NCBI RefSeq assembly: GCF_006345805.1
Contig: NC_043023.1
Span: forward strand, 12,524,001 to 12,588,000
Source: Octopus sinensis
Taxonomy: Eukaryota
Direction: 5' to 3'
Length of the DNA: 64,000 nt
How positions within the stretch are numbered: position 1 is the stretch's first letter; each line of letters begins with the position of its first letter. The position numbers and the translations under genes were made by a program. Below the pieces are notes generated by a model. The model was not told where the DNA came from, made no database searches, and saw only the letters and a list, made by a program, of their open reading frames with translations. Positions 1-64,000 of this stretch are shown here, in pieces.

Positions 1-396
1 CAGCCTCACCTGGACCCCGTGCCGGTGACACGTAAAAGCACCATCCATTCGTGGCCATTTTCCAGCTCTGTGTGGCCCCCGTGTCGGTGGCACGTAAAAG
101 CACCACCCGTTCGTGTCCGTTGCCAGCCTCGCCTGGACCCCGTGCAGCTGACACGTAAAAGCACCATCCGTTCGTGGCCGTTTGCCAGCTCTGTCTGGCA
201 CCTGTGTGGGTGGCGCGTAAAAAGCACCCACTACACTCACGGAGTGGTTGGTGTTAGGAAGGGCATCCAGCCGTAGGAACACTGCCAGATCTGACTGGGC
301 TTGATGAAGCCTTCCAGCTTCACACACCCCAGTTGAACCGTCCAACCCATGCTAGCATTGAAAACGGACGCTAAATAATGATGATGATGATGATGA
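1..396 (+). mobile_element. RTE-clade LINE 3' fragment (3'UTR with ~55-bp tandem repeats, (GAT)n tail)
   Basis: Matches the reverse complement of the 3'UTR of the RT-encoding element at 44731-47370 (GGCGTTAGGAAGGGCATCCAGC...CCAACCCATGCTAGCAT) and ends in (GAT)n. Confidence 0.85.
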
Positions 397-598
397 ATCT
401 TCCTAATTTTCGGCAGATTTAAGAATTATCTTTTAAATCTGTAGGTCAAAAGGTAAAAATCCCAGCACTTCTCTATTTCCTTTCGTAATTGTGCATTATG
501 TTGGGAGCGGGGCCATCTTTTCCCTCCCCGTTGTCATTGGAAGAATTAATCAACCTTCGAATATCGAACACACGACACTACATTCCATCCACTGATGG

Positions 599-651
599 TT
601 CTCTCAAAGTAGCAACTTAATTATACATGAGAGAAAATAGATCACTGTGAT
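599..651 (+). pseudogene. Relic zinc-finger fragment (FSQSSNLIIH...TCACTGTGAT), cut by an antisense RTE tail
   Basis: TTCTCTCAAAGTAGCAACTTAATTATACAT translates as FSQSSNLIIH, followed by a degenerate linker and CACTGTGAT; paralogues near 18785, 28335, 36235. Confidence 0.55.
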
Positions 652-865
652 CATCATCATCATCATCGTTTAACGTCCGATTTCCATTGTAGCATGGGTT
701 GCACGATTTGATTGAGAACTGGCGAACCAAGAGGCAGCACCAGGCTCCAATCTGATCTGGCAGAGTTTCTACAGCTGGATGCCCTTCCTAACACCAACCA
801 GCTGCAGAAACTCTACCAGATCAGATTGGAGCCTGGTGCTGCCATCTGGTTCGCCAGCTGTTCTC
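652..865 (-). mobile_element. Antisense RTE 3' tail with fold-back inversion
   Basis: (CAT)n plus reverse complement of the RTE 3' end; 719-780 is inverted at 800-857; paralogues about 18836-19050, 28386-28600, 36286-36500. Confidence 0.75.
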
Positions 866-877
866 TGGGAATAATGG

Positions 878-1737
878 GGATCTTTTCGGTTTGAACGGCA
901 GGTTTTTAAATTTCTAGGTAACTAAAAAAATTTTAAACTTCATATACAGATAGAATGTATTTATAAAGCATCTTTTTCTTTGGCTTTATTGAGAAAATTC
1001 TGTAGTTTGTAACATCTTTTTTGTTTTTTTCTGCACTTTCAACCAATCAATGATGTCTATTGAGGTAAAAAAAAACATTATGTGCCTTATGAATATGTCC
1101 CTCGTTTAAGAAACAGATTGGGTTTATTTACATTTTAGAAGAAAAAAAGATACCCTTCCCCCACCTCTAACCTTAACACATATTGAAATGCAATAGATCG
1201 ATCCTAGGGTCATAATTATGGGTGATAATTTCATATGACACCGCTACAAAAAACTGCCGGTCAAAGTAAATAATAAGGTGATGCTTCGATATATATGTAC
1301 ACACGTGACTTTGTTTACATTTGGGAAGATAACAGAAAGCCTTTTCTCCCCACTCCTAACCCTAACACGGGGACATTCTTTTTAAAAACTGCCGTTCAAA
1401 CCGAAAAGATCCCAAATATCTTACAAACTATAGAATTTTCTCAATAAAGCCAAGAGAAACAGATGTTTTATAAACACATTCTACCAGTATACGAAGTTTA
1501 AAAGTGTTTAGTTACTCTCTTTTTTACTCTTTTACTTGTTTCAGTCATTTGACTGCGGCCATGCTGGAGCACCTCCTTTAATCGAGCAAATCGACCCCGG
1601 GACTTATTCGTTGTAAGCCCAGTACTTATTCTATCGGTCTCTTTTTGCCGAACCGCTAAGTGACGGGGACATAAACACACCAGCATCGGTTGTCAAGCAA
1701 TGCTAGGGGGACAAACACAGACACACAAACACATACG

Positions 1738-1781
<44 letters not shown>

Positions 1782-1880
1782 TACGACGGGCTTCTTTCAG
1801 TTTCCGTCTACCAAATCCACTCACAAGGCTTTGGTCGTGGAAATTATTTTAAAAAACTGCCGGTCAAACCGAAAAGATCC
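878..1880. mobile_element. GGATC-family MITE with duplicated right terminus
   Basis: TIR GGATCTTTTCGGTTTGAACGGCAG at 878; complement CTGCCG(T/G)TCAAACCGAAAAGATCC ending at 1411 and 1880; paralogues 19063-19741, 28612-29314, 36512-37224. Confidence 0.8.
1515..1836 (-). mobile_element. 5'-truncated tRNA-derived SINE with (TA)n core, nested in a MITE
   Basis: Same body as the full SINE at 16623-17062; absent at the equivalent site (GTTAC/GTGGAAATT) in other units. Confidence 0.8.
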
Positions 1881-2292
1881 CCAAAAGGTATCCAAGCATT
1901 GTTCTTTAGATGAGAGAGAAGTGTGAAGGAAGGACAATGATTGGACAGGAGAGAAAATGACGTCAGAAACGGATGGGAAGTGCAACGGCCTGACGTCACA
2001 TCAGGAAGATATAAGTCAAAGATGCCTTCTTTCCTTCGGTGTCTGCGACGGGGTCCAGTTCGTGCGCTGGAAACGGTCGTAGATTAGAATATGTGAGTGT
2101 ATATATTCTATATTACCTTGAAGGTAAAATCGTTGACAGAATGGGACAAAGAAGACACAGGAACGAAACGAACCAGTCATAGATAATTGAAGAACTATAA
2201 TCATATAAAGGGATATAACTTTCCTTAATTAATTAATTAAGGTGCTTAATTAACGATCACTGACTCGTTGTTTGTATTTGAATACGGTAAGT
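1881..2292 (+). promoter_or_regulatory. Putative ZNF promoter and non-coding exon 1 (unit 1)
   Basis: ATTGG 1940, TGACGTCA 1958-1965 and 1991-1998, GGAAGT 1976, candidate donors GTGAGT 2093 and ACG|GTAAGT 2287; conserved in 7 units. Confidence 0.7.
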
Positions 2293-2346
2293 TGACAAAG
2301 ATTTATTTTAAGGCTGTAATGATGATGATAATACCAATAATGATAA

Positions 2347-2558
2347 GGTACTACTAGCGAATAGTGGTCCCGGTGTGAGCACTCGCGTATCCGCGCTTGC
2401 TAGTCGTAAGTAGTCGATCCTACAATTTTAAAAACTTTTTAAATACATTATTTTTGTAAACAAACTAAGGTTAGAGTTAAAGAGTCGTTGTAGGGTCGAG
2501 TACATACGACTAGCTTGCGCGAGTGCGCGCACCGGGACCACTGTTCGCTAGTAGTACC
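2347..2558. mobile_element. GGTAC-family MITE A (intron 1)
   Basis: TIR GGTACTACTAGCGAA.AGTGGTCCCGGTG / CACCGGGACCACTGTTCGCTAGTAGTACC; at the same position in all promoter-bearing units. Confidence 0.8.
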
Positions 2559-2735
2559 GCACACCTCTCCAAGATAATAACGCTTACTTGTGAGAAAAAG
2601 TTAGGAAATGGGAAATATATCCAGAATACATAAAGTATGGAGAAAATTAGAAAGATTAATCTATTTTTTAAATATTTTATACTAAAAAATAAAATACGGA
2701 GAACGGGCACTCGCGAATATAAACAAACATATAAG

Positions 2736-3148
2736 GGTACTATTTAAGAAGAGAGGTCCCGGTGGGCGCGCTAGCTAGTCGTGACTAGTCGATCTTTATT
2801 TTGCGTTTTTGTTTTATTTATTTTCTTTAAAAAAATGAGCGTAACTTCGGTATAGGTACCGGAAGTACCAGATACATTTGAAGAAAGTCTTTTTTTTTTA
2901 TATATGGGGGGTTATGGTTAAGGGTTGTGTTAGGGGAGGGAGAAAAGAGTTTATGTTATCTTCAGAAATGTAAACAAAGCCACTCACGGGACTTATACCG
3001 AAGGATCGCTAAAAAATTATTTACTTTGTGTAAAAAAATTATTTATTTTGTGTTTTATTTACTTTGCTAGGCAGTCGTTGTAGGATCGACTAGTCACGAC
3101 TAACTAGGGCGTGTGCGCGCACAGGGACCACTCTTTTTAAATAGTACC
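2736..3148. mobile_element. GGTAC-family MITE B (intron 1)
   Basis: TIR GGTACTATTTAAGAAGAG.GGTCCC / GGGACCACTCTTTTTAAATAGTACC; internally deleted in unit 2. Confidence 0.8.
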
Positions 3149-3625
3149 GGAGAAAATTTGAACGATTAATCTATTTTTTAAACTATTTTATACTAAAAAA
3201 TAAAATACGCAGAACGGGCACTCGCGAATATAAACAAACATGTATGTACGTATACGTATGTATTTATGCATATATATGTATTATTATGTATACATATATG
3301 TGTGTGTGTAAGGGTGAAAGAAATTGAATATTAATTAATAACATCAATTTCGTATGGATTTTGGCGTTTGGTTCAGCAAATTATGTTTTTGATATACTCT
3401 ACCGATGATTCGAAAATGATTTGTAAGTAAAATTACACAATCTATTAACGATGAAACAATTGTATAGAGTTAATCCATTTTTTCGTTATTTTTCATTTGT
3501 CCTGCCCCCTTACATTCTTGGCGTGTTGAATTAATGCTTGAGAACAATTCTTTAGTGGTGGATTCCCTTTGTGGATTTATTTCTAACGTTAGAGTGACCA
3601 CATGGGGTCGTTATCTTATTGCTTG

Positions 3626-3684
<59 letters not shown>

Positions 3685-3944
3685 ATACAAATATATTTGT
3701 AGTGAATCTTGCACGCATGAAGTAGATTGGATCCACCATAGCCAAAATTTTAATTAACCCTTCACCAAATTTTTCCCACGGCAGAACAATAGAGAAATCT
3801 CTATACAGAATGTTGTAAAAGTTTCAATGCCTCAATGGATTCTGACCCCTGCAAACATAGACATTAAATGGATGACAGTGTTGATGTTGTAAGATTTGCA
3901 ATGTTGAATTACTATGTTGTTTAATGATTCTCTTTATCTCACTG

Positions 3945-3964
3945 CTTCTTTTTTTCTATTTCAG
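3945..3964 (+). other. Putative splice acceptor of the ZNF-coding exon (unit 1)
   Basis: Polypyrimidine tract CTTCTTTTTTTCTATTTCAG| conserved upstream of each ZNF copy. Confidence 0.65.
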
Positions 3965-4403
3965 AATATCATACCATGTTGATTTAAAAGAAATTTCTTC
4001 ATTCAGATGTGTGTCTGATATTTTGATTGACTTTCATCAATTAAAGGAAGACCATATATTCATAAGACACATTCATCAAAACATCAGCTTCTTTATATAA
4101 ATAAAATCTTCGCCGAACGATGGGGAAATATTTCTACTGGATGATGGAATATTTCTACTGGATGATGAGCAACATTTTTTTTGCCATCTGGAATGTAGAG
4201 ATGATGATGAACCTACAGGTTAAGTTTGAGTAACTTTACGAAAGAGTTAACCAATTTATATCTTCTGGTTTAGATATTAAGCAAGATCACCAATGAAAGT
4301 AACATAACATTTAATTATTCTCTGATGCATTTGAACACAAACATTCATAGAAATGAAACAGTTACTATCATTGTGATATGTATAACGAAATTATTCTCTC
4401 ATA

Positions 4404-5880
<1,477 letters not shown>

Positions 5881-5987
5881 TAACATCGTGATATTTGTGG
5901 TGAGTCCTTCACTCAAAAATGCCACTTAAGTACACATCTAAGTATTCATACACAGGTGTAATCGTATCAATATCAAAATTTTTTACA

Positions 5988-6479
5988 ACCCGGCAGGACA
6001 AGTGAGACCACAGCCCATGGCCTCTACCTGGGATGTAGCCAGTCCACTTATGCATACCTTTCCTTCTTGGGACACAAAACTCTACTTGTGAAGACTTGTT
6101 GAGGCAAGTGAGAATCAGAATCAAAATCGAAATCAAACAACATCAATGGAAATTGCAGCTGTGATACCAGTGCTGGTGGCATGTAAACCGCACCATCCGA
6201 TCGTGGTCGTTGCCAGTCCTGCCTGGCCCCTGTGCCGGTGGCACGTAAAAAGCACCGTCCGACCGTAGCTGTTTGCCAGCCCCGTCTGGCACCTGTGTCC
6301 GGTGGCACGTAAAAAGCACCCACTACACTCACGGAGTGGCTGGCGTTAGGAAGGGCATCCAGCCGTAGAAACATTGCCAGATCAGACTGGGCCAGGTGCA
6401 GCCTTCTGGCTTCCCAGACCCCAGTTGAACCGTCCAACCCATGCTAGCATGGAAAGCGGACACTAAATGATGATGATGA
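5988..6479 (+). mobile_element. Truncated RTE LINE 3' end forming the ZNF 3'UTR
   Basis: Starts ACCCGGCAGGACAAGTGA (TRQDK*, the RTE ORF end), has the ~55-bp repeats and (GAT)n; same insertion after copies 1-7. Confidence 0.85.
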
Positions 6480-6749
6480 CAAGAATTATGAATATTTTAT
6501 CTGCTAAAAGACAGGGTTCATTCTTCTTCAAGCTTGACATTATCAACTTCAGTTTCTTTGATGTCAACATGAAATTCATGAATCACAACTTCAATATCAT
6601 TTATATATCTAAATATATCAACACAGAGATGACTTTGGTTTCTGAAGAGGATAGTGCTGGATTGTTGAGGAATTTGTTATGAGAGAATAAAGGAATGGGA
6701 ATAAGGAATAAAAGTTTTGAGTGACATTGATTTTGTCTTTGTTGTGTTT

Positions 6750-6920
6750 TCATCATCATCTTCCTTCTCCTTTTTCTTCTTCTTCTTCTTCTTTTTCTTC
6801 TTCTTCAGTGTCCATTTTCTTTGCATGCTTGGGTGGGAAAGTGTGACCTGAGCTGGCAAGCCAGAGTGCTGCTCCAGGTTCCACTCAGATTTTGCTTGCT
6901 TTCTTAGGCTGTATCCCCTT
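6750..6920 (-). repeat. (CTT)n microsatellite plus old antisense LINE-tail fragment
   Basis: CAT/CTT runs followed by diverged similarity to the RTE 3' end; expanded at 49650-50290 and present at 57705-57900. Confidence 0.55.
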
Positions 6921-7146
6921 AAGACGTCCATTGAGGTGAAAAACATTCTGTGCATAATGAATATGTCCCTCGTTTAAGAAACAGATTGGGTTTATTTACA
7001 TTTGTGGAGAAATAAAGATAGCCTTCCCCACACCCCTAAACCTAAAACAGATTTAGATGCAATAGATCGATACTAGGGTCATAATTATGGGTGACAATTT
7101 CATATGAGACTGCAAGAAAAAACTGCCGTTCAAACAGGAAAGATCC
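6920..7146. mobile_element. Partial GGATC-family MITE
   Basis: Internal sequence shared with 1050-1260; ends AACTGCCGTTCAAACAGGAAAGATCC. Confidence 0.7.
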
Positions 7147-7440
7147 GAATGTGTGAGTACACTTTATTGAAAGAATCTTGTAAAAATTTGAAAACCCTTG
7201 AAACTGAAGTTCTTGACAGAAAGGGACAGAGGAAACTGCAACGAATCCCACCAGTCAGTAGAGCCACCTATTGGAGAACTGAAGGAAGACTATCATGTAA
7301 AGGGAAATAACTTCTACTACACTTCAACCACGGTCCAAGTAGATTCTTAATTAAGGAGCTTAATTACTGCTTCACTGACTCGCTTATTTGTGAATACGGT
7401 AAGTTGATAAAGAATTCCTTTAAGGCTGTAAAGGTGATAC
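7147..7440 (+). other. Diverged paralogue of the ZNF non-coding exon 1, promoter missing
   Basis: Colinear with 2085-2320 (GAAT.TGTGAGT...TTGACAGAA.GGGACA...TAAAGGGA.ATAACTT...TTAATTAAGG.GCTTAATTA...GAATACG|GTAAGT); also at about 50700-51000 and 58130-58420. Confidence 0.6.
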
Positions 7441-7819
7441 TACTACTACTACTAATAATAATAATAATGTGAATAAATAGGTTTATGTGAACTTCTCTCG
7501 ATGTTAGAGTAATTATTTTTCGAAGCGGGAACCTGACAACAATTAAGAAAATATAATTTGCTCGTCTTAATTAATAACTTCCAAACTGAAATGTTGATCT
7601 GTTGTTTATGAAAACCTATGATTGACTGTTCCATGTGATATAAGGTAAATTGACATCTAAAGTGAGTGTAATGTGGCATAATTAATTAGTAAAATGAGGG
7701 GAAACCGATTGAAGAATACCACATTAATTAACGTTGCCCTGTTGCTTAAGAGGCACTAATTAATTGGTGAGTTGATAATGACTTACTTTAAGGTTATATT
7801 AATAATAGTAACGATGATG

Positions 7820-8160
7820 ATGGTTTCAAATTTTGGCTAAGGCCAGCAATTTTTATCATGTGAGCCGGAAGTTGAATACATAGAACCCAGTATTTCCTGA
7901 AAGGGTTGAAAGGCAAAGTCGACCTCGGCAGTATTTGAAGTCAGGAGTTTCTGCCGAGGACGGCTTCGATGTTCATTCGTTTCGGTGTCGATGAATAACG
8001 ATAATAATAATAATAAAATGTTTTCTACACTAGGCAGAAGGGCCGAATTCTTGTGGGGAGCAGACAGTGGATTACTGGTACTTAATCCGTCAACGCTGAA
8101 AGGATTAAAGGCAAAGTCGACCTCCATGGAATTCCTGCTTCGAGAGCAAAGTAGACAGGG
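7820..8160 (-). mobile_element. Two degenerate SINE fragments (Meta-domain-like)
   Basis: GAAAGGCAAAGTCGACCTCGGC...ATTTGAA is the reverse complement of a B-box plus GCCTTTCA.CCTTTC motif; second copy at about 8020-8130. Confidence 0.5.
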
Positions 8161-8323
8161 ATTTTCACTGTTGTTCGTCCGCAAAAATGGAACGTCTGTT
8201 TAGTCGAGAGAGGCGTCTTGGAGAATTAAATGGTCGATGGTAGCCCCCCTCACACTGTGTAGCAAAATAAGCTATAGACCGACACGCTCTTGTTCCTGAT
8301 TATTTTAATGTATAGCTCAAAAA

Positions 8324-8954
8324 GGATCTTTTCCTTTTGATGGCCAGTTTTCAACACAATTTCTAGTTAACTAAACACTTTTAAACTTCATATACTGGTA
8401 GAATGTGTTAAAATAAAACATTTTCTTCTCTTGGCTTTCTTGCGAAAATTGTAATTTGTAAGTTTAACGTAGTTTAATTTTTCGAATTTTAACCAATGAA
8501 TCACCTCTATCTAGCTAAAATCATTTGCTGCGTCTAAAACTGAGACAACATCCTATAGAATTATTTTTTTGTTAATTGTTTAAATTATTTTCCATTGCTT
8601 TCGTTTTAGCCTTTCGTTTTTTTTTTTTTATAATTGTTATCCTTAAATTAATTTAACAATTAAGAAAAAAAAACCGAAAGGCTAAAATTTAGGGTGAGGG
8701 TTAGGGTTAAGGTTAGTGACAGGATGTTGACTCAGTTTTAGACGCAGCAAATGACTTCAGCTAAATAGAGGGCATAGGATTGGTTAAAATTCGAAAAATT
8801 AAACTACGTTAAACTTACAAATTACAATTTTCTCAAGAAAGCCAAGAGAAAAAAAATGTTTTATTTTGACACATTCTACCAGTTATACGAAGTTTAAAAG
8901 TGTTTAGTTAACTAGAAATTGTGTTGAAAACTGCAGTTCAAAAGGAAAAGATCC
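8324..8954. mobile_element. Foldback MITE (GGATC subfamily) with 8-bp TSD
   Basis: Long (~230 bp) inverted arms; flanks CTCAAAAA / CTCAACAA (left flank CTCAACAA in the paralogue 59311-59920). Confidence 0.85.
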
Positions 8955-9080
8955 CTCAACAAAGCTATTGACGAACGAAATATTGTGAAGCATTTTGTCT
9001 GGCGTGCTAGTGACCCTGCTAGTAAATAATGGGATTATGTGAACCCTTCAATGTTAAAGTAATCATATAGAAGTGAAAAC

Positions 9081-12000
9081 GTATCTTTTGGGTTTCAACG
9101 GCAGTTTTTTCTAGTGGTGCCATATGAAATTGTCACCCATAATTACGACCCTGGTATCAATCTATTGCATTTCAATCTGTTTTAGGGTTAGGGTTAGGGT
9201 TGGGGGGAAGGGTATATTTTTTTCTTCACGAATATAATTAAACCCAATCTGTTTCTTAAACGCACAGAATGTTTTTTACCTCATTAGACGTCAGTGAATG
9301 GTTGAAATTGTAGAAAAAAACAACAAATATCTTACAAAGTATAGAAGTTTCTCAATAAAGCCAAGAGAAAAAGATGTTTTATAAACACTTTCACCAGTAT
9401 ACGAAGTTTAAAAGTGTTTAGTTACGTGGGAATTATTTTTAAAATTTGCCATTCACACCGAGAAGATACTTTTTTTCTTCAGAAATGTAAATAAACACAA
9501 TCTGTTTCTTAAACGAGGGACATATTCATACGAGACAGAATGTTATTTACCTCAATAGACGTCATTGATTGGTTGAAATTGCAGAAATTGAAGAAAAAAC
9601 AACAACAAATATCTTACAAGCCGTTGAATTTTCTCGATAAAGCCAAGAGAAAAAGATGTTTTATAAACACATTCTACCAGTATACGAAGTTTGGTTAATA
9701 TAGGGCGTAACAAATATCAGAAAATCAAAAAAAAAATGTGTGTAATAGGTGTAAAACAACTTCCTATGAACGAATATGAAAAAGAAAATTCGCGTACGCG
9801 AAAGGGGGGTGGGGGAGAGGCCTCGGAAAATTCACATCGGGAAGTTCCGAAAGCGTCTGAGGAGCTGACCCGGGCACCAAAACAAAAAAAAAATAGTGTA
9901 ATATGTGTAAAAGAACTTGCTCTAAACGAATATGACAAAAAAAATGCGCTCTCGCGAAAGAGGGGTGGGGGAGAGGCCTCGGAATATTTATATCGGGAAT
10001 TTCCGAAAGCGTCTGAACCGGGCACAAAAACAAAAACAGCGTAATAGGTGTAAAACAACTTGCTCTAAACGACTATCATGAAAAAAATGCGCGCTCGCGA
10101 AAGGGGGTTGGGGGAGAGGCTTCGGAAATTTCACATCTTCAGTCCACGGCCTTTAAACTAAGAAAAAATAGTGTAATTGGTGTAAAACTACTTGTTCTAA
10201 ACGAGTATCAAGAACACACACTCACACATGAATCATAAACTCCGTATTTCGCAAAAAAAAATAAATAAAGAGAAGAAATTCTGGAAAAAGTGAAGAAATG
10301 TTGGATCTCCGCCATGTGAATCAAAATACGTGTCAGAAACATCTTGAAATACTACAGAAATTATGTTACGAAAATGATAATGTATACATACCTCTTTGAG
10401 TGGTCCATCGATAATGATGATAAAGAAATGAGTTGGATTTGAACTCAGAATATTGACTAACACAACTACATACTACAAGACTCAAAATATTCAGCCAAGT
10501 CACCACCCTTTAACTAGCAATAATAATAACATCAATAACATAACAGCCAAAAGATTTATTTGTTCTGAAAATAACAATCATAGTAAATAAATATGTTCTT
10601 TAATATTCACATTCATGTGCACAGTTAAACACACTTACATACAAACAGTCACGCATGCATAATACAGAACGGAACACATAAATGAAGGATGCATTACTTA
10701 GTATATATTACATCTAGAGAATTTTGATTAATAAGTCAAATATGCAAATTATAAAGATAATTAATTGCTTTACTAAACAGTGTTGTAAAGGTGAAAGAAT
10801 AAATTTGGGAAAAAAATACACGCCAAAACTAATTAATAAAGGATAATTAGGGAAGGATTGACACAAAATAATAATTTTTTCTGTCTCTTTTTTTCTGATA
10901 AATGCATCTTAATAAGTGAAAAGAATTGCATATATCTGAACTATTTCAAAGAAAAGCATAAATTTAATGTTTAAAATAGCTTTAACCAAGGAATGAGATC
11001 CAACATTTCTTCACTTTTTCCAGAATTTCTTCTCTTTATTTTTTTTTTTTGCGAAATACGGAGTTTATGATTCAAGTGTGAGTGTGTGTTCTTGATACTC
11101 GTTTAGAACAAGTAGTTTTACACCAATTACACTACTTTTTCTTAGTTTAAAGGCCGTGGACTGAAGATGTGAAATTTCCGAAGCCTCTCCCCCACCCCCC
11201 TTTCGCGAGCGCGCATTTTTTTCATGATAGTCGTTTAGAGCAAGTTGTTTTACACCTATTACGCTGTTTTTGTTTTTGTTTTTGTGCCCGGTTCAGACGC
11301 TTTCGGAAATTCCCGATATAAATATTCCGAGGCCTCTCACCCACCCCTCTTTCGCGAGAGCGCATTTTTTTTGTCATATTCGTTTAGAGCAAGTTGTTTT
11401 ACACATATTACACTATTTTTTTTTTGTTTTGGTGCCCGGGTCAGCTCCTCAGACGCTTTCGGAACTTCCCGATGTGAATTTCCCGAGGCCTCTCCCCCAC
11501 CCCCTTTCGCGTGCGCGAATTTTTTTTTTCATATTCGTTCATAGGAAGTTGTTTTACACCTATTACACACATTTTTTTTTGATTTTCTGATATTTGTTAC
11601 GCCCTATATTAACCCGAAGTTTAAAAGTGTTTAGTTACGTGGAAATTATTTTTTAAAACTGCCGTTCAAACCGAGAAGAACCCAAATATCTTACAAACGA
11701 TAGAATTTTCTCAATAAAGCCAGGAGAAAAAGATGTTTTCTAAACACATTCTACCAGTATACGAAGTTTAAAAGTGTTTAGTTACGTGGAAATTATTTTA
11801 AAAAACTGCCGGTCAAACCGAAAAGATCCCAAATATCTAACAAACCATAGAATTTTCTCAATAAAGCCAAGAGAAACAGATGTTTTATAAACACATTCTA
11901 CCAGTATACGAAGTTTAAAAGTGTTTAGTTACGTGGAAATTATTTTAAAAAACTGCCGGTCAAACCGAAAAGATCCCAAATATCTAACAAACCATAGAAT

Positions 12001-12123
12001 TTTCTCAATAAAGCCAAGAGAAACAAATGTTTTATAAACACATTCTACCAGTATACGAAGTTTAAAAGTGTTTAGTTACGTGGAAATTATTTAAAAAAAC
12101 TGCCGGTCAAACCGAAAAGATCC
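9081..12123. mobile_element. Composite GGATC-family MITE with a nested foldback element and a tandem 147-bp terminus array
   Basis: Left TIR at 9081; right-TIR copies at 11659, 11806, 11953, 12100. Confidence 0.75.
9693..11614. mobile_element. Non-autonomous foldback DNA transposon, ~620-bp TIRs, 8-bp TSD CGAAGTTT
   Basis: GGTTAATATAGGGCGTAAC.../...GTTACGCCCTATATTAACC; TSD 9685-9692 and 11615-11622; empty site at about 60650. Confidence 0.92.
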
Positions 12124-12535
12124 CCCAAAAGTATCCAAGCATTGTTCTTTAGTTGAGAGAGAAGTGTGAAGGAAGGACAATGATTGGACAGGAGAGAAAA
12201 TGACGTCAGAAACGGATGGAAAGTGCAACGGCCTGACGTCACATCAGGAAGATATAAGTCAAAGATGCCTTCTTTCTTTCGGGGTCTGCGACGGGGTCCA
12301 GTTCGTGCGCTGGAAACGGTCGTAGATTAGAATATGTGAGTGTATATATTCTATATTACCTTGAAGGTAAAATCGTTGACAGAATGGGACAAAGAAGGCA
12401 CCGGAACGAAACGAACCAGTCATAGAAAATTGAAGAACTATAATCATATAAAGGGATATAACTTTCCTTAATTAATTAATTAAGGTGCTTAATTAACGAT
12501 CACTGACTCGTTATTTATATCTGAATACGGTAAGT
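12124..12535 (+). promoter_or_regulatory. Putative ZNF promoter and exon 1 (unit 2)
   Basis: TGACGTCA 12201 and 12234; donor GTAAGT 12530. Confidence 0.7.
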
Positions 12536-13633
12536 TGATAAAGATTTATTTTAAGGCTGTAATGATGATGATACCAATAATGATAAGGTACTACTATCGA
12601 ACAGTGGTCCCGGTGCGAGCACTCGCGTATCCGCGCTTGCTAGTCGTAAGTAGTCGATCCTACAACTTTTCAAACTAAGTAAATACGTTATTTTTGTAAA
12701 CAAACTAAGGTTAGGGTTAAAAAGTCGTAGGATCGACTACATACGACTAGCTAGCACGGATGTGCGAGTGCGCGCACCGGGACCAGTTTTCGCGAGTAGT
12801 ACCGCGCACCTCTCCAAGATAATGACGCTTACTTGTGAGAAAAAGTTAGGAAATGGGAAATATATCCAGAATACATAAAGTATGGAGAAAATTAGAAAGA
12901 TTGATCTATTTTTTAAATATTTTATGCTAAAAAATAAAATACGGAGAACGGGCACTCGCGAATATAAACAAACTTATAAGGGTACTATTTAAGAAGAGAG
13001 GTCCCGGTGGGCGCGCTAGCTAGTCGTGACTAGTCGATCTTTATTTTGCGTTTTTGTGTTTTATTTACTTTGCTAGGTAGTCGTTGTAGGATCGACTAGT
13101 CACGACTAACTAGCGCGAATACGCTCACCGAGACCACTCTTTTTAAATAGTACCAGAGAAAATTAGAACGATTAATCTATTTTTTAAACTATTTTATACT
13201 AAAAAATAAAATACGCAGAACGGGCACTCGCGAATATAAACAAACATGTATGTACGTATACGCATGTATTTATGCATATATATGTATTATTATGCATACA
13301 TATATATGTGTGTGTGTAAGGGTGAAAGAAATTGAATATTAATTAATAACATCAATTTCGTATGGATTTTGGCGTTTGGTTCAGCAAATTATGTTTTTGA
13401 TATACTCTACCGATGATTCGAAAATAATTTGTAAGTAAAATTACACAATCTATTAACGATGAAACAATTGTATAGAGTTAATTCATTTTTTCGTTATTTT
13501 TCATTTGTCCTGCCCGCTTACATTCTTGGCGTGTTGAATTAATGCTTGAGAACAATTCTTTAGTGGTGGATTCCCTTTGCGGATCAATTTCTAACGTTAG
13601 AGTGACCACAAGTGGTCCCTCTCTTAATACTTG

Positions 13634-13680
<47 letters not shown>

Positions 13681-13944
13681 ATACAAATATATCTGTAGTG
13701 AATCTTGCATGCATGAAGTAGATTGGATCCACCATAGCCAAAATTTTATTTAACCCTTCACCAAAATTTTTCCCAAGGCAGAACAATAGAGAAATCTCTA
13801 TACAAAATGTTGTAAAAGTTTCAATGCCTCAATGGATTCTGACCCCTGCAAACATAGACATTAAATGGATGACAGTGTTGATGTTGTAAGAATTGCAATG
13901 TTGAATTACTATGTCGTTTAATGATTCTCTTTATCTCACTGCTT

Positions 13945-14770
13945 CTTTTTTTTTCTATTTCAGAATATAACATCCTGTTGATATGAAAGAAATTACTTCA
14001 TTCAGATGTGCCTCTGATATTTTATCAGCTCCCATCAACCAAAGGAAGATGATATATTTATAAGGAGCATTCATCAATACATCAAACTCATCTTATAAAG
14101 GAAATCTGTGAAAAACAACAGCAAAATATTTCTTCTGGACGATGGAATTAACAGCAACAATTTGAAGTCTTTGCTGTCTGGAATATAGAGGAGATGATTG
14201 TTTTACAGGTTAATTAAGCTTGGATAACTTTACAAAGGGGTAGACAATTGTCACCTCTTGATTTAGATATTAAGCAAAATCACAGATGAAAGAAGCATAG
14301 CATTGAATTATTCTCTGAAAATAGCAAAACAAATATATTCATAGAAATGAATTTTTTTCCTATTTCAGAATATCATACCATGTTGATTTAAAAGAAATTT
14401 CTTCATTCAGATGTGTGTCTGATATTTTGATTGACTTTCATCAATTAAAGGAAGACCATATATTCATAAGGCACATTCATCAAAAGATCAGCCTCTTTAT
14501 ATAAATAAAATCTTTGACGAACGATGGGGAAATATTTCTTCTGGATGATGGAATTAAGAGCAACATTTTTTTTGCCATCTGGAATGTAGAAATGATGATG
14601 AACCTACAGGTTAAGTTTGAGTAACTTTACAAAAGAGTTAACCAATTTATATCTTCTGTTTTAGATATTAAGCAAGATCACCAATGAAAGTAACATAACA
14701 TTTAATTATTCTCTGATGCATTTGAACACAAACATTCATAGAAATGAAACAGATACTATCATTGTGATAT
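13945..14770 (+). repeat. Diverged ~405-bp tandem duplication, each copy starting with a splice acceptor
   Basis: TATTTCAG|AATAT at 13964 and 14369, colinear downstream sequence. Confidence 0.75.
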
Positions 14771-14776
14771 GTATAA

Positions 14777-15592
<816 letters not shown>

Positions 15593-15676
15593 AAACCATA
15601 TCATTGTGATATTTGTGGTAAGTCATTTTCTGGTAATAGCAATTTAATCAGTCACAAACGTATTCATACAGGTTAA

Positions 15677-15928
<252 letters not shown>

Positions 15929-15957
15929 TAATCGTATCAATATCAAAATTTGTTACA

Positions 15958-16515
15958 ACCCGGCAGGAAAGGTGAGTCTATAACCCATGGCCTCTACCTG
16001 GAATGTAGCCAGTCCACTTATGCATACCTTTCCTTCTTGGGACACAAAACTCTACTTGTGAAGACCTTGTTAAGGCAAGTGAGAATCAGGATCAAAATCG
16101 AAATCTATCAACATCAATGGAAATTGTAGCTGTGATACCAGTGCTGGTGGCACGTAAGAAGCACCTACCGATCGTGTCCGCTGCCAGTCTCCCCTGGCAC
16201 CTGTGCCAGTGGCATGTAAAAAGCACCATCCGAACGTGGCCGTTGCCAGCACCGCTTCAACTGGCTTCCATGCCGGTGGCTTGTAAAAAGCACCAACTGA
16301 CCGTGGCCACTGCCAGACTCCGTAGGACCCTGTGCCGGTGGCACGTAAAAAGCATCCACTACACTCACAGTGGTTGGCATTTAGGAAGGGCATCCAGCTG
16401 TAGAAATACTTCCAGATGAAACTGCAACCTGGTGCAGCCTCCTGGTATCCTAGACCCCAGTCAACCGTCCAACCCATGCTAGCAGTGAAAACAGATGTTA
16501 TACAATGATGATGAG
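15958..16515 (+). mobile_element. Truncated RTE LINE 3' end (ZNF 3'UTR, copy 2)
   Basis: Paralogous to 5988-6479. Confidence 0.85.
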
Positions 16516-16622
16516 GAGGATTCTCTGTTGTTTCCTGTGACAGACAGCTGTTCTTTTGTGTACTGGACATTTTCAATGTTTTGTTATTAAACATTTTGTA
16601 AAAATAAAATCTTTTGTGCTTG

Positions 16623-16849
16623 CTTATTCTCTCTTTCTCTTTCTCTTTTACTTGTTTCAGTCATTTGACTGTGGCCATACTGGAGCTCCGCCTTTAATAG
16701 TGCATCTCGACCCCGGGACTTATTCTTTTGTAAGCCCAGTACTTATTCTATCGGTCTCTTTTGCCGAACTGCTAAGTGACGGGGACATAGACACACCAGC
16801 ATCGATTGTCAAGCAATGCTAGGGGGACAAACACAGACACACAAACACA

Positions 16850-16895
<46 letters not shown>

Positions 16896-17062
16896 TATAC
16901 AACAGGCTTCTTTCAGTCTCTGTCTACCAAATCCACTCACAAGGCTTTGGTCGGCATGAGTATATAGTAGAAAATACTTACCCAATGTGACACACAGTGG
17001 GACTGAACCTAGAACCATGTGGTTGGTAAGCAAGCTACTTACCACAAAGCCACTCCTGCGCC
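16623..17062 (-). mobile_element. Full-length tRNA-derived SINE (CORE-like body, internal (TA)n)
   Basis: Minus strand starts GGCGCAGGAGTGGCT.TGTGGTAAG (A box)...GGTTCAGTCCC (B box), then TTGGG(C/T)AAGT CORE-like motif; resembles the octopus OR/OK-type SINE families. Confidence 0.85.
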
Positions 17063-17198
17063 TATATGTATATTGTGATTACATTTTCTTTTGAGTTGTC
17101 ATATTTTGTCCCACAGTTTCTGGGTAATCGGTAGCTATCTTATTTCTGGTGCTACTACAATCTTTCTATTTTCATGCCCTGCACTGAAGTGGAAGCCT

Positions 17199-17510
17199 TG
17201 TAGTGACGCCTGGTCCCAGATGCCATTTTAGGATTTTCATCCCCGCATGTGCAGGGAAGCCCCTTATGCGCATGTGCAGTCATCAGCATCAGCTAGGCTT
17301 GACCGCTGTCCTCTCTCTCTCTCTCTTCGCCCCTGCTTCCAACCAAGCCGGGCGCAACTTGACCAGCTCCGTGTGGCTGGAATTCTGAAGGCGATCCATC
17401 ACTTCAGCGAATCTGTGAAGTATGCCTTCACAATCGTGATGAAACTGTCTCTGCTGCTTCCGCACCAAGGCGACCTAGCTGCTGATTGTCCAGAGATGTA
17501 ACGCTTGTAC
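17199..17510. other. GC-rich block with promoter-like motifs (possible LTR relic)
   Basis: Starts TGTAGTGAC; GCCATTTT, TGCGCATGTGCA; second copy at about 34824-35146. Confidence 0.3.
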
Positions 17511-17539
17511 AGACAGAAAAATCAATATTGTTATTTGTT

Positions 17540-17730
17540 CAGAGATCCTTGTTCTCTTGATTTTTTAATGTTTTTGCGGGGTGACTGGGGAAATGTAAAG
17601 ATGTGCACGACCGCCCTTGGACAGTTTTGAATGATATAGAAAGTGCGAGCCCTCTAACTGAAAAATTGTGGATTTGTATAAAGGACACACACACACAGAC
17701 AGACATTTGGCCATTTATATATAGAGAGAT
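17540..17730. mobile_element. Helentron/HINE-like terminal fragment
   Basis: ...GGATTTGTATAAAGGACACACACAGACAGACATT...TTATATATAGAGAGAT: microsatellite plus terminal motif typical of DINE-1/HINE-like repeats; also at about 35170-35366. Confidence 0.4.
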
Positions 17731-17868
17731 GTTGATGTAATTCAGCCTAAGGAGACATCTACAGCTGGCTACACGACATGATCTGTTTATATTCACGAGT
17801 GCCCGTTCTCCATATTTTATTTGTTAGTATAAAATACTTTTAAAAATGGAAGACTTAGCAACACCAGT

Positions 17869-18580
17869 GAGAACAGTCAAAATCAAAATCAAACCAAATC
17901 AATTCATATATCAGAAAGCAGAACCAAATTGAGGTCGATCAACATCAGTGGGAATTGCAGCTGTGGTTAAGCGAACCATCCGATCGTGGTCGTTTCCCGC
18001 GCCGCACCGTCAAGCCTCCGTGTCGGTGGCACGTAAAAGCACCACCCGTTCGGGTCCGTCGCCACCCTCGCCTGGCCCCCGTGCCGGTGACACATAAAAG
18101 CACCATCCGTTCGTGCCGTTGCCAGCTCTGCCTGGCCCCGTGCCGGTGACAGGTAAAGCTCCACCCGTTCGCGTCCGTTGCCAGCCTCTCTGGCCCCGTG
18201 CCGGTGACACGTAAAGCACCACCCGCTCGTGTCCGTTGGCCAGCCTCGCCTGGCCCTCGTGCCGCTGACACGTAAAAGCACCATCCGTTCGTGGCCGTTT
18301 GCCAGCTCTGTCTGGCCCCCGTGTCGGTGGCACGTAAAAGCACCATCCGTTCGTGACCGTCTGCCAGCACTGTCTGGCACCTGTGCGGGTGGCGCGTAAA
18401 AAGCACCCACTACACTCACGGAGTGGTTGGCATTAGGAAGGGCATCCAGCAGTAGAAACACTGCCAGATCTGACTGGGCTTGATGAAGCCTTCTAGCTTC
18501 ACAGACCCCAGTTGAACCGTCCAACACATGCTAGCATGGAAAGCGGACGCTAAATGATGATGATGATGATGATGATGATG
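17869..18580 (+). mobile_element. RTE LINE 3' fragment with an expanded ~55-bp tandem array
   Basis: About 7-8 repeats containing GGCACGTAAAAGCACC; (GAT)n tail; paralogous to 1-396, 27646-28130, 35487-36030. Confidence 0.85.
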
Positions 18581-19741
18581 AATCTTCCTAATTTTCTGCA
18601 GATTTAAGAATTATCTTTTAAATCTGTAGGTCAAAAGGTAAAAATCCCAGCGCTTCTCTATTTCCTTTCGTAATTGTGCATTACGTTGGGAGCGGGGCCA
18701 TCTTTTCCCTCCCCGTTGTCACTGGAAGAATTAATCAACCTTCGAATATCGAACACACGACACTACATTCCATCCACTGACGGTTCTCTCAAAGTAGCAA
18801 CTTAATTATACATGAGAGAAAATAGATCACTGTGATCATCATCATCATCATCGTTTAGCGTCCGATTTCCATTCTAGCATGGGTTGCACGATCTGATTGA
18901 GGACTGGCGAACCAGGAGGCAGCACCAGGCTCTAATCTGATGTGGCAGAGTTTCTACAGCTGGATGCTCTTCCTAACACCAACCAGCTGTAGAAACTCTA
19001 CCAGATCAGATTGGAGCTTGGTGCAGCCATCTGGTTCGCCAACTGTTCTCTGGGAATAATGGGGATCTTTTCGGTTTGAACGGCAGGTTTTTAAATTTCT
19101 AGGTAACTAAAAAAATTTTAAACTTCGTATACAGATAGAATGTATTTATAAAGCATCTTTTTCTTTGGCTTTATTGAGAAAATTCTGTAGTTTGTAACGT
19201 ATTTGTTGTTTTTTGTCTTTTATAAAAAAACATTATGTGCCTTATGAATATGTCCCTCGTTTAAGAAACAGATTGGGTTTATTTACATTTTTGAAGAAAA
19301 AATAGATACCTTTCCCCCACCCCTAACCCTAACACAGATTGAAATGCAATAGATCGATACTAGGGTCATAATTGCGGGTGACAATTACAAATGACACCGC
19401 TAGTAAAAACTGCCGGCCAAACAGAAAAGATCCTTTTTTTTTACACAAAGTAAATAATAAGGCGATGCTTCGATATATAAGTACACACGTGACTTTGTTT
19501 ACATTTGTGAAGATAACAGAAAGCCTTTTCTCCCCACTTCTAACCCAAACACGTGGAAATTATTTTAAAAAACGGCCGTTCAAACCGAAAAGATCCCAAA
19601 TATCTTACAAACTATAGAATTTTCTCAATAAAGCCAAGAGAAAAATGTTTTATAAACACATTCTACTAGTATACGAAGTTTAAAAGTGTTTAGTTACGTG
19701 GAAATTATTTTTAAAAACTGCCGGTCAAACCGAAAAGATCC

Positions 19742-20153
19742 CCAAAAGGTATCCAAGCATTGTTCTTTAGATGAGAGAGAAGTGTGAAGGAAGGACAATG
19801 ATTGGACAGGAGAGAAAATGACGTCAGAAACGGATCGGAAGTGCAACGGCCTGACGTCACATCAGGAAGATATAATTCAAAGATGCCTTCTTTCTTTCGG
19901 TGTCTGCGACGGGGTCCAGTTCGTGCGCTGGAAACGGTCGTAGATTAGAATATGTGAGTGTATATATTCTATATTACCTTGAAGGTAAAATCGTTGACAG
20001 AATGGGACAAAGAAGACACCGGAACGAAACGAACCAGTCATAGAAAATTGAAGAACTATAACCATATAAAGGGATATAACTTTCCTTAATTAATTAATTA
20101 AGGTGCTTAATTAACGATCGCTGACTCGTTGTTTGTATCTGAATACGGTAAGT
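19742..20153 (+). promoter_or_regulatory. Putative ZNF promoter and exon 1 (unit 3)
   Basis: TGACGTCA 19819 and 19852, CGGAAGT between them; donor GTAAGT 20148. Confidence 0.7.
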
Positions 20154-21504
20154 TGACAAATATTTATTTTAAGGCTGTAATGATGATAGTAATACCAATA
20201 ATGACGGGGTACTACTAGCGAACGGTGGTCCCGGTGCGCGCACTCGCGTATCCTCGCTTGCTAGTCGTAAGTAGTCGATCCTACAATTTTTTAAACTAAG
20301 TAAATACATTATTTTTGTAAACAAACTGAGGTTTGGGTTAAAAAGTCGTAGGATCGACTACATACGACTAGCTAGCACGGATGCCCGAGTGCGCGCACCT
20401 GGACCACTGTTCGCTAGTAGTACCGCTCACCTCTCCAAGATAATGACGCTTACTTGTGAGAAAAAGTTAGGAAATGGGAAATATATCCAGAATACATAAA
20501 GTATGGAGAAAATTAGAAAGATTAATCTATTTTTTAAATATTTTATACTAAAAAATAAAATACGGAGAACGGGCACTCGCGAATATAAACAAACATATAA
20601 GGGTACTATTTAAGAAGAGAGGTCCCGGTGGGCGCGCTAGCTAGTCGTGACTAGTCGAGCCTTACTTTGTATGTTTGTTTTATTTACTTTGTTTTAAAAA
20701 AATTATTTTCTTTGTTTGAAAAAATGAGCGTAACTTCGGTATAGGTACCGGATGTACCAGATACATTTCAAGAAAGTGTCTTTTTTATATATATATGGGG
20801 GGGGGGGGTTAAGGTTTGTGTTAGGGGTGGCAGAAAAGGGTTTCTGTTATCTTCAGAAATGTAAACAAAGCCACTCACGGTACCTATACCGAAGGATCGC
20901 CAAAAAATTACTTACTTTGTGTAAAAAAATTATTTATTTTGTGTTTTATTTACTATGGTAGGTAGTCGTAGGATCGACTAGTCACGACTAACTAGCGCGA
21001 GTGCGCGCACCGGGACCACACTTTTTAAATAGTACCGGAGAAAATTAGAACGATTAATCTATTTTTTTAACTATTTTATACTAAAAAATAAAATACGCAG
21101 AACGGGAATTCGCGAATATAAAGAAGCATGTATGTACGTATACGTATGTATTTATGCATATATATGTATTATTATGTATACATATATGTGTGTGTGTAAG
21201 GGTGAAAGAAATTGAATATTAATTAATAACATCAATTTCGTATGGATTTTGGCGTTTGGTTCAGCAAATTATGTTTTTGATATACTCTACCGATGATTCG
21301 AAAATGATTTGTAAGTAAAATTACACAATCTATTAACGATGAAACAATTGTATAGAGTTAATCCATTTTTTCGTTATTTTTCATTTGTCCTGCCCCCTTA
21401 CATTCTTGGCGTGTTGAATTAATGCTTGAGAACAATTCTTTAGTGGTGGATTCCCTTTGCGGATCTATTTCTAGCGTTAGAGTGACCACATGTATACATA
21501 TATG

Positions 21505-21559
<55 letters not shown>

Positions 21560-22666
21560 ATACAAATATATTTGTAGTGAATCGTAAAGTAGATTGGATC
21601 CATCCTTGCCAAGATTTTAATTAACCCTTCACCAAAATTTTTCCCACTGCAGAACAATAGAGAAATCTCTATACAGAATGTTGTAAACGTTTCAATGCCT
21701 CAATGGATTCTGACCCCTGCAAACATAGACATTAAATGGATGACAGTGTTGATGTTGTAAGATTTGCAATGTTGAATTACTATGTCGTTTAATGATTCTC
21801 TTTATCTCACTGCTTCTTTTTTTTTTTACTTCAGAATATAACATCCTGTTGATATGAAAGAAATTACTTCATTCAGATGTGCCTCTGATATTTTATCAGC
21901 TCCCATCAACCAAAGGAAGATGATATATTTATAAGGAGCATTCATCAATACATCAAACTCATCTTATAAAGGAAATCTGTGAAAAACAACAGCAAAATAT
22001 TTCTTCTGGACGAGGGAATTAACAGCAACAATTTGAAGTCTTTGCTTTCTGGAATATAGAGGAGATGATTGTTTTATAGGTTAATTAAGCTTGGATAACT
22101 TTACAAAGGGGTAGACAATTGTCACCTCTTGATTTAGATATTAAGCAAAATCTCAGATGAAAGAAGCATAGCATTAAATTATTCTCTGAAAATAGCAACA
22201 CAAATATATTCATAGAAATGAATTTTTTTCCCATATCAGAATATCATACCATGTTGATTCAAAAGAAATTTCTTCATTCAGATGTGTGTCTGATATTTTG
22301 ATTGACTTTCATCAATTAAAGGAAGACCATATATTCATAAGGCACATTCATCAAAAGATCAGCTTCTTTATATAGATAAATTCTGCAACGAACGATGGGG
22401 AAATATTTCTTCTGGATGATGGAATTAAGAGCAACCTTTTTTTTTGTCATCTGGAATGTAGAGATGATGATGAACCTACGGGTTAAGTTTGAGTAACTTT
22501 ACAAAAGAGTTAACCAATTTATATCTTCTGTTTTAGATATTAAGCAAGATCACTAATGAAAGTAACATAACATTTAATTATTCTCTGATGCATTTGAACA
22601 CAAACATTCATAGAAATGAAACAGATACTATCATTGTGATATGTATAACGAAATTACTCTCTCATA

Positions 22667-23935
22667 ATGAATAATTCAACTAAAGCAAAAATCTCTGATA
22701 AAAGAGAGAAGCCATATCAGTGTGATATCTGTGGTAACTCATTCTCTAAAAGTGGTAATCTAAGTAGGCACATACGTGTTCATACTGGAGACAAACCTTA
22801 TAAGTGTAATATCTGTAGTAAATCATTTTCTGACAATAGCTCTTTAACTCATCACAAATTTATTCATACTGGGGAAAAGCCGCATCAGTGTGATATCTGT
22901 GGTAAATCATTCTCTCAAATTAGTCACTTGACTGAACACAAACGTGGTCATACAGGAGAGAAGCCATACCATTGTGATATCTGTGGTAAATCATTTTCTA
23001 GAAGTAACATTTTAACTGATCACAAACTTATTCATACAGGAGAGAAGCCATTCCATTGTGATATCTGTGGTAAGTTATTTTCTCGAAGAGCTGATTTACC
23101 TAGACACAAACGTACCCATACAGGAGAGAAACCATATCAGTGTGATATCTGTGGTAAATCATTCTCTTCCAGTGGTGACTTAAATAAACACAAACGTACA
23201 CATACAGGAGAAAAGCCCCATCATTGTGATATCTGTGGTAAATCATTCACTAGAAATAGTGATTTGACTAGTCATATACGTATTCATACTGGGGAAAAAC
23301 CATATCAGTGTGATATCTGTGGCAAATCATTTTCTGAGCCTTCTTCTTTAAAGGGGCACAAACGTATTCATACAGGTCAGAAGCCATATCATTGCGATAT
23401 CTGTGGTAAATCATTCTCTGAAAATAGCAATTTCACCAGACACCTACGTATTCATACAGGAGAGAAGCCATATTATTGTGATATCTGTGGTAATTCATTT
23501 TCTCAGCCTTCTGCTTTAACCAGACACCTACGTATCCATACAGGAGAGAAGCCATATCAGTGTGATATCTGTGGTAAATCATTCTCTTACAGTAGTGACT
23601 TACCTAAACACAAACGTATACACACTGGGGAAAAAGAATATCACTGTGATATCTGTGGTGAATCATTTTCCTGTAATAGCTATTTAACCAGACACAAACA
23701 TATTCATACAGGAGAGAAGTCATATCATTGTGACATCTGTGGTAAATCATTTTCCCATAATTCTGCTTTAAAAGGGCACAAACGTATTCATACAGGAGAG
23801 AAGCCATATCATTGTGACATCTGTGGTAAATCATTCTCTCACAGTAGTAACTTGCACAAACATAAACGTATTCATATTGGGGAAAAACCATATTGTGATA
23901 TTTGTGGTGAGTCATTCTCTCAAAAAACCACTTAA
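22667..23935 (+). CDS. C2H2 zinc-finger protein, 14 complete fingers (copy 3)
   Basis: 422-aa ORF; terminal finger broken by a 3-bp deletion and an A-run frameshift. Confidence 0.92.
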
Positions 23936-23993
23936 CTACACATCTGAGTATTCATACACAGGTGTAATCGTATCAATATCAAAATTTATTACA

Positions 23994-24420
23994 ACCCGGC
24001 AGGACAAGTGAGACCATAACCCATGGCCTCTACCTGGGATGTAGCCAGTCCACTTATGCATAGCTTTCCTTCTAGGGACACAAAACTCTACTTGTGAAGA
24101 CCTGTTGAGGCAAGTGAGAATCAGAATCCAAATCGAAATCAATCAACATCAATGGAAATTGTAGCTGTGATACCAGTGCTGGTGGATCGTAAAACGCACT
24201 ATCCGATCGTGGCCATTGCCAGTCTCTCCTGGCCCCTGTGCCGGTGGCACGTAAAAAGCATCCACTGCACTCAGAGTGGTTGGCGTTTAGGAAGGGCATC
24301 CAGCTGTAGAAGCACTGCCAGATCAGACTGCAACCTGGTGCAGCCTCCTGGCTTCCCAGACCCCAGTCAACCGTCCAACCCATGCTAGCATGGAAAACAG
24401 ATGTTATACAATGATGATGA
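23994..24420 (+). mobile_element. Truncated RTE LINE 3' end (ZNF 3'UTR, copy 3)
   Basis: Paralogous to 5988-6479 with fewer 55-bp repeats. Confidence 0.85.
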
Positions 24421-24532
24421 GGAGGATTCTCTACAGTTTCCTGTGACAGACAGCTCTTCTTTTGTGTACTGGACATTTCCAATGTTTTGTTATTAAACAT
24501 TTTGTAAAAATAAAATTTTTTGTGCATGCTTA

Positions 24533-24926
24533 TTCTCTCTTTCTCTTTCTCTTTTACTTGTTTCGTCATTTGACTGCGGCCATGCTGGAGCTCCGCCTTT
24601 AATAGACATCTCGACCCCGGAGATTATTCTTTTGTAACCCCAGTACTATTCTATCGGTCTCTTTTGCAAACTGCTAAGTGACGGGGACATAGACTCACCA
24701 GCATCGATTGTGTCAAGCAATGCTAGGGGGACAAACACAGACACACTGCATATATCTACATCTATACAACAGGCTTCTTTCAGTCTCTGTGCTACCAAAT
24801 CCACTCACAAGGCTTTGGTCGGCATGAGCTATAGTAGAAGATCTTACCCAAGGTGCAACGCAGTGGACTGAACCTGGAACAATTTGGTTGGTAAGCAAGC
24901 TACTTACCACACAGCCACTCCTGCGC
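24533..24926 (-). mobile_element. tRNA-derived SINE
   Basis: Paralogous to 16623-17062. Confidence 0.8.
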
Positions 24927-24992
24927 TATATGTATATTGTGATTACATTTTCTTTGAGTTGTCATTGTGATTACATTTTCTTTTGAGTTGTA

Positions 24993-26071
24993 GCTGTTCG
25001 CGGTGTTGCGCACCTGGGGAACTGTTCGCACCTAGTACCTGTCACTGTCTCCAGGATAATGACACTTACTTGTGAGAAAAAGTTTTGGAAATGGGAAATG
25101 TATCCAGAATACATAAAGTATGGAGAAATTAGAAAGATTAATCTATTTTTTTAATATTTTATACTAAAAAATAAATACGGAGAACGGGCTCGCTCTCGCG
25201 AATATATACAACTATAACGGTTAAGGGTGGCGCGCTACGTGTCGTGACTAGTCAATCCTTACTTTGCATTTTTGCTTTATTTACTTTGTTTTAAAAAAAT
25301 GATCGAAACTTCGGTATAGGTACCGGAATTACCAGATACATTTCAAGATAGTGTATTTTTTATTCTATATGGGGGGTTGTGGTTAAGGTTTGTGTTAGGG
25401 GTGGGAGAGAAGGGTTTCTGTTGTCTTCAGAAATGTAAACAAAGCCACTCACGGTACTTATACCGAAGGATCACCAAAAATTATTTATTTTGTGTTTTAT
25501 TTTACTTTGCTAGATAGTCGTTGTAGGATCGACTAGTCACTACAAACTAGCGCGAGTGCGCGCACCGGGACCACTCTTTTTAAATCGTACCAGAGAAAAT
25601 TTGAACGATTAATCTATTTTTTAAACTATTTTATACTAAAAAATAAAATACGCAGAACGGGCACTCGCGAATATAAACAAACATGTATGTACGTATACGT
25701 ATGTATTTATGCATATATATGTATTATTATATATACATATATGTGTGTGTGTAAGGGTGAAAGAAATTGAATTTAATTAATAACATCAATTTCGTATGGA
25801 GTTTGGCGTTTGGTTCAGCAAATTATGTTTTCGATATACTCTAACCGATGATTCGAAAATGATTTGTAAGTAAAATTACACAATCTATTAACGATGAAAC
25901 AATTGTACAGAGTTAATCCATTTTTCGTTATTTTTTCATTTGTCCTGCCCGCTTACGTTCTTGGCATGTGAATTAATGCTTGAGAACAATTCTTTAGTGG
26001 CGGATTCCCTTTGCGGATCTATTTCTAGCGTTAGAGTGACCACATGTGGTCCTTCTCTTATTACTTGTATG

Positions 26072-26108
<37 letters not shown>

Positions 26109-26230
26109 TATACAAATATATTTGCAGTGAATCTTGCACGCATGATGTAGATTGGATCCACCATAGCCAAAATTTTAATTAACCCTTCACCAAAATTTTT
26201 CCCACGGCAGAACAATAGAGAAATCTCTAT
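24993..26230 (+). repeat. Orphan partial unit (intron-1 segment only)
   Basis: Colinear with about 2520-3803 but has no promoter, acceptor or ZNF ORF. Confidence 0.8.
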
Positions 26231-26258
26231 CTGAGATCGTGTGCTGGAACGAAAACAG

Positions 26259-26515
26259 TTGCAGCGTTGAAGGTGTTTATAAGCCATTTAAGAAACACAC
26301 AAAAACGTTAGATTCACTTCACTTTAAATTTAATTGTCAAAATATTTTCGCGTCGCTTTGAGACCGCGACATGTTAGCACGATATTTTTGTCAGTGAACA
26401 GGTCGCGGTCTCAAAGCGACGAAATATTTTTGGCAAATTAAAATTTAAATGTTGAAGTGATGTAACGGTTTTTTGTGTGTTTTTAAATGGCTTAGAAACA
26501 CCTTCCACGCTGCAA
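26259..26515. mobile_element. Palindromic element (possibly Penelope-derived)
   Basis: TTGCAGCGTTGAAGGTGTTT.../...AAACACCTTCCACGCTGCAA, ~110-bp arms. Confidence 0.65.
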
Positions 26516-26559
26516 TATATTATACCACATATATATTATAATGTGTATGTGTGTATATG

Positions 26560-26805
26560 TGTATGCATGTATGTGTGTGTGTGTGCGTGTCTGTGCTTGT
26601 GATGTCCTCACCCACCACTGCTTGACAACGAATGTTGGTTTGTTTACATCCCTGTCACCTAGTGGTTTGACAAAGGAAACAGATAGAATAAGTACAATGC
26701 TTACAAAAATAAAACGGAGTGATTCATTAAACTACAATTCTTCAAGGCATTGCCCCAGCATGGCCACAGACCAATGGCTGGAAAAAGCAGAAGAATAAAG
26801 AATAC
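26560..26805 (+). mobile_element. Old diverged SINE 3' half
   Basis: GCTTGACAAC...GATAGAATAAGTAC...CCAGCATGGCC matches the 3' half of the SINE at 16623-17062. Confidence 0.6.
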
Positions 26806-27645
26806 ATTCTCTGCTTTGGTCTTATGTTCAAGGCATGAGAAAGCTTGAGTTTACATGAGAAGGCCTAACAGACCTGGTAGAAACAGCAGCCAAATCTCCC
26901 TCAAATCACACCTTACAAAATCACACCTTACTGTCTTATCTATGTATATATGTATGTATGAGCCTATGAGGGAGACCCCTACATGGCAGCTAGACATGGT
27001 AGAAATAGCAGCCAAATCTCCCTCAAATCACACCTTACTGTCTTATCTTTCTGCTACTTGGATATAGGTGTTATATTCGTCGTAAAAAAGTTTCCTGTCA
27101 CACACGCACACACACACACACACACACACGCACCCTCACACACCACAGACGCAAACACACAGCACGTTAGCTTACAATTTATTTTATATATTTGCGTTGT
27201 ATGTGTGGAAGAGAAGTGGGAGGCAGAGTGAAAGAATCACTCACTACAGTAAGTGAATTAGTTTCATTTTATTCGTTGCCGACTGTGTGTGTGCGTTGCG
27301 TGTGGTGTAAACCAGACTAAGAAAACATTTGACACACACACCAGAATGTGAGTTTTCTGTAAATTTTGCTTAATTGGAGTTTAAATTTTAAAAACTGGAC
27401 CTGGCATGACGCGATGCATTGTACTCTTAAAAATGCTAGGTAAATTGTAATTGAAGAAATCCTATATTGTAGATTTGTATAACTCCCAAAGGGAGGCAGA
27501 TAAAATCTGCCTTTTATAATAAGAGATGTTGATGTAATTCATCCTAAGGAGACATCTACAGCTGGCTACACGACATGATCTGTTTATATTCGCGAGTGCC
27601 CGTTCTCCATATTTTATTTGTTAGTATAAAATACTTTTAAAAATG

Positions 27646-28130
27646 GAAGACTTAGCAAGACCAGTGAGAACAGTCAAAATCAAAATCAAAGCAAATCAAT
27701 TCATATATCAGAAAGCAGAACCAAATTGAGGTCGATCAACATCAGTGGGAATTGCAGCTGTGGTTAAGCGAACCATCAATCCTGGTCGTTCCGGCACCGC
27801 ACCGTCTAGCCTCCGTGTCGGTGGCATGTAAAAGCACCACCCGTTCGTGTCCGTTGCCAGCCTCACCTGGCCCCCGTGTCGGTGGCACGTAAAAGCACCA
27901 TCCGTTCGTGGCCGTTTGCCAGTTCTGTCTGGCACCTGTGCGGGTGGCGCGTAAAAAGCACCCACTACACTCACGGAGTGGTTGGCGTTAGGAAGGGCAT
28001 CCAGCCGTAGGAACACTGCCAGATCTGACTGGGCTTGATGAAGCCTTCTAGCTTCACAGACCCCAGTTGAACCGTCCAACCCATGCTAGCATAGAAAACG
28101 GATGCTAAATGATGATGATGATGATGATGA
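27646..28130 (+). mobile_element. RTE LINE 3' fragment
   Basis: Paralogous to 17869-18580. Confidence 0.85.
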
Positions 28131-29314
28131 ATCTTCCTAATTTTTTGCAGATTTAAGAATTATCTTTTAAATCTGTAGGTCAAAAGGTAAAAATCCCAGC
28201 GCTTCTCTATTTCCTTTCGTAATTGTGCATTATGTTGGGAGCGGGTCCATCTTTTCCCTCCCCGTTGTCATTGGAAGAATTAATCAACCTTCGAATATCG
28301 AACACACGACACTACATTCCATCCACTGACGGTTCTCTCAAAGTAGCAACTTAATTATACATGAGAGAAAATAGATCACTGTGATCATCATCATCATCAT
28401 CGTTTAACGTCCGATTTCCATTCTAGCATGGGTTGCATGATTTGATTGAGGACTGGCGAGCCAAGAGGCAGCACCAGGCTCCAATCTGATCCGGCAGAGT
28501 TTCTACAGCTGGATGCCCTTCCTAACACCAACCAGCTGTAGAAACTCTACCAGATCAGATTGGAGCCTGGTGCAGCCATCTGGGTCGCCAACTCTTCTCT
28601 GGGAATAATGGGGATCTTTTCGGTTTGAACGGCAGGTTTTAAAATTTCTAGGTAACTAAAAAAATTTTAAACTTCGTATACAGATAGAATGTATTTATAA
28701 AGCATCTTTTTCGTTGGCTCTATTGAGAAAATTCTGTAGTTTGTAACATAGTTGTTGTTTTTTTTTCTGCAATTTCAACCAATCAATGACGTCTACTGAG
28801 GTAAAAAAAAAACATTATGTGCCTTATGAATATGTCCCTCGTTTAAGAAACAGATTGGGTTTATTTACATTTTTGAAGAAAAAAAGATACCCTTCCTACA
28901 CCCCTAACCCTAACACAGATTGAAATACAATAGATCGATACAAGGGTCATAATTATGGGTGACAATTTCATATGACACCGCTACAAAAAACTGCCGGTCA
29001 AACCGAAAAGATCCTTTTCTTTTTACACAAAGGCGATGCTTCGATATATATGTACACACGTGACTTTGTTTACATTTGTGAAGATAACAGAAAGCCTTTT
29101 CTCCCCACTTCTAACCCTAACACGTGGAAATTATTTTCAAAAACTGCCGTTCAAACCGAAAAGATCCCAAATATCTTACAAACTGTAGAATTTTCTAAAT
29201 AAAGCCAAGAGAAACAGATGTTTTATAAACACATTCTACCAGTATACGAAGTTTAAAAGTGTTTCGTTACGTGGAAATTATTTTAAAAAACTGCCGGTCA
29301 AACCGAAAAGATCC

Positions 29315-29726
29315 CCAAAAGGTATCCAAGCATTGTTCTTTAGATGAGAGAGAAGTGTGAAGGAAGGACAATGATTGGACAGGAGAGAAAATGACGTCAG
29401 AAACGGATCGGAAGTGCAACGGCCTGACGTCACATCAGGAAGATATAAGTCAAAGATGCCTTCTTTCTTTCGGTGTCTGCGACGGGGTCCAGTTCGTGCG
29501 CTGGAAACGGTCGTAGATTAGAATATGTGAGTGTATATATTCTATATTACCTTGAAGGTAAAATCGTTGACAGAATGGGACAAAGAAGACACCGGAACGA
29601 AACGAACCAGTCATAGAAAATTGAAGAACTATAACCATATAAAGGGATATAACTTTCCTTAATTAATTAATTAAGGTGCTTAATTAACGATCACTGACTC
29701 GTTATTTATATCTGAATACGGTAAGT
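29315..29726 (+). promoter_or_regulatory. Putative ZNF promoter and exon 1 (unit 4)
   Basis: TGACGTCA 29392 and 29425; donor GTAAGT 29721. Confidence 0.7.
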
Positions 29727-32182
29727 TGATAAAGATTTATTTTAAGGCTGTAATGATGATGATAATAGCAATAATGATAAGGTACTACTAGCGAACAGTG
29801 GTCCCGGTGCGTGCACTCGCATATCCGCGCTTACTAGTCGTAAGTAGTCGATCCTACAATCTTTAAAACTAAGTAAATAAATAATTTTTATAAACAAACT
29901 AAAGTTAAGGTTAAAAAGTCGTAGGATCGACTACATACGACTAGCTAGCACGGATGCCTGAGTGCGCGCACCTGGACCACTGTTCGCTAGTAGTACCGTG
30001 CACCTCGCCAAGATAATGACGCTTACTTCTGAGAAAAAGTTAGGAAATGGGAAATATATCCAGAATACATAAAGTATGGAGGAAATTAGAAAGATTAATC
30101 TATTTTTTAAATATTTTATACTAAAAAATAAAATACGGAGAACGGGCACTCGCGAATATAAACAAAAAATAAGGGTACTATTTAAGAAGAGAGGTCGCGG
30201 TCGGCGCGCTAGCTAGTCGTGACTAGTCGATCCTTACTTTGTATTTTTGTTTTAAAAAAATTATTTTCTTTGTTTGAAAAAATGAGCGTAACTTCGGTAT
30301 AGGTACCGGAGTACCAGATACATTTCAAGAAAGTGTCTTTTTTTTTATATATTGGGGGGGGGGGGGATTATGGTTAAGGGTTGTGTTAGGGGTGGGAGAA
30401 AAGGGTTTCTGTTATCTTCAGAAATGTAAACAAAGCCACTCACGGTGCCTATACCGAAGGATCGCCAAAAAATTATTTATTTTGTGTTTTATTTACTTTG
30501 CTAGGTAGTCGTTGTAGGATCGACTAGTCACGACTAACTAGCGCGAGTGCGCGCACCGGGACCACTCTTTTTAAATAGTACCGGAGGAAATTAGAACGAT
30601 TAATGTATTTTTTAAACTATTTTATACTAAAAAATAAAATACGCAGAACGGGCACTCGCGAATATAAACAAACATGTATGTACGTATACGTATGTATTTA
30701 TGCATATATATGTATTATTATGTATACATATATGTGTGTGTGTAAAGGTGAAAGAAATTGAATATTAATTAATAACATCAATTTCGTATGGATTTTGGCG
30801 TTTGGTTCAGCAAATTACGTTTTTGATATACTCTACCGATGATTCGAAAATGATTTGTAAGTAAAATTACACAATCTAGAGTTAAACCATTTTTTCGTTA
30901 TTTTTCATTTGTCCTGCCCGCTTACATTCTTGGCCTGTTGAATTAATGCTAGAGAACAATTCTTTAGTGGTGGATTCCCTTTGCGGATCTATTTCTAGCG
31001 TTAGAGTGACCACATGTGGTCCCTCTCTTATTACTTGTATGTATATATATATGTGTGTGTGTGTGTGTATACAAATATATTTGTAGTGAATCTTGCATGC
31101 ATGAAGTAGATTGGATCCACCATAGCCAAAATTTTAATTAACCCTTCACCAAAATTTTCCCCACGGCAGAACAATAGAGAAATCTCTATACAGAATGTTG
31201 TAAAAGTTTCAACGCCTCAATGGATTCTGACCCCTGCAAACATAGACATTAAATGGATGACAGTGTTGATGTTGTAAGATTTGCAATGTTGAATTACTAT
31301 GTCGTTTAATGATTCTCTTTATCTCACTGCTTCTTTTTTTTCCTATTTCAGAATATAACATCCTGTTGATATGAAAGAAATTACTTCATTCAGATGTGCC
31401 TCTGATATTTTATCAGCTCCCATCAACCAAAGGAAGATGATATATTTATACGGAGCATTCATCAATACATCAAACTCATCTTATAAAGGAAATCTGTGAA
31501 AAACAACAGCAAAATATTTCTTCTGGACGATGGAATTAACAGCAACAATTTGAAGTCTTTGCTGTCTGGAATATAGAGGAGATGATTGTTTTACAGGTTA
31601 ATTAAGCTTGGATAACTTTACAAAGGGGTAGACAATTGTCACCTCTTCATTTAGATATTAAGCAAAATCACAGATGAAAGAAGCATAGCATTAAATTATT
31701 CTCTGAAAATAGCAACACAAATATATTCATAGAAATGAATTTTTTTCCTATTTCAGAATATCATACCATGTTGATTTAAAAGAAATTTCTTCATTCAGAT
31801 GTGTGTCTGATATTTTTATTGACTTTCATCAATTAAAGGAAGACCATATATTCATAAGGCACATTCATCAATACATCAGCCTCTTTATATAAATAAAATC
31901 TTCGACGAACGATGGGGAAATATTTCTTCTGGATGATGGAATTAAGAGCAACATTTTTTTTGCCATCTGGAATGTAGAGATGATGATGAACCTACAGGTT
32001 AAGTTTGAGTAACTTTACAAAAGAGTTAACCAATTTATATCTTCTGTTTTAGATATTAAGCAAGATCACCAATGAAAGTAACATAACATTTAATTATTCT
32101 CTGATGCATTTGAACGCAAACATTCATAGAAATGAAACAGTTACTATCATTGTGATATGTATAACGAAATTATTATCTCATA

Positions 32183-33655
32183 ATGAATAATTCAACGAAA
32201 GCAAAAATCAATGATAAAAGAGAGAAGCCATATCACTGTGATATCTGTGGAAAGTCATTCTCTGAAAGTGGTAATTTAAGAAGGCACAGACGTGTTCATA
32301 CTGGAGAAAAACCATATCAGTGTGATATCTGTAGTATATCATTTTCTAGAAGTAACATTTTAACCGATCACAAACGTATTCATACAGGAGAGAAGCCATA
32401 CCATTGTGATATCTGTGGTAAATCATTCACTACAAATAGTTCTTTGACTAGTCATATACGTATTCATACTGCGGAAAAACCATATCCGTGTGATATCTGT
32501 GGTAAATCATTCTCTACCAGTGGTAACTTAAATAAACACAAACGTACACATACAGGAGAAAAGCCCCATCATTGTAATATCTGTGGTAAATCATTTTCTA
32601 GAAGTAACATTTTAACTGATCACAAACGTATTCATACAGGAGAGAAGCCATACCATTGTGATATCTGTGGTAAATCATATTCTTGGCTTTCTTCTTTAAA
32701 TGGGCACAAACGTATTCATACAGGAGAGAAACCATACCATTGTGATATCTGTGGTAAATCATTCACTCACAGTAGTCACTTGCCTAAACATAAACGTATT
32801 CATACTGGGGAAAAACCATATCATTGTGATATCTGTGGTGAATCATTCTCTGAAATTGGCACTTTAACCGGACACCTACGTACTCATACAGGAGAGAAAC
32901 CATATCAGTGTGATATCTGTGGTAAATCATTCTCTACCAGTAGTGACTTAAATAAGCACAAACGTACACATACAGGAGAAAAGCCCCATCATTGTAATAT
33001 CTGTGGTAAATCATTCACTAGAAATAATCATTTGACTAAACATATACGTATTCATACAGGAGAAAAGCCCCATCATTGTAATATCTGTGGTAAATCATTT
33101 TCTAGAAGTAACATTTTAACTGATCACAAACGTATTCATATAGGAGAGAAGCCATACCATTGTGATATCTGTGGTAAATCATTTTCTAGAAGTAACATTT
33201 TAACTGATCACAAACGTATTCATACAGGAGAGAAGCCATACCATTGTGATATCTGTGGTAAATCATATTCTTGGAGTAACGTTTTAAGTAGTCACAAACG
33301 TATTCATACAGGAGAGAAGCCATACCATTGTGATATCTGTGGTAAATCATTTTCTAGAAATAGTACTTTGACTAGTCATGTACGTATTCATACTGGGGAA
33401 AAACCATATCATTGTGATACCTGTGGTAAATCATTCTCTGAAAATAGCCATTTAACCAGACACCTACGTATTCATACAGGAGAGAAGCCATATCATTGTG
33501 ATATCTGTGGTAAATCATTCTCTCACAGTAGTCACTTGCCTAAACATAAACGTATTCATACTGGGGAAAAACCATATCATTGTGATATTTGTGGTGAGTC
33601 ATTCTCTCAAAAACCCCACTTAAGTTCACATCTGAGTATTCATCAACAGGTGTAA
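32183..33655 (+). CDS. C2H2 zinc-finger protein, 17 fingers, full-length (copy 4)
   Basis: 490-aa ORF ending in the conserved terminal finger ...[15 protein letters not shown]. Confidence 0.95.
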
Positions 33656-33681
33656 TCGTATCAATATCAAAATTTGTTACA

Positions 33682-34176
33682 ACCCGGCAGGAAAAGTGAG
33701 TCCATAAACCATGGCCTCTACCTGGAGTGTTGCCAGTCCACTTATGCATACCTTTCCTTCTTGGGACACAAAACTCTACTTGTGAAGACCTGTTGAGGCA
33801 AGTGAGAATCAGGATCAAAATCGAAATCAATCAACATTAATGGAAATTGTAGCTGTGATACCAGTGCTGGTGGGACGTAAAAAGCAACATTTGAATGTGG
33901 CCGTTGCCAGCACCGTCCCAACTGGCTTCCGGGCCAGTGGCATGTAAGAAGCACCGACCGATCGTGGCCGCTGCCAGCCTCTCCTGGCCCTTGTGCCCGT
34001 GGCACGTAAAAAGCATCCACTACATTCACAGAGTGGTTGGCGTTTAGGAAGGGCATCCAGCTGTAGAAACACTGCCAGATCAGACTGCAACCCGGTGCAG
34101 CCTCCTGGCTTCCCAGACCCCAGTCAACCGTCCAACCCATTCTAGCAGGGAAAACAGATGTTAAACAATGATGATG
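33682..34176 (+). mobile_element. Truncated RTE LINE 3' end (ZNF 3'UTR, copy 4)
   Basis: Paralogous to 5988-6479. Confidence 0.85.
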
Positions 34177-34289
34177 AGGAGGATTCTCCATTGTTTCCTG
34201 TGACAGACAGCTGTTCTTTTGTGTACTGGACATTTCCAATGTTTTGTTATTAAACATTTTGTAAAAATAAAATTTTTTGTGCATGCTTA

Positions 34290-34687
34290 TTCTCTCTTTC
34301 TCTTTCTCTTTTACTTGTTTCAGTCATTTGACTGTGGCCATGCTGGAGCTCCGCCTTTAATAGAGCATCTCGACCCCGGGACTTATTCTTTTGTAAGCCC
34401 AGTACTTATTCTATCGGTCTCTTTTGCCGAACTGCTAAGTGACGGGGACATAGACACACCAGCATCGATTGTCAAGCAATGCTAGGGGGACAAACACAAA
34501 TACATGCATATATATACATCTATACAACAGGCTTCTTTCAGTTTCCGTCTATCAAATCCACTCACAAGGCTTTGGTCGGCATGAGGCTATAGTAGAAGAC
34601 ACTTACCCAAGGTGCCACGCAGTTGGACTGAATCTGGAACCATGTGGTTGGTAAGCAAGCTACATACCACACAGCCACTCCTGCGCC
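34290..34687 (-). mobile_element. tRNA-derived SINE
   Basis: Paralogous to 16623-17062. Confidence 0.85.
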
Positions 34688-35486
34688 TATATGTATATTG
34701 TGATTACATTTTCTTTTGAATTGTCATATCTTGTGCCACATCTTCTGGGTAATCGGTAGCCATCTTATTTCTGGTGCCACTAAAAACTTTCTATTTTCAT
34801 GCCCTGCACTGAAGGGGGAGACTTGTAGTGACGCCTGGTCCCAGACGCCATTTTAGGATTTTCACCACGCATGTGCAGGAGTAAGAGCTTGCCGGAAGCC
34901 CCCTATGCGCATGTGCAGTCATCAGCATCAGCTACGCTTGACCGCTGTCCTCTCTCCCTCTTCGCCCCTGCTTCCAACCAAGCCGGACGCAACTTGACCA
35001 GCTCCGTGTGGCTGGAATTCTGAAGGCGATCCATGACTTCCGCGAATCTGTGGAGTATGCCTTCACAATCGTGATTAAAGTGTCTCTGCAGCTTCCGCAC
35101 CAAGGCGACCTGGCTACTGATTGTCCAGAGATGTAACGCTTGTACAGACAGAAAAATAAATATTGTTATTTGTTCAGAGATCCTTGTTCTATTGATTTTT
35201 TAATGGCTTTGCGGGGTGACTGGGGTAATGTAAAGATGTGCACGACCACCCTTGGACGGTTTTGAATGACCATAGAAAGTGCGAGCCCTCTAACTGAAAA
35301 ATTGTGGATTTGTATAAAGGACAGGCACACACAGACAGACATTTGGCCATTTATATATAGAGAGATGTTGATGTAATTCAGCCTAAGGAGACATCTACAG
35401 CTGGCTACACGACATGATCTGTTTATATTCGCGAGTGCCCGTTCTCCATATTTTATTTGTTAGTATAAAATACTTCTAAAAAATGG

Positions 35487-36030
35487 AAGACCCGGCAAGA
35501 CCAGTGAGAACATTCAAAATCAAAATCAAAGCAAATCAATTCATATATCAGAAAGCAGAAGCAAATTGAGGTCGATCAACATCAGTGGGAATTGCAGCTG
35601 TGGTTAAGCGAACCATCCGATCGTGGTCGTTTCCGGCGCCGCCCTCGTCTAGCCTCCATGTCAGTGACACGTAAAAGCACCATCCGTTCGTGGCCGTTTG
35701 CCAGCTCTGTCTGGCCCCCGTGTCGGTAACACATAAAAGCACCATCCGTTTGTGACCGTTTGCTAGCTCTGTCTGGCCACCGTGTCGGTGGCACGTAAAA
35801 GCACCATCCGTTCATGACCGTCTGCCAGCTCTTTCTGGCACCTGTGCGGGTGGCACGTAAAAAGCACCCACTACACTCACGGAGTGGTTGGCGTTAGGAA
35901 GGGCATCCAGCCATAGAAACACTGCCAGATCTGACTGGGCTTGATGAAGCCTTCTAGCTTCACAGACCCCAGTTGAACCGTCCAACACATGCTAGCATGG
36001 AAAGCGGACGCTAAATGATGATGATGATGA
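35487..36030 (+). mobile_element. RTE LINE 3' fragment
   Basis: Starts GAAGACCCGGCAAGAC (KTRQD), ends (GAT)n. Confidence 0.85.
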
Positions 36031-37224
36031 ATCTTCCTAATTTTCTGCAGATTTAAGAATTATCTTTTAAATCTGTAGGTCAAAAGGTAAAAATCCCAGC
36101 GCTTCTCTATTTCCTTTCGTAATTGTGCATTATGTTGGGAGCGGCACCATCTTTTCCCTCCCCGTTGTCATTGGAAGAATTAATCAACCTTCGAATATCG
36201 AACACACAACACTACATTCCATCCACTGACGGTTCTCTCAAAGTAGCAACTTAATTATACATGAGAGAAAATAGATCACTGTGATCATCATCATCATCAT
36301 CGTTTAACGTCCGATTTCCATTGTAGCATGGGTTGCACGATTTGATTGAGGACTGGCGAACCAAGTGGCAACACCAGGCTCCAATCTGATCTGGCAGAGT
36401 TACTACAGCTGGATGCCCTTCCTAACACCAACCAGCTGTAGAAACTCTACCAGATCAGATTGGAGCCTGGTGCAGCCATCTGGTTCGACAACTGTTCTCT
36501 GGGAATAATGGGGATCATTTCGGTTTGAACAGCAGGTTTTAAAATTTCTAGGTAACTAAAAAAATTTTAAACTTCGTATACAGATAGAATGTATTTATAA
36601 AGCATCTTTTTCGTTGGCTCTAATGAGAAAATTCTGTAGTTTGTAACATATTTGTTGTTTTTATTTCTGCAATTCCAACCAATCAATGACGTCTTTTGAG
36701 GTAAAAAAAAACATTATGTGCCTTATGAATATGTCCCTCGTTTAAGAAACAGATTGGGTTTATTTACATTTTTGAAGAAAAAAAAGATACCCTTCCTCCA
36801 CCCCTAACACTAACACTGATTGAAATGCAATAGATCGATACTAGGGTCATAATTATGGGTGACAATTTCATATGACACCGCTACAAAAAACTGCCGGTCA
36901 AACCGAAAAGATCCTTTTCTTTTTACACAAAGTAAATAATAAGGTGATGCTTCCATATATAAGTACGCACGTGACTTTGTTTACATTTGTGAAGATAACA
37001 GAAAGCCTTTTCTCCCCACTTCTAACCCTAACACGTGGAAATCATTTTAAAAAGCTGCCGTTCAAACCGAAAAGATCCCAAATATCTTCCACACTGTAGA
37101 ATTTTCTCAATAAAGCCAAGAGAAACAGATGTTTTATAAACACATTCTACCAGTATACGAAGTTTAAATGTTTAGTTACGTGGAAATTATTTTCAAAAAA
37201 CTGCCGGTCAAACCGAAAAGATCC

Positions 37225-37636
37225 CCAAAAGGTATCCAAGCATTGTTCTTTAGATGAGAGAGAAGTGTGAAGGAAGGACAATGATTGGACAGGAGAGAAA
37301 ATGACGTCAGAAACGGATTGGAAGTGCAACGGCCTGACGTCACATCAGGAAGATATAAGTCAAAGATGCCTTCTTTCCTTCGGGGTCTGCGACGGGGTCC
37401 AGTTCATGCGCTGGAAACGGTCGTAGATTAGAATATGTGAGTGTATATATTCTATATTACCTTGAAGGTAAAATCGTTGACAGAATGGGACAAAGAAGAC
37501 ACCGGAACGAAACGAACCAGTCATAGAAAATTGAAGAACTATAACCATATAAAGGGATATAACTTTCCTTAATTAATTAATTAAGGTGCTTAATTAACGA
37601 TCGTTGACTCGTTGTTTGTATCTGAATACGGTAAGT
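37225..37636 (+). promoter_or_regulatory. Putative ZNF promoter and exon 1 (unit 5)
   Basis: TGACGTCA 37302 and 37335; donor GTAAGT 37631. Confidence 0.7.
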
Positions 37637-38088
37637 TGACAAAGATTTATTTTAAGGCTGTAATGATGATGATAATACCAATAATAATAAGGTAGTACTA
37701 GCGAACAGTGGTCCCGGTGCGTGCACTCGTGTATCCGAGCTTGCTAGTCGTAAGTAGTCGATCCTACAATTTTTAAAACTAAGTAAATACATTATTTTTG
37801 TAAACAAACTAAGGTTAGGGTTAAAAAGTCGTAGGATCGACTACATACGACTAGCTTGCACGGATGCGTGAGTGCGCCCACCTGGACCAAGGTTCGCTAG
37901 TAGTACCGCGCACCTCTCCAAGATAATGACACTTACTTGTGAGAAAAAGTTTTGAAATGGGAAATATATCCAGAATACATAAAGTATGGAGAAAATTAGA
38001 AAGATTAATCTATTTTTTAAATATTTTATACTAAAAAATAAAATACGGAGAGAACGGGCACTCGCGAATATAAACAAAAATACAAGGG

Positions 38089-38359
38089 GTAAGAGTTAGC
38101 AGTTCCTTCTCTAAGCTTGGATTCGAAATCGAATCCAAGAATCATCGGTCGTCAAATACCAATGCATGTATAGGCGCGAAATTAAGAATCCCTTTGTGCT
38201 GACAAAAACTGATGATCATCTCCTTTGACCTCCGACCTGAGCAATGTCAGGACAAAGGGATTCTTAATTTCGCGCCTATACATGCATTGGTATTGACGAC
38301 CGATGATTCTTGGACTCGATTCGAATCCAAGCTTAGAGAAGGAACTGCTAACTCTTACA
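38089..38359. mobile_element. Palindromic MITE, (T)GT...ACA ends, 4-bp TSD AGGG (Ginger-like)
   Basis: About 120-bp inverted arms; AGGG at 38085-38088 and 38360-38363; empty site ATAAGGGTAC in other units. Confidence 0.75.
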
Positions 38360-40416
38360 AGGGTACTATTTAAGAAGAGAGGTCCAGGTGCGCGCATCAG
38401 CAGTAGCTAGTCGTGACTAGTCGATCCTTACTTGTATTTTGTTTTATTTACTTTGTTTTAAAAAAATTATATTCTTTGTTTGAAAAAATGACTAACTTCG
38501 GTATAGGTACCGGATAAGTACCAGATACATTTCAAGAAAGTGTTTTTTTTCTTATATATGGGGGCGTTTTATGGTTAAGGTTTGTGTTAGGGGGGGAGAA
38601 AAGGGTTTCTGTTATCTTCAGAAATGTAAACAAAGCCACTCACGGTACCTATACCGAAGGATCGCCAAAAACTAATTTACTTTTGTGTGAAACAATTATT
38701 TATTTTGTGTTTTATTTACTTTGCTAGGTAGTCGTTGTAGGATCGACTAATCGACTAACTACTAGCGCGAGTGCGCGCACCGGGACCACTCTTTTTAAAT
38801 AGTACCAGAGAAAATTAGAACGATTAATCTATTTTTTTAAACTATTTTATACAAAAAATAAATACGCAGAACGGGCACTCGCGAATATAAACAAACATGT
38901 ATGTACGTATACGTATGTATTTATGCATATATATGTATTTATATGTATACATATATGTGTGTGTGTAAGGGTGAAAGAAAATTGAATATTAATTAATAAC
39001 ATCAATTTCGTATGGATTTTGGCGTTTGGTTCAGCAAATTATGTTTTTGATATACTCTACCGATGATTCGAAAATGATTTGTAAGTAAAATACACAATCT
39101 ATTAACGATGAAATAATTGTATAGAGTTAATCCATTTTTTCGTTATTTTTCATTTGTCCTGCCCCCTTACATTCTTGGCGTGTTGAATTAATGCTTGAGA
39201 ACAATTCTTTAGTGGTGGATTCCCTTTGCCGATCTATTCTAGCATTAGAGTGACCACATGTGGTCCCTCTCTTAATACTTGTATATATATATATATATGT
39301 GTGTGTGTGGTGTACAAATATATTTGTAGTGTGAATCTTGCACGCATGAAGTAGATTGGATCACCAGAGCCAAAATTTTATTTTAACCCTTCACCAAAAT
39401 TTTTCCACGCAGCAGAAACAATAGAGAAATCTCTATACAGAATGTTGTAAAAGTTCAATGCCTCAATGGATTCTGACCCCTGCAAACATAGACATTAAAT
39501 GGATGACAGTGTTGATGTTGTAAGATTTGCAATGTTGAATTACTATGTCGTTTAATGATTCTCTTTATCTCACTGCTTCTTTTTTTTTCTATTTCAGAAT
39601 ATAACATCCTGTTGATATGAAAGAAATTACTTCATTCAGATGTGCCTCTGATATTTTATCAGCTCCCCATCAACCAAAGGAAGATGATATATTTATAAGG
39701 AGCATTCATCAATACATCAAACTCATCTTATAAAGGAAATCTGTGAAAAACAACAGCAAAATATTTCTTCTGGACGATGGAATTAACAGCAACAATTTGA
39801 AGTCTTTGCTGTTGGAATATAGAGGAGATGATTGTTTTACAGGTTAATTAAGCTTGGATAACTTTACAAAGGTTAGACGAATTGTCACCTCTTGATTTAG
39901 ATATAAGCAAGATCACAGATGAAGAAGCATAGCATTAAATTATCTCTGAAAGTTAGCAACACAAATATATTCATAGAAATGAATTTTTTCCTATTTCAGA
40001 ATATCATACCATGTTGATTTAAAAGAAATTTCTTCATTCGGGATGTGTGTCTGATATTTTTATTGACTTTCATCAATTAAAGGAAGACCATATATTCATA
40101 AGGCACATTCATCAAAACATCAGCTTCTTTATATAAATAAAAATCTTCGACGAACGATGGGGAATATTTCTTCTGGATGATGGAATTAAGAGCAACATTT
40201 TTTGCCATCTGGAATGTAGAGATGATGATGAACCTACGGGTTAAGTTGAGTAACTTTACGAAAGAGTTAACCAATTTATATCTTCTGTTTAGATATTAAG
40301 CAAGATACCAATGAAAGTAACATTTAATTATTCTCTGATGCATGTGAACACAAACATTCATAGAAATGAAACAGATACTATCATGGTGATATGTATAACG
40401 AAATTATTATCTCATA

Positions 40417-41467
<1,051 letters not shown>

Positions 41468-41493
41468 TCGTATCAATATCAAAATTTATTACA

Positions 41494-41978
41494 ACCCGGC
41501 AGGACAAGTGAGACCATAACCCATGGTCTCTACCTGGGATGTAGCCAGTCCACTTATGCATACCTTTCCTTCTTGGGACAGAAAACTCTACTACTGAAGA
41601 CCTGTTGATGCAAGTGAGAATCAAAATCGAAATCAATCAACATCAATGGAAATTGTAGCTGTGATACCAGTACTGGTTGCACGTAAAAAGCACCATCCGA
41701 TCGTGGCCATTGCCAGCCACGCCTGGCCTCTGTGCCGGTGGCACATAAAAAGCAACGGCCGATCTTGGCCGAAGCAGCCTCCCCTGGCCCCTGTGCCGGT
41801 GCACATGAAAAGCATCCACTACACTGACAGAGTAGTTGGCGTTTAGGAAGGGCATCCAGCTGTAGAGACACTGCCAGATCAGACTGCAACCTGGTGCAGC
41901 CTCCTGGTTTCCCAGACCCAGTCAACTGTCCAACCCATGCTAGCAGGGAAAACAGATGTTAAACAATGATGATGATGA
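41494..41978 (+). mobile_element. Truncated RTE LINE 3' end (ZNF 3'UTR, copy 5)
   Basis: Paralogous to 5988-6479. Confidence 0.85.
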
Positions 41979-43026
41979 GGATTCTCTATTGTTTCCTGTG
42001 ACAGAAAGCTGTTCTTTTGTGTACTGTACATTTTCAATGTGGGCGCACTCGCGCAAGCTAGTCGTAAGCAATCGATCCTACAATTTTTTTTTATTAAACT
42101 AAGTAAATAAATTATTTATAGATCCGCGCCCAGGTGGCAAAAATGGAAAAAAATATGTGTAACAGGTGTAAGGCATCGTATATTGAAGGAATATGACGAA
42201 AAAAAAAAGCTCGCTGACAAAGGAGGGGGTGGGGAGGAGGCTTGGAAAATTCACACGATCAACCGTACTAGATTGGCGCCCGGGTGGCAAAAATGGTAAA
42301 AAATGTGTAAAAGGTGTATATATATACATGTATATATATATATCACAGACACACACACTTACGTGCGCAAACACACATACACGTGCGCTCGAACACACAA
42401 GGCGCACGCACACACACACAGACACACACGCACACACACATGTTTCCATATCTGTGACTTGTGTTTGTCCCAAGTCAACGCTTCATTTTCGGTTTCCGCT
42501 GTTTACGTCATCGTAACTTAGCAATTCGACAAAAGGAGAAGGAAGGAATGAGTAGCAGTCTGAAGAGAGATAAGCCCAGCCGTCGATGAGTATGAGTAAA
42601 CACGCTGATGTGGTGCTCCAGCATGGCGGTCGTCCAAGAATCGAAACTAGCAAACTTCGGACGATAAAATCTACTTTGTAGGTAAATGGTGTCAAGGGAG
42701 AGAACTCTTATATATATAAACCACATATATTTAAGAGTAGTCTCCCTTAAGACGTTGAAGACAGATGATAGAGCAAACTCTAGTACCATATATTTGTGAG
42801 TATTCTCCCTTGACACCAATCGTTATGCCTGCGAAATGGTACAGGGGTTGAGAGACGGAGATGGAGACAGACAGACCGACAAGCAGTCGGACGGTCAAGT
42901 AAGTCGGTGAATGAAGGATAGAAACGTATTCTGTGTCATTCCATAAATAATGCGGGTTTTTTAAAAATTTATTTTTCAAAATTAAGATAGGCAGTGTTTT
43001 TTTTTTTTAATCTAAAATGTTCTACC

Positions 43027-43061
<35 letters not shown>

Positions 43062-43312
43062 ATATATTTATATATATATGTATATATATATATATATATA
43101 TATGCACTCACACATACACACGCATATATATATATTTCATTTCATTTCATCTAATTTCAGCTCATGAGCTGTGGCCATGCTGGGGCACCACCATTTAAAA
43201 CTTTGTCAACAACCAGCCATGGGACTTGAACCCAGATCCCTTGGAGATGTATATTTATATGTATGTATATATATTTATGCATACATTCATATATACATAC
43301 ATATATATATAT

Positions 43313-43945
43313 AGGAGTTGAGGGAACCTGTGGAAGATGTAGACCCAGGAAAACCTGGGACGAGGTGGTGAAGCACAACCTTTGAACTTTAGGTCTCACC
43401 AAGGAAATGACTAGAGACCGAGACCTATGGAAGTATGCTGTGCGTGAGAAGACCCGGCAAGACCCCTCAGAACAGTCAAAATCAAACCAAATCAACATCA
43501 GTGGAAATTGCAGCTGTGGTTAAGCAAACCATCCGATCGTTTGTCCGTTGCCAGCGTCGCCTGGCCCCGTGCCTTTCGCATGTAAAAGCACCATCCGCTC
43601 GTGTCCGTTGGCAGCCTCGCCAGGTCCCCGTGCCGGTAGCACGTAAAAGCACCATCCCTTCTTGTCCGTTGCCAACCTCAACTGGCCCTGTGCCGGTGGC
43701 ACATAAAAACACCATCCGTTCGTGGCTGTTTGCCAGCGCTGTCTGGCACCTGTGCAGGTCGCACGTAAAATGCACCCACTACACTCACGGAGTGGTTGGC
43801 GTTAGGAAGGGCATCCAGCCGTAGAAACACTGCCAAATCTGACTGGGCTGATAAAGCCTTCCGGCTTCACAGACCCAGTTAAACCGTCCAACCCATGCTA
43901 GCATGGAAAACGGACGCTAAATGATGATGATGATGATGATGATGA
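43313..43945 (+). mobile_element. RTE LINE 3' fragment including the ORF C-terminus
   Basis: Encodes VEGTCGRCRPRKTWDEVVKH...RDRDLWKYAVREKTRQD, similar to the C-terminal part of 45363-45824; (GAT)n tail. Confidence 0.88.
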
Positions 43946-44670
43946 TTCATCAATACATCAAACCCATCTTATAAAGGAAATCTGTGAAAAACAACAGCAA
44001 AATATTTCTTCTGGACGATGGAATTAACAGCAACAATTTGAAGTCTTTGCTGTCTGGAATATAGAGGAGATGATTGTTTTACAGGTTAAATAAGCTTGGA
44101 TAACTTTTCAAAGGGGTAGACAATTGTCACCTCTTCATTTAGACATTAAGCAAAATCACAGATGAAAGAAGCATAGCATTAAATTAATCTCTGAAAATAG
44201 CAACACAAATATATTCATAGAAATGAATTTTTTTCCTATTTCAGAATATCATACCATGTTGATTTAAAAGAAATTTCTTAATTCAGATGTGTGTCTGATA
44301 TTTTGATTGACTTTCATCAATTAAAGGAAGACCATATATTCATAAGACACATTCATCAAAACATCAGCTTCTTCATATAAATAAAATCTTCGCCGAACGA
44401 TGGGGAAATATTTCTTCTGGATGATGGAATTAAGAGCAACATTTTTTTTGCCATCTGGAATGTAGAGATGATGATGAACCTACAGGTTAAGTTTGAGTAA
44501 CTTTACAAAAGAGTTAACCAATTTATATCTTCTGTTTTAGATATTAAGCAAGATCACCAATGAAAGTAACATAACGTTTAATTATTCTCTGATGCATTTG
44601 AACACAAACATTCATAGAAATGAAACAGATACAATCATTGTGATATGTATAACGAAATTATTCTCTCATA

Positions 44671-48835
<4,165 letters not shown>

Positions 48836-48861
48836 TCGTATCAATATCAAAATTTGTTACA

Positions 48862-49381
48862 ACCCGGCAGGACAAGTGAGACCACAACCCATGGCCTCTA
48901 CCTGGGATGTAGCCAGTCCACTTATGCATACCTTTCCTTCTTGGGACACAAAACTCTACTTGTGAAGACTTGTTGAGGCAAGTGAGAATCAGAATCAAAA
49001 TCGAACACCCATCATTAGGAAATTGTAGCTGTGATACCATGCTGGTGGCATGTAAAAAGCACCATCCGATCGTGGCCATTGCCAGTCTCGCCTGGCCCCC
49101 GTGCGGCTGGCACGTAAAAAGCACCATCCGACCGTAGCTGTTTGCCACCCGTGTGGCACCTGTGTCCGGTGGCACGTACAAAGTAAACCATACACGGGTG
49201 GTGGTGGCGTTAGGAAGTGGCACACAGCAGCCGTCAGAAAATTGCCTGCAGATCCAGTGGCCAGGTGCAGCCTTGTGGTCCAGAACCCCGGGTCGAGAAC
49301 CCAACCCATCAGACTCCCAGCCTTGGCTTCAGACAGGAGAACCCATGCTAGCATGAAAGCGGACCTAAATGATGATGATGA
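48862..49381 (+). mobile_element. Truncated RTE LINE 3' end (ZNF 3'UTR, copy 6)
   Basis: Paralogous to 5988-6479. Confidence 0.8.
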
Positions 49382-49649
49382 CAAGAATTATGAATATTTT
49401 GTCTGCTAAAAGACAGGGTTTATTCCTCTTCAAGCTTGACATTATTAACATCAGTTTCTTGGATGTCAACATGAAATTCATGAATCACAACTTCAATATC
49501 ATTTATATATCTAAATACATCAACACAGAGATGACTTTGTTTCTGAAGAGGATTGTGCTGGATTTTTTTGAGGAATTTGTTATGAGAGAATAAAGGAATG
49601 GGAATAAGGAATAAAAGTTTTAAGTGACATTGATTTTGTCTTTGTTGTG

Positions 49650-50175
49650 TTTTCATCATTATCATCCTCATCCTTCTTCCTCTTGTTCTCCGCCTCATCC
49701 TCCTTCTTTTCTTTTTTCTTTCTCTTCTTCTCCTCCTCCTCCTTCTCCTCCTTCTCCGTCTTCTCTCTTCTCCTCCTTTTTCTTCTTTTTTTCTTCTTCT
49801 TCTTCTTCTCCTTCTTTCTTCTTTTCTTCTTCTCATGATTTTGTTCTTTGTTGTGTTTTCTTCCTCATTCATCATCCTCATCTTCTCTTCTTCTTTCTCC
49901 TCCTCATCCTCTTCTTTTTCTTTTTCATCTTCTTCTTCTTCTCCTTCTTCTCCTCCTCCTTCTTCTCCTTCTTCTTCTTTTCTTCTTCTTCAGTGTCCAT
50001 TCCTTTGCATGCCTGGGCTTGTGAAATTGTGACCTGAAGGCTGGCAAGCAGAGCAGAGTGCTGCTCCAGTTCCGCTCAGATTTTGCTTGACCTCTTCTTT
50101 TCTTTTTCATCTTCTTCTTCTTCTCCTTATTTCCTCTCCTTCTTCTCCTTCTTATTCTTTTCTTCTTCTTCAGTG
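49650..50175. repeat. Expanded (CTT/CCT)n polypyrimidine tract with local duplications
   Basis: Low-complexity run, much longer than the paralogue at 6750-6810. Confidence 0.8.
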
Positions 50176-51929
50176 TCCATTTCCTTTGCAGCCTGGGTGT
50201 GATGTGAAATTGTGACCTGAGCTGGCAAGCCAGAGTGCTGCTCCAGGTTCCGCTCAGATTTTGCTTGCTTTCTGGCGTATATGCCCTTAGGATGTCCATT
50301 GAGGTGACAAACATTCTGTGCCTTATGAATATGTCCCTCGTTTAAGAAACAGATTGGGGTTATTTACATTTGTGAAGAAAAAAAGATAGCCTTGCCCCCA
50401 CCCTTAAACCTAAAACAGATTGAAATGCAATAGATCGATACTAGGGTCATAATTATGGGTGAAAATTTCAACAAATCAATGACGTCTATTGAGGTGAAAA
50501 CATTCTGTGCCGTATGAATATGTCCCTCGTTTAAGAAACAGATTGGGTTTATTTACATTTGTGAAGGAAAAAGATACCCTCCTCCCCACCCCTAACCCTA
50601 AAACAGATTGAAATGCAATAGATCGATACTAGGGTCATAATTATGGGTGACAATTTCATATGACACTGCAAGAAAAAACTGCCGTAAAACCGAAAAGATC
50701 CGAATGTGTGAGTACACTTTATTGAAAGAATCTTGTAAAAATTTGAAAACTCTTGAAAGTGAAGTTCTTGACAGAAAGGGACAAAGAGGAAACTACAACG
50801 AATCCCGCCAGTCAGTAGAGCCACCTGTTGGAGAACTGAAGAAACAACCATATGCAGAGAAATAACTTCTGCAACACTTCAACCCCGGTTCAACATTTAA
50901 ATTATTAATTAAGGTGCTTAATTACTGATTCACTGGCTCGTTGCTTATTTGTGAATACGGTAAGTTGATAAAGATTAACTTTAAGGCTGTAAAGGTGATA
51001 ATACTACTACTACTACTAATAATAATAATAATAATGTGAATAATAGAATTCTGTGAACCTCTCGATGTTACAGTAATTACTTTTCGAAGCGGGAACCTGA
51101 CAACAATTAAGAAAATGTGTCGGTAGCACGTTAAAAGCACCAACTGATCGTGGCCGATGCCGGGCTCCCCTGGCACCTGTGCAGGGTGGCACATAATAAG
51201 CACCCAATACACTTCTGGAGTGGTTGGCGTTAGGAAGGGCATCCAGCGGTAGAACACTGCCAGATCATATGAAGACAACTTACAAATTAATTTTCTCAAG
51301 AAAGCCAAGAGAAAAATGTTTTATTTTGACACATCTACCAGTAAACGAAATTTTAAAGTGTTTAGTTAACTAGAAATTGTGTTAAAACTGCCGTTCAAAA
51401 GGAAAAGATCCCTCAACAACGCTATTGATGAACGAAATATTGTGAAGCATTTTGTCTGGCATGCTAGTGACCCTGCCAGTAAATAATGGGATTATGTGAA
51501 CCTTCAATGTTAAAGTAATCATATAGAAGTGAAAACGGATCTTTTCGGTTTGAACGGCAGTTTTTTCTAGGTGCCATATGAAATTGTCACCCATAATTAC
51601 GACCCTGGTATCAATCTATTGCATTTCAATCTGTTTTAGGGGAAGGGTATATTTTTTTTTCACAAACATAAATAAACCAAATCTGTTTCTTAAACGAGGG
51701 ACATATTCATACGGCACAGAATGTTTTTTACCTCAATAAACGTCAGTGATTGGTTGAAATTGCAGAAATTGAAGAAAAAAAACAAACAAATATCTTACAA
51801 ACCGTTGAATTTTCTCAATAAAGCCAAGAGAAACAGATGTTATAAACACATTCTACCAGTATACGAAGTTTAAAATGTTTAGTTACGTGGAAATTATTTT
51901 AAAAAACTGCGGTCAAACCGAAAAGATCC

Positions 51930-52337
51930 CAAAAGTATCCAAGCATTGTTCTTTGATGAGAGACAAGTGTGAAGGAGGAAGACTATGATTGGACAGGAGA
52001 GAAAATGACGTCAGAAACGGATCGGAAGTGCAACGGCCTGACGTCACATCAGGAAGATATAAGTCAAAGATGCCTTCTTCCTTCGGGGTCTGCGAAGGGG
52101 TCCAGTTCGTGCGCTGGAAACGGTCGTAGATTAGAATATGTGAGTGTATATATTCTATATTACCTGAAGGTAAAATCGTTGACAGAATGGACAAAGAAGA
52201 CACCGGAACGAAACGAACCAGTCATAGAAAATTGAAGAACTATAACCATATAAAGGGATATAACTTTCCTTAATTAATTAATTAAGGTGCTTAATTAAGG
52301 ATCGCTGACTCGTTGTTTGTATCTGAATACGGTAAGT
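51930..52337 (+). promoter_or_regulatory. Putative ZNF promoter and exon 1 (unit 7)
   Basis: TGACGTCA 52006 and 52039; donor GTAAGT 52332. Confidence 0.7.
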
Positions 52338-52503
52338 TGACAAAGATTTATTTTAAGGCTGTAATGATGATGATAATACCAATAATGATAAGGTACTACT
52401 AGCGAACAGTGGTCCCGGTGCGCGTATCCGCGCTTGCTAGTCGTAAGTAGTCGAATCTACAATTTTGAAAACTAAGTAAATACATTATTTTTGTAAACAA
52501 ACT

Positions 52504-53416
52504 GGCATAGTTTCGGTTGTAGTAGCACAGATTTCCGTCGATTTCCGTAAAAAAACTTTTATTTTTTTACATAAGTAATGAGAGCGAAAGGGACTAAGAG
52601 GAAGCGATTTTACGACGAGAAGGTTTCACTTTGAAGTCGGCCTGTGTGTGTTTGATGGGGTGTGGGAGACAGACAGTATGTTGTGTAAGTGAAGTGCTTC
52701 TGTTAGTGTGTGCGAAGAGACAGACATACATATACACATACACCGAGTAACATACATACATACATACACACACACACCTACATAGATAGGATACATACAC
52801 ACACACACATACATACATACATACACACACACATACTTACACACACACACACACATAGATACATACACACACACACATACATGCAGACATACATATACAC
52901 ATACACCGAGTAAAAAATTACACTGAATCGACCATACATACATACATACATACACATACACACATACATAGATACATAACATACACACACACACATACAT
53001 GCAGACATACATATACACATACACCGAGTAAAAAATTACGATGAATCGGCCATACATACATACATACATACACACACACATACTTACACACACACACATA
53101 CATAGATACATGCATAATATATACACATACATGCATACATACATTACATATACACGAGTAAAAAATCAGTTATTCTCTCTTTCACACATTACTCTCTCTG
53201 TCTCTTCGCACACACTAACAGAAGCACTTCACTTACACAACATACTGTCTGTCTCCAACACCCCATCAAACACACACAGGCCGATTTCAAAGAGAAACCT
53301 TCTCGTCATAAAATCGCTTCCTCTTAGTCTCTTTCGCTCTCATTATTTATGTAAAAAAATAATAGTTTTTTACGGAAATCGACGGAAATCTGTGCTACGA
53401 CATGCGAAACTTCGCC
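52504..53416. mobile_element. Foldback MITE, ~225-bp TIRs, (TACA/CA)n core, 8-bp TSD AACAAACT
   Basis: GGCATAGTTTCG.../...CGAAACTTCGCC; TSD 52496-52503 and 53417-53424; nested in MITE A and absent from other units. Confidence 0.92.
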
Positions 53417-55582
53417 AACAAACTAAGGTTAGGGTTAAAAAGTCGTTGTAGGATCGACTACATACGACTAGCTAGCGCGAGTGCGCGCACCGGGGCCACT
53501 GTTCGCTTGTAGTACCGCGCGCCTCTCCAAGATAATGACGCTTACTTGAGAGAAAAAGTTAGGAAATGGGAAATATATCCAGAATACATAAAGTATGGAG
53601 AAAATTAGAAAGATTGATCTATTTTTTAAATATTTTATGCTAAAATAAATACGGAGAATGGGCACTCGCGAATATAAACAAACATATAAGGGTACTATTT
53701 AAGAAGAGAGGTCCCGGTGGGCGCGCCTAGCTAGTCGTGACTAGTCGATCCTTACTTTGTATTTTTGTTTAAAAAAATTATTTTCTTTGTTTGAAAAAAT
53801 GAGCGTAACTTCGGTATAGGTACCGGAAGTACCAGATACATTTCAAGAAAGTGTCTTTTTTATACATATATGGGGGGGGGGGTTATGGTTAGGTTTGTGT
53901 TAGGGGTCGGAGAAAGGGGTTCTGTTATCTTCAGAAATGTAAACAAAGCCACTCACGGTATCTATACCGAAGGATCGCCAAAATTATTTATTTTGTGTTT
54001 TAATTACTTTGGTAGGTAGTCGTTGTAGGATCGACTAGTCACGACTCTTTTAAATAGTGCCGGAGAAAATTAGAACGATTAATCTATTTTTTAACTATTT
54101 ACACTAAAAAATAAAATACGCAGAACGGGCACTCGCGAATATAAACAAACATGTATGTACGTATACGTATGTATTTATGCATATATATGTATTATTATGT
54201 ATACATATATGTGGTGTGGTGTAAGGGTGAAAGAAATTGAATATTAATTAATAACATCAATTTCGTATGGATTTTGGCGTTTGGTCAGCAAATTATGTTT
54301 TTGATATACTCTACCGATGATTCGAAAATGATTGTAAGTAAAATTACGCAATCTATTAACGATGAAACAATTGTATAGAGTTAATCCATTTTCGTTATTT
54401 TTCATTTGTCCTGCCCCTTACATTCTTGGCGTGTTGAATTAATGCTTGAGAACAATTCTTTAGTGGTGGATTCCCTTTGCGGATCTATTTCTAGCGTTAG
54501 AGTGACCACATGTGGTCCTTATCTTTTACTTGTATGTATATGTTTGTGTGTGTGTATACAAATATATTTGTAGTGAATCTTGCACGCATGAAGTAGATTG
54601 GATCCACCATAGCAAAATTTTAATTAACCCTTTCTGACCCCTGCAAACATAGACATTAAATGGAGACAGTGTTGATGTTGTAAGATTTGCCAATGATTAA
54701 ATGGACGACAGTGTTGATGTTGTAAGATTTGCCAAGTGAATTACGGTTTGTTGTACTATGATTAATGATTCTGTTATCTCACTGCTGTCTTTTTTTTCTA
54801 TTTCAGAATATAACATCCTGTTGATATGGAAGAAATTACTTCATTCAGATGTGCCTCTGATTTTTATCAGCTCCCATCAACCAAAGGAAGGAGTATCATG
54901 TATAGGTCACATAGAGATTCATCACATACATCAAACTCATCTTATAAAGGAAATCTGTGAAAAACAACAGCAAAATCTGTCTGGAATATAGAGGAGATGA
55001 TTGTTTCCAGGTTAATTAAGCTTGGATGACTTTACAAAGGTGGTTGACAATTGTCACCTCTTGATTAGATATTAAGAAAAATCACAGATGAAAGAAGCAT
55101 AGCATTGAATTATTCTCTGAAAATAGCAGAAATAATTTTTTTCCTATTTCATAATATCATACCATGTTGATTCAAAGAAATTTCTTCATTCAGATATGTG
55201 TCTGATATTTTTATTGACTTTCATCATCAATTAAAGGAAGAACATATATCATAAGGCACATTCATCAATACATCAGCTTCTTTATATAAATAAAATCTTT
55301 TACGAACGATGGGGAAATATTTCTTCTGGATGATGGAATTAAGAGAGCAACTTTTTTTTTGTGCCATCTGGAATGTAGAGATGATGATGAACCCTACAGG
55401 TTAAGTTTGAGTAACTTACAAAAGAGTTAACCAATTTATATCTTCTGTTTTAGATATTAAAGCAAGATCACCAATGAAAGTACATAACATGTATTATTCT
55501 CTGATGCATTTGAACACAACCATTTCATAGAAATGAACAGTTACTATCATTGTGATATGTATAACGAAATTATTCTCTCATA

Positions 55583-56926
<1,344 letters not shown>

Positions 56927-56952
56927 TCGTATCAATATCAAAATTTATTACA

Positions 56953-57434
56953 ACCCGGCAGGACAATGAGACCACAACCCATGGCCTCTACCTGGGATGT
57001 AGCCATTCCACTTATGCATACCTTATCTTCTTGTGACACAAAACTCTACTTGTGAAGACCTTTGAGGCAAGTGAGAATCATAATCAAATCAAATCAACCA
57101 ACATCAATGGAAATTGCAGCTTTTGATACCATGCTGGTGGCATGTAAAAAAAGCACCATCCGATCGTGGTCCGTTGCCAGCTCGCCTGGCCCCCTGCGGC
57201 TGGCACGTAAAACCACCATCCGATTGTGGCGTTGCCAGCCCCGTCTGGCACCCTTAATGGTGGCATGTAAAAAGCACCCACTACACTCACGAGTGGTTGC
57301 GTTGAAGGGCATCCAGCTGCGTAGAAACATTGCCAGATCAGACTGGGCCAGGTGCAGCCTTGTGGCTTCCCAGACCCCGGTCGAACCATCCAACCATGCT
57401 AGCATGGAAAGCGGACGCTAAATGATGATGATGA
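56953..57434 (+). mobile_element. Truncated RTE LINE 3' end (ZNF 3'UTR, copy 7)
   Basis: Paralogous to 5988-6479. Confidence 0.8.
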
Positions 57435-59310
57435 CAAGAATTATGTAGAATATTTTGTCTGCTAAAAGACAGGGTTATTCCTCTTCAAGCTTTGACATTA
57501 TCAACTTCAGTTCTGGATGTCAACATGAAATTCATGAATCTCAACTACTTCAATATCATTATATATCTAAATATATCAACACAGAGATGACTTTGGTTTC
57601 TGAAGAGGATTGTGCTGGATTTTGAGGAATTTGTTTTGAAAGAATAAAGGAATGGGAATAAGGAATAAAAGTTTTAAGTGACATTGATTTGTCTTTGTTG
57701 TGTTTTCATCATCATCATCATCATCATCTTCTCTTCTTCTTCTTCAGTGTCCATTTTCTTTGTCAGGTTTGGGTGGGAAAGTGGTGTCCATTTTTCTTTT
57801 GCAGGTTTGGGTGGGGTGAAAGTGTGACCTGAGCTGGCAAGCCAGAGTGCTGCTCCAGGTTCCACTCAGATTTTGCTTGCTTTCTTAGGCTGTATCCCCT
57901 TAAAGACGTCCTCCATTGAGGTGGAAAACATTCTGTGCATATGAATATGTCCCTCGTTTAAAAACAGATTGGGTTTATTTACATTGTTGGAGAAAAAAGA
58001 TAGCCTTCCCCCCACCTAAACCTCTAAAACAGATTTAGATGTGCAATAGATCGATACTAGGGTCATAATTTATGGGTGGACATTTCATATGACACTGCAA
58101 GAAAAAACTGCCGTTCAAACCGAAAGATCCGAATGGGTGAGTACACTTTATTGAAAGAATCTTGTAAAAAATTTGAAAACCTTGAAGTGAAGTTCTTGAC
58201 AGAAAGGGACAAAGAGGAAACACAACGAATCCCACCAGTCAGTAGAGCCAACCTATGGAGAACTGAAGGAAGACAATCATATAAAGGGAAATAACTTCTA
58301 CTACACTTCAACCACGGTCCAAGTAGATTCTTAATGAAGGAGCTTAATTACTGCTTCACGTATCGTTGCTTATTTGTGAAATACGGTAAGTGATAAAGAT
58401 TTACTTATTTTTGAGGCTTAAAGTGTGATAATCTACTACAATAATAATAATGTAAATAATAGAATCTGTGAACCTCTCGATGTTACAGTAATTATTTTTT
58501 TCGATGGCGAGGGAGGGAACCTGACAACAATTAACGAAAAATTATTTGCTCGTCTAATTAATTAACTTCCAAACTGGAATGTGATCCGTTGTTTATGAAA
58601 ACCTATGATTGACTGTTCCATGTGATATAAGGTAATGACATCTAAAGTGAGTGTAAGTAGGCATAATTATTAGTAAAATGAGGGGGAAACCGATTGAAGC
58701 AACCACATTAATTAAAGTTGCCCTGTTGCTTAAGAGGCACTAAGTAATTGGTGAGTGATAATGACTTACTTTAAGGTTATATTAAGAATTAGTAACGATG
58801 ATGATGGTTTCAAATTTGGATGTGGGCCAGAATCTTTCATGTGAGCGGGAAGTTGAATACATAGAACCCAGTAGTCCTGAAAGGGTTGAAAGACAAAGTC
58901 GACTCGGCCGTATTTGAAGTCAGGAGTTTCTGCCGAGGACGGTCTTCGAGGGTCATTCGTTTCGGGGTCCGATGAATAATGATAATAATAATAATAAAAT
59001 GTTTCTACACTAGGCATAGCCCCGAATTTGGGGGGAAGCGGACAGTGGATTACTGGTACTTAATCCCGTCGATCCGCTGAAGCGGATTTTTAAAGGCAAA
59101 GTAACCTCTATGGATTCCTGCTTCGAGAGCAAAGTAGAAAGGATTTTCACTGTGGTTCGTCCGTTTTAAAAAAGGGAACGTTGTTTAGTCGAGAGAGTGT
59201 GTTTTGGAGAATTAATGGTCGATGGTAGCCACCCTACACTGTGTAGCAAAAGAAGATATAGACCGACCACGCCCTTGTCCTGATTATTTTAATGTTGTAT
59301 AGCTCAACAA

Positions 59311-59920
59311 GGATATTTTCCTTTTGATGGCCAGTTTTCAACACAATTTCTAGTTAACTAAACACTTTTAAACCTATAAGTAGAATTGTTAAAAATAATA
59401 AAATTTTCTTCTCTGGTTTCTTGCGAAATTGTAATTTGTAAGTTAACGTAGTTTATTTTTCGAATTTTTAACCAATGAATCACCCTCTATCTAGCAAAAT
59501 CATTTGCTGCGTCTAAACTGAGACAACATCCTATAGAATTATTTTTTTGTTAATTGTTTAAATATTTTCCATTGCTTCGTTTTAGCCTTTCGTTTTCTTT
59601 TTATAATTGTTATCCTTAATATAATTTAACATTAGAAAAAAAAACCGAAAGGCTAAAATTTAGGGTGGGGTAGGTTAGGTTAGTGACAGGATTGTGTCTC
59701 AGTTTTAGATGCAGCAAATGACTTCAGCTAAATAGAGGGCATCGGATTGGGTTAAATTCGATAACAAAAACTACTTTAAACTTTCAAATTACAATTTTCT
59801 CAAGAAAGCCAAGAGAAAAAAAAATGTTTATTTTGACACATTCTACCAGTATACGAAGTTTAAAAAGTGTTAGTTAACTAGAAATTGTGTTGAAAACTGC
59901 CGTTCAAAAGAAAATGATCC
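59311..59920. mobile_element. Foldback MITE, paralogue of 8324-8954
   Basis: Same arms and flanks. Confidence 0.8.
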
Positions 59921-60715
59921 CTCACAAAGCTATTGATGAACGAAATATTGTGAAGCATTTTGTCTGGCGTGCTAGTGACCCTGCTAGTAAATAATGGGAT
60001 TATGTGAACCCTTCAATGTTAAAGTAATCATATAGAAGTGAAAACGGATCTTTTCGGTTTGAATGGTTTTTTTTCTAGTGGGGCCATATGAAATTGTCAC
60101 CAATAATTATGACCCAAGTATCGATCTATTGCATTTCAATAATTTACGGTTTAGGGTTAGGTTTGGGGGGAGGGTATATTTTTTTCTTCACAATATAAAT
60201 AAAACCAATCTGTTTCTTAAAACAGGCACAGAATGTTTTTACTCATCATTAGACGTCAGGAATGGTGAAATTGCAGAAAAAAAACAACAATATCTTACAA
60301 ACTATGAATTTTGAATAAAGCAAGAGAAAAAATTTTATAAACACTTTCACCAGTATCGAAGTTTAAAGTGTTTAGTTACGTGGGAATTATTTTAAAAAAA
60401 ACTGCCATTCACACCGAAAAAAGATACTTTTTTTCTTCAGAAATGTAAATAAACACAATCTTTTTCTTAAAGAGGGACATATTCATACGAGACAGATGTT
60501 TTTTTCCCTACCTCACTAGACGTCATTGATTGGTTGAAATTGCACTAATTGAAGAAAAAACAAACAATATCTTACAAACCGTTGACGTGAATTTTCTAAA
60601 TAAAGCCAAGAGAAAAAGTTTTATAAACACATTCTTCTACCAGTATACGAAGTTTAAAAGTGTTTAGTTACGAGAAATTATTTTCAAAAACTGCCGGTCA
60701 AACCGAAAAGATCCC

Positions 60716-61117
60716 CAAAAGGTATCCAAGCATTGTTCTTTATGAGAGAGAAGTGTGAAGGAAGGACAATGATTGGACAGGAGAGAAAATGACGTCAGAA
60801 ACGGATCGGAAGTGCAAGGCCTGACGTCACATCAGGAGAGATATAAGTCAAAGATGCCTTCTTTCTTTCGGTGTCTGCGACGGTCCAGTTCGTGCGCTGG
60901 AAACGGTCGTAGATTAGAATATGTGAGTGTATATATTCTATAAACCTTCAAGGTAAAATCGTTGACAGAATGGGACAAAGAAGACACCGGAACGAACGAA
61001 CCAGTCATAGAAAATGAAGAACTTAAACCATATAAAGGATATAACTTTCCTTAATTGATTAATTAAGGTGCTTAATTAACGATCACTGACTCGTTGTTGT
61101 ATCTGAATACGGTAAGT
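60716..61117 (+). promoter_or_regulatory. Putative ZNF promoter and exon 1 (unit 8)
   Basis: TGACGTCA 60790 and 60822; donor GTAAGT 61112. Confidence 0.7.
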
Positions 61118-61556
61118 TGACAAAGATTTATTTAAGGCTGTAATGATGATGATAATACCAATAATATAAGGTACTACAAGCGAACAGTGGTCCCGGTGCG
61201 AGCACTCGCGTATCCGCGCTTGACTAGTCGTAAGTAGTCGATCCTACAATTTTTAAAACTAAGTAAATACGTTATTTTTGTAAACAAACTAGGTTAGGGT
61301 AAAAAGTCGTAGGATCGACTACATACGACTAGCTTGCACGGATGCGCGCCGCACCTGGACCACTGTTCGCTAGTAGTACCGCGCACCTCTCCAAGATAAT
61401 GACGCTTACTTGTGAGAAAAAGTTAGGAAATGGGAAAATATCCAGAATACATAAAGTATGGAGAAAATTAGAAAGATTAATCTATTTTTTAAATATTTTA
61501 TACTAAAAAATAAAATACGGAGAACGCACTCGCGAATATAAACAAACATACAAGGG

Positions 61557-61817
61557 TGTAAGAGTTAGCAGTTCTTCTTAAGCTGGATTCGAAATCGAAT
61601 CCAAGAATCTCGGTCGTCAAATACCAATGCATGTATCGGCGCGAATTAGAATCCCTTTGTTCTGACAAAAAATGATTGATCATCTCCCTTTGACCTCCGA
61701 CCTGAGCAATGTCAGGACAAAGGGATTCTTAATTCGCGCCTATACATGCATTGGTATTTGACGACCGAAGATTCTTGGACTCGATTCGAATCCAAGCTTA
61801 GGGAGAATGCTATCTCC
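61557..61817. mobile_element. Second copy of the Ginger-like palindromic MITE
   Basis: AGGG|TGTAAGAGTTAGCAG left end; same insertion site as 38089-38359. Confidence 0.7.
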
Positions 61818-63805
61818 AGGGTACTATTTAGAAGAGAGTCCCAGGTGCGCGCATCCGCAGACTAGTCGTGACTAGTCGATCTTATTGTATTTTTGTTTAT
61901 TTACTTTGTTTAAAAAAATTATATTCTTTGTTTTGAAAAAATGAGGCGACTTCGGTATAGGTACCGGAAGTACCAGATACTTTCAAGAAAGTGTCTTTTT
62001 TCTTTATATATGGGGTTTCGGTTAAGGTTTTTCGGTTAAGGTTTGTGTTAGGGGTGGGAGAAAAAGGGTTCTGTTATCTTCAAATGTAAACAAAGCCACT
62101 CACGGTACTTTATCGAAGGATCGCCAAAAAAATTATTTATTTTGTGTTTTATTTACTTTGCTAGGTAGTCGTTGTAGGATCGACTAGTCACGACTAACTA
62201 GCTCGAGTGCGCTCACCGGGACCACTCTTTAAAATCGTACCGGAGAAAATTAGAACGATTAATCGAATTTTTTAACATTTTATACTAAAAAATAAAATAC
62301 GCAGAACGGGCACTCGCGAATATAAACAAACATGTATGTACGTATACGTATGTATTTATGCATATATATGTATTATTATGTATACATATATGTGTGTGGT
62401 AAGGGTGGTGAAAGAAATTGAATATTAATAATAACATCAATTTCGTATGGATTTGGCGTTTGGTTCAGCAAATTATGTTTTTGATATACTCTACCGATGA
62501 TTCGAAAATGATTTGTAAGTAAAATTACACAATCTATTAACGATGAAACAATTGTATAGAGTTAATCATTTTTTCGTTATTTTTCATTTGTCCTGCCCGC
62601 TTACATTCTTGGCGTGTTGAATTAACGCTTGAGAACAATTCTTTAGTGGTGGATTCCCTTTGCGGATCTATTTCTAGCGTTAGAGTGACCACATGTGGTC
62701 CTTCTCTTATTACTTGTATGTATAATTATATATATGTGTGGTGTGTGTATACAAATATTTTGTAGGAATCTTGCACGCATGAAGTAGATTTGATCCACCA
62801 TAGCCAAAATTTAATTAACCCTTCACCAAATTTTTCCCACGGCAGAACAATAGAGAAATCTCTATACAGAATGTTGTAAAAGTTTCAATGCCTCAATGGA
62901 TTCTGACCCCTGCAACATAGACATTAAATGGATGACAGTGTTGATGTTGTAAGATTTGCAATGTTGAATTACTATGTCGTTTAATGATTCTCTTTATCTC
63001 ACTGCTTCTGTTTTTTCTATTTCAGAATATAACATCCTGTTGATATGAAAGAAATTACTTCATTCAGATGTGCCTCTGATATTTTATCAGCTCCCACCAA
63101 CCAAGGAAGAGGATATATTATAAGGAGCATTCATCAATACATCAAACCCATCTTATAAAGGAAATCTGTGAAAAACAACAGCAAAATATTTCTTCTGGAC
63201 GATGGAATTAACAGCAACAATTTGAATCTTTGCTGTCTGGAATATAGAGGAGATGATTGTTTTACAGGTTAATTAAGCTGGATAACTTTACAAAGGGGTA
63301 GACAATTGTCACCTCTTGATTTAGATATTAAGCAAAATCTCAGATGAAAGAAGCATAGCATAAATTAATCTCTGAAAATAGCAACACAAATATATTCATA
63401 GAAATGAATTTTTTTTCCTATTTGATAATATCATACCATGTTGATTTAAAAGAAATTTCTTCATTCGGGATGTGTGTCTGATATTTTTATTGACTTTCAT
63501 CAATAAAGGAAGACCATATATTCATAAGGCACACATCATCAAACATCAGCTTCTTTATATAAAAAAATCTTCGACGAACGATGGGGGAAATATTTCTTCT
63601 GGATGATGGAATTAAGAGCAACATTTTTTTTGCCATCTGAATGTAGAGATGATGATGAACCTACAGGTTAAGTTTGAGTAACTTTACGAAAGAGTTAACA
63701 GTAACATAACATTAATTATCTCTATGGCTTTGAACACAAACATATCATAGAAGGAAACAGCATAACTATCACTGTGATATGTATAAACGAAATTATCTCT
63801 CATTA

Positions 63806-63873
63806 ATGAATAATTCAACTACGCAAAAATCTCTGATAAAAGAGAAAAGCCATATCACTGTGATATCTGTGGT
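63806..63873 (+). CDS. Start of C2H2 ZNF copy 8 (partial)
   Basis: ATGAATAATTCAACT...GAGAAAAGCCATATCACTGTGATATCTGTGGT, then a local duplication and the window end. Confidence 0.6.
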
Positions 63874-64000
63874 AACATAACATTAATTATCTCTATGGCT
63901 TTGAACACAAACATATCATAGAAGGAAACAGCATAACTATCACTGTGATATGTATAAACGAAATTATCTCTCATTAATGAATAATTCAACTACGCAAAAA

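What the first reader, a model, noticed from the sequence alone, without database searches (positions are those of the whole stretch)
5962..6479. Every ZNF 3'UTR is a captured sense RTE LINE 3' end
Seen: about 27 bp after the ancestral stop (CAGGTGTAA), copies 1-7 all continue into the last codons, 3'UTR and (GAT)n tail of the RTE. Known: non-L1 LINE RTs recognise their own 3' tail, which SINEs exploit for mobilisation. Inference: ZNF mRNAs ending in this tail could be retrotransposed in trans, co-targeted by anti-RTE piRNAs, or paired with antisense RTE copies to form ADAR substrates. That would link ZNF expression to LINE activity.
Basis: partly seen in the sequence, partly recalled or inferred. 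Interest (0 to 1): 0.7.

Follow-up and report, generated by a model that had tools for sequence, protein, structure and literature searches.

The report
LINE tail mobilises zinc-finger gene fragments
A single truncated LINE retrotransposon sits just after the stop codon of about 65 tandemly duplicated zinc-finger genes in an octopus-like genome, and two fragments on other chromosomes carry this cluster's sequence variants and were likely reverse-transcribed from its transcripts through that tail; no regulatory role was shown.

Summary
Observation confirmed: all 7 complete genes in the window continue, 26 bp after the ancestral stop, into the 3' end of an RTE-type LINE. It is one insertion inherited by tandem duplication (about 65 copies), not seven captures, and not every ZNF: 21 of 22 family members checked outside the main cluster have the empty site. 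The LINE lies inside an older 3'UTR, with two AATAAA signals about 210-230 nt past the tail, so mRNAs probably do not end in it. The retrotransposition prediction holds up. A 1.3-kb copy on another chromosome (about 400 bp of ZNF coding sequence plus the LINE end) and a 0.29-kb LINE-only copy on a third carry cluster-specific variants, are 5'-truncated, stop at a lengthened tail and lack the genomic flank. Both are non-coding fragments; their target-site duplications are ambiguous. In 32 of 54 classified genes the 3' half was swapped, likely by recombination with a second LINE copy that still stands at the cluster edge. The LINE segment is no better conserved than its flanks. piRNA and ADAR links are untested. 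A neat natural case of 5' transduction by a tail-recognising LINE, not a shown regulatory system.

The parts
4386..5807 (+). ZNF copy 1 open frame (473 aa stop to stop, C2H2 array); a frameshift ends it before the ancestral stop
5959..5961 (+). Ancestral stop codon of copy 1
5962..5987 (+). 26-bp host spacer: start of the ancestral 3'UTR, also present in empty-site paralogues
5988..6477 (+). 5'-truncated RTE-type LINE, type A: last ORF codons, 3'UTR with 62-64-bp minisatellite units, (GAT)n tail
6432..6461 (+). Predicted 3' stem-loop just before the tail, candidate RT recognition element (function inferred; z-score only -1.67)
6478..6712 (+). Rest of the ancestral 3'UTR with two AATAAA signals at 6686 and 6707
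15958..16512 (+). LINE segment of copy 2, type B (recombined 3' half, different flank, AATAAA at 16603)
23994..24418 (+). LINE segment of copy 3, type B
32165..33655 (+). ZNF copy 4, the only window copy with a long ORF (496 aa, 17 fingers) ending at the ancestral stop
33682..34175 (+). LINE segment of copy 4, type B; AATAAA at 34266
41494..41976 (+). LINE segment of copy 5, type B
44730..47370 (-). Separate 2.6-kb 5'-truncated LINE of a related subfamily inserted antisense into the ZNF exon of copy 6, no clear target-site duplication
48862..49379 (+). LINE segment of copy 6, type A; this gene is in the group nearest to the C18 dispersed copy
56953..57432 (+). LINE segment of copy 7, type A

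Best explanation
One 5'-truncated LINE sits 26 bp after the stop codon inside the 3'UTR of about 65 tandem ZNF genes, likely from a single insertion spread by duplication, and it likely acts as a passive handle that occasionally lets LINE reverse transcriptase copy these genes' transcripts elsewhere. Steps. (1) Shown: one shared junction, with empty-site paralogues giving the pre-insertion state. (2) Inferred: ZNF transcripts read through the tail to downstream poly(A) signals. (3) Inferred: LINE protein made in trans binds the embedded 3' end and primes reverse transcription at the internal (GAT)n repeat on a microsatellite-like target, so the downstream UTR is dropped, the tail lengthens and the cDNA is 5'-truncated. 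(4) Shown: two such products exist, at G000:C18:47.07 Mb (about 400 bp ZNF + spacer + LINE end) and G000:C3:78.24 Mb (LINE end only); both are non-coding fragments. (5) Inferred from a surviving donor: recombination between this LINE and a second copy at the cluster edge replaced the 3' half, the stem-loop and the poly(A) region in the type B genes. The insertion itself looks tolerated rather than selected.
For: Single event: identical junction in 7 of 7 window copies and 61 junctions in the 504 kb of cluster scanned; 21 of 22 family 3' ends inspected outside the main cluster are empty and join the spacer directly to the type A flank. Dispersed copy 1: the only match on another chromosome among 62 stop+spacer and 63 junction matches (3 more lie on small unplaced contigs). 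It is 5'-truncated within the finger array, ends at the tail, has no intron or 3' flank, and sits in the microsatellite tail of an opposite-strand LINE. It nests in a 96/95-supported, mostly type A clade, is 413/428 identical to its nearest cluster gene over ZNF+spacer, and carries type A alleles near both ends of the LINE segment that 0 of 20 generic copies have (genome-wide 24 dispersed exact matches to the 3' allele against 5247 to the common one). Dispersed copy 2 has all 4 type A 3' diagnostics; 0 of 20 generic copies have any, and it is the only non-cluster match of 8 to one of them. Tails have 6 and 7 repeat units against 3-4 in 20 of 20 type A tails counted. Type B donor: a LINE inserted in an LTR-like repeat at G000:C27:12496404, 87-88% like three type B 3' halves and with the same flank. 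No extra conservation: type A LINE segment 94-95% mean pairwise identity against 97.4-97.5% for flanks; 5 of 61 copies lost the tail and 2 more have an internal deletion. Contigs from runs only guessed to be RNA bridge the tail-to-flank junction of copy 4 in 3 of 4 runs (weak).
Against: The direct repeats flanking the dispersed copies (7 bp at C18, 5 bp at C3) overlap microsatellite or LINE sequence at both ends, so they can be read as blunt insertions with microhomology; they are not independent proof of target-primed reverse transcription. Both copies lie within one exon, so intron loss, the classic test of an RNA intermediate, cannot be applied. The C18 copy adjoins an inverted LINE that shares two of its variants, so DNA-level exchange has happened there. 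Only two events were found. The stem-loop is weak against shuffles (z -1.5 to -1.7), and its role in this family is untested. Transcript ends and strand were not measured.
Confidence: 0.78

Rival explanations
1. The dispersed copies are DNA-level events: break repair or gene conversion at other LINE copies used a ZNF-cluster gene as template, with no RNA intermediate.
For: At least 5247 homologous LINE ends exist as partners; recombination between LINE copies evidently occurred in this cluster; the inverted neighbour at C18 shares two variants with the insert; target-site duplications are ambiguous.
Against: Two separate copies both stop exactly at the tail, both have longer tails than any type A source counted, neither carries any downstream flank, and neither shows a remnant of a different recipient LINE upstream.
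Confidence: 0.12
2. The LINE tail was co-opted as a regulatory 3'UTR module (piRNA target or ADAR substrate) that ties expression of this ZNF clade to LINE activity, and this favoured the clade's expansion.
For: The tail is retained in 56 of 61 junction-bearing copies; repeats in coleoid 3'UTRs are frequent editing sites (PMC9068888, passages); piRNAs are reported as broadly expressed in molluscs (PMC6128900, search listing and start of abstract).
Against: In type A genes the LINE segment is more divergent than both flanks; in type B it is 92-95% against 91-92% mean (97-98% median) for flanks. Most relatives checked lack it. No antisense LINE end was found within 1.4 kb downstream of any of 54 tails. 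Retention is expected from recent whole-gene duplication.
Confidence: 0.1
3. The LINE supplies the transcript's true 3' end, making each mRNA a SINE-like template.
For: Both dispersed copies end at the tail.
Against: The ancestral UTR with two AATAAA signals is kept downstream in 22 of 22 type A genes and in 19 of 21 empty-site ends; 31 of 32 type B genes have an AATAAA within about 130 nt of the tail; contigs from guessed-RNA runs cross the tail (weak).
Confidence: 0.06

Closest known systems
5' transduction by SVA and L1 from upstream promoters (PMC12593883, passages read)
   Same: Host sequence upstream of an element is co-mobilised because transcription starts upstream.
   Different: There the relaxed L1 machinery uses a poly(A) tail. 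Here the element is a 0.5-kb non-autonomous 3' fragment of an RTE-type LINE inside a gene's UTR, the product ends at an internal microsatellite tail, and the host part is coding sequence.
SINE/LINE pairs with a shared 3' tail, stringent recognition (PMC3747384 passages; PMC4176376 first fifth of text; PMC6007223 abstract and one discussion section)
   Same: A non-autonomous RNA carrying a LINE 3' end is predicted to be copied by the LINE's enzyme; microhomology between tail and target is typical of CR1, L2 and RTE.
   Different: The head is a protein-coding gene rather than a small-RNA promoter, and only two products were found, so no new repeat family arose.
Octopus C2H2-ZNF tandem clusters and RTE LINEs (PMC9068888, PMC12988792, PMC10547256 passages; RTE-2_OV in PMC9115989 passages and section 8)
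   Same: Large tandem arrays of multi-finger genes in a TE-rich coleoid genome; a single-ORF LINE with endonuclease, RT, a zinc-binding domain and a repeat-rich 3'UTR.
   Different: The passages read describe no LINE tail shared by ZNF 3'UTRs and no ZNF retrocopy. Four RTE-2_OV primers mismatch five long copies at 5-8 of 20 positions, so this is probably another family; the copies cover only the last 2.5 kb or less.
LTR-mediated and L1-mediated retrocopies (PMC5131818, passages)
   Same: Partial gene copies made through RNA.
   Different: No LTR arms at both ends and no poly(A) tail; the 3' end is a LINE tail inherited from the source locus.

Membership tests
APE-type non-LTR retrotransposon (LINE), 5'-truncated copy | RT-encoding ORF upstream of this 3'UTR in longer copies | tested here: met
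   RVT_1 in L021 frames, E 6e-16 and 1e-7
APE-type non-LTR retrotransposon (LINE), 5'-truncated copy | Shared 3' end with simple-repeat tail and variable 5' truncation in dispersed copies | tested here: met
   20 of 20 dispersed top hits end in the tail; lengths 0.46 to at least 2.5 kb
RTE clade | Single ORF of about 1000-1100 aa with AP endonuclease and RT | tested here: inconclusive
   Met by homologues at about 50% identity; no full-length copy from this genome was examined
RTE clade | RT phylogeny groups with named RTE elements | not tested
   No clade-named references among hits; the RTE label rests on architecture, tail and a recalled C-terminal motif
Retroposed copy / 5' transduction (C18 and C3 copies) | 3' end at the element's tail, no downstream genomic flank, 5' truncation | tested here: met
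Retroposed copy / 5' transduction (C18 and C3 copies) | Derives from the source locus (diagnostic variants, tree position) | tested here: met
Retroposed copy / 5' transduction (C18 and C3 copies) | Unambiguous target-site duplication | tested here: inconclusive
   7-bp and 5-bp direct repeats overlap microsatellite or LINE letters; most of 20 generic copies also show none by eye, one shows 14 bp
Retroposed copy / 5' transduction (C18 and C3 copies) | Loss of introns | not testable with these tools
   Both copies are truncated within the last exon
Stringent-type LINE recognition | 3' stem-loop required and bound by the cognate ORF | not testable with these tools
   Hairpin core intact in 19 of 22 type A, 1 of 32 type B, 16 of 20 generic copies; binding untested
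SINE-like non-autonomous family | Many dispersed copies with a common head and own promoter | tested here: not met
   One dispersed copy with ZNF sequence among 62-63 matches
Exapted regulatory 3'UTR element | Conservation above neighbouring sequence | tested here: not met

The most novel reading that the evidence does not exclude
LINE tails embedded in 3'UTRs are a general route by which tail-recognising LINEs retropose host mRNAs. In octopus this would turn a whole expanding ZNF clade into retroposition templates able to seed ZNF sequence on other chromosomes, with competence switched off in the sub-lineage whose stem-loop was replaced by recombination.
Probability: 0.15. Interest if true: 0.75.

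Novelty: new variant of a known kind. Interest (0 to 1): 0.47.

Why it matters
Tail-recognising LINEs are generally thought not to make processed pseudogenes, unlike L1. This locus is a natural test case in which a host gene that picked up the tail was likely mobilised at least twice from an internal, not terminal, tail. The cluster offers a built-in comparison of about 22 genes with an intact 3' hairpin, about 32 with a broken one, and many relatives with no tail. It also shows a LINE fragment serving as the likely recombination point that swapped 3' ends in a majority of a young ZNF clade. The products found are dead fragments, so the evolutionary effect shown is small.

Tried and rejected
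Independent captures: rejected, one junction and empty-site paralogues. A SINE whose 5' end is at the junction: rejected, 17 of 20 dispersed top hits continue upstream into LINE sequence with different truncation points. Expression: no RNA holder listed on record; four runs guessed to be RNA were laid as contigs on copy 4's 3' region, without a silent control stretch, and showed no transcript end and no excess of A-to-G differences, which contigs cannot exclude. More LINE-only retrocopies: 24 dispersed carriers of one type A allele were read; 1 is convincing, 2 extend into LINE ORF with generic alleles, the rest are generic-like or too short to assign. 12 dispersed carriers of a second diagnostic were homoplasies sharing 1 of 4 markers, mostly from a different subfamily. 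Type B retrocopies: 6 candidates read (3 exact non-cluster matches and 3 one-mismatch matches, from the 100 of 234 listed), none convincing; 2 from type A against 0 from type B is not significant (about 0.17 by hand). Family members on C1, C6, C15, C18 and C28 (8 ends in 7 loci) are empty-site genes that continue into genomic flank without poly(A), so not retrocopies. The filled copy at C27:12.068 Mb keeps intron and flank, so it is a DNA duplicate. Identity with RTE-2_OV: primers do not match. A long hairpin in copy 1's 3' region: only two 9-bp helices. Earlier findings of this scan: none returned. Ten paper searches showed no report of this locus or of RTE-tail-mediated gene retroposition; the library lacks most subscription journals, and 7 of 8 readable supplements of PMC9115989 were not opened.

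Full report
Setting. The window is a tandem array of long C2H2 zinc-finger genes, seven complete and one cut at the end, about 8-10 kb apart. It lies at G000:C27:12,524,001-12,588,000 in a 2.72-Gb genome. The best named homologue of the LINE protein is from Octopus bimaculoides at 85% identity, so I treat the genome as octopus-like.

Observation. All seven complete copies show the same junction: ancestral stop, 26-bp spacer, then LINE sequence from the last codons of the ORF through a 3'UTR with 62-64-bp minisatellite units to a short (GAT)n tail. Twenty dispersed top hits are 89-93% identical, end in the same tail and are truncated at different 5' points; the longer ones encode RT. Homologues have a single ORF of about 1000-1100 aa with endonuclease, RT and a PHD-like finger. 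That fits the RTE clade, but I ran no phylogeny with named references. The family is abundant: one 32-mer has 5247 exact matches. From 19 LINE ends in 127 kb of non-cluster loci (loci not randomly chosen), a same-strand end within 600 bp of a given point has a chance of roughly 4% (hand estimate), which is unremarkable for one event.

One insertion, not seven. The junction occurs 61 times in the 504 kb of cluster scanned, about 65 times on C27 in all. Paralogues elsewhere have the empty site: the spacer runs straight into the flank that follows the tail in type A genes. The flank motif has 108 matches genome-wide, and 21 of 22 ends inspected outside the main cluster are empty. The six empty-site genes in the tree form one side of a 98/93 branch. 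So the LINE inserted once, without an evident target-site duplication, inside an existing 3'UTR. That UTR keeps two AATAAA signals about 210 and 230 nt past the tail in 22 of 22 type A genes and in 19 of 21 empty ends. The mRNA therefore probably runs past the tail (inference). Contigs from runs only guessed to be RNA bridge the tail-to-flank junction of copy 4 in 3 of 4 runs and the spacer-to-LINE junction in 1 of 4 by the 31-letter rule, and cover flank to about 35,090 in all four. With no silent control this is weak.

Two 3' types. Of 61 junctions, 22 are type A, 32 type B and 7 damaged; of the 7, five lost the tail and two are type B with an internal deletion. A and B share the 5' part of the LINE (93%) but differ in the 3' part (85%). 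The B flank belongs to an LTR-like repeat also seen on C5 and C11. At C27:12,496,404, at the cluster's edge, a LINE copy interrupts that repeat at the same point and is followed by the same flank, with no ZNF upstream in the stretch read. The simplest reading is recombination between the two LINE copies, which replaced the ancestral UTR. The B genes have an AATAAA where the two outside copies of the repeat have an A run, and their 3' hairpin core is intact in only 1 of 32, against 19 of 22 type A and 16 of 20 generic copies. Of 13 genes with ten or more in-frame fingers reaching the stop, 10 are type B; some frameshifts may be assembly errors, which I did not test.

Dispersed copies. Three pattern searches each gave one match on another chromosome, at C18:47.07 Mb. 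The insert (47,074,177-47,075,469 with flanking repeats) has about 400 bp of finger-coding sequence, the stop, the spacer, the LINE end with an expanded minisatellite, and a longer tail, then runs directly into the tail of an opposite-strand LINE. There is no intron and no ZNF flank. It nests among type A genes, next to the group that includes window copy 6, is 96.5% identical to the nearest over ZNF+spacer, and has two in-frame stops. It carries type A alleles near both ends of the LINE segment. A second copy at C3:78.24 Mb, about 0.29 kb and LINE-only, has four of four type A markers that none of 20 generic copies carry. Tails are 6 and 7 units against 3-4 in the 20 type A tails counted. Against this reading: the flanking direct repeats (7 and 5 bp) overlap repeat letters and can be read as blunt joins; intron loss cannot be tested; the inverted neighbour at C18 shares two variants with the insert, so local conversion has occurred; 35 other single-marker carriers were unassignable or homoplasies. 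No type B product was found among 6 candidates, which is not significant.

Mechanism. LINEs of several non-L1 clades, including RTE, are reported to recognise their own 3' tail, with a stem-loop bound by the ORF protein in L2 elements (PMC4176376, first fifth read; PMC3747384, passages), and tail-target microhomology is typical (PMC6007223, abstract and one section). That priming can start at an internal repeat with slippage is recalled from the eel L2 work, not read here. Applied here: a ZNF transcript carries the tail internally, LINE protein made elsewhere binds it, priming at the repeat drops the downstream UTR and lengthens the tail, and truncation leaves 0.3-1.3 kb. The products are shown; the RNA intermediate and the enzyme are inferred.

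Function. I found no sign that the host uses the segment. Among type A genes it is 94-95% identical against 97.4-97.5% for flanks; among type B, 92-95% against 91-92% mean and 97-98% median. No antisense LINE end was found closer than 1.4 kb downstream of any of 54 tails. Repeats in coleoid 3'UTRs are commonly edited (PMC9068888, passages), so editing or piRNA matching may occur, but that would be shared with many transcripts and was not tested.

Comparison and novelty. It works like SVA/L1 5' transduction (PMC12593883, passages) using SINE-style tail borrowing, but it is not a SINE family and not a poly(A) retrocopy. It is probably not RTE-2_OV (PMC9115989, passages, section 8, first part of one supplement). 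Ten searches showed no description of this locus or route, within a library that lacks most subscription journals. Verdict: new variant of a known kind, interest 0.47.

Noticed in passing
window 44730-47370 (-): A 2.6-kb antisense LINE of a related subfamily splits the ZNF exon of copy 6, joined by tail microhomology with no clear duplication; it has an internal tandem duplication of about 250 bp.
   Followed up: partly
window 342-702, 18521-18887, 28076-28436, 35982-36336: Tail-to-tail pairs of sense and antisense LINE ends about 300-360 bp apart, upstream of the ZNF exon in several units; the same arrangement occurs at C18 and L012. Candidate short dsRNA in pre-mRNA.
   Followed up: no
L031-L032, G000:C18:47,075,470-47,075,900 (-): The antisense LINE beside the dispersed copy shares a type A allele and a variant otherwise seen only in the insert, suggesting a short conversion tract between inverted arms.
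   Followed up: partly
L128, G000:C27:12,496,404: LINE inserted in an LTR-like repeat, the likely donor of the type B 3' end; uninterrupted relatives of the repeat at C5:64.74 Mb and C11:54.33 Mb.
   Followed up: yes
window 34266 and equivalents in type B genes: The type B AATAAA corresponds to an A run in the two outside copies of the repeat; the donor already has it. Possible poly(A) signal made by one substitution.
   Followed up: partly
G000:C27, between 12,831,666 (+) and 12,837,943 (-): The cluster changes orientation here; many genes occur as near-identical pairs or triplets about 100 kb or 42 kb apart, i.e. recent block duplications or assembly duplication.
   Followed up: no
G000:C10168, C10297, C13497: Three small contigs repeat the same ZNF region as C27:12.05-12.07 Mb at nearly identical offsets; probably redundant haplotigs.
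   Followed up: partly
window about 6750-6880 (-): A degenerate antisense repeat resembling an old LINE tail lies just past the second AATAAA in both filled and empty family members (resemblance judged by eye).
   Followed up: no
P0001: A database protein from O. bimaculoides joins this LINE's RT region to a LETM1-like domain; may be a gene-prediction artefact.
   Followed up: no
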